This document shows positions 1 to 64,000 of a DNA stretch of 64,000 nucleotides, one piece after another. Location of the stretch: the sequence record PZ445527.1; one strand, written 5' to 3'. The notes under the pieces were generated by a model. That model was not told the origin of the DNA. It made no database searches and saw only the letters and a list, made by a program, of their open reading frames with translations. How positions within the stretch are numbered: position 1 is the stretch's first letter; the number at the start of each line of letters is the position of its first letter. The translations under genes and the position numbers were made by a program. The DNA is from a phage.

Positions 1-37
1 TTCCTCGATTAATAATTCATTTACTTTCTCTCTCATA

Positions 38-241
38 TTAGATACTCTCACAACTAAGGTGGAAACATTCGTAAGCATCCCCAGTAAACTCTTTATCTTG
101 TAATAAACACTTAGCCTGGTCTTCCGGTACTCCAGCATCTAATAATTGTTGTTTACTTGGCTTTTCAGCAAATACCTTTACAAAATACTCGCCATCCTGA
201 TTATACTCATTTATATCTCTAGTAAGGACATATACTTGCAT
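38..241 (-). CDS. hypothetical protein (67 aa)
   Basis: ORF on the transcribed minus strand with an ATG start; no recognisable motif. Confidence 0.5.
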   Translation of the reverse strand: MQVYVLTRDINEYNQDGEYFVKVFAEKPSKQQLLDAGVPEDQAKCLLQDKEFTGDAYECFHLSCESI

Positions 242-258
242 TTAAAGTTCCTTGAAAA

Positions 259-290
259 CATAAAAGGCCAGAACAATTAAGTCCTGGCCT
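259..290 (-). terminator. rho-independent terminator
   Basis: Minus strand GGCCAG-12 nt-CTGGCC hairpin followed by TTTTAT, just after the stop of the 298.. ORF. Confidence 0.6.
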
Positions 291-297
291 CCTAAAA

Positions 298-669
298 TTA
301 ATGAAGTTGTTTACCACTTCTTAACATAGTGGCCGTTTCCATAAGACCTAGCGTAGCATCACGCTTATTGATCTGTTTACCAAGTTCATCAGTACGTTTA
401 CTGATGTAAGCATTAATAGCCATATTCATAGCTGTAGCGAGATCTTCTTTGGTTATCTCTTCATCGTCTAAAGCTAATTTAGCCAAAGAATCAAATGTGC
501 TAGAGAGTCCTATAAGATCTGAGGTTTCTCCAGCCAAAATAGGATTAATATTATCTACTGTTACTTCTAGCATGGAGTTGACAATATCTTCACCGTCTAT
601 TAGACCAGTTTCAATATTACTCTCCCACTCCTTCATCTGCTCCAATAATGGATTTTTCTTTTCTGTCAT
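298..669 (-). CDS. hypothetical protein (about 123 aa; the ORF is open to 735)
   Basis: Track ORF 298..735. The internal ATG at 669 (MTEKKNPLLEQ) reduces overlap with the upstream ORF. Acidic helical protein. Confidence 0.5.
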   Translation of the reverse strand: MTEKKNPLLEQMKEWESNIETGLIDGEDIVNSMLEVTVDNINPILAGETSDLIGLSSTFDSLAKLALDDEEITKEDLATAMNMAINAYISKRTDELGKQINKRDATLGLMETATMLRSGKQLH

Positions 670-1078
670 GGTAGAGGTTTCCTGTGTCAGTCGGTAAGAA
701 GGATGATTGCGTTTTAGGTGGATGTTGCTTAGCAATCCAGTTAAGAATCAGCACGCGACTAGGAACAATATCGGTGTTATACCAAAAATCGTGAACCCAT
801 TGACGAGCGTCTTCAAACTTACCAAATTTATATGCTTTCTTAAACAATTCAAATCCAAAACAATCTGGTGTAAAGTCTACTTCGCGATATTGAATTACTT
901 TAGAACCAGTTAGGTCTTGGATCGCTGCATTAATTTCTGTATGTGAGAATTTTGTTTCATGAAACTTATTAAAGAATCGGTAGTTGAAGCGTCCGTTCGT
1001 TTCGACAAACAACTGGATGAAAAGATCGTTAAATTGGTTATCAAACCAGTAATTCTGTAGTTGTTGTAGTGCTGTCAT
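617..1078 (-). CDS. hypothetical protein (153 aa)
   Basis: Minus-strand ORF with an ATGA-type junction to the upstream gene. The C-terminal tail overlaps the next ORF. Confidence 0.5.
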   Translation of the reverse strand: MTALQQLQNYWFDNQFNDLFIQLFVETNGRFNYRFFNKFHETKFSHTEINAAIQDLTGSKVIQYREVDFTPDCFGFELFKKAYKFGKFEDARQWVHDFWYNTDIVPSRVLILNWIAKQHPPKTQSSFLPTDTGNLYHDRKEKSIIGADEGVGE

Positions 1079-1275
1079 TTACGAACCCCGTTAATCGCCA
1101 TAATGATGCCTTCGTACATAAAAGGAAGTAGCCCAGAAGTATAGAATATACTTTCCGTTATTCCTAGATGTCGAAAAAGTACATTAAATAACGCTGTTAG
1201 AAATACAATCTGAGGCAATAATACAAAATACTCAGTTACAATCTTTGGTGCCTGATAAACAAGACGTTTTATCAT
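1075..1275 (-). CDS. small membrane protein (66 aa)
   Basis: Minus-strand ORF with two hydrophobic segments and AAGGAG upstream. Confidence 0.5.
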   Translation of the reverse strand: MIKRLVYQAPKIVTEYFVLLPQIVFLTALFNVLFRHLGITESIFYTSGLLPFMYEGIIMAINGVRK

Positions 1276-1378
1276 TGTTTTTAAGTCTCCTTATTACTTT
1301 GGCCTGCTCCACAATAATGAAAACTGCGAGCACTAATAGTGCTATTAGCCCCGCAGTAATTGGTACTAAATCAATCAT
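1232..1378 (-). CDS. possible small single-pass membrane protein (48 aa, not in the ORF track)
   Basis: ATGA overlap with the stop of ORF 1375..1719. Sequence MIDLVPITAGLIALLVLAVFIIVEQ is one TM helix. Confidence 0.3.
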   Translation of the reverse strand: MIDLVPITAGLIALLVLAVFIIVEQAKVIRRLKNNDKTSCLSGTKDCN

Positions 1379-1719
1379 GGGAGACGCCATACGTAATTAG
1401 CTGTCTGTAGGACCATAGGAGTACCATTATGGTGCATTACTACAGACGTTGGAGAGTAACTATTCGCCAGTTCTGTACGAACCATCTCACGTTCTTCTCC
1501 AGTTTCAATATTTTTAACAACCACCTTCATTTTGAGAGGTGTCAGTTCAGAGAGCGGTTTCCAAGAGTCCTCAATTTCAATTCCTACCTTTTTCTCAATT
1601 AACATGAGAACTTCTAGTGTATCATCTGGAATACTAATATTATTATTTACAAACTGTAACAGCTCATGCAAAGTATTTAATTCGTTGAAATTAAGTTTCA
1701 TCTTTAAGAATATCCTCAA
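1375..1719 (-). CDS. hypothetical protein (114 aa)
   Basis: Minus-strand ORF in a tightly packed gene chain. Confidence 0.55.
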   Translation of the reverse strand: MRIFLKMKLNFNELNTLHELLQFVNNNISIPDDTLEVLMLIEKKVGIEIEDSWKPLSELTPLKMKVVVKNIETGEEREMVRTELANSYSPTSVVMHHNGTPMVLQTANYVWRLP

Positions 1720-1936
1720 TCATATCACAGGACTGTTGCAATTCGTCAGCAATGCGCTTAACATCGGTCTTCGTCACTTTACCGATTAACATCACTAGTA
1801 GCATAGAAAATATAACAAGGGGAACTGGAATAACAAATAATGCTACCTTAACTACATTCTTTGGTGCCCATGTATGGTATTTAGTAACTAGAACTCCCAC
1901 CACGATTAGATAAAATGCTAGAATAAACATCATCAT
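1691..1936 (-). CDS. small membrane protein (81 aa)
   Basis: Minus-strand ORF with two predicted TM helices and an overlapping junction. Confidence 0.5.
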   Translation of the reverse strand: MMMFILAFYLIVVGVLVTKYHTWAPKNVVKVALFVIPVPLVIFSMLLVMLIGKVTKTDVKRIADELQQSCDMIEDILKDET

Positions 1937-2214
1937 TTTTTAATCTCCGTAATTATCTGTGCACGCATTACTTTATTAGGTAATTTTGTATTCCCAGCTA
2001 TTGCTTCAATATTATTTAGTTTTTCTTTAAGAATATCTGAGCGTCTTTGTGCTAATTCAATATCTTGCTCTTGCTCTAGTAACCGGTGGTGTAGCCCATC
2101 ATTAGTAATGAGCATACTTTCCATGTTTTTTCGTGCGTTTACAATCCCAATAACTCCACCAATCGCTACTAGCGTAGTAAGAACCAGTAACCCAATAAGA
2201 ATTTCAATCAACAT
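1933..2214 (-). CDS. membrane-anchored coiled-coil protein (93 aa)
   Basis: N-terminal TM helix (LIEILIGLLVLTTLVAIGGVIGI) followed by a helical domain. ATGA overlap with the downstream ORF. Confidence 0.55.
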   Translation of the reverse strand: MLIEILIGLLVLTTLVAIGGVIGIVNARKNMESMLITNDGLHHRLLEQEQDIELAQRRSDILKEKLNNIEAIAGNTKLPNKVMRAQIITEIKK

Positions 2215-2378
2215 TAAATGTCCTTACATTTTTCATTGTTTGGAACTAGTTTACACATCTCCACATTTAACTCGTGGATAGAATTGTCTAGTTCTTCTAA
2301 ACGTGTGTGAAGAAAAACTATACTATATATTAACACTCCTAAAAGGAGTGACAGCATAAAAATGGATAGTCTTTCCAT
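2214..2378 (-). CDS. small membrane protein (54 aa, not in the ORF track)
   Basis: TAATG junctions at both ends. Sequence MERLSIFMLSLLLGVLIYSIVFL is a TM helix. Confidence 0.4.
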   Translation of the reverse strand: MERLSIFMLSLLLGVLIYSIVFLHTRLEELDNSIHELNVEMCKLVPNNEKCKDI

Positions 2379-2656
2379 TATTTCTTACCTTTCAGTTGTT
2401 TAACTTCACGCTCAAAGCTAGCTGCACGGCGTTCTGCCACTGCTTGATGCTCCTTAGCAAAGCGTGCCTCTTGTTTTGCTAAGTTAAAGGCCATAGCGTT
2501 CTTGTTAAGAGAATCATACATCTTCTTCATCGCCGGAATAGACATTTTCATCAGTTGCCCCTCAAATCCTTGCATGTCGAGGAGAATTGCTAATACATTG
2601 GCCATTTCAGTCTTGGTAAGGTTAGAGGCGTCGAAGTCTTTAGTCATGTTTTCCAT
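2378..2656 (-). CDS. hypothetical protein (92 aa)
   Basis: Track ORF 2378..2674. The first ATG lies in the conserved promoter leader, so ATG 2656 after GAGAGAGGAAA is the likely start. Confidence 0.55.
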   Translation of the reverse strand: MENMTKDFDASNLTKTEMANVLAILLDMQGFEGQLMKMSIPAMKKMYDSLNKNAMAFNLAKQEARFAKEHQAVAERRAASFEREVKQLKGKK

Positions 2657-2688
2657 TAGAATTTCCTCTCTCATTAATTTATGAACTT

Positions 2689-2717
2689 ATTATACAGAAT
2701 TTTGAGGTTTAAAGCAA
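2689..2717 (-). promoter_or_regulatory. T5-type early sigma70 promoter (TTGCTT-17-TATAAT)
   Basis: Exact hexamers and 17-nt spacer read on the minus strand, followed by the conserved AT-rich leader and RBS. Confidence 0.75.
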
Positions 2718-2734
2718 CTGAATTTTTTAATTAC

Positions 2735-3166
2735 TTACCAATCGTTAACAACACCAGAGAACTCAGAAGCAAAAACTTTCTCAAATTTTTCTGCAATTTC
2801 AGGATGATCCTTACAGATCAACTCAATACATGCTTCTGGAGTCATTCCTTCGTCTTCAGGATCACCATAATACTTGTCCCAAAGATCGTCAGGGATGATG
2901 TGCTCTGCCAAATCTTGGAAAGAGATTAGCTGATAACGTTCTGCTTCCTCAGGGATAAGGATTTCACAAAGATCTTTATCTATATCACTACGGTAATCAG
3001 CAATTAGCAGGGCATTGCAAGCATGACACTCCCAAACCATCAAGCGTTCAGAAATAGAATTAGACTTATCCTGAATGTAGGACTGAAACAGGGTTCGAAA
3101 AGTAGCTTTAACTTGTTCAAACTTATCTGCTGCTGCAAAAACTAGAGCTTTATCAACTTTGTTCAT
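2735..3166 (-). CDS. hypothetical protein (143 aa)
   Basis: First ORF after promoter 3197..3225, with RBS GAGAAGGAAA. Confidence 0.6.
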   Translation of the reverse strand: MNKVDKALVFAAADKFEQVKATFRTLFQSYIQDKSNSISERLMVWECHACNALLIADYRSDIDKDLCEILIPEEAERYQLISFQDLAEHIIPDDLWDKYYGDPEDEGMTPEACIELICKDHPEIAEKFEKVFASEFSGVVNDW

Positions 3167-3196
3167 TTTGTTTCCTTCTCATCAATTTATAAAGTA

Positions 3197-3225
3197 ATTA
3201 TACAGAAACTTAGGCATTTTAGCAA
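3197..3225 (-). promoter_or_regulatory. T5-type early promoter (TTGCTA-17-TATAAT)
   Basis: Hexamers and spacer read directly; leader is TTATAAATTGATGAG. Confidence 0.75.
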
Positions 3226-3341
3226 ATAAAACTTTTAATTAAAATGCCTAATCCTGTACTAATAGCAATACAAATGATTATAAGTATTGCTACTGCTTGT
3301 ATGACTCGTTTAATGATAACCTCAGCTATATACTTAGACAT
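3219..3341 (-). CDS. possible small membrane protein (40 aa, not in the ORF track)
   Basis: MSKYIAEVIIKRVIQAVAILIIICIAISTGLGILIK has one TM helix. It overlaps the end of the phosphoesterase gene by 8 nt. Confidence 0.3.
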   Translation of the reverse strand: MSKYIAEVIIKRVIQAVAILIIICIAISTGLGILIKSFIC

Positions 3342-3855
3342 TTAACATCCAGCTAGTTTTATCATGGGAAGTATACTTACCACTCATGATGTCTTCCAGG
3401 CGTACTGGTGATTTTGCATACTCTACACAAACGTTAATATAACGAGGGTCTCCCATTAACTCAAAGTGAGTATGCCCATGTAAGTTCTTTTTACCCCTCA
3501 GCTCCTCTGGATGTACTGGAGCATGGGAAAGCCAAAAGTTTTTATACTTAACTAGGGATTGTACATTATCTACTACTCCTACTAAGTCTTTGAAAGATAA
3601 CCCTTCTCGTTCTAAGTCGTGGTTCCCCAAAACTAATATAGTTCTAACATTGCTAAAGAGTTTTTCGAACTTTTCCAAACCATTTCTAGATACAAATGCA
3701 TCTCCTAAAATATAAAATACTGTACGCTTATCTTTCATGGATGTAATAGTATCCATAATAAATTCATCATGCTCTTCCATAGTAGAGAAGATTGGTCTGA
3801 ATTTAGTAATATTTGCATGTCCTAAATGGAGATCACTCCAAAAGCAAACTTTCAT
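3334..3855 (-). CDS. calcineurin-like metallophosphoesterase (173 aa)
   Basis: Metallophosphatase motifs SDLHLGH, GDAF, GNHD and GHTH in the canonical order. Confidence 0.8.
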   Translation of the reverse strand: MKVCFWSDLHLGHANITKFRPIFSTMEEHDEFIMDTITSMKDKRTVFYILGDAFVSRNGLEKFEKLFSNVRTILVLGNHDLEREGLSFKDLVGVVDNVQSLVKYKNFWLSHAPVHPEELRGKKNLHGHTHFELMGDPRYINVCVEYAKSPVRLEDIMSGKYTSHDKTSWMLNV

Positions 3856-4730
3856 TAAAGGATCCTCTGTACACCACAGCTATTATTTTTGTCAGTGGTA
3901 AATGCTGTGATTTTGCCAGTTTCATCATTAACCTGCGCAACCGTCAACTGCCCGTTGAAAACACCGCCAGTATCAAGATAAACACGGTTTTTATAAAGAA
4001 GTGGGTAAGGTACTCCAGTATGCCCGTGAAACACGAAATCTATCCCTTTAACTTCTGGCACTTCCACCATATATTCTTCTTTAAATCCTGCATAACGCTG
4101 GAAATAGGGGTGTTCCTCAACATTTTTAGACAAGTGGAAGCCTATTTCTTGGATTACATCTCGATCCCATAAATATGGTTCAACATGGTATCCAGGAGGG
4201 TCATGTGGGTCTTCCTTAGCTGCTTCTACTTGTGCAATAAGGTTATCCCATACTGGGGTTTCAACTTCGTTACCACATTCTTTGTACATAAAAGGTACAC
4301 CACCATGAACAACACCATATTTCTTGCCACGATGTTTAACAGTTAGGAATACTGGCATTTTTTCAGCCATGTCTTCGGCAATATTTTTAATGGTATCTGC
4401 ATCTAGTTCATTCATAGCCCACATACCACCGTTATACATCCAGTTAGCCCAATCTCCTACAATCATAAACTGGTCATGATTTCCACGAACGCTACAGAAA
4501 CGTGGATTATACAGGAATTTGGCTAAAACTTGTAGGTTCTGCGTGCCTCGATCAATTAAATCTCCCACGCATACAACGCAATCTTTCTTGCCGTTATAGC
4601 CAGCTAATTGTAGTGCATCTTCTAGCAAATCGTTGCATCCATGAATATCACCAACAAAGAATAAGTTAACATCATCAGGTACTACTAGTGTTTTATGTAC
4701 ATTAAATTCTTTTTTCATAATTATTCCCAA
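3855..4730 (-). CDS. serine/threonine protein phosphatase (PPP / lambda-phosphatase family)
   Basis: Motifs GDIHG, GDLIDRG and GNHD. The start may be ATG 4718 rather than 4730. Confidence 0.8.
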   Translation of the reverse strand: MGIIMKKEFNVHKTLVVPDDVNLFFVGDIHGCNDLLEDALQLAGYNGKKDCVVCVGDLIDRGTQNLQVLAKFLYNPRFCSVRGNHDQFMIVGDWANWMYNGGMWAMNELDADTIKNIAEDMAEKMPVFLTVKHRGKKYGVVHGGVPFMYKECGNEVETPVWDNLIAQVEAAKEDPHDPPGYHVEPYLWDRDVIQEIGFHLSKNVEEHPYFQRYAGFKEEYMVEVPEVKGIDFVFHGHTGVPYPLLYKNRVYLDTGGVFNGQLTVAQVNDETGKITAFTTDKNNSCGVQRIL

Positions 4731-4966
4731 ATAACATTTAAAATAGTTGTACCATAGTTATTCGATAGTTTGAGAGTATAACCCTCTTTATTGAGGGCTT
4801 TTATAGCCTCATAACTAATTTCGTCACGATTAAGCTGTACAAAGGAACCTCCAATCTCGACAGAAGATACTATCCTCCGCTTAACCCATCTATACGTTTT
4901 CTTTCGGCTCTTAAGGAGTGCAGCTCTATTAACCCTAGCTAAATGTTTTGCTTGCTCTGCTAACAT
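4721..4966 (-). CDS. hypothetical protein (81 aa)
   Basis: First ORF after promoter 4994..5022, with RBS TAGGAGG. Confidence 0.6.
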   Translation of the reverse strand: MLAEQAKHLARVNRAALLKSRKKTYRWVKRRIVSSVEIGGSFVQLNRDEISYEAIKALNKEGYTLKLSNNYGTTILNVIWE

Positions 4967-4993
4967 TTAATCCTCCTATCAATCTATATAAAT

Positions 4994-5022
4994 ATTATAC
5001 CAAAATTTTTAGCAAAAAGCAA
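4994..5022 (-). promoter_or_regulatory. T5-type early promoter (TTGCTT-17-TATAAT)
   Basis: Hexamers and 17-nt spacer read directly. Confidence 0.7.
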
Positions 5023-5023
5023 G

Positions 5024-5057
5024 TAAAATAAAAGCCTGATCCGCTAAGATCAGGCTT
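5024..5057 (-). terminator. rho-independent terminator
   Basis: AAGCCTGATC-6 nt-GATCAGGCTT stem followed by TTTATTTT on the minus strand, after the thioredoxin-like gene. Confidence 0.75.
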
Positions 5058-5063
5058 GGTTTA

Positions 5064-5360
5064 TTAATCCTCTGGATTATCATCCAGGAAATTTTTAATA
5101 GCTTCGTGCATAGTTTCCTTACGAAGCTGACGTCCAATCAAAATATGGTTAGCTTCTACTCGACCATTAGGTAAGCGATCTGCCAGAACTACTACAGGTA
5201 CTTGACGTACACCAAATTTCTGCATTAATTCTGTATTATCAGTCTCTTTATGGACTTCCAAGTTATAGTCATTGACTACTTTATCAAATACTGGCTCGAA
5301 AAGAGCACAAGGACGACACGTGGAACCTTTTAATAAATAAATAATTTTGCTCATATACAC
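5064..5360 (-). CDS. thioredoxin/glutaredoxin-fold protein (98 aa)
   Basis: CxxC redox motif (CRPC) near the N-terminus, of thioredoxin-fold size. Confidence 0.6.
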   Translation of the reverse strand: MYMSKIIYLLKGSTCRPCALFEPVFDKVVNDYNLEVHKETDNTELMQKFGVRQVPVVVLADRLPNGRVEANHILIGRQLRKETMHEAIKNFLDDNPED

Positions 5361-5367
5361 TCCTATT

Positions 5368-5907
5368 TTACTTGTTAAGCTCTTCTAAATCTGGTATATA
5401 TCCAAGAAACTCCTCAATTAAAGCGTACTCCCCAGCAATCTCCTGTCTAGACTTATTCGCTAAGTCTACTGCCAGAGCTAAGTCTTCATAATTGAAGGTT
5501 CCTTTCATACGTTTTCGGCCTGTTTCATCCGTAATTTGAACTCTCCATTTCTGCCTATCTTTAGCCCACATAACATTTGCATATCCAGATTTGGACTTTC
5601 TATGCTTCTTATTACGACAATTTTGTGGTTTAGATGCAGAACGTAAGTTTTTCCATCGGTTATTTTGTGGATTTCTATCTATGTGATCCACAAATTCAGG
5701 TATATATCCTTCCATATATAGGAAGGCCCATCTATGGGCTCCCTGCCTCTCCCCTTCCACCATTATCATTATGTAATCATTGTTATATAGAGTTCCAGCT
5801 TCCATTCCCCTCTTTACATACTGATTATTACCATCTATCTTCCAGGTAAATATCCCGGTTTCTGGATTATATTCTAGTAATTCTTTTAGTCTTTCTTGAG
5901 TGATCAC
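5368..5907 (-). CDS. HNH homing endonuclease (MITQERLKEL family, copy 1)
   Basis: GTG start. HNH_3-like DHIDRNPQNNRWKNLR followed by an AP2-like DNA-binding half. Paralogous to 29152..29694 and 55085..55615. Confidence 0.8.
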   Translation of the reverse strand: MITQERLKELLEYNPETGIFTWKIDGNNQYVKRGMEAGTLYNNDYIMIMVEGERQGAHRWAFLYMEGYIPEFVDHIDRNPQNNRWKNLRSASKPQNCRNKKHRKSKSGYANVMWAKDRQKWRVQITDETGRKRMKGTFNYEDLALAVDLANKSRQEIAGEYALIEEFLGYIPDLEELNK

Positions 5908-6308
5908 AATTTATTAATGGCCTCTAAGAAGTTTTTCATGCACTTAACAGTTGCGGTGCTGAGGTCTAGAGTAGTTCCTAAACATTCTGTTAATGCTGCC
6001 TGGTAAGGCGCTTTTAAACGCCCTTCAGGGACTTCTACCTTTTTGTAGGTTTTATTCTTTACTTTATCTAGCATAGCTTCAAGAACATTGAGAGGCAACT
6101 TCGCACCCTCAATATTCACACCAAGCATTTCGGTCAGCATGTTATTAAGATCAATACGAGTAAGTTTCTTGCCTTTAGACATAGTAGTTCCTGCCTTCTT
6201 CTCAAGTTTTTTACGCTCTGGTGAATCGAGGTCACGTAATGCGATGTTCAACTCATATGGAGCCATGTTATAATGTTCCGCCATTTGAGTGTAGAAACGA
6301 TCAGACAT
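5904..6308 (-). CDS. hypothetical protein (134 aa)
   Basis: First ORF after promoter 6342..6370, with RBS AAGAGAGG. Confidence 0.6.
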   Translation of the reverse strand: MSDRFYTQMAEHYNMAPYELNIALRDLDSPERKKLEKKAGTTMSKGKKLTRIDLNNMLTEMLGVNIEGAKLPLNVLEAMLDKVKNKTYKKVEVPEGRLKAPYQAALTECLGTTLDLSTATVKCMKNFLEAINKL

Positions 6309-6341
6309 AGTATATACCTCTCTTAACTAATTTATGTATAT

Positions 6342-6370
6342 ATTATATAATAACTAGGGCTAAAAGTCAA
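6342..6370 (-). promoter_or_regulatory. T5-type early promoter (TTGACT-17-TATAAT)
   Basis: Hexamers and 17-nt spacer read directly. Confidence 0.7.
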
Positions 6371-6383
6371 CTACTTTTTTATC

Positions 6384-6800
6384 TTAATCTACTGCATGTA
6401 TAAATCTTTTCCTAACTAGATACATAGTTATTGGGTAAATTGAGTACATAAGTATAGGGGAGAAAAGGGTGAAATACGCTGTAACTCCCCCAGCTAACAT
6501 CAAAGGTATTAATGCTAGAGTAAGGGCCATAAGAATCATACCGAATGAAACAGCCAAAGCTATGGATATAGGATTCTCTAGTTCCATCCATAACCAACAA
6601 TATTTCGTATCTCTGTGGCAATTGCATTTACAAACGCCGAATAAACCCATAATTATATACTCTAGTCCGTGAATAACCTTTATTAATAAGCTATTTCGGG
6701 TAGTTAATGCAATGATAGTAAAGACTATCATTAAAACGAATACTACTAGACTTATTTTCCAAATACCTAGCAGCATCATAGTGAATAGTTCTGCAAACAT
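6384..6800 (-). CDS. multi-pass membrane protein (138 aa)
   Basis: Four hydrophobic segments. The competing overlapping ORFs are short and low in complexity. Confidence 0.55.
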   Translation of the reverse strand: MFAELFTMMLLGIWKISLVVFVLMIVFTIIALTTRNSLLIKVIHGLEYIIMGLFGVCKCNCHRDTKYCWLWMELENPISIALAVSFGMILMALTLALIPLMLAGGVTAYFTLFSPILMYSIYPITMYLVRKRFIHAVD

Positions 6801-6842
6801 GGCTTTCTCCTATCTTCAAAAGTTATTAAAGCCCCCTTTGCC

Positions 6843-6867
6843 TAAAAAGGCGGGAGTATTCCCGCCG
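6843..6867 (-). terminator. rho-independent terminator
   Basis: GGCGGGA-4 nt-TCCCGCC stem followed by TTTTT on the minus strand, after the endolysin gene. Confidence 0.8.
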
Positions 6868-6875
6868 TATCTTAC

Positions 6876-7289
6876 TTAAATCAATTCTATATGTGGGCCA
6901 TCAAAAGTACCACGTTGGATTTCATCCTTATAACTTCCGTTCTGGTTCCAATCACCACCCCATCTAATCTTTACCCCTAGCTCTTCTGCTGCCTTAAAGA
7001 AGGCATCTGCCACTAATTTGAATGATTCTAAATCATTCCAATCAATCTTCCCATTTTTAAGAGGAGCAAAGTCAACGGCCAGCCCTTGTACGTGTTTTGA
7101 CTTGCTCGGGTCTTTTAAAAACGAGGTTCCATTCTTAATATTTTGGGCGCTTTGTTCTAAGGAACGTAATCCTTCTGTAATTGTAAAATCATATGGGCTT
7201 AATTCTAAAGCTCTATGAGTTACTCTTACTAAATCTGGATGAACACCCTTTAATCTATCTAAACTTCTTTTACTAAATTTAAAACTCAT
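6876..7289 (-). CDS. lys: endolysin, L-alanyl-D-glutamate peptidase (M15 family; T5 Lys type)
   Basis: The 137-aa sequence MSFKFSKRSLDRLKGVHPDL...HVQGLAVDF...DGPHIELI is recognised as the T5 endolysin, with Zn ligands H..D..H. Confidence 0.92.
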   Translation of the reverse strand: MSFKFSKRSLDRLKGVHPDLVRVTHRALELSPYDFTITEGLRSLEQSAQNIKNGTSFLKDPSKSKHVQGLAVDFAPLKNGKIDWNDLESFKLVADAFFKAAEELGVKIRWGGDWNQNGSYKDEIQRGTFDGPHIELI

Positions 7290-7942
7290 ATTGACCTACC
7301 TAAAGACCTCTGTTGTGGGGAACAGAGCTTTGCTAAATATTCCTTGAACTGTTCAGAATCAGCTGTATCTACCGGATTATCTTTCCAAGCAATACCAATG
7401 TACCCAGCATAGATATTTTTTAGATTGAAGTATGGACAAGTGTATATGTAATTAAAAGTAATGTTTTTAAACGCAGGTATATTTAACCCCATATATTTAT
7501 TTACTCTTACACTTAAATCCGATGCGTAGTTAAAGCCCTCTAAATGACGTCTGTATAATTCAGACGTTTTATTTACCGCTTTATCGGCCAAGTCAGCCCT
7601 ATCTAATTGCGCATTACTTTCCCATGCAATAATATTGGAATAATCATTGATAGCATCTGGTTTATACTTGACTACAAAAACAGCATCTGCACCCGTCTGA
7701 GAGAAGAGAACCATGCTCTTTTCCCTCGCCACATTAGGGAAGTTATCTATCCTCTGGGTTTGTAAATCCTGTAAAACTGCAGACGTGGAAAAAGTCTTTA
7801 AGAATGACATCACTTCACTAGTATTACTAACGAATAAGAAAATAATGACAGCAACTAAGATAGTTAGCAGACGTTTAAGAAGCGATGCTGGGTCTTTCGC
7901 TTCTTGGAGCAGTACTGTTAATAATTGTAAGAACTTTTCCAA
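7286..7942 (-). CDS. hol: holin (218 aa from a TTG start)
   Basis: The track ORF runs to 7996 but would cover its own promoter. GGAGG plus 7 nt plus TTG at 7942 gives 218 aa with an N-terminal TM helix. ATGA overlap with lys. Confidence 0.75.
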   Translation of the reverse strand: MEKFLQLLTVLLQEAKDPASLLKRLLTILVAVIIFLFVSNTSEVMSFLKTFSTSAVLQDLQTQRIDNFPNVAREKSMVLFSQTGADAVFVVKYKPDAINDYSNIIAWESNAQLDRADLADKAVNKTSELYRRHLEGFNYASDLSVRVNKYMGLNIPAFKNITFNYIYTCPYFNLKNIYAGYIGIAWKDNPVDTADSEQFKEYLAKLCSPQQRSLGRSI

Positions 7943-7967
7943 TTTGTAACCTCCTCTAACCAGTACC

Positions 7968-7996
7968 ATTATACTAATTTTGGAGGAAAATTTCAA
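7968..7996 (-). promoter_or_regulatory. sigma70 promoter of the holin-endolysin operon (TTGAAA-17-TATAAT)
   Basis: Hexamers and 17-nt spacer read directly, immediately upstream of the GGAGG RBS. Confidence 0.7.
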
Positions 7997-8057
7997 TGGG
8001 TTTTTAAATGTTATACTTGGAGCACAAAATTATGTCGTTGTCAAGAAGAATTTTAGA

Positions 8058-8090
8058 TAAAAGAAAAGCCAGGGTACTTAACCCTGGCTT
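8058..8090 (-). terminator. rho-independent terminator
   Basis: AGCCAGGGT-5 nt-ACCCTGGCT stem followed by TTTTCTTTT on the minus strand. Confidence 0.8.
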
Positions 8091-8098
8091 AAAATTAC

Positions 8099-8698
8099 TT
8101 ACTCTTCGTTGCGCTCCTCGGATTGAGGTAACTGCGCTTTATTATATTGCTCAGATCGATATTTTGCCAAGATTTCAATACGTTTATGGATTTCCTTGCT
8201 ATCTAGATAGATATTTTTGTTGTCTTTTACCATCTCGTCGATTTCATCTATTGAGAAGAACGGATAGTAGACATCTAGCATCATATCTTCTACGAACTTG
8301 TTGTAAGATTCATAGGCTTTCTTGATTTCTTGACCTTTCTCACAGAACCCGCCAGAGAACGTGTGTCCCATTAGCGTAGCATGTGGATGTACTACCCATC
8401 CATGACAAGATAGGAAAATTGTGCAGTAAGCAGAAGCACTAGGACCAATCAGGTGTCCTATAACTGTTCCACGGCAATTAGCAATTAAGTTAGATAACTG
8501 TGCAGCGGTATCAACATAGCCACCAGGGCCATTAATCATCAGATTAATTTCATCGTCCTCATTTGCCTGCATAAGTACCATTGATAAATCACGGTATTCA
8601 TCCGGCGGACCAAGTTCTTCATCAAAGAAAAAGGTATACTCGTTAGATTGGCGAATAGAGTGGAACAGGTTAGTCTTTTCTTCTTTTTTATTAGTCAT
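8099..8698 (-). CDS. ClpP-like serine protease (199 aa)
   Basis: ClpP/crotonase-like block INLMINGPGGYVDTAAQLSNLI with downstream Ser and His segments. Confidence 0.6.
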   Translation of the reverse strand: MTNKKEEKTNLFHSIRQSNEYTFFFDEELGPPDEYRDLSMVLMQANEDDEINLMINGPGGYVDTAAQLSNLIANCRGTVIGHLIGPSASAYCTIFLSCHGWVVHPHATLMGHTFSGGFCEKGQEIKKAYESYNKFVEDMMLDVYYPFFSIDEIDEMVKDNKNIYLDSKEIHKRIEILAKYRSEQYNKAQLPQSEERNEE

Positions 8699-8710
8699 AG
8701 CGATCCTTGA

Positions 8711-9463
8711 TTATCCAACTAGTGGTTCTAGCTCTAAGTCACAGAAGTTATACACTTCTAGTTTAAGGTTATTGATACCATCGAATTTATTAACTAATTC
8801 ATGAGTAATATATTTTGCAGGAATACCACTTTCAGATGGATGATCTGATTTAATAGTGAACTTCTGCTCAGCGGGCACTACATTTACTAGTAAAGAATCC
8901 ATATCTAAATGGTTTGTTTCTCTGAGTAACTCTCCTTCATTGGGGAATCTCACATCTGTTATTACGGCGACATCTGGGTCGTCTTTAGCGATGGATTGCT
9001 CCAGAATTATGAGCCAAATGCGTTCATGTACTAGCTGCCTTCCTAGCTCTGTTCCTACGAGCTGTAACATTTTTCTCGGAGAAATAAATAAACTATAAAG
9101 TCCATCTTCTTTATTCTCTGAGATAAGTTGTTGAGGATTAAGATATTTTTCCTCAAAAATAGGCCAAACGTACGAGAAGTCCTCAAACTTATCGATACCA
9201 TATTTAAACCATACGTCTCTAGCTCGCTCCAATTGATATTGTGTGACCGTAAACCATTGGTCAATCTCTTTCCCCCTGCGCTCTCCTAGAAACTCTGGAG
9301 TTACCCCGAGGATTACGGATGCAAGCTCATAAACTGGTTTAGCAAAACTGTAACGACGTGGTAAACACGTTGGATACGTGTCATTACACCAATCGATAAT
9401 TAATTTTGCAACGGTATCTTTTCCTGCACCTGCCTCGCCATGTAAACCTACTAATACTGACAT
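8711..9463 (-). CDS. dnk: deoxynucleoside-5'-monophosphate kinase
   Basis: 250 aa with P-loop GEAGAGKDT. Size and position match the T5 dNMP kinase. Confidence 0.8.
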   Translation of the reverse strand: MSVLVGLHGEAGAGKDTVAKLIIDWCNDTYPTCLPRRYSFAKPVYELASVILGVTPEFLGERRGKEIDQWFTVTQYQLERARDVWFKYGIDKFEDFSYVWPIFEEKYLNPQQLISENKEDGLYSLFISPRKMLQLVGTELGRQLVHERIWLIILEQSIAKDDPDVAVITDVRFPNEGELLRETNHLDMDSLLVNVVPAEQKFTIKSDHPSESGIPAKYITHELVNKFDGINNLKLEVYNFCDLELEPLVG

Positions 9464-9816
9464 TAATCTTTCCTATTGTTAATGGGTGGATAGTAAATTA
9501 AGCAACGTTTTTCTTGTAAATCTTGGCGATAGAAGCAAACCATACTAGTCAATCGTGAGATATATGAATATTCTGCCTCCCGACATTTTGCTAACATATT
9601 CCAATCTTTATATGGTACAACAACTACTACACCATCTTCGCCATTTGTAGCTAATTTCTTTTCGAATTTGAAATCAAAGCTACAAGGCTGAAGTCCTTTA
9701 GGCCAATCTACATGAGCTGTTGGTAGCTCATGTGTAGGTTCTGGCTTTACTTCTTGTGCACAGCCTGTGATTGTGATTGCGGCTGTGAGCAGTATTCCAC
9801 ACTTCCAGTTAAACAT
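9463..9816 (-). CDS. outer-membrane lipoprotein, candidate o-spanin (117 aa)
   Basis: Signal peptide plus lipobox LLTAAITITG|C. The start is embedded in the 3' end of the upstream TM/coiled-coil ORF. Confidence 0.5.
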   Translation of the reverse strand: MFNWKCGILLTAAITITGCAQEVKPEPTHELPTAHVDWPKGLQPCSFDFKFEKKLATNGEDGVVVVVPYKDWNMLAKCREAEYSYISRLTSMVCFYRQDLQEKRCLIYYPPINNRKD

Positions 9817-10190
9817 GCTAATCTTTCCTCGAACTCCTTACTCTGCTTTTTAGCAATTAATGTAACCAATCCAGGCTTTGCAGCTATAATATCTTGACGA
9901 CTAAGTGCTTTATCAAGCTGGGAGATCTTCTTATCAAGATCTTGTTGGGAAATATTATGGAAAGTGAAATATTGATTCATACGTGTTTCACGTTGTTCAC
10001 TTTCAACTTTAATCTTGTTTAAGGAAGTTTCTAGAGTAGAGATCTTTTTAGTAGCTACTGCAAGATCACCTGATAGAGTCTCAACCTTATTAACTAAGTG
10101 ATAAGCACCGAATCCGATGCCTATCGCTAGACCTGCTCCCAGGATATACCATTTACCTTGCCATAGAGAACTAATAAAGTTTTTTATCAT
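9747..10190 (-). CDS. type II membrane coiled-coil protein, candidate i-spanin (147 aa)
   Basis: N-terminal TM helix (WYILGAGLAIGIGFGAYHLV) followed by a heptad-rich periplasmic domain. It overlaps the lipoprotein ORF by 70 nt. Confidence 0.5.
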   Translation of the reverse strand: MIKNFISSLWQGKWYILGAGLAIGIGFGAYHLVNKVETLSGDLAVATKKISTLETSLNKIKVESEQRETRMNQYFTFHNISQQDLDKKISQLDKALSRQDIIAAKPGLVTLIAKKQSKEFEERLACLTGSVEYCSQPQSQSQAVHKK

Positions 10191-10867
10191 CTTTTCATAT
10201 TCCTGAATGACGTAACCGTATCAAATCCATGTGCTGCTAGGCGGTCTTTATCAGAAGTGGTAATAATATCTGGTTCTCCTGTTCCAAGTACACCCCAAAT
10301 ATACTGCTCGATTCTTTGGTGCAGCCGATATAGGTTAGGTTCCACACTCTGCCACGGAATACCTGATAGGTGTAGACGCGGATTAGTTATAACCTTGAAG
10401 TATTTATTGTTATCTTTATCATTTGGAACTAATGAATCTAGAACTGCTAACGGTACTCTTAACTCAGTTAAGGCTTCTTCAGCTTTGGGGGTAACTTCTT
10501 CTTGCCATGCTAAGATAGACTCTTTTGGCTTCCCCCTATTTATGTCTAGCAAAGAAAACCCTGTTGACCATCCCTTCTCCTCCAAAATTTCTAACGCCTC
10601 GTCCAAACTGAAGGTTTTTACTTGGGTATCCAGTACATCAATGTGGTATAACCAGTAAATCTCCCCAGCTAGGAAGAAAGGCAAAATTTTAAAGTAGCCA
10701 ATCTTTCCCTCAATACGAGCAATCCTACGTTCTTGCATGATCATATAGTTGTCATCATCTGGGGCTTTTATTGTTAGCTCTTCAGTTTTACGTTCCCAAA
10801 CGCGATCGGGGTCGAACAAACTGTTCTGCAAATCATACACATCTACGAATTTAGAGATGATTCTCAT
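10187..10867 (-). CDS. hypothetical protein (226 aa)
   Basis: First ORF after promoter 10899..10927, with RBS AAGAGGA. Confidence 0.6.
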   Translation of the reverse strand: MRIISKFVDVYDLQNSLFDPDRVWERKTEELTIKAPDDDNYMIMQERRIARIEGKIGYFKILPFFLAGEIYWLYHIDVLDTQVKTFSLDEALEILEEKGWSTGFSLLDINRGKPKESILAWQEEVTPKAEEALTELRVPLAVLDSLVPNDKDNNKYFKVITNPRLHLSGIPWQSVEPNLYRLHQRIEQYIWGVLGTGEPDIITTSDKDRLAAHGFDTVTSFRNMKR

Positions 10868-10898
10868 ATTTAATCCTCTTGCCTCAATCTATGAATAT

Positions 10899-10927
10899 AT
10901 TATACAAAAGTTTGGGCATCTATGCAA
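10899..10927 (-). promoter_or_regulatory. T5-type early promoter (TTGCAT-17-TATAAT)
   Basis: Hexamers and 17-nt spacer read directly. Confidence 0.7.
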
Positions 10928-10941
10928 CTAAAATTTTATTA

Positions 10942-10978
10942 CAAAAATAGCCCAGTCGCAAAAGTGCAGGCTGGGCTT
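10942..10978 (-). terminator. rho-independent terminator
   Basis: AGCCCAG-15 nt-CTGGGCT stem followed by ATTTTTG on the minus strand. Confidence 0.65.
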
Positions 10979-11021
10979 TGTCATTATTTGCTTTTGCTAG
11001 TAAGTTGACTTAGTGTCAATC

Positions 11022-11366
11022 TTATGTAATATTAGTTTCTCTAGCTTTGCGTAGTACCCCTGCATTTCTCCATAACTTAATATCGTCTACTGTTTCTTTA
11101 TAAGGAGCTATGGTAAAACCTAGTGGGCCAGCACTAAATAATCCTAAGAATCCTATTGCACGCATATAGAATAAACATTCTTCGCCTGTCATTTCTTCAA
11201 CTGCTTTTCTTTGTTTTTCGTTTTCAAACTCGTGATCCTTGTTGTCTATACGAAGGTGTTTAATGAACCATTCAGCAGAATATTCATCTAAGTGTCTAAG
11301 TATGGCTACTGCATACCCAGCACCAATTAAAAACCAAGTGGTAACAAGAATTAATACTATAGTCAT
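11022..11366 (-). CDS. membrane protein (114 aa from ATG 11366; the ORF is open to 11402)
   Basis: GGAG plus 5 nt plus ATG at 11366. N-terminal TM helix IVLILVTTWFLIGAGYAVAIL. Confidence 0.55.
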   Translation of the reverse strand: MTIVLILVTTWFLIGAGYAVAILRHLDEYSAEWFIKHLRIDNKDHEFENEKQRKAVEEMTGEECLFYMRAIGFLGLFSAGPLGFTIAPYKETVDDIKLWRNAGVLRKARETNIT

Positions 11367-11476
11367 ATCATCTCCAGTTAAGGTCAGCGACCAACTCACC
11401 ACTTACCGCACTAAGGGGCACGACTCCCTTATCCGTAACAGTTGCAGGTGACGCAACTCGGTCCTACGCGAGTTCT

Positions 11477-11761
11477 TTAAGTATTCTGCATTTCTGCTTT
11501 AAATTTTCTCATATTACGGGTTTTTCGGTAATAGAAAAATACAGATGTTGGGCCTAAAAGAATGTCTATAATAAATATTGCAGATCTAGCACACCTGAGC
11601 AACGTTTTATCATCAAGAGGTGCTAGGTCTGATGGACGTGTTTTATGTACAACATATAAGATCACATCTTTATTCTTGGAGATGAATAAATCATCTATTA
11701 GACTATAAATAGCAACCACAGAGCCGATGACGAACCAAAGAGCAAATGGAGAAACAATCAT
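11477..11761 (-). CDS. membrane protein (94 aa)
   Basis: Two hydrophobic helices; ATGA overlap with the upstream ORF. Confidence 0.55.
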   Translation of the reverse strand: MIVSPFALWFVIGSVVAIYSLIDDLFISKNKDVILYVVHKTRPSDLAPLDDKTLLRCARSAIFIIDILLGPTSVFFYYRKTRNMRKFKAEMQNT

Positions 11762-12054
11762 TTCAGATCCTTTTCATTAATTAAAATATTTGTAAATAAT
11801 GGAGTATTTCCTAAACTCATAGTAGGTCCAAATGTTTTCATAGCTACCCATAACTGCATAGTAATCATGCCATCTTTAATTTCTGGATCTTTATACTCCT
11901 CGATACGTTTTTTAGCAAAGGCAACTACATCTGGAGTGCTGCCATTCTTTATAACATGATCATGCCAAAATTGTGCATCCTCACTACGCAGGAATGTTAA
12001 GATGTCCTTAGTTGCTGGAATCTGCACTGTGCTATTGATGTTTAGCTTTTTCAC
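11758..12054 (-). CDS. hypothetical protein (98 aa)
   Basis: Minus-strand ORF in an overlapping chain. Confidence 0.55.
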   Translation of the reverse strand: MKKLNINSTVQIPATKDILTFLRSEDAQFWHDHVIKNGSTPDVVAFAKKRIEEYKDPEIKDGMITMQLWVAMKTFGPTMSLGNTPLFTNILINEKDLK

Positions 12055-12451
12055 GTTCTTCTCTCCGACGTTTGCATTCTTTCATCATATGAGCTGCTAC
12101 TACTTCATGGTAGTAGTCATTAATGTTATCTTCTGGCAAGAAATGCTTAATAGTCTCTAGCTGACAAATAACTCGATGAAGATGATTATTTGGTAGACAC
12201 AATTTCATACCTGCAACAAATCCAGAGAAGCCTGGAACACTGAACATGGGTTGGGCTTCTACTCTACCTTCAGAGTTGATATTAAGCTCAATTGAGATAC
12301 CCATTTTCATGCTATAAAGCTGGCAGTATTCCCCATTACCAGATCTTGACCAAATAGTGAAGTCTTCATCAATTTGATCTTGGATTTCTGTAATTGCAAA
12401 TTTAATTCTAGGATCTAAATTATTCATCTTCACCTTCAAAGTCGCAATCAT
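12032..12451 (-). CDS. hypothetical protein (139 aa)
   Basis: Minus-strand ORF in an overlapping chain. Confidence 0.55.
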   Translation of the reverse strand: MIATLKVKMNNLDPRIKFAITEIQDQIDEDFTIWSRSGNGEYCQLYSMKMGISIELNINSEGRVEAQPMFSVPGFSGFVAGMKLCLPNNHLHRVICQLETIKHFLPEDNINDYYHEVVAAHMMKECKRRREEREKAKHQ

Positions 12452-12722
12452 AACGACAAGTAAAAGAACTAGAGCTATTAGTACGTTGAGTAGTTATCTC
12501 ACCGCGTTTGCTAATGGTAATAGCTGGTGTAGAGAAATTTTTGTTAGTGTATACCTCTACTTTACCATTACGTTCCCTAACATCACGAACTTTACCATAC
12601 TCGGTAATAATACCATTCTGTTGTACCCTAACATTCCCATTTTTCATAAAAACTTTGGTAGATGCTAGAGAACCGAAACTAACTGCTGAAACCATCAGTG
12701 CAATAATAAACTTATTCATCAT
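12420..12722 (-). CDS. secreted protein with signal peptide (about 100 aa)
   Basis: The track ORF extends to 12830 across the upstream gene. ATG 12722 gives MMNKFIIALMVSAVSFGSLAS, a signal peptide. Confidence 0.5.
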   Translation of the reverse strand: MMNKFIIALMVSAVSFGSLASTKVFMKNGNVRVQQNGIITEYGKVRDVRERNGKVEVYTNKNFSTPAITISKRGEITTQRTNSSSSFTCRYDCDFEGEDE

Positions 12723-12993
12723 GGTCTTCCTCATTGCAGTCACGGCATACATCATAATCATTGAAGGAATGTTCGTGGGCTTCACACCACCAAGAACAAG
12801 AATCACAGAGGAATATTTCGGTTTTCTCAAGTGCTTGGCCTAAAAGATCATCAGCTTCCTCAGCAGTAATCTTCAATCCACATACATCTGCCACACGTTC
12901 TTTAATTAAGCGACCTGCCTCATGGTAAGACATACAGGTTCCAACAACACTATGCTCGACAACGTGAATAGCACAGTCTAGACGAGTTTTCAT
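12712..12993 (-). CDS. Cys-rich putative zinc-binding protein (93 aa)
   Basis: First ORF after promoter 13024..13052. Cysteine pairs CDSCSWWC and CRDC. Confidence 0.55.
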   Translation of the reverse strand: MKTRLDCAIHVVEHSVVGTCMSYHEAGRLIKERVADVCGLKITAEEADDLLGQALEKTEIFLCDSCSWWCEAHEHSFNDYDVCRDCNEEDHDE

Positions 12994-13023
12994 TTCAAAC
13001 CTCTCTCATCAATTTATAAATAT

Positions 13024-13052
13024 ATTATAACAAGAAAAGAGAGGTTTAGCAA
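13024..13052 (-). promoter_or_regulatory. T5-type early promoter (TTGCTA-17-TATAAT)
   Basis: Hexamers and spacer read directly; leader ATATTTATAAATTGATGAGAGAGG. Confidence 0.8.
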
Positions 13053-13069
13053 ATGAATTATTTCAGAAA

Positions 13070-13417
13070 TTAGTCGTAGCACCACCATAACCCACGCTTA
13101 CGCATGTCATGATCGCGATTATAGTCGTAATTTTCTGGATCTTTCATCACGCGGTGGAGTTCTTGACGATTCCCTTGACGAACCATTTTATTAGAATGCC
13201 ACTTAACATTCTTACTAATGGAATTCCAGTTATAACCATCCTTTTTCTCATTACGAATGGTTGCTTCCTTCATTTCTTTTTTGATGTCGTCCCAGGATTT
13301 AGCATAAGTAACACGAATCCAGTAGCCATTTTCTTTTAGGAAAGAATATTCTTGAGAGAATTGTTCTTTAGACTTCCACCACTGATCACCAGATTGTTTA
13401 CGATAAGTACGGCTCAT
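13070..13417 (-). CDS. hypothetical basic protein (115 aa)
   Basis: Minus-strand ORF with RBS GGAGGT 6 nt upstream of the ATG. Confidence 0.55.
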   Translation of the reverse strand: MSRTYRKQSGDQWWKSKEQFSQEYSFLKENGYWIRVTYAKSWDDIKKEMKEATIRNEKKDGYNWNSISKNVKWHSNKMVRQGNRQELHRVMKDPENYDYNRDHDMRKRGLWWCYD

Positions 13418-13493
13418 ATTACCTCCATTAAGTCTTTTAAACTAACCTAATGTGGATGAATTTTGTTATACATATATTATGTACCTTTATACA

Positions 13494-13528
13494 GAAAAAC
13501 CCCAGACTACTTATTCAATAGCTGGGGT
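13494..13528 (-). terminator. rho-independent terminator
   Basis: CCCCAG-16 nt-CTGGGG stem followed by TTTTTC on the minus strand. Confidence 0.7.
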
Positions 13529-13538
13529 TTGTTATTAA

Positions 13539-13850
13539 TCACAGATCGGGGCGCTTATCTTCTAAACAGTCCGAGCTAATATCTTCTCCGAATCCTACGA
13601 AGCCATCAAATTCATTTGAAATATCCGTAATCATTGCTTCCATTTTCCTAATCTCCGAGGTTTTCATCCCTGCTTTACTATTCTTAAAGTGTTTGCGAGG
13701 ATTCCCGCACATCCAACAAGAACAGATACAAGGAGTAGTAGTGATAATACCTAACCGTTTAGGGCTTTCTTCATGCGGGAAGACTGTCCAATATTTCTTG
13801 CGGTTGTTCTTCACACGTTGCCGGTGATGACGTCTTAATGCTCGATCCAC
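13539..13850 (-). CDS. hypothetical basic Cys-rich protein (103 aa, GTG start)
   Basis: AGGAG plus 6 nt plus GTG. Arg/Lys-rich N-terminus with a CICSCWMC cluster. Confidence 0.5.
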   Translation of the reverse strand: MDRALRRHHRQRVKNNRKKYWTVFPHEESPKRLGIITTTPCICSCWMCGNPRKHFKNSKAGMKTSEIRKMEAMITDISNEFDGFVGFGEDISSDCLEDKRPDL

Positions 13851-13931
13851 ACATTTCTCCTAAAACTTGGGAGATAAATGGAGTTTGCTCGACTACCTTA
13901 CGTAGTTCGTAGAAACCGTATCCAAGCCCCA

Positions 13932-14300
13932 TTACATCGCCTGAGTAAATGTACGACTAATAACGTCGTTCTGCTGTTCACGCGTCAGTGCGTTAAAACG
14001 CACAGCATAACCAGAAACACGAATGGTTAGCTGAGGATATTTTTCAGGATGTTTCTGAGCATCCAAAAGCTGGTCACGACTTAACACATTGACATTTAGG
14101 TGTTGACCCCCTTCAATTTGAGGGGCGACTTCCACCTTGACTTCACGAAAGGATTCGGGGTCAAAGTGAGGTGTGATACCTTCTAGATCCTCAACTAGAA
14201 CTTTTTGTTTAAGTTCACCATCTTTAGAGTATAATTGAATAATCTGATTATTATGAACAATATTAATTACGCCAGATTTAAGATTTTGATATGCTTTCAT
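13932..14300 (-). CDS. grcA: autonomous glycyl-radical cofactor, GrcA/YfiD-like (122 aa)
   Basis: The C-terminal 60 aa ([57 protein letters not shown]) is near-identical to E. coli GrcA as recalled, including the RVSGYAV glycyl-radical motif. Confidence 0.85.
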
Positions 14301-14665
14301 TAGATCTCCCTGATGTTAGAATTTGGCTCAGCTTTTTGTTAACCCAGAAGCAAGATAAAAACTGGAAGGCAGGCTTGCTTTTCTCTTAACCACTAGGCTA
14401 CTTTTGGGTGCTAGCATTCCGGTGAGATTGATGGTCTCGGTTAAGAAGAAAAACACGGGACTTCTGTTTTAACGTCGTGCTCCCGGATTGATGCGACTAC
14501 GTGATTGCTCGCGCTAAGACAATGGCTATCTAAAGTCTTAGCTTCTACATTTATACTCCTGGATAGCATGGAGTTGCAGTCTACTTCCTGCTGTCACGCC
14601 CGGTCATTTATAGAATGTGGACTCTCTTCTCAGCAAGTTCTGGCACTATGGCCTGATCTTCTGTT

Positions 14666-14740
14666 TGGTAGTTAGTAGTGGAATCGAACCAGGTTCCACG
14701 GTTTACAAGACCGTTGCATCGCCAGCAATGCTTTAAGAGC
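14666..14740 (-). tRNA. aberrant tRNA-Thr(UGU)-like gene (probable chimera or pseudogene)
   Basis: Good D arm (GCAT/ATGC), anticodon arm (ACGGT-CTTGTAA-ACCGT) and GGTTCGATTCC box. The 3' T-stem and acceptor strands do not pair with the 5' half. Confidence 0.35.
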
Positions 14741-15132
14741 TATCGTTGTCTTGTTGAAACTCTATTTCTGGCCCTATGCGTAGAGGTCATAGAGTGGCAG
14801 TTAGGGCAGAGAATCTTTAGATTTTCTGGAGAACAGTTAGTTGCATCTCCATCTATATGATCTACCTCAGTTAAAACTGCTCCGTCAATTGGATGTTTCC
14901 CATCCCAACCACATACTTCACAAGCAGTACCACGAGTATCCCACAGCCACTTCCTAACAAAAGGTTTTAATTGTGCAGCTTTACCAGTATAACCAGGTTC
15001 TTCACCTGCCAGCCACTTTAATACTTTTTGCTTTGTCTGGTACTCCTGCTGACAAGCAGGACCACAATACTTACCTGCGGAACCTCTACTTTTAGGTTTT
15101 GTGATTCCGCAATTTAAACAAGTAAACTCCAT
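14740..15132 (-). CDS. HNH endonuclease (130 aa)
   Basis: C-terminal HNH motif VDHIDGDATNCSPENLKILCPNCH plus N-terminal Cys4 pairs. The stop codon abuts the tRNA-like gene. Confidence 0.8.
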   Translation of the reverse strand: MEFTCLNCGITKPKSRGSAGKYCGPACQQEYQTKQKVLKWLAGEEPGYTGKAAQLKPFVRKWLWDTRGTACEVCGWDGKHPIDGAVLTEVDHIDGDATNCSPENLKILCPNCHSMTSTHRARNRVSTRQR

Positions 15133-15145
15133 GTTGCTTCCTATT

Positions 15146-15304
15146 TCAACGGGATTTCTTTTTCAATAACAAGGGCTTATCAGTCATAACTGTCATTGCC
15201 ATTTGTTGTAGAAATTCAAAGGTGAAGGCTACACGTTCTTCACCAATCTCTACTTCTACACGTTTCTTTTGTTTGTCAACCTTTAATTTTAGGCTATCAG
15301 CCAT
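15146..15304 (-). CDS. hypothetical small protein (52 aa, not in the ORF track)
   Basis: ATGGCTGA overlap with the upstream stop. The frame is open down to the RBS of the HNH gene. Confidence 0.4.
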   Translation of the reverse strand: MADSLKLKVDKQKKRVEVEIGEERVAFTFEFLQQMAMTVMTDKPLLLKKKSR

Positions 15305-15518
15305 CTTCGGATTCTCGTTGCTCGGCTACTGCTAGCCAGTCTGGTAAAAGAAACTTAGTACGAAACTCTTCATACGTTTCTTCTGGATAAAAGCTAAAAC
15401 CCCCTTTCTCATCATTCAAGATAACAGAGCCGTCAGTTTGTTCATATGCTCGATATGTTTCTCCAATAATGATAACTCGCTTATCAGTACTTTTATTACG
15501 AAACTCAAAAACGTGCAT
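15297..15518 (-). CDS. hypothetical protein (73 aa)
   Basis: Minus-strand ORF directly downstream of tRNA-Gly. Confidence 0.5.
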   Translation of the reverse strand: MHVFEFRNKSTDKRVIIIGETYRAYEQTDGSVILNDEKGGFSFYPEETYEEFRTKFLLPDWLAVAEQRESEDG

Positions 15519-15534
15519 AACGTTTCCTTAAAGT

Positions 15535-15610
15535 TGGAGCGGCTAGAGGGAATCGAACCCTACTCAGCGAGGCTTGGAAGGCCTGCGACACAACCCGTGT
15601 GCTTAACCGC
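15535..15610 (-). tRNA. tRNA-Gly(UCC)
   Basis: Manual cloverleaf: acceptor GCGGTTA/TAGCCGC, anticodon loop CTTCCAA, T loop TTCGATT, encoded CCA. One T-stem mismatch and a short D loop. Confidence 0.7.
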
Positions 15611-15618
15611 TTATTGTT

Positions 15619-15692
15619 TGGCAGGGGATATTGGATTTGAACCAATGATCTCGACTTCAAAGGCCGTTGTGCTAACCGTTACACTACTCTCC
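15619..15692 (-). tRNA. tRNA-Gln(UUG)
   Basis: T arm CATTGG-TTCAAAT-CCAAT, anticodon loop CTTTGAA, encoded CCA. The acceptor stem has two A:C mismatches. Confidence 0.55.
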
Positions 15693-15699
15693 AATTGTT

Positions 15700-15775
15700 T
15701 GGCTGGAGTGCCTGATTCAATCCCAGGCACCTTCGGAGTCAGAGGCCGACGACTTGACAATTGATCTACACCTCA
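15700..15775 (-). tRNA. tRNA-Gln(CUG)-like
   Basis: 76 nt fits standard numbering: acceptor TGAGGTG/CACTCCA, anticodon loop CTCTGAC, encoded CCA. The T loop GATTGAA is atypical. Confidence 0.5.
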
Positions 15776-15784
15776 AGAATACTA

Positions 15785-16021
15785 TTAACTAGATGCTGGT
15801 TCTGCTGGCTGAGATACAGCAGGCTGTTCTAATGTATCTGGTGCTGATACAGAGAAAAGAGCTTGTAATGCTGCAATATCACGCTCGTAAGTTTCAATAC
15901 GAGTAGTAAGAGTATCTACCATCTGTTTATGATAGGCTAAGTTATTCTGAGATTCATCTCGAAGGGTTTGCAGTTCTGCAAGACGTGTTAACATAATTTC
16001 ACTAATTAAAGCATTACTCAT
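15785..16021 (-). CDS. hypothetical coiled-coil protein (78 aa)
   Basis: Minus-strand ORF overlapping the upstream ORF by 8 nt. Confidence 0.5.
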   Translation of the reverse strand: MSNALISEIMLTRLAELQTLRDESQNNLAYHKQMVDTLTTRIETYERDIAALQALFSVSAPDTLEQPAVSQPAEPASS

Positions 16022-16211
16022 TTGTTTCTCCTAAATTTTCCGGTTCTTCTAAACGTTTGCCTTCATGATCTACTCGAATAACTCCGCATCCTTCGCAAAT
16101 CACAACTGCACCATAACCTTCTTTGACTTCAGCTTCTGTAATCAAACCAGAAAGATCACCAGTATCTCTGCCCCACATATCAATGGAGCATTGTTTGCAG
16201 AAATCAGCCAT
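16014..16211 (-). CDS. zinc-ribbon protein (65 aa)
   Basis: CxxC...CxxC pairs (CKQC, CEGC). Confidence 0.5.
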   Translation of the reverse strand: MADFCKQCSIDMWGRDTGDLSGLITEAEVKEGYGAVVICEGCGVIRVDHEGKRLEEPENLGETNE

Positions 16212-16236
16212 ATTTTATTTCCTATTTAAGTTAATT

Positions 16237-16313
16237 TGGGGTGGCTAGTGGAACTCGAATCCACATAGGCCTGATTCACAATCAGGATCATTAACCAATT
16301 ATGATATAGCCAC
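16237..16313 (-). tRNA. tRNA-His(GUG)
   Basis: Clean cloverleaf: GTGGCTA/TAGCCAC, D stem TCAT/ATGA, CCTGA-TTGTGAA-TCAGG, GTGGA-TTCGAGT-TCCAC, encoded CCA. Confidence 0.9.
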
Positions 16314-16424
16314 AATTGAAAACTCGCAGGGTTAGCGAAACCATCCTCAATTAGCATGTTCTAGAATACTAATCAAGTTATCTCCTATTGCACGCAGCTC
16401 AAGACGAGTACGAATTTTCAATTG

Positions 16425-16531
16425 TGGCGGCTCTCAGAAACTCTTCTATTCTAGCCTCAGAAGCTTACCCCCGAACGCATGTCGGGAAAGTCTTTCCAAG
16501 CGCATCAAATAGCACCGTTACACTTTGAGCC
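16425..16531 (-). ncRNA. 107-nt structured RNA with a tRNA-like GGCTC/GAGCC terminal stem and encoded CCA
   Basis: No cloverleaf can be drawn. Internal hairpins GGAAA-GAC-TTTCC and CTTCT-11 nt-AGAAG. It sits in tRNA-gene spacing between tRNA-His and tRNA-Ser. Confidence 0.4.
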
Positions 16532-16679
16532 ATTGATGTATCAAGGAATAGAAGGACTTGAACCTTCATGAGTTAGACCATTTAACTCAACCGCTTTTTA
16601 GGGTATATTTCTAGGAGTGGATGTTCCTAGTAAACCTATTCGGCAGTCCCGTCTACCAATTCCGGCATATTCCAAGATT

Positions 16680-16774
16680 TGGAGGTAGGTAAGGGGATCG
16701 AACCATTACACCGTATCACTACGGTCAACCGATTTCAAGTCGGAGTCCATCGCCAGCCGTTGGATTGACCTACC
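16680..16774 (-). tRNA. tRNA-Ser(UGA), class II
   Basis: Acceptor GGTAGGT/ACCTACC, anticodon loop CTTGAAA, variable arm ACCGTA-GTGA-TACGGT, T loop TTCGATC, encoded CCA. Confidence 0.85.
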
Positions 16775-16786
16775 TTATAAATTGTT

Positions 16787-16871
16787 TGGTGGGTTAGGAG
16801 AGACTCGAACTCTCACGCACTTAAGCAAGGGCTTCTAAGACCCTCGTGGCTACCAATTACACCACTAACCC
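16787..16871 (-). tRNA. tRNA-Leu(UAG), class II
   Basis: Acceptor GGGTTAG/CTAACCC, 3-bp D stem, AGGGT-CTTAGAA-GCCCT, GAGAG-TTCGAGT-CTCTC, encoded CCA. Confidence 0.9.
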
Positions 16872-16877
16872 CTAATT

Positions 16878-16952
16878 TGGTGGACAGTAGGAGAGTCGAA
16901 CTCCTCACTCCTGAGTGCAAGTCAGGTATTTTCCCAGATAAACTAACCGCCC
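16878..16952 (-). tRNA. tRNA-Ala(UGC)
   Basis: Acceptor GGGCGGT/ACTGTCC (with G:U pairs), CCTGA-CTTGCAC-TCAGG, AGGAG-TTCGACT-CTCCT, encoded CCA. Confidence 0.9.
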
Positions 16953-17191
16953 AAATTCTTTAATTTACTAAGGCTATTAGCTCGGCGTAACTACAGCACC
17001 TTCGCTTCAAGCGGAAGGAACCGCGTCATCTCGCAAACCCAATACACTATTCAGTTGCCGCTGAATCTAGTGGACTAATCTAGAACTTCTCCCGAGTCGT
17101 AGGGATCGTGCTTTTTGGCAGCCAGTCCTAGGTCGAGCTAATACCTTAGTGAATTATGATGAGGATTTCTCCCATATCAATTTATATAAAT

Positions 17192-17220
17192 ATTATAACA
17201 AGAAATTAATCATCAAGCAA
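17192..17220 (-). promoter_or_regulatory. T5-type early promoter (TTGCTT-17-TATAAT) driving a leader RNA and the Ala-Leu-Ser tRNA cluster
   Basis: Hexamers and spacer read directly. No long ORF lies downstream, only a 9-codon mini-ORF and structured RNA. Confidence 0.75.
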
Positions 17221-17238
17221 TTGAGTTTTTCTTGAAAT

Positions 17239-17314
17239 TGGTAGCGGGTTCCAGTACTGCCCTGGACTTACTTAGCTTATGAGACTAAGAAGAACTCTAT
17301 GCCTTCCACCCGCA
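17239..17314 (-). tRNA. tRNA-Met/Ile2(CAU)
   Basis: 76 nt: acceptor (T)GCGGGT/ACCCGC(T), TTAGT-CTCATAA-GCTAA, T stem TCCAG/CTGGA with a non-canonical loop GGCAGTA, encoded CCA. Confidence 0.6.
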
Positions 17315-17320
17315 ATTGTT

Positions 17321-17445
17321 TGGTTATTCTAGACAGGATTCGAACCTGTTATCACTTGTGCGGACTTACGAGAACCATTCTTTCACTCGAATCGAACGAG
17401 CTTCTGCCCTAGCCAAGCTGGTTTCCCCATCAACCACGCTAGAAT
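17321..17445 (-). ncRNA. oversized (about 121-125 nt) tRNA-like gene with a nested extra T-arm
   Basis: Perfect acceptor ATTCTAG/CTAGAAT, D arm TGGT-10 nt-ACCA and T arm ACAGG-TTCGAAT-CCTGT enclose about 67 nt, including a second CTCG-TTCGATT-CGAG hairpin. Confidence 0.35.
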
Positions 17446-17567
17446 GTTTGATTGTTTTCAGTGCAAGAGTCCGAGTCTTGGACACGACCGTTTCGCAAGT
17501 ACATAGGCAGCTTATCATGAGTCAGCACTTCCGAATTGCTAGCCCCGTGTTCTGCACTGAAATTTTA

Positions 17568-17915
17568 TTAGTTTAACCGTAAAGTATTATCTAATTCACC
17601 ATTAATTGTTCGGCATTCCTCTGGAATTGCTGGTGTGGCCTTGTATTCCCACCACTCAGCACCATCATATTCCCCACGTTCTAGCCAAGTTCCGTCGGCA
17701 AACCATACATTACCATAAAGTAATTGTCCACCGTATCCAGAATCATACTCAAAGTCTAGGTTATCAAGAAAATCCTCAATATCTTCTTCTGTATAGCCTA
17801 AAGGTAATACCCAAACTTTTTTATCCCCATAATACCCGAATTCTATTTTAATACACTTAATTTTAGAATTGGTATTTTTTAAGGCAAGTAACAACTCTTC
17901 TTTAGCATTACGCAT
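17568..17915 (-). CDS. hypothetical protein (115 aa)
   Basis: Minus-strand ORF between tRNA genes; acidic and Trp/Tyr-rich. Confidence 0.55.
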   Translation of the reverse strand: MRNAKEELLLALKNTNSKIKCIKIEFGYYGDKKVWVLPLGYTEEDIEDFLDNLDFEYDSGYGGQLLYGNVWFADGTWLERGEYDGAEWWEYKATPAIPEECRTINGELDNTLRLN

Positions 17916-17940
17916 AGTATATTCTCATACTGAATTAATT

Positions 17941-18017
17941 TGGCGCGACTGATGGGATTTGAACCCACATTCCCTCCCGTGATAGGGGAGTACCATTACC
18001 AAGCCAGCCACGGTCGC
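17941..18017 (-). tRNA. tRNA-Asp-type with anticodon AUC (A34)
   Basis: Acceptor GCGACCG/CAGTCGC, CTCCC-CTATCAC-GGGAG, GTGGG-TTCAAAT-CCCAT, encoded CCA. The loop differs from the Asp CTGTCAC loop only at position 34. Confidence 0.7.
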
Positions 18018-18026
18018 ATAATTTAT

Positions 18027-18212
18027 TTACTCAGCTTTGAGTTTTTCAATAGCTGCATTAAGTTCTTTAAGAAACTCTTTTCGTACATTAAGACGATTGA
18101 GACTTACTAGTATATCATGTTTAAGTTCTTCGATGTATTTCTTCTCAACTTCAATATTGTTGATAGTGCTATCACGATGAACTTCTAGCTGCGCAATCAC
18201 ATTCTTGGACAT
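18027..18212 (-). CDS. hypothetical coiled-coil protein (61 aa)
   Basis: Minus-strand ORF between tRNA genes. Confidence 0.45.
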   Translation of the reverse strand: MSKNVIAQLEVHRDSTINNIEVEKKYIEELKHDILVSLNRLNVRKEFLKELNAAIEKLKAE

Positions 18213-18314
18213 GCTTGTTTCCTCAGTTATTAATGAAAATGGTATCTGTGGCTGAATTAGATGTCAGCAATGATAGCTGGTTGGCTACCGGTTTACTTAA
18301 CTCTACACAGAATT

Positions 18315-18397
18315 TGGCGGGCCGTGTAGGATTCGAACCTACGTTGTCTTTCGACACGGATTAACAATCCGCCGCCAAACCGCTTGGCTAACGACCC
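18315..18397 (-). tRNA. tRNA-Asn(GUU) with a long variable region (83 nt)
   Basis: Acceptor GGGTCGT/ACGGCCC, D arm GCCA-AGCGGTT-TGGC, GCGGA-TTGTTAA-TCCGT, 13-nt variable region GTCGAAAGACAAC, GTAGG-TTCGAAT-CCTAC, encoded CCA. Confidence 0.75.
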
Positions 18398-18552
18398 TAA
18401 AAAATTTATATTGCTGACTAGGGTTTTCACCTAGACGGAGTTAGCACCGTAGCGTGTAGCGGCATACCTCTCCAAACCGTGCCTCATCTTTCAATTACGG
18501 AGACAGTGTTCCTACGCGTGCCTGAATTGATTTAACAATTCTTTCAGCAAAT

Positions 18553-18628
18553 TGGACGACCGCATGAGGATTGAACTCACATAAAAAGGATTTGCAATCC
18601 TTCGCCTAAGCCATTCAGCCAACGGTCG
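18553..18628 (-). tRNA. tRNA-Cys(GCA)
   Basis: Acceptor CGACCGT/GCGGTCG, AAGGA-TTGCAAA-TCCTT, GTGAG-TTCAATC-CTCAT, encoded CCA. The 5' 14 nt overlap the end of ORF 18615..18806. Confidence 0.85.
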
Positions 18629-18806
18629 ATTTATCTTGTTTTTCGAGATCTTCAAACTCTAAATCATTGAAGTTCCCTAGAGTACGGGTATAGAACCCAT
18701 CCCCTGCGTCATAGCCTGATTTACCACAATCACACATTTTAAATTCGCGCAGGTGTGTGAAAACATGTTCAGAACCACAACACTTAAATCTAACTAATCG
18801 TTTCAT
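18615..18806 (-). CDS. zinc-finger protein (63 aa)
   Basis: First ORF after promoter 18835..18863, with CC...CDC cysteine pairs. The stop lies inside tRNA-Cys. Confidence 0.55.
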   Translation of the reverse strand: MKRLVRFKCCGSEHVFTHLREFKMCDCGKSGYDAGDGFYTRTLGNFNDLEFEDLEKQDKSTVG

Positions 18807-18834
18807 TAGCTTCTCCAGTTCAATTTATGTAATT

Positions 18835-18863
18835 ATTATATAGAACTTTTGGGAACTAAGCAA
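18835..18863 (-). promoter_or_regulatory. T5-type early promoter (TTGCTT-17-TATAAT)
   Basis: Hexamers and 17-nt spacer read directly. Confidence 0.75.
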
Positions 18864-19128
18864 CTACATTTTTTAAGAATTTGATGCCTTTCTTTTTCTT
18901 CTTATATTTCCACGTTAATGGATTCTGTCGATTATGAACGCTTGAGATCTTTGTCTCGTCAAAGTTCTTCAATATCATGTAATCACAAGATAATTGTTCT
19001 AGTGGAATGTGATCACCGTCAAAAGCGTATACATAAGGCTGTTGACTAGCACGATAATGATAGACTTTGTTAATTCTACGTTTCAGCGACTTATCCGCGC
19101 AGTAAATAAAGAAGTTTTAAGGGTGCAT
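18856..19128 (-). pseudogene. ORF interrupted by an in-frame TAA after codon 3
   Basis: AAGGAG-ATGCTG-ATG CAC CCT TAA, then 86 further sense codons open in the same frame (NFFIYCADKSLKRRINKVYHYRASQQPYVYAFDGDH...) before the terminal TAG. No alternative start follows the stop. Confidence 0.5.
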
Positions 19129-19145
19129 CAGCATCTCCTTCAATT

Positions 19146-19229
19146 TGGTGCATCGTGCTGGATTTGAACCACCAACCCCGAAGGGCACGGATTTACAGAC
19201 CGCTGCAATAGCCATTCTGCCAACGATGC
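19146..19229 (-). tRNA. tRNA-Tyr(GUA), class II
   Basis: Perfect acceptor GCATCGT/ACGATGC, anticodon loop CTGTAAA, variable arm CCC-TTCG-GGG, T loop TTCAAAT, encoded CCA. Confidence 0.85.
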
Positions 19230-19292
19230 ACATTTAAAAGTATTCAAATACTAGTTTAAACACTTTTAAATATGTTTCCAAATTAGATAACT

Positions 19293-19321
19293 ATTATACC
19301 AAGTTTTAAGGCACTGAGCAA
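19293..19321 (-). promoter_or_regulatory. T5-type early promoter (TTGCTC-17-TATAAT) upstream of tRNA-Tyr
   Basis: Hexamers and spacer read directly. The -35 box is embedded in the 3' arm of a 12-bp hairpin (GCACTGAGCAAG...). Confidence 0.65.
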
Positions 19322-19357
19322 GTCAGATTTTGAAGAACTTGCTCAGTGCTGTATTAG

Positions 19358-19642
19358 TTAGTCGAACTTAGGAGTGACAGATAAGGAGAACGGAAGTTCA
19401 AAAACTTCTTCACCCTCATTACTAACGGTAACTACACGACCTTTAAGTTCAGACATTAAAATATCAATATCAGCTTTTGCATCTGGAGCCATGCCAGCTT
19501 CAATACATTTAGCTTTAACTTCCGGTAAAAGCTCTACGTTATAGAGATAGAGCCACTCAATCTCACCTTCCCAGTCTTCCCAGTCTTCCCAGGATTTGCA
19601 GATTGCACTTTCAATACCAGTTGCTACAACACGATTTTGCAT
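19358..19642 (-). CDS. hypothetical acidic protein (94 aa)
   Basis: First ORF after promoter 19673..19702, with RBS GAAGGAG. Confidence 0.6.
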   Translation of the reverse strand: MQNRVVATGIESAICKSWEDWEDWEGEIEWLYLYNVELLPEVKAKCIEAGMAPDAKADIDILMSELKGRVVTVSNEGEEVFELPFSLSVTPKFD

Positions 19643-19672
19643 TCGTTAACTCCTTCATCAATTTATATAACT

Positions 19673-19702
19673 ATTATACCAGAAATTTAAAGCAAAAGGC
19701 AA
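19673..19702 (-). promoter_or_regulatory. T5-type early promoter (TTGCCT-18-TATAAT)
   Basis: Hexamers read directly; 18-nt spacer. Confidence 0.65.
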
Positions 19703-19732
19703 GTACATTTTTAAAAATTCTGTTTGGAGGAG

Positions 19733-19939
19733 CTAAACTCCAGATTCTTCTGCCAAGTCTAGACTAATAAGAGTTATAGCCATAATTGCTGCACCGTGTT
19801 CTTTTTCTCCGGTGTTTTTAGCAGAGTCTATAATATCCTTAATCTGTTCGTAATAACTTTTTACTTCTTGTTCAATGCCTGCCTCGGCTATCATGCCTTT
19901 AGTCATGAGTCGTTGCATGGTAATTTCAGTATTAGCCAT
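19733..19939 (-). CDS. hypothetical protein (68 aa)
   Basis: Minus-strand ORF with an ATGGCTAA overlap with the upstream small ORF. Confidence 0.5.
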   Translation of the reverse strand: MANTEITMQRLMTKGMIAEAGIEQEVKSYYEQIKDIIDSAKNTGEKEHGAAIMAITLISLDLAEESGV

Positions 19940-20099
19940 GTTGTTTCTCCAGTTTCATTTTTAATAGTTTACAAATGAAATCAACGTCTTCATCCGTGCC
20001 TAGATCTCTATCTTCAAGGGTTGCCTTGAAATTTTTTGTTAGTTCCATAAGAATAACTTCCCTGGAACGACGTGTTGGCGGGGGTGGATGTCTATACAT
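19932..20099 (-). CDS. hypothetical small protein (55 aa, not in the ORF track)
   Basis: AAGGAAATAAG-ATG directly downstream of tRNA-Met. The frame is open to the overlap with the next gene. Confidence 0.4.
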   Translation of the reverse strand: MYRHPPPPTRRSREVILMELTKNFKATLEDRDLGTDEDVDFICKLLKMKLEKQHG

Positions 20100-20114
20100 C
20101 TTATTTCCTTAATT

Positions 20115-20189
20115 TGGTGGGTCGGAGGAGAATCTAACTCCTACTCGTTAGCTTATGAGGCCACCGCTTTAACTTTAAGCTACCGACCC
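20115..20189 (-). tRNA. tRNA-Met(CAU)
   Basis: Acceptor GGGTCGG/CCGACCC, D arm GCTT/AAGC, anticodon loop CTCATAA, AGGAG-TTAGATT-CTCCT, encoded CCA. Confidence 0.75.
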
Positions 20190-20195
20190 TATGTT

Positions 20196-20284
20196 TGGCG
20201 GAAGAAGTGGGAATCGAACCCACAAGGCTATATTTCAAACCGACAGATTAGCAATCTGCTGCAATACCGTTATGCTATTCTTCC
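20196..20284 (-). tRNA. tRNA-Ser(GCU), class II
   Basis: Perfect acceptor GGAAGAA/TTCTTCC, GCAGA-TTGCTAA-TCTGT, long variable arm, GTGGG-TTCGATT-CCCAC, encoded CCA. Confidence 0.85.
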
Positions 20285-20298
20285 GAATTTATAAATAT

Positions 20299-20327
20299 AT
20301 TATATTAGAAATTTAGCTTCATAGCAA
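20299..20327 (-). promoter_or_regulatory. T5-type early promoter (TTGCTA-17-TATAAT) for the Ser/Met tRNA pair
   Basis: Hexamers read directly. The -35 box and part of the spacer lie inside the last codons of ORF 20305..20823. Confidence 0.7.
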
Positions 20328-20823
20328 GAAAATTTTTCAAGTTTTCGGTAGACATCTCATCCACATCTACAGGAGAAACAAATCCATTTAATTGTCTAGC
20401 AAATTTTTTACCAGCAGGATCATTATCCCCAACAGCTACCAATTTAAAAGGTAGTAATTTCAATTGCTTTAATAGCGCTTTTCCTGGAGAAGAACCCAAC
20501 ATTGCCAAGGCTGGATAACCAGCGTTATGTAACGCAACTGCCTTAAATACAGATTCAGCAATCAATACCACTTTTTCATCTCCATTGAGAGTTTCTAGTC
20601 CCCATACACACTGTGTAGTAGAATAAGTAAAATATCTAGCTTCAAAGGGGCACTTACCATGACCTTTTGGAGCAGAAGGATTATAAGTCTGATAGCCTCT
20701 CAACATCCCAGAGAAGTCATACAATGGGACTGTTAGCCATCCTTCCGGGCTTAACCAGCAATGATATTTATCTGTATCAAACCCTCTAGATAAGAGATGT
20801 TCTGTTAGTTCATCAACAGTCAT
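20305..20823 (-). CDS. Toprim-domain protein (172 aa)
   Basis: Toprim-like signature: conserved Glu (LIAESVFKA) and DxD (AVGDNDPAGKKFA). Confidence 0.6.
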   Translation of the reverse strand: MTVDELTEHLLSRGFDTDKYHCWLSPEGWLTVPLYDFSGMLRGYQTYNPSAPKGHGKCPFEARYFTYSTTQCVWGLETLNGDEKVVLIAESVFKAVALHNAGYPALAMLGSSPGKALLKQLKLLPFKLVAVGDNDPAGKKFARQLNGFVSPVDVDEMSTENLKNFLAMKLNF

Positions 20824-20859
20824 ATTTGATCCCCTAGTTAGTTGTATAAATACATTATA

Positions 20860-20896
20860 CAGAAAAGCCCTGCGCTCTCCAGTGAACGCAGGGCTT
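20860..20896 (-). terminator. rho-independent terminator
   Basis: AGCCCTGCG-12 nt-CGCAGGGCT stem followed by TTTTCTG, then a TATAAT -10 box. Confidence 0.8.
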
Positions 20897-20919
20897 ACTT
20901 CGAATATTACGTGTGGGTA

Positions 20920-21867
20920 TTACTTGTTACGCATATCCATAATCATTTGGCCATCGTAACCAGTGCCAACCACAGTCTGCGGTACACCACCTTGATACTT
21001 CTGAGCACGAATCATTTCAACTTCTAGTTGCTTCCAGCGAATCATCTCAGGAGTAATGGTACGTTGCAGAGCGGCGTTAGCTTCAGCTTCTTTCTTAGCT
21101 GCGTACAGTTTAGCATCTGCATCACGTTCGTTTGCAATAGCTTGGTTGTTACGAGCTTCACGATCTGCTTCTGCTTGTTTAACCTTCTGCTGTGCTTCTT
21201 GTTCAACACGAGCCAACTCAGCTTTCGCAGCATTAACTTGTTCTTCACGAACTTTGGTATTCTGTACCTGTTCCATGATTACAGGCGGCAAAGTAATATC
21301 CTGAAGGAACACTTGCTTAACTGTGTAACCATAAGGGCGTGCATACTCTTCAACTTCCTGTTGAATTGCAGTTTGCAATTGAGCCTGAATTTTAGCATCA
21401 AACAAATCTTGTGCTTTAGGTACAGACTTACCAAACTCACGAATAGTAGACAGTAATTTTTCAGTTACATACTTGTCTAGTGCCTGATCCTGAGTACCTG
21501 CATTAATACGGTTAATCGGTGCCTTAGAACCATCAAACTGCAACATAACAGTCAGGTCAACAGTGGATTTAAACTTATCCTGACTAGGAACCTGAAGTTT
21601 ATCTAATTTTACAGCAATATCTTTTGTACTGAAAGTATCGAAAGATGCAAACGGGTTTACAATATGGAAACCAGGTAATACTGGATTAGGGTCTACTTTA
21701 CCAAGAAATGTTTGGGTTTTAACCGTACCATCAGAAACAATAGTATATGAATTAAAAGCTAGGATTAAACCTGCTAAACCAACTACAGCACCAATACCCC
21801 AACGTTTAATAGTACGGATTACTTTCTGCTCAGAAGTCAGTTCTTTCATATTTTTAGTAGCAAACAT
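20920..21867 (-). CDS. SPFH/band-7 (prohibitin/HflC-like) membrane protein (315 aa)
   Basis: N-terminal TM helix, an SPFH-like core and a long Ala/Glu/Gln coiled coil. Strong E. coli-type codon bias. Confidence 0.7.
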   Translation of the reverse strand: MFATKNMKELTSEQKVIRTIKRWGIGAVVGLAGLILAFNSYTIVSDGTVKTQTFLGKVDPNPVLPGFHIVNPFASFDTFSTKDIAVKLDKLQVPSQDKFKSTVDLTVMLQFDGSKAPINRINAGTQDQALDKYVTEKLLSTIREFGKSVPKAQDLFDAKIQAQLQTAIQQEVEEYARPYGYTVKQVFLQDITLPPVIMEQVQNTKVREEQVNAAKAELARVEQEAQQKVKQAEADREARNNQAIANERDADAKLYAAKKEAEANAALQRTITPEMIRWKQLEVEMIRAQKYQGGVPQTVVGTGYDGQMIMDMRNK

Positions 21868-21901
21868 ATATTTCCTTTGTTTTAGTTACAGTTAATAAAA
21901 T

Positions 21902-21976
21902 TGGCCGAGGTGACAGGATTCGAACCTGCATAAAGGAATTTAGAAGACTCCTGCCTCTCCCTTAGACTACACCCCG
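21902..21976 (-). tRNA. tRNA-Arg(UCU)
   Basis: Acceptor CGGGGTG/CACCTCG, GGAGT-CTTCTAA-ATTCC, GCAGG-TTCGAAT-CCTGT, encoded CCA. Confidence 0.85.
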
Positions 21977-22626
21977 TTTAAGTATTTTTAAGAACTCTCG
22001 TAAAAACTCTTAAAAATACAGACGATACCGGGAGAGTCATAAGTCTCACTCATTAAGTATTTCAAGACAAAATACAGTAACGTCTATTATTTTCCAGTTT
22101 AAGTCAGGGTGACTTAGTGGTTATGTCCTGCGGTATATTGAGGACTCGGTTAGGCTTGGGGTCATGACTTCCCGCCTTTTGCTGCTACTCAACAGGAGTT
22201 ATCGCGAATTACCTGTGCTATTGTGCACCATTAGTGACATCTCTCATGCCAGCATTTCCCACTTTGTGGATAGCTTGAAAAACTACTCCGATACGGAGAA
22301 AGAACTTCACTATCCTAGAATACCTTCTAAAGTTCTTCTTTAGCCTGGACATAGTTAAATCGTAATAAAACTATTCAGCAGACCGGTTGGTTAGTCTGGA
22401 ACCAACTACCGCGTGGTTTAGGCAGTGCGCAACTAACCTCGGAAGCTTTTACGTTAAAAGCACCAGTTATCCAGTTCTTACCGACCGTAGGATTCGAACC
22501 TACATCTTCCACCAGTTACGGCTTGATAATACCAATTATACTAGGACGGCAGTGTTACTACATAAGTGATTTCCACACCCCACTATTTATAAATTAGAAA
22601 AGAATTACTCTCTAATTTATGAATAT

Positions 22627-22655
22627 ATTATACAGAATTTATAAGCATTTAGCAA
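22627..22655 (-). promoter_or_regulatory. T5-type early promoter (TTGCTA-17-TATAAT) driving a 640-nt non-coding transcript and tRNA-Arg
   Basis: Hexamers read directly. The leader has GAGAG but no ORF follows. Confidence 0.75.
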
Positions 22656-22663
22656 ATGAATTT

Positions 22664-23098
22664 TTAGAAAAACTCGCTAGCAATCAAGGCGGCTGTTTTA
22701 CCATCATAACGCCCTGTAAACTCTGCCTTAATAGTTTTCATTAAGAGAGCTTTGGTAATACCTGGGTTTAGCTTAACCAATTCTGCAAAGTATTTACGAA
22801 TTTCAGTTTCAGTTAACTGTTGCAGTGCATAATCATGCTCTAAACGCGCTAAAAGATCTAAGTATTCAGCATCAGGGGTATAGTCAACATTCGATTTTTC
22901 AGCAGCAATCCGTGTATTCTCAATTGCTTTGAATTGTGATTTCAACCAGTTAGTAAACTCCAGCTCAGTTACGCAATCTTTATCAATACGTTGCAGGTCT
23001 CCTAGAACCGTACTTAGATGCTTAACTGATACAGCGTCACCACTTTTGCGAGCAGCTTCAATCAACTCTCGCAGTACATAAAGCATATTCATGCCCAT
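22664..23098 (-). CDS. hypothetical protein (144 aa)
   Basis: TAATG junction with the upstream small ORF. Confidence 0.55.
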   Translation of the reverse strand: MGMNMLYVLRELIEAARKSGDAVSVKHLSTVLGDLQRIDKDCVTELEFTNWLKSQFKAIENTRIAAEKSNVDYTPDAEYLDLLARLEHDYALQQLTETEIRKYFAELVKLNPGITKALLMKTIKAEFTGRYDGKTAALIASEFF

Positions 23099-23268
23099 TA
23101 TTTCATCCCCAATGCTTGGTTGAAAGATTGTTCCGTCATAACTGCTGAGACTTTGGCGAAATCAAACTTTTTAGGGTTAGTAGTGATCTCAGCAACGTTG
23201 GAAGTTTTAACAGTTTTCGTAGTACGAATACCGCGAGTGTTAACACCAATGACGATCAAGTTTTTCAT
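23098..23268 (-). CDS. hypothetical small protein (56 aa, not in the ORF track)
   Basis: First ATG after promoter 23300..23328 and RBS GAGAGGAAG (MKNLIVIGVNTRGIRTT...). The plus-strand ORF 23120..23332 is its shadow. Confidence 0.55.
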   Translation of the reverse strand: MKNLIVIGVNTRGIRTTKTVKTSNVAEITTNPKKFDFAKVSAVMTEQSFNQALGMK

Positions 23269-23299
23269 ATTTCGCTTCCTCTCATTAATTTATGAAAGT

Positions 23300-23328
23300 A
23301 TTATACAGAAGTTTAAGTATTTAAGCAA
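23300..23328 (-). promoter_or_regulatory. T5-type early promoter (TTGCTT-17-TATAAT)
   Basis: Hexamers and spacer read directly. Confidence 0.75.
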
Positions 23329-23336
23329 ATAAATTT

Positions 23337-23786
23337 TTAAGTTTTAGTGACAACAGGCTTATAAAATGTATGTCCCTTAATCTTAGTTGTTTTCTTAAAC
23401 TTCTTTGTCCAGTACGGTTTATCTTTACCACTATGGAAGTATAAAGCTCCATGTGTAGGATCTTGTGGTAAATCAACGTAGTATATCACTCTAGCTAAAT
23501 TCTTGGCGGTTTTCCAAGCCTCATCGGTTTTATCAACTTTTGGTCTCTTAGATACCCAAGAGAACTGGTTAGACTGATATACTACTTTACAGTAGGAATC
23601 TGGGAATTTACCGGAGTTTACACGGTTTTTAGTAACATGTGCAATCGCCGTCATTCCCTTTATGCCCTCACCACGACTTTCGAAATAGATATTTTTAGCA
23701 ATGCAATCTATTTCTTTTGCATCGTGCGATGCCTGACTACTAAAGCTGAAGGTAAGGGCAGCTACTAAAAGCAAAGCTGCCTTCAT
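23337..23786 (-). CDS. SleB/CwlJ-type cell-wall hydrolase with signal peptide (149 aa)
   Basis: Signal peptide MKAALLLVAALTFSFSSQA, then a Hydrolase_2-like block CIAKNIYFESRGE...AIAHVTKNRV...VVYQSNQFSW. Confidence 0.75.
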   Translation of the reverse strand: MKAALLLVAALTFSFSSQASHDAKEIDCIAKNIYFESRGEGIKGMTAIAHVTKNRVNSGKFPDSYCKVVYQSNQFSWVSKRPKVDKTDEAWKTAKNLARVIYYVDLPQDPTHGALYFHSGKDKPYWTKKFKKTTKIKGHTFYKPVVTKT

Positions 23787-23798
23787 TCTTTTTACTCC

Positions 23799-24620
23799 TT
23801 AAAATAGATCATATTCTAATCTATTGGGATTTTCTCGGTATCCATAAGACGTAAGAGTACCCCTCATATACTCTGCGTCAACAGGATTAGATGTTACTAG
23901 AACCACTTTTAGTGGTCTTTGACCTAAAAATAGTATATGATCTAATAAGTCTTTTCCTTGTACCTCTGGATCTCCTAAATCTGAGTCCATAAATAAATAG
24001 GATCCTGTGAAACTAAATATATCTGATAGTTCCAGCGCACCTATAACTGTACGACAAATAATGGACATTTCAGGTAGATCTCTAACATCGTCTATTAGAA
24101 TATTGGTCTGCTTCCCAATTTCTGCATTACATAAACCATTTACTAGTTTTTCTCTTTCCCCTTTAGCTTGTTCGAAAGTGGTGAAGCCAGGAGATACGAA
24201 AAACTTTCCACCTAATGTAATGCTATACACAAAACCCTCTGGGAGTAGTTCTACACCTACGGTTTTATTAGTATTAATCCTATTTAACTTAAAATTTGTC
24301 TCTCTTAGATTAATAATTCTGTTATCCCACGGTATAGTATTTATATGGTCGATCATATAAGGCGGCTCTTCACCATAATGGAGCAACCACGCTATTCGGT
24401 GTCCATAAATAATTGTGGGTTTATTATCTAAGAGCAAACTAACTCTGATGTACCCATCAGAGTTCTTACTACATATTTCTCTCCCAGCATATAGGGTGTG
24501 CCAAGTTTTATTCTTGTATTTATTAGGCTTATAAAATAATTTACCGGTATAAGGATTATACTCTATAATTTCTCGAATATAATCTATATATGGTAGTATT
24601 TGTTTTTGTAATTTACCCAT
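23799..24620 (-). CDS. HNH homing endonuclease fused to a receiver-like C-terminal domain (273 aa)
   Basis: The N-terminal half has an HNH_3-type motif (IDHINTIPWDNRIINLR). The C-terminal 90 aa has a DxDLG-type block (LFMDSDLGDPEVQGKDLL). Confidence 0.65.
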   Translation of the reverse strand: MGKLQKQILPYIDYIREIIEYNPYTGKLFYKPNKYKNKTWHTLYAGREICSKNSDGYIRVSLLLDNKPTIIYGHRIAWLLHYGEEPPYMIDHINTIPWDNRIINLRETNFKLNRINTNKTVGVELLPEGFVYSITLGGKFFVSPGFTTFEQAKGEREKLVNGLCNAEIGKQTNILIDDVRDLPEMSIICRTVIGALELSDIFSFTGSYLFMDSDLGDPEVQGKDLLDHILFLGQRPLKVVLVTSNPVDAEYMRGTLTSYGYRENPNRLEYDLF

Positions 24621-24650
24621 AATAGCCTCGTTTCATCAATTTAAAAATAT

Positions 24651-24679
24651 ATTATACAGATAACTTAGTAAATTAGCAA
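24651..24679 (-). promoter_or_regulatory. T5-type early promoter (TTGCTA-17-TATAAT)
   Basis: Hexamers and spacer read directly. Confidence 0.75.
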
Positions 24680-25062
24680 ATACATTTTTAAATTGTGAAA
24701 CTAGTAAACCGATAAACAGCCTAGAGGCGCCACAGGCCATATCTTACGAGCCATGTACCTTTGATCTAGGGTTTGAATCATCAACGAATACTTTGCATCT
24801 TTTAGCTTTAGAAGTTTAGAAGTTTGAGTTCTTTAAACTTTTCAGCTTTCATACTTAAATGTTGATCTTTGAAGTTGTGTCGGTAATATCAACGACGCTT
24901 TGTTTTTACGTGTCAGATTAAGTGTCTGATGTAATAAACATAATCTCCAATAGATTATACTTTATAGTATGGTCAGCGGTCTTATTTAACCTCGTATTTC
25001 AACCGCTGCTGCGAGGTAAGATGCTTGGGCTTTCGTCTACCGATTTACTAGCTTTTAAATTA

Positions 25063-25701
25063 TTACTCTACTTCAATGAAGGTAGAGGCGTTAGACTCGG
25101 ACAGAACAAAGTCAACATTTGTTGCAAAGTCCTGATATTCCTCGTCATGCTGTTTAATCAGCTTCTCCAGCTCCAGCGGATCAATCAAGAATGGAGTATT
25201 CTTGAGTTCCAACAGGTTGAGCTGCATTTTAACTTCATCTTCGGAAGTTTTCTTATCGCGGGTAGCCATGCTATCCTGCAAACGCTCATATTTAGCATCA
25301 AACTGTGCTTTCTGCGTATTAAACTTAACTGTAGCGGCATGGAACTGCTTACGCATGTTAGCCAGCAGCTGAGCTTTAAGCTCCATAGAACGCTTAGCTT
25401 CAATTGCTTCCGCAACAGTCATCTTACGAGAGCCAATCTCAACGATTGTTTCCGCATTGCTTTTAATCAGAGCAGCTTTGATACGATCACGCTGGGACAT
25501 CATATCCAGCAGAGACTGGAAATCAGTCTTAATACGGGTAGACAGATCAGCTACTTCGATTGCAGCGCCAACTACAACCTGGTTTTTATCCTTACCTTCA
25601 CCAACAGCGATCAGAAGCTGTTGTTCAGTAGCTTTACGGATTTTAGCTTCCAGAGATTTGATGGTTGCCAGAGCACGAGTTTTAGAAATACGAGTAGTCA
25701 T
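25063..25701 (-). CDS. hypothetical coiled-coil protein (212 aa), codon-optimised
   Basis: The minus-strand ORF is preferred over the 270-aa plus-strand shadow ORF because its composition is protein-like and its codon use is biased. Confidence 0.65.
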   Translation of the reverse strand: MTTRISKTRALATIKSLEAKIRKATEQQLLIAVGEGKDKNQVVVGAAIEVADLSTRIKTDFQSLLDMMSQRDRIKAALIKSNAETIVEIGSRKMTVAEAIEAKRSMELKAQLLANMRKQFHAATVKFNTQKAQFDAKYERLQDSMATRDKKTSEDEVKMQLNLLELKNTPFLIDPLELEKLIKQHDEEYQDFATNVDFVLSESNASTFIEVE

Positions 25702-25754
25702 TATTTGCTTCCTTATATGAAGTTTGAGATTTGAATTTGTTTAAAGTTGGTCTA

Positions 25755-25937
25755 TTACAGACCAATTGCCAGCAGAGTGCGTAGAACAGTATCGTTACTG
25801 TTATCAATTTTAGGATTAGCACGATTTAGCAGATCAAAGATCTTCTGGACACCTGATTGACGTTCAGCCATACGACGGCTACCCAGATTACGAGTAGCTT
25901 TCTTACCATTTTTACGAACATTTTTAGATACTGGCAT
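25755..25937 (-). CDS. small basic protein (60 aa)
   Basis: First ORF after promoter 25978..26007, with RBS AAAGGAAAA. Confidence 0.55.
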   Translation of the reverse strand: MPVSKNVRKNGKKATRNLGSRRMAERQSGVQKIFDLLNRANPKIDNSNDTVLRTLLAIGL

Positions 25938-25977
25938 ATTTGTTTTCCTTTTATTGTTCTCTCAAATTTATGAATAT

Positions 25978-26007
25978 ATTATACAGAATTTTGGGGGCCG
26001 GAAGCAA
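25978..26007 (-). promoter_or_regulatory. T5-type early promoter (TTGCTT-18-TATAAT)
   Basis: Hexamers read directly; 18-nt spacer. Confidence 0.7.
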
Positions 26008-26008
26008 A

Positions 26009-26710
26009 TCAAATTTTCATTTTTTCGATCATAGCTGCAACACAATAGCTCTCAACTAAGGCATCGAATGCTGGGTCATGTTTAACTGGGTAGATCCCAT
26101 AACGAATGGTGTCCATCTTCTCCATTTTAGCTTTTGCCCAGCTAATCCCCTCTGCTTCTAGGTCTTTGTAGTTATAACCAGCCTGCATCCAGAGATTGCG
26201 GAGAGATCGAACATTACCCAAGTTCCAGAATTTCCACGGAACTATTTCTTCATTGGTTCCAGCATGGAAAGTGTTTGCAGAGTAGATAGTCATATCAAAC
26301 TCTGGGCCGTTGCCATAATACAAAGCATTCTCTCCTAGAGCCAACTCCATAATATTTTGAGCCATAGAGTAAGCAGCATAGTTAGAGCCGAGTTTATTAG
26401 TACAATGATGTTTACCGTTTTGGAATGCAATCAGCTTTGGATTACGTTCGTTCATAGCTTCCATAATGTGGAGAGCAGACGGACTATTTTTAGCTTGATC
26501 CATCCAGAATGCTAGAGTAGATGCTGTAACTTTAGCACCAGAATTAAACTGATCTTGCACATCCAAAGTAACAAATACTAGATCAGGATCTTTATCAATT
26601 CCGTGCATAGCCACAAAAGCGAAAGAAGGCATTGCGATATGAGTAGTACCACAATCTCCTGGAGTTCCTAGAGATTCAATATCTAGCATACCAAATGGTT
26701 TTACTTTCAT
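26009..26710 (-). CDS. DEDDh-type 3'-5' exonuclease (233 aa)
   Basis: Exo I motif MLDIESLG and a C-terminal H-x4-D (KHDPAFDAL), consistent with the DnaQ-like fold. Confidence 0.6.
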   Translation of the reverse strand: MKVKPFGMLDIESLGTPGDCGTTHIAMPSFAFVAMHGIDKDPDLVFVTLDVQDQFNSGAKVTASTLAFWMDQAKNSPSALHIMEAMNERNPKLIAFQNGKHHCTNKLGSNYAAYSMAQNIMELALGENALYYGNGPEFDMTIYSANTFHAGTNEEIVPWKFWNLGNVRSLRNLWMQAGYNYKDLEAEGISWAKAKMEKMDTIRYGIYPVKHDPAFDALVESYCVAAMIEKMKI

Positions 26711-26738
26711 AACTTATCCTTTATTGTGTAGAAAACTA

Positions 26739-26960
26739 TTAAAGAGCTGTCTCTTTAATAGACTCCCACTTCTTGGGGTCTTTAAAACCAGGAAGCATAC
26801 CCTCACTGACATCCCAGTTCTCCTCCACATAGAGGTCCTCTAAGTCTAACTCATCTACTGCTAGATCCATTACCTCATGACTAGAAAGTCGTGTATAATC
26901 CCTAGCTGACTTATGGGTACTAGCACGGTTAAAATCATTCTTTGCTACAAAATTACGCAT
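26739..26960 (-). CDS. hypothetical acidic protein (73 aa)
   Basis: Minus-strand ORF after terminator 26970..26993. Confidence 0.5.
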   Translation of the reverse strand: MRNFVAKNDFNRASTHKSARDYTRLSSHEVMDLAVDELDLEDLYVEENWDVSEGMLPGFKDPKKWESIKETAL

Positions 26961-26969
26961 AGTTTCTCC

Positions 26970-26993
26970 AAATAAGAGGGGCTTTCGCCCCCT
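26970..26993 (-). terminator. rho-independent terminator
   Basis: AGGGGC-GAAA-GCCCCT stem followed by CTTATTTGG on the minus strand. Confidence 0.6.
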
Positions 26994-27001
26994 GATTTAA
27001 A

Positions 27002-27217
27002 TCACTTGCCCAGCAGTTTAAGGATATTTTCCATAATAGTTTGGGCAGATTTTTCACTCTTGTTGGTTTCAGCCAACTTTAAAGCGAGTTCTTCCTGCTG
27101 TTTCTGAATATCCGCAGCAATTTTTTGATCAGCCTCAATACGAGCTTGAAGCTCATCAGTGATAGTGGTAAAGGAAGCAACGATTTCAGTAACAGAACGT
27201 GGTTTCTTAGAGAACAT
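27002..27217 (-). CDS. hypothetical coiled-coil protein (71 aa)
   Basis: Minus-strand ORF with helical heptad composition. Confidence 0.5.
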   Translation of the reverse strand: MFSKKPRSVTEIVASFTTITDELQARIEADQKIAADIQKQQEELALKLAETNKSEKSAQTIMENILKLLGK

Positions 27218-27280
27218 AAAAATATCCTTGATTAGTTAGAGAATTAGTAGATTCTAGGGGCAGAAGCCCCTATTTATCTA

Positions 27281-27796
27281 TTACTTCGCTTTACGTTTAC
27301 GAGCTGGTTTAGCAGATTTACGAGCAGAATCACCCGTGAACTTAATGCCTACACCGTAACACAGAGCACGAACATTATCTTTACTATACTCTACGCCAAA
27401 GATATTTGGCTTAACAGAACCAAACTGTCCACGAGTATCACGCAATACATCTGCCGTTGGTTTGCGTTTCTGGTTAACTGCTTTCTCGTAATCTTTCATG
27501 GCCATGCCATTACGAGGGAACAATTCTGCTCCAGCATTGAAACTCAGTGCTACGGGAACAGATTTGTGACCGTAACCCTGTACATAGGTCACAAGGCGGG
27601 TTACAGAACGAGTAGCATTCTTAGCCTTCGGCTTTTGACGAATCGGAGCCGGACGATTCAGTGCCTGTGCAGCTTGAGCATCAGTAGGGTGCTTGCGCAG
27701 GTGGCGTTCCAGACGAGCTTTGCGGTTAGCCTCAGTCTGAGGGAAAGTTTTAACTGTAGTAGCTGCTTGAGTTTTTGCGTTTTTCTGCTTAGCCAT
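27281..27796 (-). CDS. highly basic putative nucleic-acid-binding protein (171 aa)
   Basis: First ORF after promoter 27835..27863. Lys/Arg-rich termini and optimised codon use. Confidence 0.6.
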   Translation of the reverse strand: MAKQKNAKTQAATTVKTFPQTEANRKARLERHLRKHPTDAQAAQALNRPAPIRQKPKAKNATRSVTRLVTYVQGYGHKSVPVALSFNAGAELFPRNGMAMKDYEKAVNQKRKPTADVLRDTRGQFGSVKPNIFGVEYSKDNVRALCYGVGIKFTGDSARKSAKPARKRKAK

Positions 27797-27834
27797 TATT
27801 TGTTTTCCTTTTTGTTTATCAATTTATGAAGTAT

Positions 27835-27863
27835 ATTATACGGTAATTTGAAGCGTTTAGCAA
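27835..27863 (-). promoter_or_regulatory. T5-type early promoter (TTGCTA-17-TATAAT)
   Basis: Hexamers and spacer read directly. Confidence 0.75.
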
Positions 27864-27871
27864 ATGAATTT

Positions 27872-28321
27872 TTAATTTATTAACTGTAAGCTTCTTTTAA
27901 TTTCAGACCTTACCTGCATCAAAAGAACTCCTAAAGTATTGTCCCCGATGCCTCGGCAAACACCCCAATATGTATCTCCCCAGGTATTTCCTTCGATCAA
28001 AGTTGCATTTTTTGTTGCTAACAGTTTGTCCCTCAAATCAGGGATTGCAAACTTTAACCGTAAAAGCTCTAGCATTACGTCATCTTTTACCTTATCCCAG
28101 TCAGAGCGCAGAGTTAATTTACGTCCCCTACGTTTGGCAACTCCTGCATTTAGGGAGCGCAGTACATGAGCTACATCATCTTTTTGGTCGGATTTCATAG
28201 CCTGAAAAGCATGTTCTACAGTATCAGCATGCCATATCTCATTTAGATATTCGAAAGTAATTGGTGATAAATAAAAGTTAGATAAAAAACTATAAGTACC
28301 TTTAAATTCAGTAATCTTCAT
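27872..28321 (-). CDS. NADAR (YbiA/DUF1768) domain protein (149 aa)
   Basis: Family hallmarks YSFLSNFYLSP...VEHAFQAMK...GNTWGDTYWGV. Confidence 0.75.
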   Translation of the reverse strand: MKITEFKGTYSFLSNFYLSPITFEYLNEIWHADTVEHAFQAMKSDQKDDVAHVLRSLNAGVAKRRGRKLTLRSDWDKVKDDVMLELLRLKFAIPDLRDKLLATKNATLIEGNTWGDTYWGVCRGIGDNTLGVLLMQVRSEIKRSLQLIN

Positions 28322-28602
28322 TTTTTACGCCCCGCATCTTTAGCCTCCTCGGCTGTATAGATATACTGATAAGCCCCTTTGGAGTAGGCTGGAGCAGTAC
28401 ACATTTTCTTACGCTCAATCTCTTCTTGAGCTTTTCTTTCGCGTTCAGCTAATTCTTCATCCAGATAAACTAAACGTTGTTCTGGAGGAGGTGGAAGACG
28501 TGTTTCTGGCTCACCAATATTAGCCTTTCTTATTTGACGAGGTGATTGTGCACGTTTTCTCAACGGTTTAAATCCTAATGAATTTGAGTTATAAATTCGC
28601 AT
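28318..28602 (-). CDS. hypothetical basic protein (94 aa)
   Basis: First ORF after promoter 28630..28658, with RBS GAGGAGGG. Confidence 0.55.
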   Translation of the reverse strand: MRIYNSNSLGFKPLRKRAQSPRQIRKANIGEPETRLPPPPEQRLVYLDEELAERERKAQEEIERKKMCTAPAYSKGAYQYIYTAEEAKDAGRKK

Positions 28603-28629
28603 AAAGCCCTCCTCACTTTCAATACGAAT

Positions 28630-28658
28630 ATTATACTAAATTAGAGGGCTTTAAGCAA
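28630..28658 (-). promoter_or_regulatory. T5-type early promoter (TTGCTT-17-TATAAT)
   Basis: Hexamers and spacer read directly. Confidence 0.75.
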
Positions 28659-28678
28659 GAAGATTTTTAATTTATTTA

Positions 28679-29155
28679 TCACATCTCGGCAAGTTCTTGC
28701 TCAGTAATAACAGTATTACATAATGCGTCAACTTCTTCATTACCTCTAATACCTGAGTGCCCTTTAACCTTAATAAAGGTAGGGTTAGTATTATGAAAAT
28801 TAATATACTGTTGGGTTAGTTTAAATGCTTCTTGCCATAGTTCTAAATTGAGAGGAGCTTCACCATCTCCCTTCTTCCAGCCTTTCTTCTGCCAAGACCA
28901 CATCCAGCTTTCCATACCATTTTTACAGTATGCAGAATCAGTGTAGATTATAACTGGACGTTTATCATTCTTAGTAGCCCAGCGCAGAACTTCAACAATA
29001 GCTGTAAGTTCCATTTCATTGTTTGTGGTTTTTGGACTGAAACCCGACTTAGAACCCAAACGTTCGTCATTAGGATCATAAACTACGAAACCCCAAGCAC
29101 CTAAACCAGGATTACCTTTACAAGCCCCATCTGTATATATATGAAATGTACTCAT
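28679..29155 (-). CDS. rnh: ribonuclease H (RNase HI type, 158 aa)
   Basis: RNase HI motifs IYTDGACKGNPGLGAWG, NNEMEL, YTDS and a C-terminal GN..D. Confidence 0.85.
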   Translation of the reverse strand: MSTFHIYTDGACKGNPGLGAWGFVVYDPNDERLGSKSGFSPKTTNNEMELTAIVEVLRWATKNDKRPVIIYTDSAYCKNGMESWMWSWQKKGWKKGDGEAPLNLELWQEAFKLTQQYINFHNTNPTFIKVKGHSGIRGNEEVDALCNTVITEQELAEM

Positions 29156-29694
29156 TTATTAAGTTCCTCTAAAATAGGGGGTGGTTTTGTGGAATCAAAA
29201 GTTTCTATAACAGCGTTTTTACCGTGTAACTGTAGACGAAGTTCATTGGCACATTGAATGGCGGATTCTAGGTCTTTGTACTCAAAATAACCACCATATA
29301 CTGACTTTTTATCGGAGTCTCTAACATGTACTTGCCATTTCTGATTTTGCCTATTCCAGCTAATTCCTAGATAACCAGATTTACTTCTAGTGGTTTTATT
29401 TCTCTGATTCTCTTGGTAATTAGATTTCCTGAGATTAATCCATCTATTATCATCTCGTATGCGGTTTATGTGGTCTACCATTTCCGGTAGATAGCCTTCC
29501 ATATAGAGAAATGCTAGCTGATGCGCATAATATGGATTTTTATCCACGGATATAGTTATATATCCGTCTTTTCTTAGATGACCAGCAATACTTCCTATTT
29601 TTCCGTTTCTACCCCTGACTCCCGTCCTTCTAGTAAATATTCCGGTATCGGGGTTATAATCGAATAGTTCTTTTAATCTTTCTTGTGTGATCAT
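29152..29694 (-). CDS. HNH homing endonuclease (MITQERLKEL family, copy 2)
   Basis: Same N-terminus, HNH motif (VDHINRIRDDNRWINLR) and C-terminal ...EELNK as copies 1 and 3. ATGA overlaps on both sides. Confidence 0.8.
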   Translation of the reverse strand: MITQERLKELFDYNPDTGIFTRRTGVRGRNGKIGSIAGHLRKDGYITISVDKNPYYAHQLAFLYMEGYLPEMVDHINRIRDDNRWINLRKSNYQENQRNKTTRSKSGYLGISWNRQNQKWQVHVRDSDKKSVYGGYFEYKDLESAIQCANELRLQLHGKNAVIETFDSTKPPPILEELNK

Positions 29695-30074
29695 TCATCT
29701 AACCATCCTATGTCTATACTAAGTAATGCTTTTATTCCTGTAATACCTGTACCATAGGTATTATATCGAATAGCACTTCTGCTCTTTACTTCAAGTATAT
29801 TTTCATACTCTGTATTTTCTAGAATTTCTGTAGATATACCTAAATATCCTGATTGATCTTCCTCGTCCCAACCCATATCTTCTAGAAGATTTAGACGTAA
29901 TTCTACCTTCTCATCTCCATTGCCTACAGAGTAGTAGTCTTCTAAAGTCCTGAATTTAGAAGTGATAGAGTCTAGTATTAATAATATCTGTTCCTTAGTA
30001 ATAGTTTCTTTATCACCCTGTAAGTAATTGGAGTAATTCAGAAGGGCTTGTTCTAATTCAATTTCTTTACTCAT
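29691..30074 (-). CDS. hypothetical acidic protein (127 aa)
   Basis: First ORF after promoter 30116..30145. Confidence 0.55.
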   Translation of the reverse strand: MSKEIELEQALLNYSNYLQGDKETITKEQILLILDSITSKFRTLEDYYSVGNGDEKVELRLNLLEDMGWDEEDQSGYLGISTEILENTEYENILEVKSRSAIRYNTYGTGITGIKALLSIDIGWLDE

Positions 30075-30115
30075 TTTATTATCCTTTTGTACTTATTGAG
30101 TATATTATATTTAAA

Positions 30116-30145
30116 ATTATACCTAATAAGCAGGTACAATTTCAA
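30116..30145 (-). promoter_or_regulatory. sigma70 promoter (TTGAAA-18-TATAAT)
   Basis: Hexamers read directly; 18-nt spacer. Confidence 0.55.
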
Positions 30146-30149
30146 ATAT

Positions 30150-30170
30150 AATAGCCCCGAAAGGGCTATT
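30150..30170 (-). terminator. rho-independent terminator after thyA
   Basis: TAGCCC-TTTC-GGGGCTA stem followed by TTATATTT on the minus strand. Confidence 0.6.
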
Positions 30171-30174
30171 TGAG

Positions 30175-31014
30175 TTAAGAAGACATCTTAGCTTTAAGAG
30201 CTGGGTGAGGATCATACCCCTCCAAATGGAATGACCAAGCTGCCGTATTATTTTCTAGTAAGTCGTAAAGATCTACAAATTCTGGCATTACTAGAGTCGG
30301 TAAAGGACGAGGTTTACGTTTTACCTGTTCTTCTACCTGTTCCATGTGGTCATTATAGATATGAGTATCGCCGCCACTAAAGATAAGGTAGCGAGGTTTT
30401 AATCCTGTCAGTTTTGCTAATATATGCGTTAATAAAGCATAACTAGCAATGTTGAAAGGTAAACCGAGGAAACAATCCACAGAACGTTGTGTCCATTTAA
30501 GATCTAGGTATCCATCGTTACTTACATAGCACTGGAAGCCGTAGTGACAGGGTGGTAATGCCATTTTATCAAGTTCAGCTACGTTCCATGCAGATACTAG
30601 GTGTCTGCGACCATGTGGGTTATTTTTGAGTCCCTCAATAAGTTCTATAATCTGATCTCGTCCACCAAAGTTGCGCCATTGTTTACCATATACTGGCCCT
30701 AGATTACCTTTGTCATAACCCATACTTATGGCTTGGTCTTCGTAGTTTGGAGTCCATATAGTCCATTGCCCCTCATCACACCCAAAAGTGAATACACGTA
30801 GATCATGAAGATTTGTGGAACCAGACAAGAACCATAAAAGTTCTCCTACTACTGATTTCCAGGCCAGGCGTTTAGTAGTTACAGCCGGGAACCCTTCACG
30901 TAGATCGAACTTAGCATAGGAATCAAAAATTGAAACTGTGCCTGTTCCTGTACGGTCATTACGGGGTTCACCTAGTAAAATTACATCTGTCAAAATTTTT
31001 AAGTATTGTTGCAT
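30175..31014 (-). CDS. thyA: thymidylate synthase (279 aa)
   Basis: MQQYL...RNDRTGTGT...LPPCHYGFQCYV (catalytic Cys)...DTHIY motifs. Confidence 0.92.
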   Translation of the reverse strand: MQQYLKILTDVILLGEPRNDRTGTGTVSIFDSYAKFDLREGFPAVTTKRLAWKSVVGELLWFLSGSTNLHDLRVFTFGCDEGQWTIWTPNYEDQAISMGYDKGNLGPVYGKQWRNFGGRDQIIELIEGLKNNPHGRRHLVSAWNVAELDKMALPPCHYGFQCYVSNDGYLDLKWTQRSVDCFLGLPFNIASYALLTHILAKLTGLKPRYLIFSGGDTHIYNDHMEQVEEQVKRKPRPLPTLVMPEFVDLYDLLENNTAAWSFHLEGYDPHPALKAKMSS

Positions 31015-31547
31015 TAATAAGTAACCAATTCCTGTACAAATCGCAGGCTGTTATCACTGTTTGCGCCAACTGCATAGACTAATCGAGTGGATTCATAGTT
31101 ATAATCCAGTATCATACTATCTAGGTGTGTATCTGCCTCTAGCTTCTGTTCGCTAAAGATTGTAGATACAAAAGCACTTTCAATATGCCCATGTTGGTAC
31201 ATTTCTAGAAGAAGACTAGCTCCACCTAGAACTACTGTTTGCTGATCTTTTAGAAAGGTAGGTAATGTATCACCTATCATTGATATGGGAGTGTAAATAT
31301 CGTGTGTAATATCGTCTGGCAGTGGACGATCAGCACGAATAAATAGGTCAGAAGCTCCAATCATACGTTCCCTAACGGTATATGGAAGAGCTAAATAAGT
31401 ACCCGCACCAATGATGATATTATCGGGATTCAACACGTCCAGTTGGGAATAGAAAGCATTCAGCTCTTCCTTGAAGGAGCCCCAAGGAAGCTTACCCCGG
31501 AGGCCGAACTCCCCATTCGGCCCAACTGCATACATTGCTGTAATCAT
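31014..31547 (-). CDS. frd: dihydrofolate reductase (177 aa)
   Basis: N-terminal DHFR signature with GKLPW; sits between nrdB and thyA with overlapping junctions. Confidence 0.8.
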   Translation of the reverse strand: MITAMYAVGPNGEFGLRGKLPWGSFKEELNAFYSQLDVLNPDNIIIGAGTYLALPYTVRERMIGASDLFIRADRPLPDDITHDIYTPISMIGDTLPTFLKDQQTVVLGGASLLLEMYQHGHIESAFVSTIFSEQKLEADTHLDSMILDYNYESTRLVYAVGANSDNSLRFVQELVTY

Positions 31548-32689
31548 AGGAAATCTCCAAATTCATTACCCAAATCTTTCAGGGTATCCATAGACGTTTC
31601 TGTGACTTGACCTACACGGTAGGCTGCACCAATCTGGATTTCTTGTGGAGCAGGCTGTAGAGAGGTAGTATCCAACCAGTTCATGATCCACGGAATAGGG
31701 TTTTTGGTGATTACTGGTAAGTGACTAGGCCATTCTACACCAATGTGCATAAATGCATTACGCCCCACAAAGTACAGATATTCTTCTAGAAGTTCTGCAT
31801 TCAAACCAATCAGACTACGACCTTTGAAGATGAAATGACCCCATTCAATTTCAGTTTTCAGAGTTTTCAGGAGCTGTGCTGGTGCTTTAGCCACTGCTTC
31901 ATCTACCAGATCTTTGTCAAACTGCTGGAACATAATCTGGATGATTGTTTTAGACATCTGCGTGTGAAGGGCCTCATCCTTAGCAATCAACTGCAGATTT
32001 TTAGCAATACCTTGCAGAATATCGTTCTCTGCTAACGCAAAGGTACATGCAAAGGATGCGTAGAACTGCATTGCTTCCAGACCGTAGATTGCAAAATAAG
32101 CATCTAACAGTTTAGCCTGAGTTTCACGCTTAACTTCAGGGAACTCAGTTTCTGGGTATGTATTGTCACCACGATGATCACGTACTGCGATGAAATACTG
32201 ACCTAACTGGTACAGTTCATCAAATAGTTCAACAGAATCTGCGATACGTGCAAATGCTTCTTGGTTTTTAGTTACAGAATCAATAAATTCTGCCGGATCA
32301 GTCAACACATTACGAATAATATTGCTATAGGCACGACTATGCAGGTCTTCAAAGTAGCTCCACTGTTTTAGCATTCCTTCCAGTTCAGGGCGGCTTACAA
32401 GCGGCATAATAGCTGCTTCAGGTGCGCGACTAATGAAAGAATCTGTTTGGGTCTGCCATGCTAAGTTCAGGAGTGTAATTTCCTGAATTTCACGAGGGAG
32501 GTTAGGCCATTGTTTCTTATCAGCCTCTAAACTGATTTCTGTCTCAGTCCAAAATTGAGAGCGTTGCAGAAGTGCCAGACGCTCTAATTCTGGATGTGCT
32601 ACGCGTACATAATCTGCGATACCTAGAGAATCGCCCAGGAAAAGATCAGCGTTAGTATGATCCCAATTCAGGTTTAGTAAAGTAGTCAT
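31544..32689 (-). CDS. nrdB: ribonucleotide reductase class Ia beta subunit (381 aa)
   Basis: Di-iron ligand pattern (E..H in FEDLHSRAY and KDEALH) and an acidic C-terminal alpha-binding tail. Confidence 0.9.
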   Translation of the reverse strand: MTTLLNLNWDHTNADLFLGDSLGIADYVRVAHPELERLALLQRSQFWTETEISLEADKKQWPNLPREIQEITLLNLAWQTQTDSFISRAPEAAIMPLVSRPELEGMLKQWSYFEDLHSRAYSNIIRNVLTDPAEFIDSVTKNQEAFARIADSVELFDELYQLGQYFIAVRDHRGDNTYPETEFPEVKRETQAKLLDAYFAIYGLEAMQFYASFACTFALAENDILQGIAKNLQLIAKDEALHTQMSKTIIQIMFQQFDKDLVDEAVAKAPAQLLKTLKTEIEWGHFIFKGRSLIGLNAELLEEYLYFVGRNAFMHIGVEWPSHLPVITKNPIPWIMNWLDTTSLQPAPQEIQIGAAYRVGQVTETSMDTLKDLGNEFGDFL

Positions 32690-32720
32690 TGATTTTCCTC
32701 TTTCTCACTATTTCAGGAAT

Positions 32721-32749
32721 ATTATAGCAAATCAGATAGCGATTAGCAA
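32721..32749 (-). promoter_or_regulatory. T5-type early promoter (TTGCTA-17-TATAAT) for nrdB-frd-thyA
   Basis: Hexamers and spacer read directly. Confidence 0.75.
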
Positions 32750-32755
32750 GTAAAA

Positions 32756-33247
32756 TTATAAACTATCAAGCTCCAATAGTTTAGCATCACGCCATTCTAT
32801 AGCATCCTCTAATTCTTTAAATGTTTTTGTATATTTTACGCCTTTACGAGCTATCTGGACTTGATATGATCCACTAGCTTTTTGATGAATATTTTTAATA
32901 CCTAGCTTATTGTCTTTATGCGCCCCGACATTCTTTCCGTTACTGAATCTATCAGAAGCTACTAGGTTAATAGCTCTATTATCATGTCGTATTCTATTAT
33001 CGTGGTCTACTTCAGGTGGCAGATACCCATGAATTTTAGCAAAGATTACCCTATGGGCTAAGTAGGGGTATCCTTTAATATTTAATACTATATATCCTGT
33101 AGATTTATCTAAGGAGCCTGCTGGTTTTCCGGCATATTTGGTATTAAATGTTTTATTATCTCTAGGTCTATGAGTCAATATTCCAGTATATGGATCATAA
33201 TCAAATAATTTAGCTACCTCTAGATGATCTTCTAATGTTTTTGACAT
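32756..33247 (-). CDS. HNH homing endonuclease between nrdA and nrdB (about 163 aa)
   Basis: HNH_3 motif VDHDNRIRHDNRAINL plus an AP2-like C-terminal half. The track ORF starts at 33262, but MSKTLEDH at 33247 is more likely. Confidence 0.8.
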   Translation of the reverse strand: MSKTLEDHLEVAKLFDYDPYTGILTHRPRDNKTFNTKYAGKPAGSLDKSTGYIVLNIKGYPYLAHRVIFAKIHGYLPPEVDHDNRIRHDNRAINLVASDRFSNGKNVGAHKDNKLGIKNIHQKASGSYQVQIARKGVKYTKTFKELEDAIEWRDAKLLELDSL

Positions 33248-33311
33248 AATTATAATTTCCAACCAATTAGTATAAAAATAAGAGGGTTATAATTAACCCT
33301 CTTTACTAGTT

Positions 33312-36300
33312 TTATAAGGTGCAGCCACCTGAAGAACATCCTGTAGTTTCTCCAGCTCCTCCACCATTCGCAGTGTTAAAGTTAGCATAATACCAGGTTT
33401 TTATACCATACTTAACCGCAGTCATAAAGTCACGAACTACTACTGGGCCAGGGATGATTTCATTCTCGAATTTAGAGTAATCATAATACATCTGGAAACT
33501 TGATGACTGACTCAAGAATTTTTGGTAAACGGCGTTCCACTTGATCCACTCAATACGATCTACATCATAGGCCAGTTTATAGCTCATGAGAGTATCCCAA
33601 TCAGTTGCACCTGGGGCAATTGCAATTACTTTATTCACTGCACTACCCTTGATAGATACAATCTTACGAGGTGGTTCAATAGAGTTAGTAACGCCTAACA
33701 GAACAGAGGAACTTTCTCCCGGCATCTGCGCAGTCAGAACAGAGTTACGCATACCGTATTTCAGAATGTCTGCACGCAGAGATTCCCAATCCATTTCTAG
33801 ACCTACGGATACCAGCTCATCAACAGTTTTCTTATACGTGTCGATTACCAGAATTCCTTTGGATGGTTTAGTACGATTAAACCATTCACATGCACCTTGT
33901 TCTTTAGCCAGACGTACAGAGGCTTTATGTAGGAAGTAAGACAGTTTTTCAGCTTCACGATGAATCCAGTTACGTGCTTCAACGCCTTCATAAGCCAAAC
34001 CTTCCGCCGCCATTGCACCTGCTGCGTTCATCAGACCAATACCAACATTACGACGTTTCTTAGCCGTATATTCCATAGTTGGGAACGGATAATCCTGAAT
34101 TTCAATGATGGTATCAACGAATTTCAGGAGGATGTAGCAAGTTTTCTCCCACTCAGCCAGAGATTCCATGCGTCCTAGTACAACACCACCTAAGTTACAC
34201 AGAGATACTTCACCAATATCCTCTGGCTTCATTTGATCAAGCTGCTCTTTTGTCTTATACAGCTCTGTGATATGATGGAACGGGCGTGTAGGCTGAGTAA
34301 TTTCTACACAGTTACCCGCTAAAATGCCATTAAATACACCTAAGTTTAATTTAGGTTCTGTAAAGCAATAAGTATCACTAATACGACCAGTAAACTCAAC
34401 GTTAGTTACAGTTACAAAACGGGTTGCGTCTCTATTGGGGCGTGTTAGGTTTAAGAGTTTCTCTTTATCCAAAGAGAGTCCTAAATCTTTAAGTTTCCAG
34501 AAGCCACTACTCCCCACAATAAGCCTACTAGTCTCCTTGCAGTGGTATAGTTTACTAGTACCAGTACCATCTGGTAACTCGTGGTCACCTTCTTTGCGTC
34601 CTAAAATAATCTTGCTAGTAACCCCCAATTCTAGTAACAAATCCTTCACTTTACTTAGAAAATCAGGCTCTGCCGAAGCAACCACAATACTAGGAGTTGT
34701 GCCATTTTTCTGTATGCAGCCATCTGCATCTAAATATCCCTCTAACCATTTGATACGGCTATCAATAGTATACTCTGGGCCAGGTACAAAATACTTCGGC
34801 ATTAAATCAGACTTAACAATATAGCTCAGTCTACCTGTGCTGTCCAGTAATCCACTTCCCTGAATTTCTGCGTCAATTTTATCCACTAATGGTAGTTTGC
34901 CACCTTTTTCATAGAAGTACAGCTTAGGTTCTCCATGTCTTCCATAAGTTCCATCTCCAGTGAAGAAACCGTTAGTATAAGGAGATTTTAGTACCATATT
35001 TCCATGATCTACAATAGGATTACTAAATTTAGGCATTTTCATACCTACTTGCAAGTCTACTGCTCGTACCTCTTCTAGCCCCTGTTTGAAAGAGGTACGA
35101 CGATCCTCTCTGACATATTTGGGCTGGTGGTAGAACTTATGATAAAGAGTAGATTCAATAGTAGATCCATCAGAGAATGTGATTTTTATCAACTCCTGAG
35201 CTTCCCCAGTTTTAGTAGGGATAACTGTTGACCATTCTTGTCCGTTCCAAATCTCTACTTCTTTACCAACTAAATCAATAATCTCTATGTTACCATTTTT
35301 GGTTAAAATTTTTGTTTCTGGAGCTACACAAAGGTTTGTCATACGGATTGGATCAAGGAAGTTACCGTGACGATTAGATTCCCCGATGTGGTGCGCATAC
35401 ATACGTCCTGTTTCCATTCGGATACGTAGCCAAGTATCTAGGATTTCTTTTGCAGAGACTTTAGGAGCTGCTGGAACTGTTTTTCCTTCGTGGTCGATCT
35501 TTGTAAGAGATGCCACACGTTTCTCCGCTGCCACGTAGATTTCTTCAAATTTAGCCTCGTCATCACTATAAAACGCTTCATGAACTTCTGGAGCATAGAA
35601 GTATGACATTAGCGTAATATCTTCATTTTTCAGATAACGTTTTAACAAAAGATTGTTGAAGCTCAGAGAATAATCCATCTTATCAATTTTATTCTCGTCT
35701 GTAGCACGTTGTTGCTTAACCTGCATCAACTGAATGATTTCAGGGTCAAAGTATGGATAAGACACTGTAGCAGAACCACCACGAGTTTGCTGAGTATTGG
35801 CCTTTACTGAGCGATCAATGTGTCGATAATATGGCAGTTTTCCGGAATGCGGGAATGCCCCATTTCGCACCGGATCAGCAATTGATCTGCTTTCAAGATG
35901 ATACCCGATTCCCGCTCTGGCTGCAACCATTTTGAAGACGATGTGCTCGGCGGTGTCGATTGAATCCAACGTGTCAGTGGAATCCACGAGGCAGCAACTA
36001 GCAAATCCACGGTCACTAGAGCGCAGACCAACCAGTGGCGGCGTAGGAACGTTGATTTTGTGGAGCGACATTGCGTTGTAGAGGTCGATTGCATCTAGAA
36101 TTGTCCAGTTAGGTTGAGATAACATCGCCATTGCCATACCCATGTAGGCAAACTGCGGAGTTTCATAAATTTCACCAGTGGCTATGTTGCGGCGGGAATA
36201 CTTATCAAAGAACTGCTTCAGTCCACCACTAGTAAAAAGACGGTCACGATCATGGTCGATAACCTGATTCAGAGCTTCAAATTGCTCATCGGTAATCCAT

Positions 36301-36659
36301 GCACTCATGTCTTCCCATGCACCTACGCTAACCATGTGGTCATGGAAGAAGCGCAGAGAAGGTGGTTCGAAGGAATCATAAAGGCGTTTACGCATTTGCG
36401 CAAGACGTAATTCCTTTGCTGGCACATCGTATGCTGGGTTATCTTTGATAAGGCTTTCAGCAGCCTTAATTAATGCGTCCATCAGAGTGTCGGAATCTAC
36501 AACCCCTTTAGGCAGAGTTTTTTGAGCAGCCATAGTAATGGCTGACCAACTTACATCAACTGTTTTGCAACCATACTCTGCCCAACCATTGAGTTTTTCA
36601 GGAGCAAAGTCTTCTACAGTACCGTCACGTTTAATTACTTTTTCAATGCGATGGCTCAT
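33312..36659 (-). CDS. nrdA: ribonucleotide reductase class Ia alpha subunit precursor containing an intein (1115 aa; about 775 aa after splicing)
   Basis: ATP-cone (VIKRDGTVEDF), RNR barrel motifs and a C-terminal CSSGGC redox pair. Start at ATG 36659 after AAGGAAAA; the track ORF extends to 36764 across the promoter. Confidence 0.9.
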   Translation of the reverse strand: MSHRIEKVIKRDGTVEDFAPEKLNGWAEYGCKTVDVSWSAITMAAQKTLPKGVVDSDTLMDALIKAAESLIKDNPAYDVPAKELRLAQMRKRLYDSFEPPSLRFFHDHMVSVGAWEDMSAWITDEQFEALNQVIDHDRDRLFTSGGLKQFFDKYSRRNIATGEIYETPQFAYMGMAMAMLSQPNWTILDAIDLYNAMSLHKINVPTPPLVGLRSSDRGFASCCLVDSTDTLDSIDTAEHIVFKMVAARAGIGYHLESRSIADPVRNGAFPHSGKLPYYRHIDRSVKANTQQTRGGSATVSYPYFDPEIIQLMQVKQQRATDENKIDKMDYSLSFNNLLLKRYLKNEDITLMSYFYAPEVHEAFYSDDEAKFEEIYVAAEKRVASLTKIDHEGKTVPAAPKVSAKEILDTWLRIRMETGRMYAHHIGESNRHGNFLDPIRMTNLCVAPETKILTKNGNIEIIDLVGKEVEIWNGQEWSTVIPTKTGEAQELIKITFSDGSTIESTLYHKFYHQPKYVREDRRTSFKQGLEEVRAVDLQVGMKMPKFSNPIVDHGNMVLKSPYTNGFFTGDGTYGRHGEPKLYFYEKGGKLPLVDKIDAEIQGSGLLDSTGRLSYIVKSDLMPKYFVPGPEYTIDSRIKWLEGYLDADGCIQKNGTTPSIVVASAEPDFLSKVKDLLLELGVTSKIILGRKEGDHELPDGTGTSKLYHCKETSRLIVGSSGFWKLKDLGLSLDKEKLLNLTRPNRDATRFVTVTNVEFTGRISDTYCFTEPKLNLGVFNGILAGNCVEITQPTRPFHHITELYKTKEQLDQMKPEDIGEVSLCNLGGVVLGRMESLAEWEKTCYILLKFVDTIIEIQDYPFPTMEYTAKKRRNVGIGLMNAAGAMAAEGLAYEGVEARNWIHREAEKLSYFLHKASVRLAKEQGACEWFNRTKPSKGILVIDTYKKTVDELVSVGLEMDWESLRADILKYGMRNSVLTAQMPGESSSVLLGVTNSIEPPRKIVSIKGSAVNKVIAIAPGATDWDTLMSYKLAYDVDRIEWIKWNAVYQKFLSQSSSFQMYYDYSKFENEIIPGPVVVRDFMTAVKYGIKTWYYANFNTANGGGAGETTGCSSGGCTL
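34311..35330 (-). mobile_element. intein (340 aa) with a LAGLIDADG homing-endonuclease domain, inserted in the NrdA catalytic N-L-C-x-E loop
   Basis: N-terminus MTNL|CVAPETKILT, C-terminus GILAGN|CVEITQPT. Dodecapeptide motifs NGFFTGDGTYG and LEGYLDADGCIQ. Confidence 0.85.
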
Positions 36660-36697
36660 TTGGTTTTCCTTTTTATAGTTATCAGGATTTAAGGAAT

Positions 36698-36726
36698 ATT
36701 CTACATTATTATTGGTCATTAGGCAA
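36698..36726 (-). promoter_or_regulatory. sigma70 promoter of nrdA (TTGCCT-17-TAGAAT)
   Basis: Hexamers and spacer read directly, between the terminator and the nrdA RBS. Confidence 0.6.
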
Positions 36727-36742
36727 ATAAAATTTTCTGATA

Positions 36743-36774
36743 GAAAAGGCCCGAGTATTTTCATACCCAGGCCC
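36743..36774 (-). terminator. rho-independent terminator
   Basis: A 10-bp stem GGCCTGGGTA/TACTCGGGCC (two G:U pairs), loop TGAAAA, followed by TTTTCT. Confidence 0.7.
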
Positions 36775-36803
36775 TCTGTGTTGTCAGTCTAGTTTTTGGC
36801 CAC

Positions 36804-37001
36804 TTAAGTTCTCAGCAGAATATCTATCGAGGTACTTAGTTCACTATAATTGAAGGGCCGATTTGGATTTGAGGTTACAATTTTCCACGCTAGGGTAGTC
36901 TTAGGACTTTCTTCCCCTTCCTTACGTGTAATCATATTAGCAGCGCTCAGTGAAGTACGATGTATTTTAGTTTTTCGGTGTAGATGTACAACGTCTCCCA
37001 T
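36804..37001 (-). CDS. hypothetical small protein (65 aa)
   Basis: ATG 37001 lies 2 nt after the phoH stop, with AAGGTG as RBS. The track's 88-aa version overlaps phoH. Confidence 0.45.
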   Translation of the reverse strand: MGDVVHLHRKTKIHRTSLSAANMITRKEGEESPKTTLAWKIVTSNPNRPFNYSELSTSIDILLRT

Positions 37002-37002
37002 A

Positions 37003-37755
37003 TTACACCTTCCCCATGTCTTTAAAAATATCGTAGAATGCTTTAGACTCAGCAGAACGAACGTTATCAATTAATTCGATCATTGAGAATGGAGCATTTT
37101 CATATTTCTCATAAACTTCCATAAGAAGTGCTAGACCTGAGTCACCTTTAATGTCTTTCTGAGCTATATCCCCGCAGATAATCAAACGGCAGTCTTGTCC
37201 TACACGAGTTAGGAGACAAACCATTGCCTCAACGGAAATATTCTGAGCTTCATCGACAATTACATAGGAGTTGTTGAAAGTTCTGCCACGAGCATGTTCT
37301 ATAGCCAAAAATTTAATTTTCTGACGTTCGACATATCCCTTATAGGCATGATCACCGATGGCCCATTTCATACCATCAGCTATTGGCTCCAACCAAGGCT
37401 CTAGCTTTTCGGCTAGATCACCAGGAAGCATACCAAGAGACTTACCTAGAGGTTCATTAGGACGTACGAGAATCACTTGCTCAATATCTGAGTGAATGTC
37501 TACGAGTTCCTGAGCTGCAAGAACGGACGGAATAAAGGTTTTACCAGTACCTGGCTCACCGATACCCACAGTCACTGTGTTGTTCTTGATCATATTGATA
37601 TATGATTTTTGCTCGCGGTTTTTACCTACTAGGGATTTAGCAACTGGGTTAGCGTAATCATTAGAAAAATCAGCCTGAATTACGTTATTCTCATATTTGT
37701 TGCCACGCTTTCTTGAACCATTGCGGTTCTCTCTTTTTTGACGTGCTTTTCCCAT
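37003..37755 (-). CDS. phoH: PhoH-like ATPase (250 aa)
   Basis: Walker A GEPGTGKTF and Walker B VIVDEAQN. ATG 37755 is 8 nt after TAGGAG, whereas the GTG at 37764 abuts the RBS. Confidence 0.85.
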   Translation of the reverse strand: MGKARQKRENRNGSRKRGNKYENNVIQADFSNDYANPVAKSLVGKNREQKSYINMIKNNTVTVGIGEPGTGKTFIPSVLAAQELVDIHSDIEQVILVRPNEPLGKSLGMLPGDLAEKLEPWLEPIADGMKWAIGDHAYKGYVERQKIKFLAIEHARGRTFNNSYVIVDEAQNISVEAMVCLLTRVGQDCRLIICGDIAQKDIKGDSGLALLMEVYEKYENAPFSMIELIDNVRSAESKAFYDIFKDMGKV

Positions 37756-37830
37756 AAATAACACTCCTATAGTGTACTTCGCTTCTAACAGAGGATCAAC
37801 AAAAGATCTTGTTTATCAACTTACAAATAT

Positions 37831-37859
37831 ATTATACCAGTATATACAGTAAAAAGCAA
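37831..37859 (-). promoter_or_regulatory. T5-type early promoter (TTGCTT-17-TATAAT) for phoH, leftward arm of the divergent region
   Basis: Hexamers read directly; about 70-nt 5' UTR. Confidence 0.7.
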
Positions 37860-37904
37860 CTACAATTTTAAATAAGCCTATGATATTGCATTTAAATAAA
37901 AAAT

Positions 37905-37933
37905 TTGCTTGCTTATAGAGGTAGAAATATGAT
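37905..37933 (+). promoter_or_regulatory. sigma70 promoter (TTGCTT-17-TATGAT), rightward
   Basis: Hexamers and spacer read directly in the AT-rich divergent region. Confidence 0.5.
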
Positions 37934-38030
37934 ACTAGATAATCATTTATTTATATGTAAAAATACTATGCTGTATAGCATCAATAAAAATTGATAAAAA
38001 TCAAAAGTCAAATAGTATTAGAAAAATGTA

Positions 38031-38059
38031 GTTGACGTATGGGGTGGAATTATGTATAA
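38031..38059 (+). promoter_or_regulatory. sigma70 promoter (TTGACG-17-TATAAT), rightward
   Basis: Hexamers read directly, 22 nt upstream of the AAGGAG RBS of ORF 38082. Confidence 0.7.
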
Positions 38060-38081
38060 TATGTGAATTAAGGAGAATTTA

Positions 38082-38747
38082 ATGGTAAGAAAGAAAATAA
38101 CTACAGAAGATGTGAACTTAGCACTTGCTCCCAGAGGAATAATTATGCTAAGCACGTATATATCAGCTAAATCCAATGCTATATTTAAGTGCTCTAATGG
38201 GCATAGTTGGGAGGCTAGAGTAGATAATGTAAAAGGTGGGAGAGGTTGCCCTTATTGTGCTAGTCGTACTTTAGATCTTAAAGAGGTAAATGAATCCTTA
38301 GCTGCTCGTGGAATAAAGATGGAAGGTAAATACATCAATTCTAAGAGTAAAATTATGTTCAGCTGTGAGAATGATCATAGGTGGGAGTCTACCCTTGATA
38401 GTGTTAGAAATCATAATTCTGGTTGTCCTATATGTTTATTAGAGAAGGATAATTATCCTACTAACGTATATATTTTAGTAAGTAGTATGGGAACCAAAAT
38501 AGGGATGTCTAGCAGAACTAAAGATAGACTCAGAGATATTAAAACTTCTTCTAACATACATGATTTAAAAATATTTAAGGAATATAGCTTTTCAGATAGA
38601 TCAAAAGCTGTGCGTATTGAAAGAGAAGCCCATTTACAGTTTAAGGAATATAATTGTCAGTACAAAGATTTTGATGGTGCTACAGAATTTTTTAGTATTG
38701 AGCCAGAAGTAGTAGCAAGGTTTATTGAGGAAATAATTAATGAATAA
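38082..38747 (+). CDS. T5orf172 (GIY-YIG-related) domain protein with two N-terminal zinc ribbons (221 aa)
   Basis: Duplicated C..H...C..C modules (CSNGHSWE...CPYC, CENDHRWE...CPIC), then VYILVSSMGTKIGMS...RLRDI...GATEFF. Confidence 0.7.
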   Translation: MVRKKITTEDVNLALAPRGIIMLSTYISAKSNAIFKCSNGHSWEARVDNVKGGRGCPYCASRTLDLKEVNESLAARGIKMEGKYINSKSKIMFSCENDHRWESTLDSVRNHNSGCPICLLEKDNYPTNVYILVSSMGTKIGMSSRTKDRLRDIKTSSNIHDLKIFKEYSFSDRSKAVRIEREAHLQFKEYNCQYKDFDGATEFFSIEPEVVARFIEEIINE

Positions 38748-40587
38748 AGATGAATTGATTAGAAACTGCAAAGAAATTATTGAGGGTTCTGCTGATGAAG
38801 AGCTTCTCTTTAATAATGCGAATAAACCCTCTGAGCGTTTCCCTACACAAAGGGATATGCTTGCAGGGGAATTGAGTAAATATCTGATTCTAGAAGAAAT
38901 GCCAATTCAGATTCGAAATGCTCATATGATTGGAGATATTCATTTCCATGATGCTGACTATGCTGCATTAGGCATGACTAACTGTTGCCTAGTAGCCCTG
39001 GAAGATATGTTGAAAAATGGTATGAAAGTTGGTAATGCTGAAATTAGTACACCAAATTCTATTACTACTGCGGCGGCTATTACTGCTCAGATTATCACTC
39101 AGGTTAGCTCCCATCAGTATGGTGGTACTTCTGTAGATCGCCTTGATGAAGTATTAGCCCCTTATGTTCGTAAGTCCTATGATAAAAATCATGCGTTTGC
39201 AAAACGTTGGACTAAGGATGAAGCTAAAGCATCTGTAATGGCTACGGAGATGACTGAAAAAGAAGTCTATGACGCTTGCCAGGGTTTAGAATATGAAATC
39301 AATACCATGTTCAACTCTAACGGTCAGAGTCCATTTATTACCTTTGGTTTTGGTCTAGGAACTTCTTGGGAAGCACGTCTAGTACAGAAAGCAATACTGA
39401 AAGTACGCATGGATGGTTTAGGTATCAATAAACGTACAGCTATCTTCCCGAAACTGGTATTTGTACTTCGTGATGGCGTAAATATGAAACCAGGGGATGT
39501 TAATTATGACATCAAGAAGTTAGCTATGAAATGTACTGCTGAACGTATGTATCCAGATTATATCAGCTATGATAAGGTTGTGGAAGTTACTGGAGACTAT
39601 AAAGTTTCTATGGGCTGCCGTTCATTCCTAGCTGCTGCAGAAGATGGTGAAACTGCCGGTCGTAATAACTTAGGTGTTGTTTCTGTAAACTTGCCTAGAA
39701 TTGCTATCGAAGCTGAAGGAAATATTGACCTATTCTTTGATTTGCTTGAGCTACGTGTAGATACAGCATTAAAAGCGTTGGAGTGGAGAGTTGATCGCTT
39801 AAAATACATTCAAGCTAAAGCTGCACCCATCCTCTATATGTCAGGAGCCTTTGGATTACGCTTAGGGCCTGATGAATATGTATTCGATCATTTCTATAAC
39901 CGTGCTTCTGTATCTCTAGGGTATATTGGTTGCCATGAAATGCTACAGTTCATGTTTGGCAAAGATGTAGACACAATGTCCGAGACCTGCATCAAGTTTG
40001 TTCAGCGTGTATTGCAGTACATGCGGGATAGAGTCGATCAGAAGAAGGAAGAAACTAAGTTAGGTTATAGCCTGTATGCTACACCATCAGAGTCCCTATG
40101 TGATCGCTTTTGTCGTCTAGACCGTGAATATTTCCCGGAGCATGAAGATATTCTGTCCAAAGGATACTACACTAACTCTCACCACCTTGATGTGGAACGT
40201 AAAGTTGCCCCTAACGTGAAATTTGATTATGAATCTAACTTTACTCCGATTGCTTCTGGTGGGTGTATCTCTTATGTAGAACTACCAGATATGAAACGAT
40301 TCCCGGATGCACTGGAATGGGTTATTAATTATGCTGCTAGTAAGGTTCATTACTTCGGTATTAATACTCCAGTGGATTCCTGTGGTAAATGTGGATTCTT
40401 AGGTGAAACAGTAGCATCCGAAGATGGATTCAAGTGCCCTATCTGTGGTAATCATGACCCTGAAACTCTTGAAGTAACTCGTCGAGTTTGTGGGTATCTT
40501 GGAAATCCAGGTGCTCGTCCGTTTAACCCAGGAAAACAACATGAGGTTATGGGCAGGGTGAAACATCAGGATATTCGAGCTAAATAA
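38740..40587 (+). CDS. nrdD: anaerobic ribonucleoside-triphosphate reductase (class III, 615 aa)
   Basis: C-terminal Zn site CGKCG...CPICG and glycyl-radical motif RRVCGYLG. Confidence 0.9.
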   Translation: MNKDELIRNCKEIIEGSADEELLFNNANKPSERFPTQRDMLAGELSKYLILEEMPIQIRNAHMIGDIHFHDADYAALGMTNCCLVALEDMLKNGMKVGNAEISTPNSITTAAAITAQIITQVSSHQYGGTSVDRLDEVLAPYVRKSYDKNHAFAKRWTKDEAKASVMATEMTEKEVYDACQGLEYEINTMFNSNGQSPFITFGFGLGTSWEARLVQKAILKVRMDGLGINKRTAIFPKLVFVLRDGVNMKPGDVNYDIKKLAMKCTAERMYPDYISYDKVVEVTGDYKVSMGCRSFLAAAEDGETAGRNNLGVVSVNLPRIAIEAEGNIDLFFDLLELRVDTALKALEWRVDRLKYIQAKAAPILYMSGAFGLRLGPDEYVFDHFYNRASVSLGYIGCHEMLQFMFGKDVDTMSETCIKFVQRVLQYMRDRVDQKKEETKLGYSLYATPSESLCDRFCRLDREYFPEHEDILSKGYYTNSHHLDVERKVAPNVKFDYESNFTPIASGGCISYVELPDMKRFPDALEWVINYAASKVHYFGINTPVDSCGKCGFLGETVASEDGFKCPICGNHDPETLEVTRRVCGYLGNPGARPFNPGKQHEVMGRVKHQDIRAK

Positions 40588-40594
40588 GCTAATC

Positions 40595-40628
40595 AGCCAG
40601 GTTGCTAGTCGACCTGGCTTTTATTTTA
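40595..40628 (+). terminator. rho-independent terminator after nrdD
   Basis: AGCCAGGT-9 nt-ACCTGGCT stem followed by TTTTATTTTATTT. Confidence 0.8.
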
Positions 40629-40629
40629 T

Positions 40630-40658
40630 TTGCTTTCAGCTAAAAATATATGTATAAT
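40630..40658 (+). promoter_or_regulatory. T5-type early promoter (TTGCTT-17-TATAAT)
   Basis: Hexamers read directly; leader AGATTTATAAATTTGAGAGGAG. Confidence 0.8.
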
Positions 40659-40686
40659 AGATTTATAAATTTGAGAGGAGAAGACT

Positions 40687-41067
40687 ATGAAAGTAAAACC
40701 CTATATAGTTGAGTCTACGTGCGGGAGTTTCCATCTAGGAGTGGATGATATTGCAGAAGCTATCTTTGCTGCTACAGGTGATTACTCCCATATAGGGGGT
40801 GCTGCATACCCCACCGTTATTGGTGATTGGGCGGAAACAAATCTAGATGTATCACCATATAGCTCACATTGCTTGTTTGATGAAGACAGAGATGAGGTAA
40901 AATGTAATCTTGAATTTGTATACAATAGAGTACTAAAAGTCTATCAACACAGTGTTGAGGGATATGAAGATATTACTGGAAGTATTAAACAATATCTTAA
41001 AGATGTATACTCTAATTTTTCTGATGAAGACCTGGAAACAGTTGCAGTGGAGTTTAATAATGACTAA
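40687..41067 (+). CDS. hypothetical acidic protein (126 aa)
   Basis: First ORF after promoter 40630..40658. Confidence 0.6.
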   Translation: MKVKPYIVESTCGSFHLGVDDIAEAIFAATGDYSHIGGAAYPTVIGDWAETNLDVSPYSSHCLFDEDRDEVKCNLEFVYNRVLKVYQHSVEGYEDITGSIKQYLKDVYSNFSDEDLETVAVEFNND

Positions 41068-41293
41068 GAATGTGAAACACCTTAAATATCGCTTAATCTA
41101 TAACGGACGTATGGAAACTGAAGAGCTAGCTCAATTAGCTATTAACTCTAGTGAGGTTATGGTGCGTGCGCTAGCAATTGAAAAGTTGCGTGCTTCTTAT
41201 GAAAGCCGTATTATGCAACTGGAGGAAACCCTTTATGGGCTTCTTGAATCAGAAGCTAAAAGCAACCCAGAGGATAGACCTACTAAGCAATAA
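41060..41293 (+). CDS. hypothetical protein (77 aa)
   Basis: ATG 41060 overlaps the upstream stop (AATGACTAA). The track's 113-aa version overlaps the previous gene. Confidence 0.5.
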   Translation: MTKNVKHLKYRLIYNGRMETEELAQLAINSSEVMVRALAIEKLRASYESRIMQLEETLYGLLESEAKSNPEDRPTKQ

Positions 41294-41347
41294 AAGGTAT
41301 GCATATTATGGAATAATTTTACCCCAAAACATTATCGAAGGATTTAA

Positions 41348-42187
41348 GTGAGGAACTGTACAGTGCGTAGATTAATTATTATTAGCGGTGCAGGTTTGAG
41401 CGTTGAAAGTGGTGTACGAGCCTTCCGTACTGATACTGCTAGTGGTAAAGCATTGTGGGATGATTATGACTTAGAAGAGGTATGTAATATTCATGCCTTT
41501 CGTGGTAATTTTTATCATAAAACCCATATGTTTTACAACAAGCGTCGTGAAGAGCTAAAAACTATTGAACCCAATCTTGCGCATCTTCGTATTGGTGAGT
41601 GGTATAAACAATACCCAGGTCAAGTAGTAAACTTGACTACTAACGTCGATGACCTTATTGAGCGTGCTGGCGTTCCGCATAGTGACATTCTACATATTCA
41701 TGGGTATTTAAAAGAGGTTGTTGTAGCTGACAGCTACAATAGCAGTAATAAACGAGTTATTGATGTTGGGTATAGCTCTATTGACCCAGATGATTATAAA
41801 TGGGTTAAACCTAATGTAATCTTCTTTGGTGAGCATGCTCCAGCGTACGCAGAAATGTACAATATTTTTGATGGTATTACCAGTCAAGATATGATCGTTG
41901 TAGTTGGTTGCTCTAACCAAGTAATTAACTTCTACTGGGAATTATTCCCTGTTCTTAATTTGACTGCTGCCAAATTAATGGTAGTTAACTACTATGATAG
42001 TGCCCTAGCGACAGAGCCAGGCTATCAAGGTATGACTCGTAGTGAGATGTACCAGCTGGAAGAACGCGGTATCCCTTACTGGAGTAAAGGGGCTGTAGAT
42101 GCCTTCAGTGACCCTGATTTTATTACTCGTGTAGAAGCTCATCTAGAGGGTAGACCTTATATGCCGGGGAAACAAATATGTCCATAA
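41348..42187 (+). CDS. Sir2-family NAD-dependent deacylase / ADP-ribosyltransferase-like protein (279 aa)
   Basis: Sirtuin motifs ISGAGLSVESGVRAFR, TTNVDDL and a catalytic His in LHIHGYL. Start is GTG 41348 or GTG 41363. Confidence 0.75.
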   Translation: MRNCTVRRLIIISGAGLSVESGVRAFRTDTASGKALWDDYDLEEVCNIHAFRGNFYHKTHMFYNKRREELKTIEPNLAHLRIGEWYKQYPGQVVNLTTNVDDLIERAGVPHSDILHIHGYLKEVVVADSYNSSNKRVIDVGYSSIDPDDYKWVKPNVIFFGEHAPAYAEMYNIFDGITSQDMIVVVGCSNQVINFYWELFPVLNLTAAKLMVVNYYDSALATEPGYQGMTRSEMYQLEERGIPYWSKGAVDAFSDPDFITRVEAHLEGRPYMPGKQICP

Positions 42188-42360
42188 TTAAATCTGTGTA
42201 TACACACCCTGATGATATATTTGTATGGGCGGATGGTAGTTGGTGCTATCGCTGTGAGCTGTGGGAAATGGACTATAAATCCGATGACTATGGTGTCATA
42301 TATGTTGATACGGTTGAGTATGATACGTTCTTAGAAAGGGACAAAAGTGGAAATAAGTAA
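42178..42360 (+). CDS. hypothetical protein (60 aa)
   Basis: Overlapping junctions with both neighbours. Confidence 0.45.
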   Translation: MSIIKSVYTHPDDIFVWADGSWCYRCELWEMDYKSDDYGVIYVDTVEYDTFLERDKSGNK

Positions 42361-42854
42361 TACTCCGATTATTTTTCTAGACATTGATGGGGTGCTCAAT
42401 TCGAGCATCTCCCACCATCATGCACCTGATGATGAAAAGATTTTCTTTGGAAGTGACTGGGTTTTCAAACCGCTTCTCAAGGCTTTTCAGGACTTTATTC
42501 GTCCTTCTCCGATAATGATTGTTGGAGTATCCTCATGGTTCTCTGTCAGGAATGAGGTGGAGAACGTTCACATTATGACCGGATTAGGTCTTATCGATCG
42601 TTTTCTAGGTACAACGGATTTTACAGGGGGGTGGATTATCTAGGGGTAATTCTGTTCTTCGTTTCGTTGAAAAGCATAAGCTCAAACATTGGTGTGTGCT
42701 GGATGATGCTGGTGCTATGATGTATCAGTATCCAACAGTTATAGTCAATGGTAGGACTGGGATAAATCTTCAAGATTTAAAAGCTGTTAGCTATATGCTA
42801 GAATTTAGCCCAGATCTTGAAATGTGTAAATCCTTACAACAATTTAAGGTGTAA
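42347..42854 (+). pseudogene. HAD-superfamily phosphatase-like gene disrupted by a +1 frameshift in a G6 run
   Basis: Frame A (IIFLDIDGVLNS, HAD motif I) stops at 42641..42643. The next frame continues GGLSRGNSVLRFVEKHKLKHWCVLDDAG to 42854. Deleting one G at 42626..42631 restores one ORF. Confidence 0.7.
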
Positions 42855-42856
42855 AT

Positions 42857-43285
42857 ATGTTCAATAATGTATTCTCTAAAGAAGCTAACCCAATTTTGGT
42901 TAACTTTTGGCGTACTCTTCCAGCCAACCTATACAATGAGGCTATTAATGCTCTGAAAATATGGTGTGAGAATAATGAAATCTCCTTTGCTTTTAAAGGT
43001 GAGATTGAAGAGGCTCCGTGTATTGGTTTAATTGTGCAGGTGGAGGATGGTCTTGAAGAGATTGTCGGCTGGAAAGAGTTAGATGAAATGGGCTTGGTTT
43101 TTGCATTAAACTATAAGCTGTTTATGCCTAATAAACACCGTATTGTTGTTAATTATAAAACCAGTGAATCTCCTGGTTTTCAAGTTAATGAACGGTATGG
43201 TTGGTCTTACTCACCAGAAGAGGTAAATGATGGTATCCAAAAACTTCGCCGTTTTGGTTATCAAATTCCGGGTTTAACTGCCTAA
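42857..43285 (+). CDS. hypothetical protein (142 aa), paralog A
   Basis: Shares PCIG...W.EL..MGL..ALN..LF.P...Y.P......L.R.G...PGL with the next ORF. Confidence 0.6.
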   Translation: MFNNVFSKEANPILVNFWRTLPANLYNEAINALKIWCENNEISFAFKGEIEEAPCIGLIVQVEDGLEEIVGWKELDEMGLVFALNYKLFMPNKHRIVVNYKTSESPGFQVNERYGWSYSPEEVNDGIQKLRRFGYQIPGLTA

Positions 43286-43294
43286 GGAGGCACA

Positions 43295-43681
43295 ATGGAA
43301 CAAGTATATTGGCGTCAGATTGATCCTAGTTTAGTGAAGCGTGCAGAGAAGCTGCTACAACGTTGGTTGGGGGTAAGACAAGCCTCCTTCACTTTTCCGG
43401 AGCAGCAAACGGATGATCCCTGTATTGGTGTTTTCCTATCAGGCTACGCTAGGGAATTGGATTGGAATGAGTTGTCTGCTATGGGTTTAATTGTTGCACT
43501 AAATTTCTTTTTGTTCCATCCACGTGGTTTGGCCATATGTCGTGTGCCTGATGACGGTTGTTCGCCCCATCTTTTACAGGTGAAAGATGATACTTGGGAG
43601 TACACTCCAGATATTCTCAAAGAAGCCAAAGAACAATTGAATCGTGTTGGAATCTATGTTCCAGGCCTGAATGATGAATGA
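43295..43681 (+). CDS. hypothetical protein (128 aa), paralog B
   Basis: RBS AAGGAGG. Collinear similarity to ORF 42857..43285. Confidence 0.6.
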   Translation: MEQVYWRQIDPSLVKRAEKLLQRWLGVRQASFTFPEQQTDDPCIGVFLSGYARELDWNELSAMGLIVALNFFLFHPRGLAICRVPDDGCSPHLLQVKDDTWEYTPDILKEAKEQLNRVGIYVPGLNDE

Positions 43682-43704
43682 TTTTTATTAGCTGAACTCT
43701 AATT

Positions 43705-43732
43705 GCCGAGTCATTTTGGCTCGGTTTTCTCT
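43705..43732 (+). terminator. rho-independent terminator
   Basis: GCCGAG-9 nt-CTCGGT stem followed by TTTCTC. Confidence 0.6.
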
Positions 43733-43772
43733 ATGCTCAAAGACACTGGTAGCAGCCCCTGGAAAAATCTAC

Positions 43773-43801
43773 TTGCATGATGCTCAAAATCTTGATATAA
43801 T
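43773..43801 (+). promoter_or_regulatory. T5-type early promoter (TTGCAT-17-TATAAT)
   Basis: Hexamers read directly. The leader has GAGAGA but no ORF for about 600 nt. Confidence 0.75.
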
Positions 43802-44395
43802 ATTTATATTGAATTGAGAGACATTAGTAAAAATTGATTTTGCTAATTTTTCTTAGTGAAGCTGACAAGGGATTTACGGCGAGAGGAATCGATGACCCGT
43901 AAATAGCTGCATAAGGTACGTTGCTAGAGCTTTACGAAAAAGTTTTTTCTTGTTTACAATCCGCGATACGGAACAGTTAGGCTGCCCCATTAAGGGTTGT
44001 TTTAACTATTACTAGTGTTTATATTGCATTAGTTAATCTTCAATTAAGTGATCTGTGTACCCTGAATTCGGAAAGGTAAATCCAAACCGTGCATATTTAG
44101 CTCGTTATATAGGCAGAGTTTTATATGGGGGTGCGAACGAAAAGAGCAGCGAATGGCGGCACGTACAGTAGTCACCTACCAATAGGATAGTGAGGACAAA
44201 TAGAATCGGCTTAGCGGCCAATGACCTAGGTTCTATTCTGTATATGAGCGAAGAGAGCACAGCACTGAGATATGATAACTTATTCATATTGTTTGATGAT
44301 AATTGATGTTTACGTAAATAGTAGTAATAGTTGTTCTATTCTTTCTGAATAGTCCTAAAGAAAAGATTTCGATTAACCAACACAGGAGTATTATT
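43802..44395 (+). other. about 600-nt non-coding, repeat- and palindrome-rich region (long 5' UTR, ncRNA or candidate origin)
   Basis: No credible ORF on either strand. Contains the hairpin ATTTACGG/CCGTAAAT, CGTAAATAG twice, the palindrome TTTACGTAAA and TTCTATTCT-type repeats. Confidence 0.5.
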
Positions 44396-47185
44396 GTGTT
44401 TTCTATCCTCCAAGGTCACGCCGGGTTTTCTCGTGATTTAGCAACAGGTATTTGGCGAGAAATCAAAGCGGAAGATTATACCTTTGCCAAGCGATTCTCG
44501 AAAGAGCATCCAGAAGGTAAACCAGCTTCTATGCCCTTCAAATTTGATGTAATAGAAGAGCACGACCCACAAAGCCTTGCAGAAATGTTACCACTTATGA
44601 GACGTTTAACGTCTGACCCTCATATCGTTGCGGTACGAGGTCGATGTCTTGCACCTAAAAATAATGTGCGACGTAAGAAAGATAACTTTAATGTATCTAA
44701 TCCTAGTAATATTATTGCTATGGACGTGGATGGTATCCTAGATACCGGTGGGTACGACAAATTTAACCTTGTTGGTATGGCCCGCCACATTATTAAGATG
44801 TTGAATAGTATTAGTGAGGATATGTTTCCTCTTGATGCAGGCTTTATAGCTCATGCATCGTCTTCGGCTGGGCTAAAACCAGGTATCCGAATGCACTTAA
44901 TGCTAGAATCTAACGTCAAGGTAACTCAGGGTCAGCTAAAGTTCTTATTTACATCTATCAATGATAGTAGTAAGCAAAAATTTGGTTTTGATATTGCCGA
45001 CCTAGCTTATTATTCATCTGTCCAGCTCCACTATTTTGCCAACCCCTTATTTAGCGATGGTATTGTTGATCCGTTTAAAGCGGAGAGTAAGCCACGTCTG
45101 GTGTATGTTAAAGGTTCGAAAGTAAATTTGCCCAATAATCTGGTTGACTATGAAACAACTAGAGGGGAGTTTAAAGAGGAATTCTACTCTTTACTCGATC
45201 AAATTAAAGGCAAAAAGATTGCTTCCGATAAAGTAGAAGAAACCATTAGCGAGTTAGAAGAGGCTGATGATGGAGTGTACTTGCGTATTATCCCCAAACT
45301 ATACCATAGAGCATTAGAGGATGGTGTTGATTTTGAATGGCTAGAACGTGAGATTAAACCAGCTTTATCTGAATATATTGCAACTAAAGATAACAGCCGT
45401 AATATTCAAGATTACTTTAATAACGGTCGTAAGCAGGCTCTCAAAGCGTTTGTTAATAATTCTAAACGTGAGATTCCATTAAATCTGAAAGGTGTTCCAC
45501 TTAAGAAATTAGAAGTGGATTCTCCACCAGAAGTTCCATACCTGAAGATTAACATTGTGCCCCCAAAAGGCCATATAACATTTGTTAAGGCAAGTCTTGG
45601 TACTGGTAAAACTACGGCAGTAACTAAATGGCTGGACGCAGGTGTTCTTCCGGGCAACTTTTTAGCAGTTACAAATACTAGAGCACTGGTATCTTCAAAT
45701 GCTAAGAAATTTAGTGCAGGACAATATGATAAGTCTGTAGATATGCTTAATTTTAAACGTGGAGCTATTGATCGTATGTCCACAACTATTCACTCTTTAC
45801 ATAAGTTCAAAAGTTTTATTGGGCAAATAGACACCATTTTTATTGATGAATGTGACGCTGTAATGAATGACCTATTATTCGCCCCAGTTGTTAAGCAACG
45901 TCGCGAGTGTATTCAAGTTCTACGTGACATCCTCATGACAGCTAAGACTGTAATCTTATCCGATGGTGATATTAGTGCGGAAACAATTGAAGCATATGGT
46001 TCTTTGATTGAGTTCGATAAACCAGTTGCATTCTATAATCATCACCGTAAGATGCTGTCAAAAGCTCATGCTTATGAGTTCCCTGATGAATCTAGTATTT
46101 GGGTTGCACTTCAGACCTCTCTAGAGATGGGTGAGAAATCTATTCTGGTATCTGATTGTGGGCCGGATGAACTGAATGAGAAGGGCATGGCGTTGCGTCG
46201 TAATACGGGTGCGTTAGTTAAGGAAATCCACTCAAACTCTACGTCTGATGTAGATATTCGACGTATTCTGGATTACACAACTAATGAGTTAATTGACCAA
46301 CAAATTGATTGCTTATTATGTAGTCCATCCGTAACGAGTGGTGTTGACTTCAACTATTTTGATAACGTATTCGTTATTACTAGAACCTCAAACCAAGCGC
46401 CAAACATGCGTTTTCAAGCAATCAGGCGCGACCGTGGTGCTCAGAATATCTATTATTTTATTGATAAATCCACTAGTGGGTTCTCTGCAGGTTCTGAACA
46501 ATATAATATTGATGAAGGTTGGCTGGAGTTAGCACAGCAATTATACGCACGTCGCAGAGAGCTGGAATCTAGGAACTATACTAGTACTTTACGTTATTAT
46601 TTGCTTGATCAGGGTGCAACTATTGATATTTTCAGCGAAAGCTGGGGAACTATTGAAGGTGCTGGTAAAGAGTACACAGAAGAGCGAATCAAAGCTATTC
46701 TGCACTCAACTCCTGATTATTGTGCTCCACGTCATGCGGATGCGTATGAAGCTAAACTACTTCTTGTCCGCTATTATCATCTTGAGTCTATTAAAGATGT
46801 AACAGTTGAGCATGTTGAACAATATATCAAAGATAAGCCGAATGATCGAGCTGCATTCTTCCATAAGATGCACGAGATGTTCTGGGAAGATATTAAGAAG
46901 TGTTCAAATGTGACCATTAAACCATTCATAGAAGCTCTGAAGGGTAAGAAGAAGGACTTCTTCCTTAAAACAGGTCAGAGTGCTAACCCAAAATATGCTA
47001 GAATGTATCTTGGTATGATGGGTATTGGTAAGGATATGAACACTGAAAATATTGTAGACTGGTACAGAACCTATTGTAAAATCGAGTGTATGCCAATTCC
47101 TTTCAAATTCATGACAGAGGAAGAGAAGGCTATGGCAGAAGAAGTAATGTCAGAGCTAGGTGCTAGAAATGACAGTGAAGAATAA
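44396..47185 (+). CDS. large P-loop helicase, putative replication-initiation / origin-binding protein (929 aa, GTG start)
   Basis: AGGAG plus 7 nt plus GTG. Walker A ASLGTGKTT and Walker B IFIDECDA, with an N-terminal domain of unknown fold. Confidence 0.7.
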   Translation: MFSILQGHAGFSRDLATGIWREIKAEDYTFAKRFSKEHPEGKPASMPFKFDVIEEHDPQSLAEMLPLMRRLTSDPHIVAVRGRCLAPKNNVRRKKDNFNVSNPSNIIAMDVDGILDTGGYDKFNLVGMARHIIKMLNSISEDMFPLDAGFIAHASSSAGLKPGIRMHLMLESNVKVTQGQLKFLFTSINDSSKQKFGFDIADLAYYSSVQLHYFANPLFSDGIVDPFKAESKPRLVYVKGSKVNLPNNLVDYETTRGEFKEEFYSLLDQIKGKKIASDKVEETISELEEADDGVYLRIIPKLYHRALEDGVDFEWLEREIKPALSEYIATKDNSRNIQDYFNNGRKQALKAFVNNSKREIPLNLKGVPLKKLEVDSPPEVPYLKINIVPPKGHITFVKASLGTGKTTAVTKWLDAGVLPGNFLAVTNTRALVSSNAKKFSAGQYDKSVDMLNFKRGAIDRMSTTIHSLHKFKSFIGQIDTIFIDECDAVMNDLLFAPVVKQRRECIQVLRDILMTAKTVILSDGDISAETIEAYGSLIEFDKPVAFYNHHRKMLSKAHAYEFPDESSIWVALQTSLEMGEKSILVSDCGPDELNEKGMALRRNTGALVKEIHSNSTSDVDIRRILDYTTNELIDQQIDCLLCSPSVTSGVDFNYFDNVFVITRTSNQAPNMRFQAIRRDRGAQNIYYFIDKSTSGFSAGSEQYNIDEGWLELAQQLYARRRELESRNYTSTLRYYLLDQGATIDIFSESWGTIEGAGKEYTEERIKAILHSTPDYCAPRHADAYEAKLLLVRYYHLESIKDVTVEHVEQYIKDKPNDRAAFFHKMHEMFWEDIKKCSNVTIKPFIEALKGKKKDFFLKTGQSANPKYARMYLGMMGIGKDMNTENIVDWYRTYCKIECMPIPFKFMTEEEKAMAEEVMSELGARNDSEE

Positions 47186-47402
47186 AAAATGGGAAACAAG
47201 GAAGCTTCCAGTAAAAGAACGTAAAGTTCCTGTTTATGATACTTCGGAAAAGCTATGTAGGGTGGTTCCTGCTAGACTAGCTGGCATCCCTAACATATCC
47301 GAGTGGTTACTTAAACAACGGAGGACTAACGTATCTCTTCGCATAGGGTTTGAGTTAGATAAAGTATATGCTGAACTTTCTTCTTTGCTCAAGGAACAAT
47401 AA
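47169..47402 (+). CDS. hypothetical protein (77 aa)
   Basis: ATG overlapping the helicase 3' end; TAATG junction to the next gene. Confidence 0.45.
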   Translation: MTVKNKKWETRKLPVKERKVPVYDTSEKLCRVVPARLAGIPNISEWLLKQRRTNVSLRIGFELDKVYAELSSLLKEQ

Positions 47403-47974
47403 TGTTTATAAGAATTCCTAAATTTCCTGACTATGCAGTGAATGAAAATGGAGAGGTGTATTCTTTTCTCTCCTACAAGTTTCTTACTCCAGGTCAAAAT
47501 ACTGCTGGGTACTTACAAGTTAATTTAATGAAGGACGGTCCCCCTATAAATATGAGGGTGCATAGGTTAGTAGCCTATTGTTTTGGACTACTTCCTGGGT
47601 TAGAATCAGAATTGGTAGTAGACCATATAAATGATGATAAGTTAGATCCTAGACTATCTAACTTGCAGGTATTAACCTACAGAGCTAATGCAATAAAATT
47701 TCATAATAAAAATTGGAGAGAACATCCAGATTTCCTAGTAGAAATTAAGAAATTAGAAAGTATGGGCATAACTAAAGCAGCTGCATCCTATAGGCGCAAG
47801 GCTATGCTTAAATACATTGTGGCTGTTCCCTCTAGTGATACTCTAACCTTAGAATTAATAGAATCTACATATCAGAAAACCAATTCTTGGAGAAAAACTG
47901 CTAGAGTGCTTGGATTTAAAAGCGCCCCAGCTATTCTTTATAGATATAACAAGCTGAAAGCAGCTTCTTTATAA
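47402..47974 (+). CDS. HNH homing endonuclease (NUMOD4 plus HNH_3 type, 190 aa)
   Basis: N-terminal IPKFPDYAVNENGEVYS and HNH motif VDHINDDKLDPRLSNLQVLTYRANA. Confidence 0.8.
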   Translation: MFIRIPKFPDYAVNENGEVYSFLSYKFLTPGQNTAGYLQVNLMKDGPPINMRVHRLVAYCFGLLPGLESELVVDHINDDKLDPRLSNLQVLTYRANAIKFHNKNWREHPDFLVEIKKLESMGITKAAASYRRKAMLKYIVAVPSSDTLTLELIESTYQKTNSWRKTARVLGFKSAPAILYRYNKLKAASL

Positions 47975-47980
47975 ATTTAT

Positions 47981-48009
47981 TTGCATAGTTCAAAAAATTT
48001 CTGTATAAT
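47981..48009 (+). promoter_or_regulatory. T5-type early promoter (TTGCAT-17-TATAAT)
   Basis: Hexamers read directly; conserved leader and GAGAGAGGAG RBS. Confidence 0.8.
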
Positions 48010-48040
48010 AGATTCATAAATTTGAGAGAGGAGTTTAAAT

Positions 48041-48745
48041 ATGGCCGGTTCTCGCAGAAAGAAACATATCCATGAAATCCCGGATGAAGTCTTTAAAAAA
48101 GTTATAGAGCATCTGGAGAACGGTGGTACTAAGAAAGCAGCATGTGAAATGCTCGGCGTATCATCCAATCCGACTATGGAAAGGATGATAGAAGAGTGGC
48201 AAGATCGCCAAATTCAAGTTGCCGAGATGAAGAAAAAGAAACGTGGTACACTCATTGAAGGTATTGAGTTGGCCAACGTTATTGAACAGTATCTATCTGG
48301 TGATTCTTTTGAAGAGATTGCCGATCGTAATTACCGCTCTGTAGCAATGGTTAAATCCGTTCTGGAACGCTATGGTGCTCTGCTTCGTTTGAACGATATT
48401 GTAGATCCATTGAATCCACCAATTATTCCTGATGATGCTGTAGCAGAAGAATTTGAGGTAGGTGAGCTTGTTTGGGTTCCTGGATACCAGTGTATCGGTG
48501 AAATCAAAAAAGCAATGGATAACCCTGTTGGTTGTTACCGTGTATGGCTTCTATCAGAAGGCAAACAACAGAACGTTCATTATATGAATTATGAATTAGC
48601 TTCTGTAAAGCATTTGGAAAAGCTAGGGGTAGACGTAAAATCTCTGGGGTATAAATGGTCCCGGGAAGAAGTTATCACACTGATTAACGAAGCTGTTAAG
48701 GCCGCCTTGAAACTTGATAAAGAAAAAGGAAAACGCCGTGAGTAG
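48041..48745 (+). CDS. putative DNA-binding protein with N-terminal HTH (234 aa)
   Basis: HTH-like block GGTKKAACEMLGVSSNPTMERMIEEW. First ORF after the promoter. Confidence 0.55.
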   Translation: MAGSRRKKHIHEIPDEVFKKVIEHLENGGTKKAACEMLGVSSNPTMERMIEEWQDRQIQVAEMKKKKRGTLIEGIELANVIEQYLSGDSFEEIADRNYRSVAMVKSVLERYGALLRLNDIVDPLNPPIIPDDAVAEEFEVGELVWVPGYQCIGEIKKAMDNPVGCYRVWLLSEGKQQNVHYMNYELASVKHLEKLGVDVKSLGYKWSREEVITLINEAVKAALKLDKEKGKRRE

Positions 48746-48974
48746 ACTAACTGATTTACTTAAAGATGGAGATGTAAAATATCTCCAACGGGATAGCTGG
48801 GAAAATAATAAAGAGTATACTGTACTATTGAAGTTTGACGTAGACAGTAATACTGTACGCCAATACGTGTGGATGCCTTCAGACACTACTCTGCTGCCTA
48901 GTGATGAAGAGGTTGAATTAACACTAGATGAAGCTCTAGCGGATGATTGGGAGATTGTTGAGCTAGATGTGTAG
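48738..48974 (+). CDS. hypothetical acidic protein (78 aa, GTG start)
   Basis: GTGAGTAG overlap with the upstream stop and AAGGAAAA RBS. The track's ATG 48714 lies further inside the upstream gene. Confidence 0.5.
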   Translation: MSRLTDLLKDGDVKYLQRDSWENNKEYTVLLKFDVDSNTVRQYVWMPSDTTLLPSDEEVELTLDEALADDWEIVELDV

Positions 48975-48993
48975 CAATTACCGAAAAATTTCA

Positions 48994-49022
48994 GTTGCTT
49001 AATCCTACAATTCTTGATATAA
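48994..49022 (+). promoter_or_regulatory. T5-type early promoter (TTGCTT-17-TATAAT)
   Basis: Hexamers and spacer read directly. Confidence 0.75.
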
Positions 49023-49080
49023 TATTCTCATAGTTTGAAAGAACTATTCTGTTTAATTCTTAATTAAGGAAATATAAAAT

Positions 49081-49491
49081 ATGACTACTCCAACTCAGTG
49101 GACTGATGAACTGTTCGAAAAAATGTCTTCCGAATATGTTGCTCGTATGGAGCAATTCCCAGAGGATGAACGTCCGAGTGTTAGCATGGAAATTGTTAGC
49201 GAAATTGCCCAGGAAAATGGTGTAACTCCGAACGGTTTTCGTATGAAGCTGACTAAAGCAGGTTTGTATATCAAGAAAGCTGCTGGTTCTACTTCTAAAT
49301 CTAGCGCATCTACTGGAGAAAAAGCTTCCGGTGGTTCTCGTACCTCCAAAGCCCAGGCCCATGCCGACCTTCGTTCAGCATTCTCTGACGCTGGCTTAGC
49401 ACCAGATTTTCTGGATGACGCAATTATCGACAAACTGACCGGTAAAGCGGCCGCTCATCTGGCAGAAGCAATCCGAGCTATCACTAAGTAA
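49081..49491 (+). CDS. codon-optimised putative DNA-binding protein (136 aa)
   Basis: One copy of the W-T-D/E-E...helix motif also repeated in ORF 52766..53533, plus a Ser/Lys linker. The antisense ORFs are shadows. Confidence 0.6.
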   Translation: MTTPTQWTDELFEKMSSEYVARMEQFPEDERPSVSMEIVSEIAQENGVTPNGFRMKLTKAGLYIKKAAGSTSKSSASTGEKASGGSRTSKAQAHADLRSAFSDAGLAPDFLDDAIIDKLTGKAAAHLAEAIRAITK

Positions 49492-49505
49492 TAGGGAGAT
49501 TATAC

Positions 49506-49793
49506 ATGAACAAACAAGAAATTATCTCCGCATGTGAAGCCTATAATGAATTCTATCTCCATTATGAGAAACTACGCCAAAAAGGTACTACGTATCTTCA
49601 GGGTACTATGGATTTTTCTGATAAGTACCTAAGTAAACGTTTTGCCCAGGAGCGTATCCGTCAACCAAAAGATGACGAAATTCTAGTGTTTAGTCGCACT
49701 AATGACAGCTTCCGTTTTATTCCTGTAGCGAAAGTTCGTCGTGTGACTAGCCTCCAATCAGAGTTAGATCGTGCTTCTCCAGTAGGCCGATAA
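49506..49793 (+). CDS. hypothetical protein (95 aa)
   Basis: RBS GGGAGA 6 nt upstream of the ATG; followed by a terminator. Confidence 0.55.
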   Translation: MNKQEIISACEAYNEFYLHYEKLRQKGTTYLQGTMDFSDKYLSKRFAQERIRQPKDDEILVFSRTNDSFRFIPVAKVRRVTSLQSELDRASPVGR

Positions 49794-49803
49794 GAAAACA
49801 ATT

Positions 49804-49826
49804 AGCCCCTATATGGGGCTTTTTGT
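49804..49826 (+). terminator. rho-independent terminator
   Basis: AGCCCC-TATAT-GGGGCT stem followed by TTTTGTG. Confidence 0.8.
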
Positions 49827-49843
49827 GTATTTGGGATATGTAA

Positions 49844-50152
49844 ATGAGCGAACAGGTAAATCAAAACTATGAGGGACACGTTGATGACCAGTCCATCATA
49901 CTTTGGGAGAAGGAGGGGGAACAAGTAAGATTAACAGTATCTGAATTTCGTGGGAATCTATACATGGGTATTCGTTACTGGCTTCTTGATATTAATGATG
50001 AGTGGTTTCCAACGAAATCTGGCTTCTCTTTTCCTTACACCCTAGAAACAACATCACAGCTTTTCTATGCGTTTACACAGATTCTTAGCGAATCTGAGGT
50101 TTTACATGAAGTACAGAAACGAGCTGAAGAACTCAAAGCCAAGAATGCCTAG
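49844..50152 (+). CDS. PC4-like ssDNA-binding protein (102 aa)
   Basis: PC4/YdbC-type core VRLTVSEFRGNLYMGIRYW...WFPTKSGFSF. A PC4-like protein is known in T5. Confidence 0.7.
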   Translation: MSEQVNQNYEGHVDDQSIILWEKEGEQVRLTVSEFRGNLYMGIRYWLLDINDEWFPTKSGFSFPYTLETTSQLFYAFTQILSESEVLHEVQKRAEELKAKNA

Positions 50153-50168
50153 TTCTTGGCTTTTTCTT
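50137..50168 (+). terminator. rho-independent terminator overlapping the stop codon
   Basis: AGCCAAGAA-7 nt-TTCTTGGCT stem followed by TTTTCTTT. Confidence 0.8.
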
Positions 50169-50179
50169 TATAAATGTAT

Positions 50180-50208
50180 TTGCTTTCAACTCAGTTTTGT
50201 TATATAAT
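50180..50208 (+). promoter_or_regulatory. T5-type early promoter (TTGCTT-17-TATAAT)
   Basis: Hexamers and spacer read directly. Confidence 0.8.
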
Positions 50209-50239
50209 ATTTATATAAATTAATGAGAGATATAAATAA

Positions 50240-51211
50240 ATGACTAATGTAAAAGAATTTATTAAACGCTGTCAAGAAGCATATTATCAAGGCATGTCTT
50301 TAATCTCTGATGAAGAATATGATCGTCTGGTAAAACGCTTCCCGTTAGAGGAAGAGATCGGGCCTAAGGGTGATATTCCACACCTATATCGTATGTATTC
50401 TTTACAGAAAGTTTATTATAATCGTGGGGATAAACCACCATTCAATCCTTTAGGTCAGGTGGAAACCGATAAGTTAGATGGTTGTGCAATTTCTCTGCTA
50501 TATATTAACGGTGAATTTGTTCAAGCATTAACCCGTGGTAACGGTATTCTGGGGAATGATGTCACAAGCAACGTAAGATTGCTGAACATCCCTAAAAAGA
50601 TTTCCCAAAAAGTACCTACCCAAATCACTGGTGAAGTTCTAATTACAAAGGAAGTAGAAAATAAACGTAACTTTGCCTCTGGTGCTATTAACCTCAAAGA
50701 TAGCAATGATTTTGTACAACGCATTGGAGAAGGCGGTTTAATTTTTGTTGCTTATGGTATCCAATGTTCTGCTGAATCTGTAGGTATTACAGAAGCATAC
50801 TTAAAAGATATGCTTTGGCTAGAGAATGAGAACTTCTTAACAGTTGTTAATGTACGTTCCTTCTTTAAATGGATTCCAACCGACGGTAAAGTTGTTCGTA
50901 TTAATGATAATAATAAATTCTTCCGCGAAGGGTGGACTAATAAATTCCCTCGTGGAGCATTCGCTATTAAAGAGGATGAAGAAGGCGAGATTACAACTCT
51001 TACTAAAGTTGAATGGGCGACAGGAGCGTCTGGTAAAGTAACTCCAGTTGGTTATTTCGAACCGGTAATTATTGATGATGCAGTTATTACAAAAGCCACC
51101 CTTAATAATGTAGATTATATTAAATCACTAGATTTAGAGATCGGATGTCAGATTAGAGTAGTACGTGCAGGCGGTGTGATACCAAAGATTGTGGAAAGAG
51201 TTTATGAATAG
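50240..51211 (+). CDS. ligA: NAD-dependent DNA ligase, N-terminal part (adenylation plus OB fold, 323 aa)
   Basis: Ia-domain start, KxDG adenylation motif (ETDKLDGCAISLLY) and OB-fold end VRAGGVIPKI. Stops before the Zn finger. Confidence 0.85.
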   Translation: MTNVKEFIKRCQEAYYQGMSLISDEEYDRLVKRFPLEEEIGPKGDIPHLYRMYSLQKVYYNRGDKPPFNPLGQVETDKLDGCAISLLYINGEFVQALTRGNGILGNDVTSNVRLLNIPKKISQKVPTQITGEVLITKEVENKRNFASGAINLKDSNDFVQRIGEGGLIFVAYGIQCSAESVGITEAYLKDMLWLENENFLTVVNVRSFFKWIPTDGKVVRINDNNKFFREGWTNKFPRGAFAIKEDEEGEITTLTKVEWATGASGKVTPVGYFEPVIIDDAVITKATLNNVDYIKSLDLEIGCQIRVVRAGGVIPKIVERVYE

Positions 51212-51845
51212 CGGAGTTTATCCACTGATAGTAAAAGGATATAAATATGTTGGCTATTCCAGAAATATTGATAGAAGGTTTAAGGAGCATACATATACTT
51301 ATGTTACTAATCTAGGTCATATAGACTCCCATATCCCGAGAAACTTACTAGGTGTACAGGTACAGAAGTCAGATATAAGCATAGAAATTCTAGAGTATAT
51401 TTCTCCGGAAGAGAGTACTGATGTATTTTTAAGGGCAGAAGATTTGTGGATACAGAGGATTTGTCCAGAGCTAAATACAAACGTTCCTTTATCTAACTTA
51501 GTCGAAGCAGTAGAATATTGTATTTCAAACCCATCTGAAACGTATAAATCAGCGGCCTCAAAGTTCAACATTACACCTAAAATGTTAGAGCATGTTGCCT
51601 CTGGAGGATATAACTCCTTAGGATGCATTTTATCAAGAAGTACTTTAGAACTATTTCGTAGTAAGAAATATAAAGAACTAATATTAGTACACGAAAATGG
51701 GGCTAGGTTTGTAGCGACGTCTTACCTTGAATTACATAGATTATCTGGGCTAGATAGGCATAGAATATCTGACCTACATAAAGGCAAGTACCCCACCTTT
51801 AAAGGGTGGACCCTTTTAACCCCATCTACCATATCGGAATTATAA
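51204..51845 (+). CDS. GIY-YIG homing endonuclease inserted between the ligase halves (about 213 aa)
   Basis: GIY-YIG core GVYPLIV..YKYVGYSRNIDRRFKEH. ATGAATAG overlap with the ligase-A stop. Confidence 0.8.
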   Translation: MNSGVYPLIVKGYKYVGYSRNIDRRFKEHTYTYVTNLGHIDSHIPRNLLGVQVQKSDISIEILEYISPEESTDVFLRAEDLWIQRICPELNTNVPLSNLVEAVEYCISNPSETYKSAASKFNITPKMLEHVASGGYNSLGCILSRSTLELFRSKKYKELILVHENGARFVATSYLELHRLSGLDRHRISDLHKGKYPTFKGWTLLTPSTISEL

Positions 51846-51853
51846 AGTGGTTA

Positions 51854-51882
51854 TTGACATTTTCGCCGCTTAGGTATATACT
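51854..51882 (+). promoter_or_regulatory. sigma70 promoter (TTGACA-17-TATACT)
   Basis: Consensus -35 box and 17-nt spacer. Followed by an RBS and an 8-codon mini-ORF (MARVSKVN). Confidence 0.65.
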
Positions 51883-51946
51883 ATTATCATTCAGTTGAGG
51901 GATAGAAAGTTATGGCGAGGGTAAGCAAAGTTAATTAAAATTGTAG

Positions 51947-51975
51947 TTGCTAAATGCTTAAATACTTGCTATAAT
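51947..51975 (+). promoter_or_regulatory. T5-type early promoter (TTGCTA-17-TATAAT) for the ligase C-terminal part
   Basis: Hexamers read directly; conserved leader and AAGGAAG RBS. Confidence 0.8.
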
Positions 51976-52005
51976 ATTTATATAAATTGATAAGGAAGAA
52001 ATTTG

Positions 52006-52773
52006 ATGAAAATCGAAATTCCAACACAATGTCCCTCTTGTGGTTCTAAGCTAGATCTTGTCAACGGACAATTATTCTGTCGTAATAAGTCCAACTGTCC
52101 AGCGCAATCAAGTAAGTTAATTGAGAACTTCTGTACAAAAATGAAGTTAAAGGGCTTTGGCCCAAAAACTATTGAGAAGCTGGAGCTGACGAAGATTTCA
52201 GAACTATTTTACCTAACCGAAGAAGATTTGGTTAGAGCCGTGGGTAGCAAGGTTGCCGCTAAGTTAATTAGCGAATTAAATACTAAAGTTCGCGGAGACA
52301 TTGACTTTGGTTCAGTTCTCGGTTCTTTAGGAATCCCTCTGATTGGAGAGGTTGCAGCAAAGAAATTATCCCAAAATTGCACTAGCTTCCACGATGTGAA
52401 GGCTGACGGCAAGGCTGGAGAAAACTATAAAGCCTGGCTAAATTCCCCACAAGGCAAGGATGTAATCGAATTACCGTGGAAATTCTCAAAGGGTGTTAAA
52501 GCTGACATCATTACTGATGGTCTAGTAGCTCAACCAAATGGAATCGCGGTATGTATTACCGGATCTTTGCAAGATTTTGCAAATAGAACGGATGCAACAA
52601 ACTATTTAGAAAGTCTAGGGTATACGGTTAAGAAATCCGTTACTAAAGACGTCAAATACCTAATCTGTGAGGATGAATCAAAACGTTCTTCCTCATCTTA
52701 TAAGAAAGCCGAAACGAATGGGATAGAAATCCTGTCGATTAAAGAACTATTGGAGAAAAATAATAATGTCTAA
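52006..52773 (+). CDS. ligB: NAD-dependent DNA ligase, C-terminal part (Zn finger, HhH, BRCT; 255 aa)
   Basis: CPSCGSKL...CRNKSNCPAQ zinc finger, HhH-like GFGPKTIEKL/GIPLIGEVAAKKL and a BRCT-like ICITGSL...KYLI. Confidence 0.85.
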   Translation: MKIEIPTQCPSCGSKLDLVNGQLFCRNKSNCPAQSSKLIENFCTKMKLKGFGPKTIEKLELTKISELFYLTEEDLVRAVGSKVAAKLISELNTKVRGDIDFGSVLGSLGIPLIGEVAAKKLSQNCTSFHDVKADGKAGENYKAWLNSPQGKDVIELPWKFSKGVKADIITDGLVAQPNGIAVCITGSLQDFANRTDATNYLESLGYTVKKSVTKDVKYLICEDESKRSSSSYKKAETNGIEILSIKELLEKNNNV

Positions 52774-53533
52774 ACTGAACTGGAACGTAGAAGGTGTAAC
52801 CGAGTCTCTGAAAGCAAAAGCCACTGCTCTGGGTGTTGCTGTAATCTCTCAAGAACAAGTAGCTGCTATCGCTGCTGAACTGGCCGCTGAAACTGGTAAA
52901 GATGTTACCGCTCGCTCTGTTGGCTCTAAACTGCGTAAAGAAGGTTTTGAAGTACAAAAAGCTAACGAAGTACAGAAATCCCCGTGGACTCCTGAGCAGG
53001 AAGCTGAACTGGTTGATTTCCTGAACGCTCATGCTGGTCAGTATACCTATGCTGAAATCGCTGCTGCTGTAGCTGGTGGTCAGTTCGGTGCTAAGCAGGT
53101 ACAGGGTAAGATTCTGAGTCTGGAAATGACCGCTTCTGTTAAACCAACCGAAAAAGCTGCTGCTGTTCGTTCCTTCACTCCGGATGAAGAAACTGATTTT
53201 GTTAATCAGGTTGTTGCTGGTGCTACTATTGAAGCTATCGCTGCTCACTTCGGTCGTAATATCAAGCAGATCCGTGGTAAAGCTCTGAGCCTGCTTCGTG
53301 AAGGTCGTATCGCTGCTATGCCGGTACAGGAAACCTCAAGTGCTAAAACTCGTGAAGATCTGTTAGAAGGTCTGGATCTGGTTAACATGACTGTTGCTGA
53401 GATCGCTGAGAAAACTGGTAAGTCTGAGCGTGGTGTTAAATCTATGCTGTCTCGTCGTGGTCTGGTTGCTAAGGACTATGATGGTGCCGCTAAGCGTGCT
53501 AAACTGGATGCAAAAGCTGCGGCTGCTGAATAA
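52766..53533 (+). CDS. abundant Ala-rich DNA-binding protein with four helix-turn-helix-like repeats (255 aa; possibly the T5 D5 equivalent)
   Basis: Four internal repeats ending VGSKLRKEGF, VQGKILSLEM, IRGKALSLLREGRI and VKSMLSRRGLV. Extreme gct/ctg/ggt/cgt codon bias. Confidence 0.65.
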   Translation: MSKLNWNVEGVTESLKAKATALGVAVISQEQVAAIAAELAAETGKDVTARSVGSKLRKEGFEVQKANEVQKSPWTPEQEAELVDFLNAHAGQYTYAEIAAAVAGGQFGAKQVQGKILSLEMTASVKPTEKAAAVRSFTPDEETDFVNQVVAGATIEAIAAHFGRNIKQIRGKALSLLREGRIAAMPVQETSSAKTREDLLEGLDLVNMTVAEIAEKTGKSERGVKSMLSRRGLVAKDYDGAAKRAKLDAKAAAAE

Positions 53534-53551
53534 TCTGGTAAATTAAACCTA

Positions 53552-53585
53552 AGGGGTGGGGGCTATGCCTCTACCCCTTTTTGCA
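53552..53585 (+). terminator. rho-independent terminator
   Basis: An 11-bp stem AGGGGTGGGGG/CCTCTACCCCT followed by TTTTTG. It lies inside the N-terminal extension of track ORF 53556. Confidence 0.8.
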
Positions 53586-53615
53586 TTTAGAAGGCACGAA
53601 AGCGTGCAAAGGAGA

Positions 53616-55088
53616 ATGACCTTGTTTAACGTGCAAGCTGTAGTGTTGAAGATGCTTCTAGCTTCCGAACAGAAGCAAATAGCATTGGAAACATTCTCAA
53701 AACTGCATAAAGATCATTTTAATGACGCTTTCTCCTCAATTTACCAAGCCGTCCAGAATTATTATAAAAAATATAACGCAATGCCGTCCATTGACGCACT
53801 TATGCTTGAGGCCAATAGGAACGCCCGCCTTTCTCAAGCTCTAGTCGTCTTAGCTAACACTCAAATTCCAGAAGTTAGCATGGAACAGGCACTTGAAGTC
53901 CTAGAGGCCGAGTATACACAGGATTTATTCCTGAAGCTTCTAGAAACAGACGTGCTTCAAGATTTAACAATGCTGGATCAGGGAGAAATTCTTAACCGAG
54001 TTGCCTCCCTTCACTTAAAATTAGAAGAGAAAGTAACGAATACTGGAAAAGTATTCAACGCAGATAACATGCGTATTTTCCAGAGAGAAGAAGATACCAA
54101 ACTGAACTTAATCGCTCTTGGTATTTGTAATGAGTTCGACGCTCAAATTGGTTTAGCTCGCACAGAAACGTTACTGCTTGGTGGTTGGCGTGGTACTGGT
54201 AAATCCATTATCTGTTCAAACATACAGGTTCAGCAATATTTGAATGGAGATATTGCTCCATACTTCTCAATTGAGATGAAAGAACATGAAGTATTTAGAC
54301 GTAATCTAGCCATGTTAGCTGGTGTATCAGCACTAGCAATGCGTAATAATACTCTAGAAGGCGCAGCTCTGTTGAGATTAGCCAGAACTAGAGCTAGGAT
54401 GTTTAATGGTGGTGAAGAGCTTTTCGATAACTTCGTTAAACAGTACACAATGGCTAAGATGAGTGATTTCTACGATATGGAAAGTAAGCTAATAGAAGGA
54501 TATGAGCTACATACTCCTATGATTATTGTTTATGATCCTGAGCTGTCTATTACAACAGTTGACGTAGAATTAAATAAATTAGTTGCTAGATATGGGGATA
54601 AAGTTACAGTAGCTTTACTGGACTATATTAACCAAACCCGACTTCCAGACTCTAAAACCATTGATATGTATGACTGGAAAGAACAGATGGTTGTTAGCTC
54701 GTCTTTCAAATCTATCTGCCAGAAACATAACGTGGCTGGTGTAGCCCCTTACCAGATTGATCAAGATGGTAGAACACGTATGTCAAAGGGGATTCTTGAT
54801 TCCGCAGACATGGCTGCTAATCTTAATGCTGCAAAAGCTGATAATGGTCAAGGTGCTATTATGTTTGACTTCGTTAAGACTCGTTCTTCTGATAGCGTGA
54901 AGTTTATGCCTAAAATGAACTGGGAAACCCTACGGATGGATAACACTACCAACCTAGCAATGGAAGATATATCTCAAATGGAAGCTGAGTTCGTTATCCC
55001 TATTGAGAAGGATAAGCCGGCTCAATCTAAACGTGCTAAGAAAGACAAAGCTGAAAATTCAACAGGTGAACAGGCCAGCGATATATGA
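53616..55088 (+). CDS. DnaB-like replicative DNA helicase (about 490 aa)
   Basis: Walker A GGWRGTGKS and a RecA-like core. The start is after the terminator: ATG 53616 or in-frame TTG 53622, 7 nt after GGAG. Confidence 0.75.
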   Translation: MTLFNVQAVVLKMLLASEQKQIALETFSKLHKDHFNDAFSSIYQAVQNYYKKYNAMPSIDALMLEANRNARLSQALVVLANTQIPEVSMEQALEVLEAEYTQDLFLKLLETDVLQDLTMLDQGEILNRVASLHLKLEEKVTNTGKVFNADNMRIFQREEDTKLNLIALGICNEFDAQIGLARTETLLLGGWRGTGKSIICSNIQVQQYLNGDIAPYFSIEMKEHEVFRRNLAMLAGVSALAMRNNTLEGAALLRLARTRARMFNGGEELFDNFVKQYTMAKMSDFYDMESKLIEGYELHTPMIIVYDPELSITTVDVELNKLVARYGDKVTVALLDYINQTRLPDSKTIDMYDWKEQMVVSSSFKSICQKHNVAGVAPYQIDQDGRTRMSKGILDSADMAANLNAAKADNGQGAIMFDFVKTRSSDSVKFMPKMNWETLRMDNTTNLAMEDISQMEAEFVIPIEKDKPAQSKRAKKDKAENSTGEQASDI

Positions 55089-55615
55089 TAACACAGGAAC
55101 GACTAAAAGAACTGTTTGACTACTCCCCAGAGACTGGGGAGTTTACTAGAAAAGTATCTAGAGGCAATCAGAAAGCTGGTAGTATTGCGGGTACTCTAGA
55201 TAGTGGATACATACGGATAAGGGTAGATAGAAAATTATACTTTGCACACCAACTAGCCTTCCTATACATGGAAGGATATATGCCAGAGGAAGTAGACCAT
55301 ATTAATCGAATTACTTGGGATAATAGATGGATTAATATTAGGCCATCCACCCGGCAAGAAAATAGCAGAAATAAAACAGCTAGAAGTAAATCTGGATACT
55401 TGGGAGTTTTCTGGTTTAAGCGGGATCACAAATGGCATGTAAGAGTAGTAAATTCTATGGGAGAAAAAGTTCACGGTGGGCTCTTTAATTACGCAGATCT
55501 AAAGCTTGCAGTCACTAAAGCCAATGAACTACGTCTACAATTACATGGAGAAAATGCTGTTCAAGAGATCTTTGATCCAACTAAGTATCCTTCACTGGAG
55601 GAGTTAAATTCATGA
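55085..55615 (+). CDS. HNH homing endonuclease (MITQERLKEL family, copy 3) between helicase and primase
   Basis: Same architecture as copies 1 and 2 (VDHINRITWDNRWINIR ...EELNS). ATGA overlaps on both sides. Confidence 0.8.
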   Translation: MITQERLKELFDYSPETGEFTRKVSRGNQKAGSIAGTLDSGYIRIRVDRKLYFAHQLAFLYMEGYMPEEVDHINRITWDNRWINIRPSTRQENSRNKTARSKSGYLGVFWFKRDHKWHVRVVNSMGEKVHGGLFNYADLKLAVTKANELRLQLHGENAVQEIFDPTKYPSLEELNS

Positions 55616-56502
55616 GTAGAATAACAGAATTACTTGATCTTAAGGGAATTGAGTATAAAGATACTGGTGGAGATATTTTAATCTGTTGCTTAAATCCAGA
55701 TCATGACGATAAACACCCAAGTTTGCGTATTGACCCTGAAACAGGTATTATGCACTGCTTGAGTTGTGGCTTCGGTAAAGGTATACCGAGCATTTACCAT
55801 TATTTTAATGAGACTCAGTACCGACAGTCCCCAAGACTATCGCAAGTACGTAAAAAGATTTCAGAGATTAGGAATGGATCAACGAATCTTGCAATTCCTG
55901 AATCTGCTTACCTTTTCGAAGGTGATTTCCGAGGTATAAGTTCTAAGACCTTGAAGAAATATTTTGCTTTCCAACACCAAGCAGACTGGGAAGGCAGAAT
56001 TGTATTCCCAATCACAGATGCTGTTGGACGCAATATCCTATTTTTGGGTCGTTCTATAAACAGTTCTGCCCCTCCTAAATACTTAGTAAAACCAAAACAA
56101 GTTTCACCCCCAATTTTTCCTGTACGATATAATACTCCAGTTCTTATTCTAGTTGAAGGCATCTTTGATATGCTGAACCTAGAGGATAATGGTATAGACT
56201 ATGCTTCTTGCTGCTTTGGTACACATCAGTTTACTTCGGATAACATTGCAGATAAGTTCAGTCCTTATATTATTGCCGGTGTAAAAGTTGTTGTTATCTT
56301 ACTAGATAATGATGCTTCTGGTAATAAAGCCGCACAAGCATTGGCCAAGCTAATTCGTACAAAAACACGTTTAACACCTGTAGTTGCTAACTTCTTACTT
56401 CCAGAGGGTAAGGATCCTGGTGATTTAAATAAAGAAGAAGTCGATACGTTAGCAAAACGTATTGAAATTTTAGTTGCTGAATCGCTTAAAGATTTGGTAT
56501 AA
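55612..56502 (+). CDS. DNA primase (DnaG-like; CHC2 zinc finger plus Toprim, 296 aa)
   Basis: Zn finger CCLNPDHDDKHPSL...HCLSCG. Toprim residues VEGIFDML and LLDNDASGNKAA. Confidence 0.85.
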   Translation: MSRITELLDLKGIEYKDTGGDILICCLNPDHDDKHPSLRIDPETGIMHCLSCGFGKGIPSIYHYFNETQYRQSPRLSQVRKKISEIRNGSTNLAIPESAYLFEGDFRGISSKTLKKYFAFQHQADWEGRIVFPITDAVGRNILFLGRSINSSAPPKYLVKPKQVSPPIFPVRYNTPVLILVEGIFDMLNLEDNGIDYASCCFGTHQFTSDNIADKFSPYIIAGVKVVVILLDNDASGNKAAQALAKLIRTKTRLTPVVANFLLPEGKDPGDLNKEEVDTLAKRIEILVAESLKDLV

Positions 56503-56503
56503 T
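56474..56503 (+). promoter_or_regulatory. sigma70 promoter (TTGCTG-18-TATAAT) inside the primase 3' end
   Basis: Hexamers read directly. The -10 box overlaps the primase stop codon. Confidence 0.55.
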
Positions 56504-56564
56504 ATATTGGTAAGTTAGAGAAGAAACATTGAAGTTATACTTACTTACCAAGAGGAGATTAAAT

Positions 56565-59132
56565 TTGAAAATCGCAGTAGTTGATAAAGCTCTAAACAAC
56601 ACTCGTTATGATAAACATTTCCAGCTATACGGCGAGGAAGTTGATGTATTCCATATGTGTAATGAGAAGTTGTCCGGTCGTTTGCTCAAAAAGCATATTA
56701 CTATCGGGACTCCAGAAAACCCATTTGACCCGAATGATTATGATTTTGTTATACTGGTAGGTGCCGAACCTTTTCTGTACTTTGCAGGTAAGAAAGGTAT
56801 TGGTGATTATACCGGTAAACGTGTAGAGTATAATGGATATGCTAACTGGATTGCTAGTATCAGCCCAGCCCAGTTACACTTTAAACCTGAAATGAAACCA
56901 GTTTTTGATGCAACAGTAGAGAATATCCACGATATTATCAATGGTCGTGAGAAGATTGCAAAAGCTGGTGATTACCGTCCTATTACTGGTCCTGACGAGG
57001 CAGAAGAATATATCAAGATGGTATATAATATGGTTATCGGACCTGTCGCATTCGACTCCGAAACCTCAGCACTATACTGTCGAGATGGTTATCTGCTTGG
57101 TGTTTCTATATCTCACCAAGAGTATCAGGGTGTATATATTGATTCTGATTGTCTCACAGAGGTTGCAGTATATTATCTCCAGAAAATTCTGGATAGTGAA
57201 AACCACACTATTGTTTTTCACAACTTGAAGTTTGATATGCACTTTTATAAGTACCACCTGGGACTTACTTTTGATAAAGCACATAAAGAACGCAGGCTCC
57301 ATGATACCATGTTGCAGCACTATGTTCTAGATGAACGTCGTGGTACTCATGGCTTGAAATCTCTAGCAATGAAGTATACCGATATGGGTGACTATGACTT
57401 CGAACTAGATAAGTTCAAAGATGATTACTGCAAAGCACATAAAATCAAGAAAGAAGATTTCACCTATGATTTAATTCCGTTTGATATTATGTGGCCTTAC
57501 GCTGCGAAAGATACAGATGCCACCATACGTTTGCACAACTTCTTCTTACCAAAGATTGAGAAGAATGAAAAACTTTGCAGTCTGTATTACGATGTTTTGA
57601 TGCCTGGTTGCGTATTCTTGCAGCGTGTTGAAGATCGTGGTGTACCTATTTCTATCGATCGTTTAAAAGAAGCTCAGTATCAGTTAACCCATAATCTGAA
57701 TAAAGCCCGTGAGAAACTGTACACTTATCCGGAAGTTAAACAGCTAGAACAAGATCAGAATGAAGCGTTTAACCCGAACTCTGTTAAGCAACTTCGTGTT
57801 CTTCTGTTCGATTATGTTGGTTTGACTCCAACTGGTAAGTTAACAGATACTGGGGCAGATTCTACGGATGCAGAAGCTCTGAATGAACTGGCTACGCAGC
57901 ATCCAATTGCTAAAACTCTACTAGAGATTCGTAAGCTGACTAAGCTGATCTCTACTTATGTTGAGAAGATTCTACTGAGTATTGATGCAGATGGTTGCAT
58001 TCGTACTGGTTTCCATGAACATATGACTACTTCTGGTCGTCTGAGTTCTTCTGGTAAACTGAACCTGCAACAGTTGCCCCGCGATGAATCTATTATCAAG
58101 GGTTGTGTAGTAGCTCCTCCAGGATATCGTGTAATCGCATGGGACTTAACAACTGCGGAAGTTTATTATGCTGCTGTTCTATCTGGGGATAGAAATATGC
58201 AACAGGTATTTATCAACATGAGAAATGAACCTGATAAATACCCAGACTTCCACTCTAACATCGCACACATGGTATTTAAGCTCCAATGCGAACCTCGTGA
58301 TGTTAAAAAGTTATTTCCAGCTCTGCGTCAAGCAGCTAAAGCAATCACCTTTGGTATTCTGTATGGTTCTGGCCCAGCTAAAGTAGCTCATTCTGTTAAC
58401 GAAGCTCTTCTGGAGCAGGCTGCTAAGACAGGCGAACCGTTTGTAGAGTGTACTGTTGCAGATGCTAAAGAGTACATTGAAACTTACTTCGGTCAGTTCC
58501 CGCAGCTTAAGCGTTGGATTGATAAGTGCCACGATCAGATAAAGAATCATGGATTTATCTACAGTCACTTTGGTCGTAAACGTCGTCTGCATAATATCCA
58601 CTCCGAAGACCGTGGTGTTCAGGGTGAAGAAATCCGTTCTGGATTTAACGCAATCATTCAGTCTGCTTCTTCTGATAGTCTCCTTTTAGGTGCTGTAGAT
58701 GCAGATAATGAGATCATTTCTCTTGGCCTAGAACAAGAGATGAAGATTGTTATGCTGGTTCATGACTCCGTAGTTGCTATTGTTCGTGAAGACTTGATCG
58801 ACCAATACAATGAAATCCTGATTCGTAATATTCAGAAAGACCGTGGTATCAGTATTCCTGGCTGTCCGATTGGTATTGATTCAGATTCTGAAGCTGGAGG
58901 TTCTCGTGACTACTCTTGTGGTAAGATGAAGAAACAGCACCCATCAATCGCTTGTATTGATGATGATGAATATACTCGTTATGTCAAGGGTGTATTACTT
59001 GATGCAGAGTTCGAGTATAAGAAACTAGCTGCAATGGATAAAGAGCATCCAGATCATAGCAAGTACAAGGATGATAAGTTTATTGCTGTATGTAAAGATT
59101 TGGATAACGTGAAAAGGATTCTCGGTGCTTAA
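56565..59132 (+). CDS. DNA polymerase, family A with 3'-5' exonuclease (855 aa, TTG start)
   Basis: AGGAG plus 7 nt plus TTG gives MKIAVVDKALNNTRYDKHF, recognised as the T5 polymerase N-terminus with 855 aa. Exo motif FDSET and Pol A motifs are present. Confidence 0.92.
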   Translation: MKIAVVDKALNNTRYDKHFQLYGEEVDVFHMCNEKLSGRLLKKHITIGTPENPFDPNDYDFVILVGAEPFLYFAGKKGIGDYTGKRVEYNGYANWIASISPAQLHFKPEMKPVFDATVENIHDIINGREKIAKAGDYRPITGPDEAEEYIKMVYNMVIGPVAFDSETSALYCRDGYLLGVSISHQEYQGVYIDSDCLTEVAVYYLQKILDSENHTIVFHNLKFDMHFYKYHLGLTFDKAHKERRLHDTMLQHYVLDERRGTHGLKSLAMKYTDMGDYDFELDKFKDDYCKAHKIKKEDFTYDLIPFDIMWPYAAKDTDATIRLHNFFLPKIEKNEKLCSLYYDVLMPGCVFLQRVEDRGVPISIDRLKEAQYQLTHNLNKAREKLYTYPEVKQLEQDQNEAFNPNSVKQLRVLLFDYVGLTPTGKLTDTGADSTDAEALNELATQHPIAKTLLEIRKLTKLISTYVEKILLSIDADGCIRTGFHEHMTTSGRLSSSGKLNLQQLPRDESIIKGCVVAPPGYRVIAWDLTTAEVYYAAVLSGDRNMQQVFINMRNEPDKYPDFHSNIAHMVFKLQCEPRDVKKLFPALRQAAKAITFGILYGSGPAKVAHSVNEALLEQAAKTGEPFVECTVADAKEYIETYFGQFPQLKRWIDKCHDQIKNHGFIYSHFGRKRRLHNIHSEDRGVQGEEIRSGFNAIIQSASSDSLLLGAVDADNEIISLGLEQEMKIVMLVHDSVVAIVREDLIDQYNEILIRNIQKDRGISIPGCPIGIDSDSEAGGSRDYSCGKMKKQHPSIACIDDDEYTRYVKGVLLDAEFEYKKLAAMDKEHPDHSKYKDDKFIAVCKDLDNVKRILGA

Positions 59133-59622
59133 TTTCAAATTGCCCGTCTATGCGTTACGGGCATTTGTATCAATTGAGCAAGAAGGTGATTATTCCGTAA
59201 TTACAACAAGATATAATAAATATGTCCTAGATAACAGGAAGTTGCCTGGCACTTTTTCTCAACGTAGACTTATTCTATTTGAGAAACGGAAAGAATTACC
59301 ATACAAGCTCTATCCTATTAGAGGTAGAATATCAATGTTGTCTCAATTAGTTGGGTCAAAGCGTAACCAATTTATAGATTCTGATGGAAATCTTATTAAT
59401 TGGAAGAAAACTACGTTCTACGATGTTGTCACCTCTAAAGTTTTGCATTCAGCTAGAATTTATAATGGAAAATACCAATGCTATGTGGCTAAAGTCCCTT
59501 ATCCATTTGTATTATCCTATGTTCCAGCTTATATAAGCTATATTCTGGTAAATAATAGCCCTGTTATTTATCAAGTCCATCAAGAGGAGCCTGAAATTCC
59601 TAGACTTAGAATAAAATTATGA
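59125..59622 (+). CDS. hypothetical protein (165 aa, GTG start)
   Basis: GTG overlapping the polymerase stop, with AAGGA RBS. ATGA overlap to the helicase gene. Confidence 0.5.
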   Translation: MLNFKLPVYALRAFVSIEQEGDYSVITTRYNKYVLDNRKLPGTFSQRRLILFEKRKELPYKLYPIRGRISMLSQLVGSKRNQFIDSDGNLINWKKTTFYDVVTSKVLHSARIYNGKYQCYVAKVPYPFVLSYVPAYISYILVNNSPVIYQVHQEEPEIPRLRIKL

Positions 59623-60971
59623 AGGTTGTTATATCTAATAAAGCCTATTTCAAGCCCGATGATGAACTTTGGGATTATTGTAGTAAGCAAACCACTTATC
59701 ACATAGAGACAATGACTAGTAAATACCCTATTATGTATAAGAATAGTGGTGTTGTTGCCAAAGAGATTAAGTGGATTCCTATTACGCGTCTGGACTTATT
59801 AGATGCTAAAGGAATAAAATACGAATTAGTCGATAAACGCACATTAGCTCCGGTAGATATACCAAAACCGTCGTTTAAACTGCGTGAAGAAGATCAGCTT
59901 CCAATATACGAAGAATGCGATGATACCTGTATTATTAATGGTAAGCCTGGGTTTGGTAAAACTATCCTAGCACTTGCACTTGCGTATAAATTTAGTCAGA
60001 AAACTTTGGTAATCTGTACAAATACATCCATTCGTGAAATGTGGGCGGCAGAAGTTCGTAAATGGTTTGGGTTTGAACCAGGCATCATAGGTTCTGGAAA
60101 GTACAATATTGATCCACCCATTGTGGTTAGTAATATTCAAACAGTGAATAAACATGCGAATAATCTTTCTAAAGTATTCGGTACTGTTATAGTTGATGAA
60201 GTTCACCATTGTGTGGCTACAACTTTCACTAACTTCCTAGAAATATCATGTGCTCGCTATAAAATTGGACTATCCGGTACACTAAAACGAAAAGATGGTC
60301 TACAAGTTATGTTCAAAGATTTCTTTGGATATAAGATATTTAGCCCACCGGTTAATAATACTGTTGCACCTACAATCCATAGGTACTCCGTGCCTGTTGA
60401 GCTATCAGGAAACCAAAACGTACCGTGGGCATTACGTGCTAACGATGTGTATAACCATCCTGAATACCGAGAGACTATTATAAACCTAGCACATCTATAT
60501 GTGAATATGGGGCATAAAGTACTCATTGTAAGTGATAGAACAGAGTTAATCCAAACAGTACTAGAAGCACTATCTCAGCGAGGCGTCACAACCTATGAGA
60601 TTATTGGCGCAACCCCCCTTGATGATCGATTAAAAATTCAGGAAGATATAGCAAAAGGTGGCCCTTGTGTACTTGCAGCAGCTCAAAGTATCTTCTCTGA
60701 AGGTATTTCCCTTAATGAGCTATCTTGTTTAATAATGGGAAGCCTCATTAATAATGAATCTCTCATTGAACAGCTTGCAGGCCGTGTTCAACGTATTGTC
60801 GATGGTAAACTCGACCCTATTGTTGTAGATCTAATTATGAAAGGTGGCACTGGACTAAGACAGGCTTCTGGGCGTATGGCAGTATATCGTAACAACGGGT
60901 GGAAAACTATTACTATGACTCCGGAGAAAGCAGTTCAATTAGCTAAAATTGCATTTGGCAACAGCTTATAA
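59619..60971 (+). CDS. D10: SF2 DNA helicase, T5 D10 type (450 aa)
   Basis: Motif I GKPGFGKT, motif II VIVDEVHH and motif VI QLAGRVQR. Confidence 0.8.
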   Translation: MKVVISNKAYFKPDDELWDYCSKQTTYHIETMTSKYPIMYKNSGVVAKEIKWIPITRLDLLDAKGIKYELVDKRTLAPVDIPKPSFKLREEDQLPIYEECDDTCIINGKPGFGKTILALALAYKFSQKTLVICTNTSIREMWAAEVRKWFGFEPGIIGSGKYNIDPPIVVSNIQTVNKHANNLSKVFGTVIVDEVHHCVATTFTNFLEISCARYKIGLSGTLKRKDGLQVMFKDFFGYKIFSPPVNNTVAPTIHRYSVPVELSGNQNVPWALRANDVYNHPEYRETIINLAHLYVNMGHKVLIVSDRTELIQTVLEALSQRGVTTYEIIGATPLDDRLKIQEDIAKGGPCVLAAAQSIFSEGISLNELSCLIMGSLINNESLIEQLAGRVQRIVDGKLDPIVVDLIMKGGTGLRQASGRMAVYRNNGWKTITMTPEKAVQLAKIAFGNSL

Positions 60972-60983
60972 ATGATGTATAAT
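60955..60983 (+). promoter_or_regulatory. sigma70 promoter (TTGGCA-17-TATAAT) with an orphan leader
   Basis: Hexamers read directly. The conserved leader and GAGAGAGAAAG are followed only by the hairpin TTCGGA-12 nt-TCCGAA, with no ORF. Confidence 0.6.
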
Positions 60984-61054
60984 ATATACATAAATTTGAG
61001 AGAGAAAGTTTCGGATTGATAAGAAAGTCCGAAGCAGAAAAATAAAAATTTTAG

Positions 61055-61084
61055 TTGCTAAATTCTCTCGAAATCTAGTATAAT
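61055..61084 (+). promoter_or_regulatory. T5-type early promoter (TTGCTA-18-TATAAT)
   Basis: Hexamers read directly; leader ATATACATAAATTCGAGGAG. Confidence 0.7.
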
Positions 61085-61191
61085 ATATACATAAATTCGA
61101 GGAGAAAACAAAAATTAAATTCTTCGATTATGAAAAGCTATACTTACTAGCTAGAGGAAATTCCGACTTAATTATTAGGCTATTCAAAAGA

Positions 61192-61476
61192 ATGCTTACA
61201 GAGCCTGATGCTCACCAATTATTGGTCGGTTCCTCATTCATTTTGAATGAATCAACAATAGTTGATAATCCAAATAAATTGTCTAATAGACAACTGGCAG
61301 AATATCTAGGAATTTTAAGTCTACGAAATTATGCCGAATACAAGTTTACAAACGATCCTAGTTTGGACATACAATATGTTCCAGTATGGATACCACGTTT
61401 AGTAATCGACACTAACCCACTAATCGCAATTAACAAATCGAAATTAATCTTTAAAGAGGAAATAAAATATGGCTAA
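61192..61476 (+). CDS. hypothetical protein (94 aa from ATG; the frame is open upstream to an ATT at 61114)
   Basis: The track ORF starts at ATG 61192. The same frame is open from the GAGGAG RBS and contains only an ATT (61114) at RBS distance. Confidence 0.5.
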   Translation: MLTEPDAHQLLVGSSFILNESTIVDNPNKLSNRQLAEYLGILSLRNYAEYKFTNDPSLDIQYVPVWIPRLVIDTNPLIAINKSKLIFKEEIKYG

Positions 61477-62242
61477 GTCTTGGGGCGAAACTACTGGCGG
61501 TTCTAACGATAAAATCGAATTCCTGAAGTTCAACAACGGTATCACTCGTGTTCGTATCGTTTCTGGTGTTCTTCCACGTTATGTCTACTGGCTGACTAAT
61601 AAAGAAGGTAGCGTAGCTCCTTTTGAATGTCTCCGTTTTAACCGCGACAAAGAGAGCTTTGTTCGTGGTAAAGCTGATCCAGTTCATGAGATGGGCTTCT
61701 TTGAGAAAGAGCTGGATAAAGATGGTAATCGAGTTCCGCTGAAACCGAAGAAAAACTATATCGCTTTTGTTATCGACCGTTCTGATAACAAACTGAAAGT
61801 AATGGAAGTCAAAGCTACTATTCTGAAAGGCATCCAGTCTATCATGAAGCAGTTGAATCTGGCAACTCCGTTTGATATTGATATTTCTATCGAGAAAAAA
61901 GGCAAAGGTTTCGATACTGAGTATGATGTACAGCAGATTGCTGCTATGCAGTTCCAGATTAAGCTGCAAGATCCTAACAGTGCAGAGTCTAAGCAATATG
62001 CTGCGGATGTAGATCTGATCGGTGAAGCTATGTGTGATGAAGATGGCGACATCATTAAGTTCGAGAAAGTTCCTTCTCTGGAACAAACCTATCCGGTCCC
62101 TACCTATGAAGAGCAGAAAGAAGCAATTCAAGCCTTCATGGAAGGTCGTGAGAATAAAGATGATGATGCCAAATCTGGTAACAGCAATGCTGGTTCCCAG
62201 AAAGGTATTGACCAAGAAGCTGCAAGCGATCTGGATGACTAA
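61469..62242 (+). CDS. putative ssDNA-binding protein with an acidic C-terminal tail (257 aa), codon-optimised
   Basis: Position between the D10-type and D12-type genes, acidic tail ...EAASDLDD, strong codon bias. The 275-aa antisense ORF is a shadow. Confidence 0.55.
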   Translation: MAKSWGETTGGSNDKIEFLKFNNGITRVRIVSGVLPRYVYWLTNKEGSVAPFECLRFNRDKESFVRGKADPVHEMGFFEKELDKDGNRVPLKPKKNYIAFVIDRSDNKLKVMEVKATILKGIQSIMKQLNLATPFDIDISIEKKGKGFDTEYDVQQIAAMQFQIKLQDPNSAESKQYAADVDLIGEAMCDEDGDIIKFEKVPSLEQTYPVPTYEEQKEAIQAFMEGRENKDDDAKSGNSNAGSQKGIDQEAASDLDD

Positions 62243-62249
62243 TAAATAG

Positions 62250-62273
62250 AGGGGCTTCGGCCCCTTTCTTTTT
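62250..62273 (+). terminator. rho-independent terminator
   Basis: AGGGGC-TTCG-GCCCCT stem followed by TTCTTTTT. Confidence 0.85.
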
Positions 62274-62278
62274 AACAT

Positions 62279-63256
62279 ATGAGAATATTATTTAGTGCTG
62301 ATCATCATATTAAGCTGGGCCAAGATAAGATACCCAAAGAATGGCAGAAGCGTCGCTTCCTGATGCTAGGAGAACGGTTAAATGATATATTCCATAATCA
62401 TAACTGTGATCTTCATATTATTGGTGGTGATTTATTTGATCATTCCGACCCGTCGTCGGAAGAAGTAGAACTTCTAGAAAAATTTATGTCTAGGCTAGAT
62501 CATATAGGAATGGTATTTACAGGTAATCATGAATTAATAACTAAAACTATTTCATGTCTGTACCATTATGCGGGAGTTATTAATAAAGTAACTAGTGGGA
62601 AGTGGGAAGTAATTACCAAACCATATCGTTCCCTTGAATTTGATATTGTCCCATATGATGAGATTCATAAACCCAAGTGGAAACCTGCTGAATCAAAACT
62701 ATGTTTCACGCATGTTCGTGGTGAAATCCCTCCACATGTAAAACCAGAAATTGATCTAACTAAGTACAACTGTTATGATACTGTAATTGCTGGAGATTTA
62801 CATTCTTATACTAATAGCCAGACTATCGGATCTACTAGACTTCTCTACCCAGGGTCTCCATTAACTACATCGTTCCATAGAGAACGCACAAAAGGTACAA
62901 ATGGTTGCTTTATCATTGATACCGATACATTAAAAGTAGAATGGATTGAACTAGGTGATTTACCACAACTGATTCGTAAAACAATCGGAGCAGGTGAAGA
63001 AATGGAACCTAGTGATTATGATCGTGTAGTCTACGAAGTTACTGGTGACGTTGTTCAATTAAAGTCTATCAAAGACTCTGATTTATTAGATAAGAAGATT
63101 AACCATCGAGTTACTAAAGACGCTAAGTTAAATCTTGTTGATCTTGATATGTTGGGCGAACTTGAACTTTACTTCCGTGAAGTCGAGAAGCTATCTCAAG
63201 GCGACATTGATAGAATCTTGGCTAGAGCTGCGAAATATGTCAAAGATTACAATTAA
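62279..63256 (+). CDS. D12: SbcD/Mre11-like nuclease subunit (T5 D12 type, 325 aa)
   Basis: Metallophosphoesterase motifs SADHH, GGDLFD, TGNHE and GDLH. Confidence 0.75.
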   Translation: MRILFSADHHIKLGQDKIPKEWQKRRFLMLGERLNDIFHNHNCDLHIIGGDLFDHSDPSSEEVELLEKFMSRLDHIGMVFTGNHELITKTISCLYHYAGVINKVTSGKWEVITKPYRSLEFDIVPYDEIHKPKWKPAESKLCFTHVRGEIPPHVKPEIDLTKYNCYDTVIAGDLHSYTNSQTIGSTRLLYPGSPLTTSFHRERTKGTNGCFIIDTDTLKVEWIELGDLPQLIRKTIGAGEEMEPSDYDRVVYEVTGDVVQLKSIKDSDLLDKKINHRVTKDAKLNLVDLDMLGELELYFREVEKLSQGDIDRILARAAKYVKDYN

Positions 63257-64000
63257 GACACTAAAATTTAGTAACGTTATGTCTTACGGTAAGGACATCG
63301 TAATTCATTTCGATAAGAATCCAGTTACTCAACTAATTGGTGGCAATGGGCTAGGGAAATCCACCATCGCTACTGTTATCGAGGAATTGTTTTATAACAA
63401 GAACTCTCGAGGTATCAAGAAGGATGCTCTATTCTCTTGGAATGCCCCTAAGAAAGAATATGATATGCACGCTTATTTCTCGAAAGATGATGATGAGTAT
63501 GAATTGCATAAAGTAGTTAAATCAACTGCTAAGGTTACACTCATTAAGAATGGAGAAGATATTAGTGGGCATACGGCAACCCAAACATATAAGATGATTG
63601 AAGAAATTATGGGTGGTGACTTTCAAACGTTCACCAAACTGATTTATCAATCAGTGGGTTCCAACCTAGATTTTCTAAAAGCAACAGATGCAACACGTAA
63701 GGCTTTTCTTGTCAACTTGTTTAATCAAGAACAATACAAAGAAATGTCGGAAACTATTAAGGCTGACCGTAAAGAAATAGCAAATACCTTAAATAATTTG
63801 CAGGGCCAAATGGCTGTAATTACGAAAATCCTTAATGGAAAAAATAATCTAGGAACTTTGCAGGAACCTGTAGAAGTACCGGAGTTTGATGAAGAGCCAT
63901 TAGCACAAGAACTTACTGAATCGAAAATTAAGGCGGCATTAGCCAAGTCTCAAGAGGCTAATATTACTAAGTTGCGTAATTTGGACAAAGCTGTACAAGT
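63237..64000 (+). CDS. D13: SbcC/Rad50-like ATPase (T5 D13 type), 5' partial, runs off the window
   Basis: ATG 63237 overlaps the D12-type 3' end. P-loop GGNGLGKST. The frame is open to position 64000. Absent from the ORF track because it has no stop. Confidence 0.75.
   Translation, partial: MSKITIKTLKFSNVMSYGKDIVIHFDKNPVTQLIGGNGLGKSTIATVIEELFYNKNSRGIKKDALFSWNAPKKEYDMHAYFSKDDDEYELHKVVKSTAKVTLIKNGEDISGHTATQTYKMIEEIMGGDFQTFTKLIYQSVGSNLDFLKATDATRKAFLVNLFNQEQYKEMSETIKADRKEIANTLNNLQGQMAVITKILNGKNNLGTLQEPVEVPEFDEEPLAQELTESKIKAALAKSQEANITKLRNLDKAVQ

Follow-up and report, generated by a model that had tools for sequence, protein, structure and literature searches.

At one locus in a 64,000-nucleotide stretch of phage DNA (record PZ445527.1, analysed as a whole and referred to below as the window), a gene resembling HAD phosphatases was found to be divided between two reading frames. 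The question raised by this locus is whether the division reflects a mutation carried by the phage, an error in the deposited sequence or a device by which one enzyme is obtained from two frames. The first ORF, which starts with GTG and comprises 98 codons, encodes MEISNTPIIFLDIDGVLNS...TDFTGGWII and ends at a premature TAG. A second frame, one base on (the phase of position 42348), is open from 42609 to the TAA at 42852-42854 and reads ..GGGLSRGNSVLRFVEKHKLKHWCVLDDAGAMMYQYP.. after 42609 (also rendered as GGGLSRGNSVLRFVEKHKLKHWCVLDDAG... up to the TAA). The frames part inside an invariant T-G-G-G-x-x-R-G motif, after which the first-frame product continues as W-I-I and is terminated. Motif I, the TDFTGGWII terminus, the continuation to 42854 and the GGGGGG run at 42626-42631 were all located where the original prediction had placed them. 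Deletion of one base within 42625-42631 produced a single ORF of 168 codons plus stop, as had been estimated, the product of which was identical in every residue to the intact protein encoded by phage vB_EcoS_HASG4 (HASG4). The two fragments matched one Pfam model, PF18143, co-linearly, at positions 1-78 (E=1e-10) and 89-138 (E=8.5e-5), so the split was not a chance juxtaposition of unrelated frames. The features of the locus are collected in Table 1.

Table 1. Coordinates of the divided gene, its motifs and its neighbours in the window
Feature	Position	Strand	Remarks
Transcription-unit context	40595..43725	+	Terminator-like hairpins at 40595-40619 and 43705-43725 (terminator scan)
T5.100-like gene	40687-41067	+	
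Sir2 gene (PF02146)	41348-42187	+	
T5.104-like gene	42178-42360	+	60 aa; overlaps the start of the HAD gene
5' fragment of the T5.105 ortholog (HAD_SAK_2)	42347..42643	+	GTG start; motifs I and II only; aligns to residues 1-95 of intact 168-aa proteins
HAD motif I, FLDIDGVLN (nucleophile D12 and D14)	42374..42400	+	Codons 10-18; columns F10-N18 invariant in the 17-sequence family alignment
HAD motif II region, VSSWF (S62/S63)	42527..42541	+	S63, W64 and F65 invariant; V61 and S62 at least 90% conserved
One-base insertion site, A42625 followed by G6 (42626-42631)	42625..42631	+	One of the seven bases is supernumerary (alignments, indel list)
3' fragment, GGGLSRGNS...VLDDAG...QQFKV, then TAA	42627..42854	+	One frame on (translation, ORF list, PF18143 positions 89-138)
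Motif III, GGGxxRG	42627-42647	+	In the 3' fragment; G95, G96, R99 and G100 invariant
Premature TAG	42641..42643	+	Made by the frameshift in the original frame
Motif IV, DD	42702-42707	+	In the 3' fragment; D119 and D120 invariant
DUF7415 paralog (PF24187)	42857-43285	+	142 aa; two DUF7415 repeats
DUF7415 paralog (PF24187)	43295-43681	+	128 aa; two DUF7415 repeats

The window belongs to a T5-like phage (Demerecviridae, Tequintavirus). Its DNA was approximately 94% identical to T5-like genomes over 24 kb, and the best local matches, at approximately 98%, were vB_Sen_I1, HASG4 and EASG3. By homology, the divided gene is an ortholog of the phage T5 early gene T5.105 (YP_006933.1, 168 aa). Its orthologs in Tequintavirus and Epseptimavirus, such as HASG4_00131 and Elw_00131 ("RNA repair protein"), have the same 168-codon length and the same position in the early operon. 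The repaired product was 100% identical to the HASG4 protein and differed from the T5 protein at approximately four codons (NG86 estimate: two non-synonymous changes per half). The genes of T5, HASG4 and Elw are all intact, whereas the copy in the window has one extra base and is cut at codon 98.

By family and fold, the gene product is assigned to the cap-less HAD-superfamily phosphatases of family PF18143 (HAD_SAK_2). An intact relative matched profile positions 1-138 of 139 with 71.7 bits (E=1e-19). In the window, the 5' fragment scored 42.6 bits, above the curated gathering cut-off of 27.5 bits, and the 3' fragment alone, which was co-linear (profile 89-138), scored 23.4 bits and fell below it. 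The domain was carried by all 22 cluster representatives found. In a family alignment of 17 cluster representatives, reaching down to 36% identity, the invariant positions were F10-L-D12-I-D14-G-V-L-N18, S63-W-F, G95-G96-x-x-R99-G100 and D119-D120. The claim that a HAD-phosphatase-like gene is split by a single-base frameshift requiring a +1 shift was therefore upheld by the PF18143 match and by the invariance of DxD, SSWF and DD in the family. VLDD had been taken as the context of motifs III and IV; it does hold motif IV, and motif III is found elsewhere, in GGGxxRG, where G95-G96-x-x-R99-G100 most likely contains the basic residue of this motif (R99). In every intact relative, motifs II (S/T), III (K/R) and IV (DD) are present in one polypeptide, whereas in the window they are not, and the frameshift is the only reason for this. 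G96, R99, G100 and the DD of motif IV, which binds Mg, are missing from the 98-residue product. The allele, as written, would be null, with a truncated product that is presumably inactive.

To assess the fold, AlphaFold2 was used to model P0018, a homolog of 97% identity, and gave a confident result (pLDDT 94.1, pTM 0.91). The model showed a Rossmannoid HAD fold, and its top PDB matches were HAD phosphatases. The best Foldseek matches were KdsC/YrbI, MDP-1 (2wm8, TM 0.59, probability up to 1.00) and the phosphatase domain of T4 PNKP, all of them distant (E>1e-3, TM at most 0.59, 11-21% identity). A phmmer search of the PDB with the protein sequence revealed no relative. The C0 HAD phosphatases KdsC/YrbI (2p9j, 2r8e), MDP-1 (2wm8) and the PNKP domains (2ia5, 3zvn) share a Rossmannoid core without a cap, and their motif set (DxD, S/T, K/R and DD) occurs in the phage protein too; the PNKP structures compared are the phosphatase domains of the T4 (2ia5) and mammalian (3zvn) polynucleotide kinase/3'-phosphatases. 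Unlike the multi-domain SAK proteins of PF18143, in which kinase, ligase or other modules are fused to this domain, the phage protein is a stand-alone domain of 168 aa. Judging from the model, the enzyme most likely hydrolyses an exposed phosphomonoester through a phospho-aspartyl intermediate, with Mg as cofactor. By analogy with the family name and the fold, its substrates may be phosphorylated nucleic-acid ends or nucleotides; the label "RNA repair" has its source in the name of the Pfam family. A literature search on PF18143/HAD_SAK and the T5 gene yielded no paper and no biochemical activity for the phage proteins.

The gene order around the locus is that of the T5 and HASG4 annotations: nrdD, terminator, T5.100/101-like genes, Sir2, T5.104-like gene, HAD gene, two DUF7415 genes and terminator. 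Between Sir2 and the HAD gene, T5 has both T5.103 and T5.104 (L032, 5244-5602), whereas in the window and in HASG4 only the T5.104-like gene is present. With 272 aa, the Sir2 protein of T5 is slightly shorter than those of HASG4 (273 aa) and the window (279 aa). The tandem DUF7415 paralogs lie directly 3' of the HAD gene. According to the T5 annotation, the homologs of the HAD gene and of T5.107 in Aeromonas phage Aeh1 (ORF303 and ORF299) are a few ORFs apart, a hint from gene order that the HAD-DUF7415 neighbourhood may be conserved across T5-like and T4-like phages.

In RefSeq and in PHROG-based annotations, including that of T5 (NC_005859), many orthologs of the HAD gene bear the name "Sir2 (NAD-dependent deacetylase)". 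The source of this name is the family phrog_18062, which comprises 92 aa and corresponds to residues 77-168 of the HAD protein only, a C-terminal fragment, and is nevertheless named Sir2. From the domain matches, this label looks like a wrong annotation that has been propagated, the true Sir2 gene being located two genes upstream.

It had been proposed that the lesion lay in the length of the G run. To the contrary, the nearest relatives (HASG4, EASG3, vB_Sen_I1, NBSal003 and GEC_vB_N5) all read TTTTAC-GGGGGGTGG, that is, ACG GGG GGT GGA, with the same six G residues in frame, and at the same alignment position the window reads TTTTACAGGGGGGTGG. Compared with these phages, the supernumerary base is thus, by parsimony, A42625 at the 5' edge of the tract and not a further G. 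An extra G within the run would require an ACA GGG GGT ancestor, and it was rejected as the simplest reading because an ACA threonine codon was present in none of the 34 in-frame relatives and because the nearest relatives have G6.

The comparison of G-run lengths in related phages that had been suggested showed that the tract itself is variable. Among the 34 relatives, six had G6, seven had G5 and 21, including T5, had a run of at most three. The encoded peptide, TDFTGGGLSRG (TDFTGGGLSRGNS in fuller form), was invariant, and its codons drift synonymously: ten codon states were seen at TGGG, for example, ACT GGT GGT GGG (T5), ACT GGG GGT GGA, ACG GGG GGT GGA and ACT GGA GGC GGT.

Intact copies of the gene prevailed among the relatives, in which it forms one ORF and not the two separate conserved ORFs that had also been envisaged. 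A tblastn search with the intact protein returned 473 phage records, in 451 of which at least 80% of the protein was covered. In an evenly spaced sample of 60 records, 53 T5-like records contained the gene in a single piece and at full length, and 27 of the 28 IMG/VR loci were intact, T5 included. The frameshifted 24-mer was absent from all IMG/VR contigs. Of 434 records, none matched the window exactly across the 70 nt surrounding the site, and each of the 60 best was shorter by one base or more. A collection of 15 billion proteins contained neither the exact 98-aa fragment nor the 52-aa C-terminal ORF nor the adjoining 142-aa protein.

The dN/dS ratio among 31 relatives was 0.07 overall, 0.09 for the N-terminal half and 0.05 for the C-terminal half. 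Considering these low values in both halves, it may be concluded that the two were selected as one protein. The repaired gene of the window had no non-synonymous and two synonymous differences from that of HASG4, and its out-of-frame 3' part showed no decay; the mutation, if real, is therefore very recent.

Losses of the gene were also found. In L030 (IMGVR_UViG_2706796320, 2757-3318) and PQ002169.1, a deletion that removes Sir2, the T5.103/104-like genes and the first 63 HAD codons fuses the T5.101-like ORF to HAD codon 64, giving a fused ORF of 129 aa. In DT57C (NC_027356.1), only HAD residues 128-168 remain. Given these independent losses, the HAD gene is, as judged from genome comparison, dispensable, and the Sir2-HAD block is lost together.

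The quality of the assembly was examined with a split-CDS screen, in which every ORF of at least 60 aa from the corresponding 70 kb of T5 was searched by tblastn; the screen was repeated with HASG4. In both screens, no annotated CDS of the 64 kb other than the HAD gene was divided between frames. No further frameshift was detected in the real CDSs of the window, the other splits being spurious ORFs over tRNA genes, RNAX and intergenic DNA. The run at 42626-42631 was the only G run of six or more in the 64 kb: the homopolymer census gave one G6, nine G5, one C6, 11 A6 and 25 T6 tracts, and no run of seven or more. G/C runs were strongly depleted relative to A/T runs in the window. The coincidence of the single frameshift with the only G6 tract implicates a homopolymer-related process, either slippage in vivo or sequencing error.

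A second indel at the same tract was found in OR845040.1 (Salmonella phage S.Ent 1-35-3; L036/L042), which carries an independent -1 indel at L036:429-433. Its tract reads ACGGGGGT, a deletion of one nucleotide that shortens G6 to G5 after AC, and this is its sole gap in 869 nt compared with EASG3. The record is a SPAdes contig with approximately 710x coverage that is flagged UNVERIFIED_ORG, and its indel may itself be an error. No clean frameshift was present elsewhere in the gene among the relatives examined.

Two drafts with G5 at the site, MG969412 and PV785641, were considered as proof of a site-specific artefact and were set aside, both being riddled with indels throughout and hence uninformative in this respect. 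Comparison of MG969412.1 (L037, UNVERIFIED GE_vB_N5, 148.7 kb) with the intact MW006479.1 (L040, GEC_vB_N5, 110 kb) revealed 23 gaps and one mismatch over 869 nt, the gaps being single-base or dinucleotide deletions; MG969412.1 is a raw draft of the long-read type that is still public. A record named "Listeria phage LM 4-11-1" (OR847503.1, 2,682 bp) was 96% identical over 900 nt to the T5-like Sir2-HAD region. It is probably a mislabelled or contaminant contig, and it shares its submission series with OR845040.

Judged by its distribution among the sequences compared, the insertion arose by accident in this sequence alone and is not a recoding device. Whether the accident occurred in the phage or in the record was weighed as follows. 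A real and very recent loss-of-function mutation is given close to an even chance and is the explanation to which we commit, narrowly and on roughly equal terms with a consensus error. Several observations favour a real mutation: the rest of the assembly is clean, a simple miscall of run length would not account for the change relative to the nearest relatives, the site is the only long G run in the window, a clean indel of independent origin occurs at the same tract in OR845040, and the gene can be lost, as in L030, PQ002169 and DT57C. Against it, homopolymer edges are classic sites of consensus errors, the extra base is taken from the deposited record, the indel in OR845040 is itself open to suspicion, and under the strong purifying selection observed in the relatives a loss is unexpected a priori. 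The perfect condition of the repaired gene, including the lack of 3' decay, fits an artefact equally well. If the error was instead made in sequencing or assembly, one spurious base was added at the edge of G6 and the real phage has an intact gene of 168 codons, which we consider a serious contender at somewhat less than even likelihood. Such an error is favoured by the constraint on the gene and its integrity in nearly all relatives, by the identity of the repaired protein with that of HASG4 without secondary damage, by the fact that no G homopolymer in the 64 kb is longer than the one at the site and by the presence of indels within the gene in related drafts (MG969412 as opposed to the intact MW006479, and similarly PV785641). 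However, no other CDS was broken despite 36 A6/T6 runs and one C6 run, from which it follows that the assembly is not generally prone to homopolymer errors. Moreover, an over-call would be expected to give G7, whereas by comparison with the nearest relatives an A has been added next to a G6 of unaltered length, and an over-call from G5 to G6 would again need the ACA ancestor that none of the 34 relatives has. As a rough estimate, a real indel at such a tract and a residual consensus error would each be expected beforehand in a few genomes per thousand, and it is for this reason that the two explanations were rated so closely.

The remaining readings, a hypermutable switch, recoding and a split enzyme, are unlikely even when taken together. 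Phase variation had been suggested, and the tract might be a hypermutable on/off switch (a contingency locus) that toggles the phosphatase in the HASG4-like subclade. Two independent indels of opposite sign at one tract (+1 in the window, -1 in OR845040), the lack of other clean frameshifts in the gene and the accessory nature of the gene are in keeping with this. Nevertheless, the homopolymer of a contingency locus is typically at least 8 nt long, maintained and polymorphic in length; the present tract has only six nucleotides, its length in the window equals that in the nearest relatives, and its distribution among the 34 relatives indicates that it arises by synonymous drift and is not maintained. 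The two indel alleles exist, and a switch is still very improbable. A related proposal is that synonymous drift in the HASG4-like subclade created G6 inside the Gly-Gly-Gly codons of T5.105 and thereby a recurrent indel hotspot, so that populations would be heritably polymorphic (on/off) for an enzyme of the RNA-repair type, in which leaky +1 read-through on GGG GGG might regenerate the exact wild-type protein; this was given the same very low credence. Programmed +1 ribosomal frameshifting at the GGG GGG codons, or slippage during transcription, by which the full-length enzyme would be restored, is less probable still and was rejected as effectively refuted. It is true that the P-site tRNA-Gly, after slipping by +1 on either GGG, would pair again and restore precisely the wild-type TGGGLSRG, that AGGGGGG resembles the Shine-Dalgarno-like stimulator of prfB and that the 0-frame stop follows four codons on. 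The likeness to the +1 frameshift of prfB (RF2) consists of the G-rich Shine-Dalgarno-like element upstream of a 0-frame stop and the need for a +1 shift; in contrast to prfB, the site in the window is not conserved, has the wrong spacing, has no shifty P-site codon at the stop and no autoregulatory logic, and corresponds to a single ORF in relatives. Six nucleotides, instead of three, separate the Shine-Dalgarno-like run from AUC-UAG, and re-pairing of tRNA-Ile on UCU is impossible. The A site at the run is occupied by neither a stop nor a rare codon, GGG and UGG being the codons that come next, and the downstream RNA structure is unremarkable (z=0.10). No homolog shares the shift, the run is missing in most relatives, and the same nucleotides are ordinary in-frame codons where they occur, so nothing conserved is there to be programmed. 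Efficient slippage of RNA polymerase is known on A/T runs of roughly 9 nt, and G6 is well below this. Trace read-through by a spontaneous +1 slip on GGG GGG, giving the exact wild-type sequence, may occur, and nothing points to its programming. The least probable reading is that the halves are made separately and reassemble as an active split enzyme. Both halves do keep perfect coding potential; yet the first in-frame start of the 3' frame is GTG 42696, which lies inside motif IV, lacks a Shine-Dalgarno sequence and is not usable, its 52-aa product would lack the invariant GGGxxRG, and the two-ORF arrangement occurs in no relative. A split enzyme was rejected on account of the missing start codon and Shine-Dalgarno sequence of the 3' half.

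According to the preferred explanation, a recent mutation in the phage, the 5' edge of G6, the tract in this region at which slippage is most likely, would have gained one base when the polymerase slipped or misincorporated a nucleotide. Translation from GTG 42347 would then leave the conserved frame inside TGGGxxRG and stop at the TAG after W-I-I, the resulting fragment with motifs I and II only would have no phosphatase activity, and the loss would be tolerated because the gene is dispensable. If the tract truly reads ACAGGGGGGT, the allele is a real knock-out. If it reads TTTTACGGGGGGTGG or TTTTACAGGGGGTGG, the ORF is intact and an artefact is favoured; ACGGGGGGT or ACAGGGGGT would mean a consensus error in the record, and mixed lengths would indicate instability of the tract. 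Detection of the junction peptide FLGTTDFTGGGLSR from the frameshifted template would indicate read-through.

The locus presents nothing new in kind, being an ordinary broken copy of a known and widely annotated phage gene, and its significance beyond annotation hygiene is small; the mislabelling of HAD orthologs as Sir2 is the more useful by-product. Should the extra base be spurious, the record needs correcting and the gene is one CDS of 168 codons. If the extra base is real, the phage represents a naturally occurring T5.105 HAD phosphatase knock-out, which would confirm that the gene is dispensable and would provide a ready-made strain for the study of its function. One possible function to ask about is the countering of host nucleases that leave 3'-phosphate or cyclic-phosphate ends.

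Follow-up and report, generated by a model that had tools for sequence, protein, structure and literature searches.

The ORF-free interval in front of the gene for the 929-aa helicase D2 is, judging from its comparison with related phages, very probably the template of a functional structured RNA. The interval lies in a window (the whole stretch of DNA that was analysed, 64,000 nucleotides) that belongs to a Tequintavirus. Positions 43682-44395 are 98.9% identical to Escherichia phage DT571/2, and they match 524 phage records, most of which are Tequintavirus by organism name. The left neighbour is a DUF7415 gene (43295-43681) and the right neighbour is the D2 gene itself. In the related GenBank records that we inspected, the interval carries nothing beyond a terminator, a 'putative promoter' or, here and there, short 'hypothetical proteins', and the leader RNA is annotated in none of them. 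Our search of the searchable literature likewise returned no description of it. The leader RNA is a new RNA family of an already known general kind, the structured leader or primer-like transcript of an initiator gene; its size, its modular core and its invariant loops are unusual.

The transcript and its parts

The leader transcript starts afresh because the upstream operon stops at an intrinsic terminator (a hairpin followed by a T-run; Table 1), which is kept in the Tequintavirus and cross-genus alignments and is annotated as a terminator in phage HdH2. The first-pass annotation had recognised a consensus early promoter with the standard leader downstream of this point, and our analysis agrees. 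The promoter has TTGCAT at 43773-43778, a 17-nt spacer, TG at 43793-43794 and TATAAT at 43796-43801, and the standard leader (..TTGAGAG) follows at 43814. Units of the form TATAAT-N6-18-TGAGAG occur nine times in the window against 0.42 expected, the promoter of the D2 leader being one of the nine. By analogy with other T5 early promoters, the RNA is expected to start near 43808. Host RNA polymerase should start the leader RNA at this promoter and read on into the D2 ORF, and a scan of the locus found no intrinsic terminator between the RNA and D2. The RNA has a length of about 590 nt here and of about 490 nt in T5, where a 97-nt insert is absent.

The RNA begins with a terminal hairpin, P1, at whose position Sugarlandvirus and the phages DU_PP_V and My1 have different sequences with the same pairing. 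The optional 97-nt insert comes next. It occurs with both core types, in 51 phage records and at one place in each, and in single-sequence folds it folds independently of the rest, as expected of an expansion segment. The region of the second hairpin, P2, is 100% identical in all the Tequintaviruses aligned and nearly so in three other lineages. Its stem has compensating sequences in Sugarlandvirus (CCGAGCAU/AUGCUUGG, read by eye), and the 18-nt island of the P2 motif is found in exactly one copy in each of 31 T5-like IMG/VR contigs. The closing duplex, about 30 bp long and interrupted, spans a core of about 250 nt. Independent folds of T5, A2, B, DU_PP_V and My1 all have long closing stems; the fold of Sugarlandvirus is arranged differently. 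The 3' hairpin has counterparts in Sugarlandvirus (CUAUC/GAUAG) and in DU_PP_V (CUUUCC/GGAAAG) and stands about 45 nt upstream of the ribosome-binding site, from which it is separated by a variable linker.

Table 1. Features of the D2 leader and its surroundings (positions in the window).
Feature	Position	Strand	Remarks
Intrinsic terminator (hairpin and T-run)	43705..43732 (hairpin 43705-43725)	+	Ends upstream Sir2/DUF7415 operon
Early sigma-70 promoter, TTGCAT-17 nt-TGn-TATAAT	43773..43801	+	'Putative promoter' in T5 AY692264
P1, 5'-terminal hairpin including standard-leader GAGAGA	43815..43855	+	In every single-sequence fold
Optional 97-nt insert, own stem-loop domain	43849..43945	+	Direct repeat TTTTTCTT at both ends
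P2 hairpin, ACAATCC/GGGTTGT	43956..44000	+	Bears invariant 21-nt loop ACGGAACAGTTAGGCTGCCCC (43968-43988)
Closing duplex, 5' strand (long, interrupted)	44003..44046	+	Inverted repeats I1, I2; folds
Core domain, form A (window, T5) or B (many relatives)	44047..44299	+	Conserved islands
Core helix	44048-44058/44257-44265	+	97.8% paired; 6/9 pairs changed on both sides
Stem ATAGAATC/GGTTCTAT with invariant hairpin GGCTTAGCGGCC (44208-44219) and 9-nt 3' bulge	44200..44236	+	
Core hairpin	44270-44289	+	Within core domain
Closing duplex, 3' strand	44300..44333	+	Includes TTTACGTAAA and second CGTAAATAG
3' hairpin, CTATTC-TTTCTG-GAATAG	44336..44352	+	Inside invariant 45-nt block
Shine-Dalgarno AGGAG (44384-44388) and GTG start of D2 (44396)	44384..44398	+	
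D2 gene, 929-aa SF2 helicase, Rep-like, annotated 'replication origin binding protein'	44396..47185	+	Domain and structure matches

Comparative evidence for a folded RNA

Consensus folding with RNAalifold, of seven and of 21 sequences, predicted long-range helices in which compensatory changes are numerous and some G-U pairs are invariant. For eight representatives, the consensus folding energy was -93.5 kcal/mol, compared with -43.9 +/- 5.3 kcal/mol in column-shuffled alignments (z = -9.3), and there were 63 pairs with compensatory double changes, compared with 28 +/- 6 in the shuffles (maximum 44). We also counted pairs over 21 sequences and 113 pairs, the structure under test being derived from the same alignment. 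In this count 91% of the cells were paired (38-48% with slid partners), 51 pairs were changed on both sides (20-23 with slid partners), and the covariation score was 0.33 (0.06-0.10 with slid partners); none of 500 shuffles matched these values. The compensatory changes span Tequintavirus, Sugarlandvirus and two Pectobacterium phages. On the plus strand the region has a more stable fold than shuffled sequences (z = -2.9, 0 of 100 shuffles), whereas on the minus strand it has not (z = -1.0, 14 of 100). We place the RNA on the plus strand because the invariant G-U pairs found there would be C-A mismatches on the other.

The same 21-sequence count gives the support for individual helices. In the closing duplex, 87-96.5% of the cells are paired and 11 of the 23 pairs are changed on both sides. 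The core helix occurs in four versions (CUGUG/CACAG, CUGCG/CGCAG, CUACA/UGUAG and CUAGAA/UUCUAG). The stem 44200-44207/44229-44236 is 98% paired, with seven of its eight pairs changed on both sides, and has eight different sequences around the invariant GCUUAGCGGC. Applied to type B, the single-sequence fold of T5 was not superior to slid controls, and for this reason we claim only the helices that the alignment supports. Those established by the alignment are 44003-44046/44300-44333, 44048-44058/44257-44265 and 44200-44207/44229-44236 with its tip hairpin at 44208-44219, and only these. The A and B cores may differ in much of their folding, a subset of helices alone being common to both.

The first-pass annotation had described this region as rich in repeats and palindromes. 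Every feature that it listed is present where it was placed: the hairpin ATTTACGG-17-CCGTAAAT at 43872-43904, the 9-mer CGTAAATAG at 43898 and 44313, the palindrome TTTACGTAAA at 44309-44318, GTTCTATTCT at 44230 and 44333, and the inverted repeat CTATTC-6-GAATAG at 44336-44352. The richness itself did not hold, since in this sequence taken alone exact repeats and palindromes do not exceed the number expected from shuffling. There are four exact direct 9-mer pairs, compared with 1.4 +/- 1.6 after dinucleotide shuffling (9% of the shuffled sequences have at least four), and seven inverted 8-mers, compared with 4.8 +/- 2.9 (26% have at least seven). The repeats are also poorly kept among relatives. 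The ATTTACGG hairpin and the first CGTAAATAG sit inside the 97-nt insert that T5 itself does without, the TTTACGTAAA palindrome is altered in the A2 and B variants, and over T5, A2 and B-type phages taken together this palindrome, the ATTTACGG hairpin and the pair of CGTAAATAG copies are missing or changed. The motifs GAATAG/CTATTC, TAAATAG, TTTACGTAAA and GTTCTATTCT are strands of RNA helices, and the two longest inverted repeats returned by an independent repeat search (44004-44021/44315-44332 and 44029-44046/44300-44317) are the closing duplex. The real signal is comparative: long-range inverted repeats and other helices that covary in relatives.

Known RNA families gave no counterpart. When this region of the window and phage My1 were searched permissively with cmscan against the Rfam 15 covariance models, the only matches had E = 1.8-9.8, far below the gathering scores, and ARAGORN found no tRNA in the region. 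Several resemblances were followed up and rejected. The likeness to RNase P lies in ATAGAATCGGCTTAGCGGCCA here and GAACAGTCCGGCTGC in Sugarlandvirus, whose counterparts in E. coli M1 we take to be ACAGAACCCGGCUUAUCGGUCA and GGAAAGUCCGGGCUCC, respectively; no RNase P model matched even at E = 10, and type B does not retain the ACAGAA-like part. AAUAGUCC resembles the S element of group I introns, again with no Rfam match. The 'Rad' anti-retron factor of T5 is a protein in the tRNA region, at a different locus.

Conservation, core exchange and linkage to D2

An alignment of ten Tequintaviruses revealed a common layout: the terminator, an invariant promoter with its leader, the optional insert, an invariant block of about 65 nt, a centre of about 300 nt, an invariant block of about 45 nt, and the ribosome-binding site with the GTG codon. 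The A and B forms of the centre are of equal length and have the short islands GATCT, GGCTTAGCGGCC and CAGC in common. Between T5 and a B-type phage, identity is 99-100% over the first ~100 nt of the transcript (P1/P2), 33-60% over the centre and about 80-95% over D2; within type A the core is 95-99% identical. By these identities the centre behaves as a module exchanged between phages. Between T5 and an A2-type phage, the leader is 95-99% identical whereas the flanking genes are 50-89% identical, which argues that the nucleotide sequence itself is under strong selection.

In each genus of Demerecviridae sampled, the D2 homologue follows a gap of 370-1100 nt that holds no ORF, and a promoter stands at the head of most such gaps. 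The gap is 598 nt long in Sugarlandvirus, about 590 nt in the Pectobacterium phages My1 and DU_PP_V, 711 nt in Providencia phage PSTCR5, about 820 nt in Proteus phage Stubb and 580-1100 nt in Vibrio phages; in one metagenomic relative (L051) the gap is shorter and AT-rich, and no promoter could be recognised in it. The enterobacterial genera have several islands in common: TTGAGAGA, which stands at the start, GATACGGAACAGTTNGGCTGCCCCAT, GAGAAGTG and GCTTAGCGGC, together with a hairpin, GGRAGTTGCCACCCC. R1, a covariance model of 42 nt built on the GCUUAGCGGC hairpin, has a single plus-strand match in each D2 leader apart from those of Vibrio-type phages, in which it found nothing. In the Providencia (E = 0.09-0.57) and Proteus (E = 3.6) phages its matches are marginal, each being the sole match in the locus. 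The Vibrio-type leaders share only 44-58% identity with one another, which is too little for an analysis of covariation. A sequence-profile search (nhmmer) gave nothing significant beyond the four closest lineages, and a scan of metagenomes with a 14-base motif gave chance matches among the matches listed.

The adjoining 929-aa protein had been called initiator-like from its sequence, and the database matches bear this out. Its Pfam match, Herpes_ori_bp, covers residues 389-533 only; it also matches structures of herpes origin-binding proteins, with the resemblance to UL9 confined to the helicase domain, and its match to CyRepA1, a plasmid Rep family, has E = 5e-35 and falls short of the curated cut-off. 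Residues 1-385 match nothing in Pfam, NCBIfam or the PDB, and a homologue search with the N-terminal domain returned two fragments only. The protein is the D2 helicase of T5, which is biochemically a bipolar helicase and has been proposed to be a replication initiator (PMC3632103). Linkage between the core type and the first two thirds of D2 is complete in 28 genomes, in which the upstream gene and the 3' third of D2 are mosaic.

Possible roles of the leader RNA

The reading that we favour, and to which we give an even chance, is that the leader acts in cis on the D2 mRNA, in its control or its processing. We favour it because those 28 genomes show joint inheritance of the RNA with the first two thirds of D2, because phage early transcripts have their stability and their RNase III processing controlled by features of this kind, a 5'-terminal hairpin and a duplex of about 30 bp, and because initiator (Rep) genes commonly carry structured regulatory leaders, a well-known theme. 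The leader would act on the mRNA of a Rep-like initiator helicase as follows. The 5' hairpin would stabilise the transcript, and the long duplex would be a likely processing site for a double-strand RNase (RNase III); in it, near-continuous pairing extends over at least about two turns, the extent taken to mark an RNase III leader. Cutting the closing duplex would free the core and leave a D2 mRNA with a short leader. The invariant loops may bind a phage protein, for which D2 itself is the obvious candidate, and this binding would set the amount of initiator.

Two sets of known systems resemble such a leader. The leaders of R1 CopT, of the IncB/ColIb-P9 pseudoknot and of T4 genes 32 and 43 are also structures at the 5' end of a replication gene, and they set the dose of the protein. 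They measure from tens to about 150 nt and involve the ribosome-binding site directly, whereas the D2 leader is 0.5 kb long, modular and without conserved pairing to that site. The RNase III stalks of rRNA precursors, T7 early mRNAs and the lambda N leader share with it a long duplex, with strands about 300 nt apart, that encloses a folded domain in a phage early transcript made by the host polymerase; the domain enclosed in the D2 leader is, however, neither rRNA nor coding, and its cleavage is only predicted.

The first-pass annotation had offered as its alternative a long structured 5' UTR that controls translation of the helicase. The long structured 5' UTR is supported, and control of helicase translation is at most a candidate role: by thermodynamic prediction, no RNA pairing with the ribosome-binding site or the start codon is conserved, and the predicted partners of that site differ in all nine lineages. 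We therefore rejected occlusion of the ribosome-binding site. Nor was there an expression platform of the riboswitch or translational-operator kind, with neither a conserved alternative pairing of the ribosome-binding site nor an intrinsic terminator before D2. Proteus phage Stubb has a consensus promoter (TTGACA-18-TATAAT) between the structured region and D2, which suggests that the RNA may work independently of D2 translation. The unconserved partner, the variable linker and Stubb's own D2 promoter all oppose a simple translational switch. A multi-domain RNA of 0.5 kb with invariant loops is also much larger than ordinary translational operators, and this counts against the cis reading. The same unconserved partner, variable linker and Stubb promoter keep two rivals alive, a primer-like RNA and a released RNA that acts in trans.

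In the first of these, the early transcript would be part of an RNA-dependent origin. As in ColE1 RNA II or the cyanobacterial plasmid pSYSA, it would form a lasting hybrid, or go to D2, and so prime or open the first rounds of T5 replication at or just upstream of the D2 start. We regard this as unlikely, with several points in its favour. The element lies directly upstream of a Rep-like helicase at about 49% of the T5 genome (D2 starts at 59,615 of 121,752 bp), and both the distance of 490-590 nt from the start site to D2 and the folded nature of the transcript resemble RNA II. More generally, the leader shares with ColE1 RNA II and the ssr7036-asRNA1 locus of pSYSA a folded transcript of about 0.5 kb, made from its own promoter, with a 3' end that would lie where replication functions act, and with pSYSA a transcribed locus directly upstream of a Rep helicase (CyRepA1) related to D2. 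It differs from both in that the Rep mRNA is the continuation of its transcript and in having no sequence or Rfam similarity to them. T4 oriF and oriG and the T7 primary origin are transcript-primed phage origins that also have a promoter upstream of a replication-related gene and a transcript that doubles as mRNA, but they need an unwinding element and not a conserved RNA fold. The Rep of pSYSA needs the transcribed locus upstream of its gene, and the authors of that study propose priming in the spacer before rep (PMC9978351). The origin of T5 is unmapped at the sequence level (PMC3632103), and swappable cores co-inherited with the N-terminal two thirds of D2 would fit pairs of origin and initiator specificity.

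Other observations speak against a priming role. The sign of the GC skew changes at about 37-38 kb of the window, some 6 kb upstream, a change that coincides with the switch of transcription direction and is confounded by it. The strand bias of retron editing suggests that T5 replicates mainly unidirectionally from one genome end (PMC10055335). A consensus promoter scan, the one search made for it, showed neither a conserved antisense promoter nor a counter-transcript; the single weak minus-strand promoter-like site (44419-44390) relies on a base that differs in T5. Finally, the type A core stays 92% identical while the 5' end of D2 falls to 80%, so that there is no strict co-variation of the core with D2.

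It is also improbable, to our minds, that the RNA is a stable noncoding RNA acting in trans, cut out at the closing duplex as rRNA is from its precursor and serving as a ribonucleoprotein scaffold, a ribozyme or an anti-defence decoy, with D2 merely the next gene. Few structured RNAs of bacteria and phages are as large as 0.5 kb, and those that are understood are ribozymes or ribonucleoprotein scaffolds; the size and complexity of the leader match these rare large RNAs. The invariant loops, a closing duplex that resembles a processing stalk, the exchange of the core between phages as a module, the separate D2 promoter in Stubb and the failure to find a conserved interaction with the translation start all point the same way. 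However, in all the lineages examined the RNA has its place directly before D2, a terminator of the RNA's own was not found, and neither a catalytic nor any other known RNA family was matched in Rfam 15. GOLLD and ROOL are comparable in being conserved, phage-borne, multi-helix RNAs of several hundred nt to which no function has been assigned. These usually lie near tRNA genes, whereas the D2 leader does not match their Rfam models and is fixed upstream of the D2 helicase gene.

Decidedly unlikely, in our view, is the proposal that the leader is the T5 origin in RNA form. D2 would then recognise the invariant loops and open or prime the adjacent DNA, and the core types would be determinants of origin and initiator specificity between co-infecting T5-like phages.

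The origin proposed by the first-pass annotation was of the classical double-stranded kind, in which iterons bound by D2 would accompany an AT-rich unwinding element. The region does adjoin an initiator-type helicase gene, its 3' third is AT-rich, and it holds one 9-mer (CGTTCGCAC, 44131-44139, minus strand) that resembles what we take to be the core of herpes UL9 box I. Yet a repeat search found no regularly spaced array of at least three direct repeats of about 17-22 bp, only two-copy families of 9-18 nt with irregular spacing, and the repeats named as iteron-like occur at chance-level counts and are unconserved or in the optional insert. The UL9-like 9-mer is single-copy and restricted to type A cores, D2 is UL9-like only in its helicase domain, and the compensatory pairs and strand-specific G-U pairs point to RNA rather than to protein-DNA contacts. 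We consider such an origin very unlikely and the least supported reading of an origin in this interval. It is scarcely credible that the region encodes one or more small proteins, as the short 'hypothetical proteins' of some GenBank records would have it: the only ORF of at least 60 aa, as the first-pass annotation had already judged in finding no credible ORF over some 600 nt, is that on the minus strand at 44105-44287 (38-aa plus-strand ORFs are other candidates), the ORFs differ in strand, position and length between lineages, variable sites have no 3-nt periodicity (per codon position, 17/18/14 for type A and 15/15/15 for type B), the lengths of the indels are not divisible by three, and six-frame proteomics of the related phage phiR2-01 added only two genes, g18.1 and g54.1 (PMC8624392).

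A structured RNA in this interval corrects the spurious annotations of small ORFs there. T5 is a classic model phage whose origin has never been pinned to a sequence. The leader RNA is a concrete and mutable target for learning how T5 starts or doses its replication.

Core forms of the leader and divergence of D2

The centre of the structured leader that precedes D2 (the 929-aa Rep-like SF2 helicase gene) is a core of about 250 nt with two forms, A in the window and in T5 and B in many relatives. Cores of the same form are 92–100% identical, and identity between the forms is 33–60% (window 44047-44299 against L028:2600-2900, the locus of a B-form phage). The motifs GAGAAGTG and GGAAGTTGCCACCCC are common to the B form and other genera and are absent from T5 and the A form. 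When phages with A-type leaders are compared with B-type ones (L018:4000-4200 against L028), D2 differs most at codons ~335–400, directly before the helicase domain; there, nucleotide identity in 100-nt windows is 61–62%, versus 80–99% elsewhere.

Every A-type leader also carries CGTTCGCAC, the core sequence of box I, the recognition site of herpes UL9. Because this 9-mer is confined to A-type leaders, being found in no B-type leader and no other genus, the match is probably a coincidence of sequence.

Length variation in the leader

The optional insert (see table) forms a separate stem-loop of its own in the fold of the window leader. It is carried by 51 of ~530 related records, at a single site every time, and is seen with leaders of both types. 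This segment could be an RNA expansion segment; alternatively, it may have been deleted between its flanking repeats in the phages that are without it. Length also varies among Vibrio-type phages, where one leader (L057) is ~93 nt longer than another (L058), a difference reminiscent of the insert in the window. A distant Vibrio-type metagenomic phage (L062, ~2233-2420) has a tandem duplication of ~100 nt in its D2 leader, with CGTCGTCTAATGTTAAATCATAATAGAAGATCC... present twice.

Genomic surroundings of the leader

Genes of similar size to the DUF7415 pair of the window occupy the same place in Sugarlandvirus and My1. One such gene in phage Spivey is labelled 'RNA-binding protein', and the DUF7415 protein is without a relative of solved structure. 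Further away, the GC skew flips from negative to positive at window ~37000-38000, where leftward genes (phoH) give way to rightward ones (nrdD). The 12 tRNA genes at 15.6-22 kb include a tRNA-Asp whose anticodon has, unusually, an A as its wobble base.

Features of the window
Feature	Position	Strand	Remark
tRNA-Asp	17941-18017	-	anticodon ATC; ARAGORN
Tandem paralogous genes	42857-43285; 43295-43681		two DUF7415 repeats each; directly upstream of leader
Optional insert	43849-43945		97 nt; flanked by 8-nt direct repeat TTTTTCTT
CGTTCGCAC	44131-44139	-	one exact copy
TATAAT-N6-18-TGAGAG	2668, 13003, 23279, 25959	-
TATAAT-N6-18-TGAGAG	40653, 43796, 48004, 50203, 60978	+

Promoters of the leader and of D2

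The standard early promoter and leader unit, TATAAT-N6-18-TGAGAG, occurs nine times in the window, against 0.42 copies expected. The copy at 43796, the one of the nine viewed in detail, has no ORF close behind it. In some relatives (L009, L026, L033, L049 and Salmonella phage 3sent1, L010:1016-1468), an HNH endonuclease gene lies between the terminator and the leader; a different TATAAT promoter then replaces the normal one, and from GAGAGACATTAG onward the leader is the same as usual. In Proteus phage Stubb, a consensus TTGACA-18-TATAAT promoter (L044:2935-2964) follows the structured region and precedes the start codon of D2. Given this position, D2 may be transcribed independently of the structured RNA in Stubb's genus.

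Follow-up and report, generated by a model that had tools for sequence, protein, structure and literature searches.

The window analysed here is a 64,000-nt stretch of phage DNA (PZ445527.1), and its source is a T5-like phage (Tequintavirus) with ~95.5% identity to T5. Its NAD-dependent DNA ligase is specified by two separately translated genes, ligA and ligB, and the gap between them holds a predicted free-standing GIY-YIG homing endonuclease gene (HEG) as well as two promoters. The features of the locus are as follows.

50180..50208, plus strand: ligA promoter, TTGCTT-17-TATAAT, matching a promoter feature of T5 AY543070 (locus 1561..1635)
50240..51211, plus strand: ligA, 323 aa, N-terminal ligase subunit with nucleotidyltransferase domain and OB fold
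51030..51211, plus strand: diverged ligA 3' tract adjoining the HEG, delimited by mismatch and dS contrast with T5
51204..51845, plus strand: free-standing GIY-YIG HEG, 213 aa
51811..51845, plus strand: last 11 codons and stop of the HEG, in spacer sequence that is also present in endonuclease-free T5
51854..51882, plus strand: promoter P-K28b, TTGACA-17-TATACT, as annotated in T5 AY543070, 8 nt past the endonuclease stop
51912..51938, plus strand: mini-ORF of 8 codons, MARVSKVN and stop, read from the sequence
51947..51975, plus strand: promoter P-K28a, TTGCTA-17-TATAAT, as annotated in T5 AY543070 and kept across lineages
52006..52773, plus strand: ligB, 255 aa, C-terminal ligase subunit with Cys4 zinc finger, HhH and BRCT

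The two genes divide the ligase between its OB fold and its zinc finger. LigA has a KxDG motif (KLDG, residues 78-81, lysine K78), an NAD-ligase adenylation domain (PF01653, E 1.3e-23) and an OB domain (PF03120, E 1.9e-21) that covers residues 252-321 of 323, and it ends in VRAGGVIPKIVERVYE directly before the stop codon. LigB starts with MKIEIPTQCPSCGS and contains the zinc-finger cysteines C9, C12, C26 and C32 (CxxC...Cx5C, residues 9-32) together with Pfam matches to HhH (E 3.1e-5) and BRCT (E 5.7e-8). At the amino acid level, the proteins are 97% and 96% identical to T5 LigA and LigB, respectively, and they matched the PDB chains 9hu3_A (E 6.5e-103) and 9hu3_B, 'DNA ligase subunit B' (E 1.7e-81). 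When concatenated, LigA and LigB were colinear across their junction with the single-chain LigA structures 1V9P, 1DGS and 8AK4. The sole break in this alignment was a 6-residue gap in the OB-Zn linker, and no insertion-derived tails were seen on LigA or LigB against one-piece LigA. An earlier note on this DNA had placed the end of ligA after the OB fold, the start of ligB at the Cys4 zinc finger, the endonuclease ATG over the ligA stop, and in the gap a TTGACA promoter and a second T5-type promoter with a ribosome-binding site for ligB; all of these were found, the promoters being P-K28b and P-K28a. Its conclusion that the enzyme is built from two polypeptides agrees with the "subunit A/B" annotation of T5 and with a homologous two-chain ligase in the PDB (9HU3/9I5I; chains "DNA ligase (NAD(+))" and "DNA ligase subunit B"), on which we found no paper in the literature. 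The ligase halves would assemble non-covalently, as they do in this solved homologue.

A split ligase of this type is already known: it entered GenBank with the T5 genome records, and the structure of a homologue is solved. The novelty that the earlier note gave it was overstated. The T5 records AY543070, AY692264 and AY587007 name the two genes as those of ligase subunits A and B, and the T5 gap of roughly 200 bp contains P-K28b and P-K28a and no endonuclease gene. The window shares with T5 the same two genes, the same break in the OB-Zn linker, the same tandem promoters and the same neighbours (a PC4-like gene upstream, D5 and dnaB downstream). It differs in that its 626-bp segment with the endonuclease gene (51184..51809) corresponds to just 34 bp in T5, and in that the last ~180 nt of the window ligA are heavily recoded. 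The split ligase is common to ~600 Demerecviridae records and to more than 1000 phage records overall. It is present in Klebsiella, Providencia, Enterobacter and Vibrio Demerecviridae, and in the Vibrio members the break falls at the same OB/Zn boundary with gap ORFs unrelated to the endonuclease gene. Every HEG-free member of the Demerecviridae examined retained the split, and one-piece ligases were encountered only in non-Demerecviridae phages among the records compared. We conclude that the Demerecviridae inherited the break at the OB/Zn linker from their ancestor, independently of the HEG.

The HEG is placed between the ligA stop on one side and P-K28b on the other, between host genes and outside any intron or intein. 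Its ATG (51204) overlaps the ligA stop codon TAG (51209-51211) within the string TATGAATAG. The window protein alone gave a borderline match to Pfam GIY-YIG (22.7 bits vs a cut-off of 22.6) and no match in PHROG; as a prediction, the GIY-YIG assignment is firm once a family profile and a structure model are added. This model was made by AlphaFold2 with an 8-sequence alignment, as a single-sequence model was unusable (pLDDT 43.5). The protein is laid out as an I-TevI-like catalytic domain followed by an I-HmuI-like helix-turn-helix (NUMOD-like) DNA-binding region. The catalytic Tyr, Tyr, Arg, His, Glu and Asn of GIY-YIG enzymes are all present and are invariant across 10 family members, and the dN/dS of the HEG, 0.11-0.13 (about 0.12), indicates that the gene is under purifying selection. 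Alignments indicate that the window ORF has lost the HEG's own stop, which is seen in the relative L010. The T5 spacer holds 35 nt homologous to the last 11 codons of the window ORF, which is also compatible with loss of the HEG from T5 rather than its gain by the window. An Rfam search of 49800-53200 for introns or other RNA families (E up to 1) returned only a chance sRNA fragment. We also considered a mobE-like RNA hairpin that masks the HEG ribosome-binding site and rejected it, the fold of 51150-51270 having a z of +0.66; a small local stem in this region is not kept in L010.

The distribution of the HEG was examined across T5-like phages and large protein collections. As the earlier note had proposed to check, ligA and ligB are adjacent where the GIY-YIG gene is absent: this endonuclease-free arrangement, with the same pair of promoters, is seen in T5 and in 441 of 444 related records, and the HEG was found in 3 of the 444 T5-like records. 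Empty sites were seen in T5, Sealy and KKP_3711. Among 1.84 billion representatives, the only strong matches to the endonuclease were P0002 and P0003, both encoded between ligA and ligB. A second sub-lineage occupies the same site in AmPh_EK80 and Kamaji. The few detectable relatives all lie in this gap and come from T5-like phages of Klebsiella, of Serratia and of the Enterobacter type. The endonuclease lineage is seen in at least four, or five, Demerecviridae lineages, including Tequintavirus, Sugarlandvirus, Serratia and Enterobacter-type phages. Further family members were limited to the SP3 cluster in a word-indexed search of 5.8 billion proteins and to SP3 in two IMG/VR scans, and a JGI metagenome scan gave none. 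The endonuclease tree conflicts with the phage tree, which argues that the gene moves between lineages: L010 and EK80 share 90% identity in LigA and 27% in the HEG, while the values for EK80 and Kamaji are 61% and 54%. The gap ORFs of Vibrio phages showed no similarity to the endonuclease by hhalign or BLASTP, and they were thus ruled out as degraded endonuclease genes. Athena gp57, one of these Vibrio-phage ORFs, is DprA-like. No description of an endonuclease gene in a T5-type ligase gap was found in the literature. What is new here is a small, previously unnamed GIY-YIG lineage that appears to be specialised for a single intergenic site.

The 3' end of ligA next to the HEG is strongly diverged. 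Compared with T5, the window has 11-18 mismatches per 60 nt in 51030..51211 and 0-3 upstream, and the dS of ligA is 0.91 in the 3' tract vs 0.22 upstream. Identity over this tract is 99% with RUS_R2 and about 89% with SP3 and Spc35, and reaches no more than 84% with about 460 other T5-like phages. The 5' end of RUS_R2 ligA is mosaic too. A similar contrast was seen between L011 and KKP_3711, where dS is 1.35 in the last 246 nt of ligA and 0.086 upstream, and 98.4% identity resumes downstream directly from the HEG stop. In these two lineages, the synonymous divergence of the 180-240 nt at the ligA end is 4- to 16-fold that of the rest. For the third pair with and without the HEG, EK80 and Sealy, the last 60-nt window has 12 mismatches, by eye mostly in the last ~35 nt, and the diverged stretch is only about 35 nt. 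We read the diverged sequence as a putative co-conversion or immunity tract.

The last ~35 nt of the diverged tract carry the ribosome-binding site and ATG of the HEG. The HEG start codon lies within the last codons of ligA in 5 of 7 HEG-carrying genomes examined, which represent three of four lineages. In L011, the HEG has a GTG start that abuts the ligA stop without overlap; the start/stop overlap is therefore not universal. Spc35 lacks the HEG and yet its ligA ends in the ~35 nt typical of HEG carriers, ATG included, so that recoding alone does not require an HEG. The recoded end in Spc35 could be a footprint of HEG loss or an ancestral landing allele. With its start signals in the ligA end, the HEG would be read off the ligA mRNA by coupling to ligA translation, and the stretch from the ligA promoter to the HEG showed no terminator-like site.

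The ligA promoter and the ligB promoter P-K28a have the -10/leader block TATAATATTTATATAAATT in common (blastn), and the ligB ribosome-binding site AAGGA lies 3' of P-K28a. Both gap promoters are kept in three lineages, P-K28b being retained in the Klebsiella (Sealy) and Enterobacter (KKP_3711) lineages. The mini-ORF between them is present as the earlier note described, but its importance was overstated: in Sealy, L010 and KKP_3711 the homologous spacers lack its ATG, and the T5 annotation does not include it. Because the ATG is not kept outside Tequintavirus, we rejected the mini-ORF as a functional leader peptide, and it is probably incidental.

We propose that this is a standard T5-like two-gene ligase locus with an HEG copied into its spacer, past the ligA stop and upstream of the ligB promoters, and we consider this reading likely. 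During co-infection, the endonuclease would cut HEG-free T5-like genomes in or near the ligA 3' end, a location suggested solely by the differences there between alleles with and without the HEG. Repair from the HEG-carrying genome would then copy the HEG together with 35-240 nt of ligA by co-conversion. The recoded ligA end would both protect the carrier from self-cleavage and supply the Shine-Dalgarno sequence and ATG of the HEG (GTGGAAAGAGTTTATGAATAG).

The earlier note had left open whether endonuclease invasion caused the split or a pre-existing split became a homing target. In the former case, the endonuclease or its ancestor fractured a one-piece ligase at the OB/Zn linker and most descendants then lost the HEG. 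This would account for a GIY-YIG HEG lineage lying exactly in the gap in five lineages, for the 35 nt of HEG 3'-end homology in the T5 spacer and for the HEG-type ATG of Spc35, and it has a precedent in mobE, which fractured nrdA in Aeromonas phage Aeh1 (PMC3045599). We nevertheless find it unlikely, since the break is found throughout the Demerecviridae, including Vibrio phages with unrelated gap ORFs, and more than 99% of T5-like records are without the HEG. The HEG, moreover, always lies upstream of the two conserved promoters of the split architecture, and LigA and LigB lack the insertion-derived tails of Aeh1 NrdA. The ligA flanks are mosaics from divergent donors and the HEG and phage trees conflict, which points to a recent lateral acquisition and not to long residence. 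For the present-day element, the alternative is settled: the endonuclease did not cause the split, which came first, and the HEG is a later mobile passenger. A pre-existing split as the homing target fits both the 441 endonuclease-free records and the diverged ligA 3' tracts in the carriers. It is a doubtful proposition that the GIY-YIG lineage confined to the gap descends from an element that fractured the one-piece ligase of a Demerecviridae ancestor and persisted by cycles of loss and re-invasion; if true, the T5 ligase would be a family-wide, fixed, HEG-generated genes-in-pieces enzyme. In a milder version, the endonuclease gene may be 'site-locked', with translation signals that exist only as the recoded last codons of ligA.

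The gap ORF might instead be a relic, decaying or domesticated, that neither acts as an endonuclease nor homes, with the ligA divergence due to ordinary recombination between T5-like phages. The borderline single-sequence Pfam match, the lack of a PHROG match and the loss of the ORF's own stop, such that it runs into spacer DNA, are in keeping with this, as is the mosaicism of T5-like genomes elsewhere, for example at the 5' end of RUS_R2 ligA. Against it stand the invariant catalytic residues, the low dN/dS, and three independent pairs in which the HEG is bordered by the diverged tract on its ligA side, with identity restored immediately downstream; we judge a relic quite unlikely. It is extremely unlikely that the ligA stop arose through an error of sequencing or assembly, or that an intron, intein or recoding bypasses it to give a single-chain ligase. 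Only the general rarity of split ligases speaks for this possibility, which is effectively refuted. The same stop, spacer, promoters and ligB start recur in hundreds of independently sequenced phages, with the same split in more than 1000 records; no Rfam intron or RNA family was found in 49800-53200; the two spacer promoter sites are annotated in T5 records; and the PDB homologue consists of two separate chains.

Free-standing GIY-YIG endonucleases that undergo 'intronless homing' are represented by SegA-SegG of T4-type phages (PMC2988022; SegB PMC2330249). Judged by its sequence, the gap ORF is a Seg-like free-standing homing endonuclease, with cleavage predicted. Like the Seg proteins, it joins an I-TevI-like catalytic domain to helix-turn-helix DNA-binding modules, sits between conserved genes of replication outside any intron or intein, is flanked by likely co-conversion tracts and occurs sporadically among close relatives. 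Unlike them, it has no detectable sequence relatives outside the Demerecviridae ligase gap, and in four of five lineages the recoded end of the host gene upstream contains its start codon and ribosome-binding site. Its catalytic domain matches that of I-TevI from the T4 td intron in fold and residues (PDB 1LN0/1MK0; about 21% identity over the catalytic domain), although the window gene is not intron-encoded and a zinc-finger linker of the I-TevI type is not evident. Towards its C terminus, the protein is similar to the DNA-binding region of I-HmuI (PDB 1U3E). The Aeh1 nrdA-a/mobE/nrdA-b locus is similar in that an HEG sits between the two halves of an essential DNA-metabolism enzyme. There, the gene was split across the active-site barrel by insertion of an HNH endonuclease, which also gave the halves tails required for their assembly; the two are separately translated and assemble (PMC3045599). 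The T5-type split, in contrast, predates the GIY-YIG gene, sits in a linker between domains, brings no tails and is fixed family-wide, and the Aeh1-type pattern, a split only where the HEG is inserted and an intact gene elsewhere, was not observed.

The HEG lineage offers a clean natural setting in which to study intronless homing and marker exclusion in T5-like phages, a group much used in phage therapy collections. It accounts for a local hot spot of mosaicism in ligA, which otherwise belongs to the Tequintavirus core genome, and in most lineages its start signals sit in the recoded end of this essential core gene. In GenBank, the endonuclease is labelled "hypothetical protein" or, wrongly, "ligase subunit A".

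The earlier note described the NAD-dependent DNA ligase of this T5-like phage as two ORFs with a GIY-YIG gene between them, in exact agreement with the ORF map and sequence.

Features of the ligase locus
50240..51211, + strand: ligA, 323 aa, adenylation and OB domains (Pfam)
51204..51845, + strand: gap ORF, GIY-YIG, 213 aa (ORF map and sequence)
51854..51882, + strand: promoter P-K28b, TTGACA-17-TATACT (consensus scan)
51912..51938, + strand: mini-ORF (sequence)
51947..51975, + strand: promoter P-K28a, TTGCTA-17-TATAAT (consensus scan)
52006..52773, + strand: ligB, 255 aa, Cys4 finger, HhH and BRCT

LigA matched the Pfam NAD-ligase adenylation (E 1.3e-23) and OB (E 1.9e-21) domains, and the OB match reaches residue 321 of 323, so that ligA does end right after the OB fold. 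LigB begins with MKIEIPTQCPSCGS and contains the Cys4 finger, HhH and BRCT; Pfam and the junction alignment with one-piece LigA bear out its predicted start at the zinc finger. When joined, the LigA C-terminus and LigB N-terminus are colinear with the single-chain LigA structures 1V9P, 1DGS and 8AK4, and the alignment is interrupted only in the OB-Zn linker, by a gap of 6 residues. The break thus lies precisely at a domain boundary, as had been noted, with no added tail on either half. The endonuclease ATG was likewise correctly placed, as it lies inside TATGAATAG and overlaps the ligA TAG. Relative to ligB of T5, SP3 and RUS_R2, the window ligB lacks 12 nt (4 codons), giving 255 versus 259 aa (52006..52773 versus 2815..3594 in the T5 locus, L001).

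The split ligase is already known. Identity of the region to T5 and to many Salmonella and Escherichia Tequintavirus genomes is about 95.5%, with no identical record, and ligase subunits A and B are routinely listed for T5 and T5-like phages (PMC3632103; PMC4319617). PDB entries 9HU3 and 9I5I, in which the structure of a homologue is solved and for which we found no paper, hold two chains, "DNA ligase (NAD(+))" of 339 aa and "DNA ligase subunit B" of 248 aa, which LigA and LigB of the window match with E values of 6.5e-103 and 1.7e-81, respectively. The T5 annotation, the papers and these entries rule out an artefact. The age of the split was examined by tblastn with a junction-spanning probe against 50,697 phage records, 1145 of which matched. 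Two ligase genes were present in all sampled T5-like matches (Escherichia, Salmonella, Klebsiella Sugarlandvirus, Providencia, Enterobacter KKP_3711, and Vibrio phages Athena and 70E35-1), and one-piece ligases were confined to unrelated phages, e.g. jumbo phages and cyanophages. The gap in the Vibrio phages holds a DprA-like gene and small unknown ORFs, which are unrelated to the endonuclease and show no similarity to it.

Both promoters that had been proposed for the gap were recovered by the consensus scan, and P-K28b and P-K28a, annotated in the ~200-bp spacer of T5 (AY543070), map onto them. Their sequence is kept in T5, Klebsiella phage Sealy and Enterobacter phage KKP_3711, unlike the ATG of the mini-ORF; the mini-ORF, although present as described, is therefore probably incidental. 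Since the split occurs in all sampled T5-like loci and both promoters are conserved across lineages, the two-gene, two-promoter architecture is ancestral and functional. The ligA promoter (50203..50221) and P-K28a (51970..51988) have in common the block TATAATATTTATATAAATT, which is identical in both and extends from the -10 into the leader; this suggests that initiation signals were duplicated, which would keep LigA and LigB co-expressed. Directly upstream of the ligA promoter, a terminator-like hairpin at 50135..50163 (12 pairs, then a T-run) closes the transcription unit of the preceding PC4-like gene.

By sequence comparison, the endonuclease gene appears to be an insertion into a pre-existing gap. 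The window has 626 bp (51184..51809) where T5 has 34 bp. Identity to T5 starts again within the last 11 endonuclease codons, and the endonuclease TAA is part of the T5 spacer, 8 nt upstream of the P-K28b -35. As the relative on the metagenomic contig L010 has its own stop directly ahead of the same spacer motif, the Tequintavirus copy has lost its own stop through a small deletion. The comparison with other T5-like genomes that the earlier note had called for found two ligase genes and no endonuclease in nearly all; the ORF is carried by only 3 of 444 related records, those of Salmonella phages SP3 (two accessions) and vB_Sen_SG_WM_RUS_R2, under the label "hypothetical protein" or a wrong name. 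The mislabel in the SP3 record (MG387042, 1820..5125) has spread to the nr/UniRef cluster containing this copy (P0001).

The 3' end of ligA is a mosaic. Window and T5 ligA mostly differ at 0-3 positions per 60 nt but at 11-18 in the last ~180 nt, where dS is 0.91 versus 0.22 upstream and the protein hardly changes. This window-type tract is 99% identical in RUS_R2, ~89% in SP3 and Spc35, and at most 84% in ~460 other T5-like phages. The contig L011, which carries the endonuclease, and KKP_3711, which does not, encode LigA proteins 95% identical; mismatches between their genes number 0-4 per 60 nt over 720 nt and rise to 10-19 in the last ~240 nt (dS 1.35 versus 0.086 upstream), and identity is 98.4% immediately 3' of the endonuclease stop. 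Between Klebsiella phage AmPh_EK80 (with endonuclease) and Sealy (without), the last 60 nt are the only strongly diverged stretch (12 mismatches versus 0-5), the mismatches lying, by eye, mostly in the last ~35 nt. Such a mosaic, on one side only and directly next to the endonuclease gene, fits a signature of homing, in agreement with the intronless homing and co-conversion described for the T4 Seg and Mob endonucleases (PMC2988022; PMC2330249). Every endonuclease-bearing allele except L011 has ...GTGGAA(A/C)GAGTnTATGA(A/G)TA(A/G), versus ...GTAGA(G/A)CG(A/C)GTnTACGAnTAA in endonuclease-free alleles; the recoded end thus carries the endonuclease ATG and a purine-rich Shine-Dalgarno-like stretch. 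No terminator-like site was found from the ligA promoter up to the endonuclease gene, so the latter would most likely be translated by coupling, from the ligA transcript. Spc35 (HQ406778, 1390..1680) lacks the endonuclease, yet window-type and T5-type segments are mixed at its ligA 3' end, which closes with the TTTATGA of endonuclease-bearing alleles; this allele may have been left behind by loss of the endonuclease, may stem from partial co-conversion, or may be of the type in which the gene first landed.

The gap protein alone is barely above the Pfam threshold (22.7 versus 22.6 bits) and has no PHROG match. A profile of it and its relatives, however, matched the I-TevI catalytic domain over its whole length (1MK0, E 9.5e-19; 1LN0, E 1.6e-18) and the DNA-binding region of I-HmuI (1U3E, E 1.6e-4). 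G4, Y6, Y15, G17, R25, H29, E79 and N91 are invariant in the family, and an AlphaFold2 model from an 8-sequence alignment has a pLDDT of 86.7. The gap ORF thus encodes a real GIY-YIG homing-endonuclease-type protein, and since no intron-like RNA is present in the ligase region, the gene is free-standing, as had been claimed.

HMMER, run exhaustively over 1.84 billion representative proteins, gave only 8 matches. The two strong ones, P0002 (53% identical) and P0003 (36%), both come from T5-like metagenomic contigs (the Sugarlandvirus-like L010 and the KKP_3711-like L011), on which their genes lie between ligA and ligB. A second sub-lineage, very divergent from the first (21-27% identity) yet colinear with it over the full length (hhalign probability 99.2%), occupies this position in AmPh_EK80 and Serratia phage Kamaji, where the ORF again shows an 8-nt overlap with the ligA stop. 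The annotated Kamaji gap ORF (ON287373) begins at locus position 1600, without the GIY motif; an ATG at 1498 (ORF 1498..2214) overlaps the ligA stop and restores MSSGLYRIT... and the full GIY-YIG domain. L010 and AmPh_EK80 are 90% identical in LigA and 27% in the endonuclease, versus 61% and 54% for AmPh_EK80 and Kamaji, so that endonuclease relationships contradict phage relationships. Together with the shared site and a dN/dS of 0.11-0.13 between the endonuclease ORFs of the window (or RUS_R2) and SP3, this conflict indicates an active, laterally moving element and not a relic. The gene is of a known kind, but is a new and unnamed representative of it, tied with unusual strictness to one site; the new part is an endonuclease lineage apparently dedicated to the ligA-ligB site.

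The earlier note had left open whether invasion caused the split or a pre-existing split site became a homing target. The family-wide split, the insertion pattern, the ligA mosaics and the mobile lineage support the latter. Invasion as the cause is unsupported for any observable event, since the split is found throughout the family, overwhelmingly without the endonuclease gene. The insertion also left the promoters of the split intact, and LigA and LigB lack the insertion-derived tails characteristic of NrdA of Aeromonas phage Aeh1 (PMC3045599). That a remote ancestor of the lineage made the original break is improbable, even though the T5 spacer has 35 nt homologous to the endonuclease 3' end, Spc35 keeps the endonuclease-type ATG without the gene, and the lineage is strictly faithful to the site.

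Two neighbouring sites also vary. The slot between the PC4-like gene (49844..50152) and ligA, at 50153..50239, is empty in both the window and T5, but Spc35 and RUS_R2 have an ORF of 62 to 66 aa there (the RUS_R2 copy being the phrog_8267 match) and SP3 has an insertion of similar size that is not annotated; Stokescottia has a 90-aa ORF (phrog_35018), KKP_3711 a DprA-like phrog_768 ORF and L011 a 197-aa ORF. The D5-dnaB interval is a short spacer in the window (53534..53555) and T5, and holds an HNH endonuclease gene in RUS_R2 (locus positions 5192..5773) and L011 (6350..6859); it is a further landing site for endonuclease genes, a few hundred bases away from the ligase gap.
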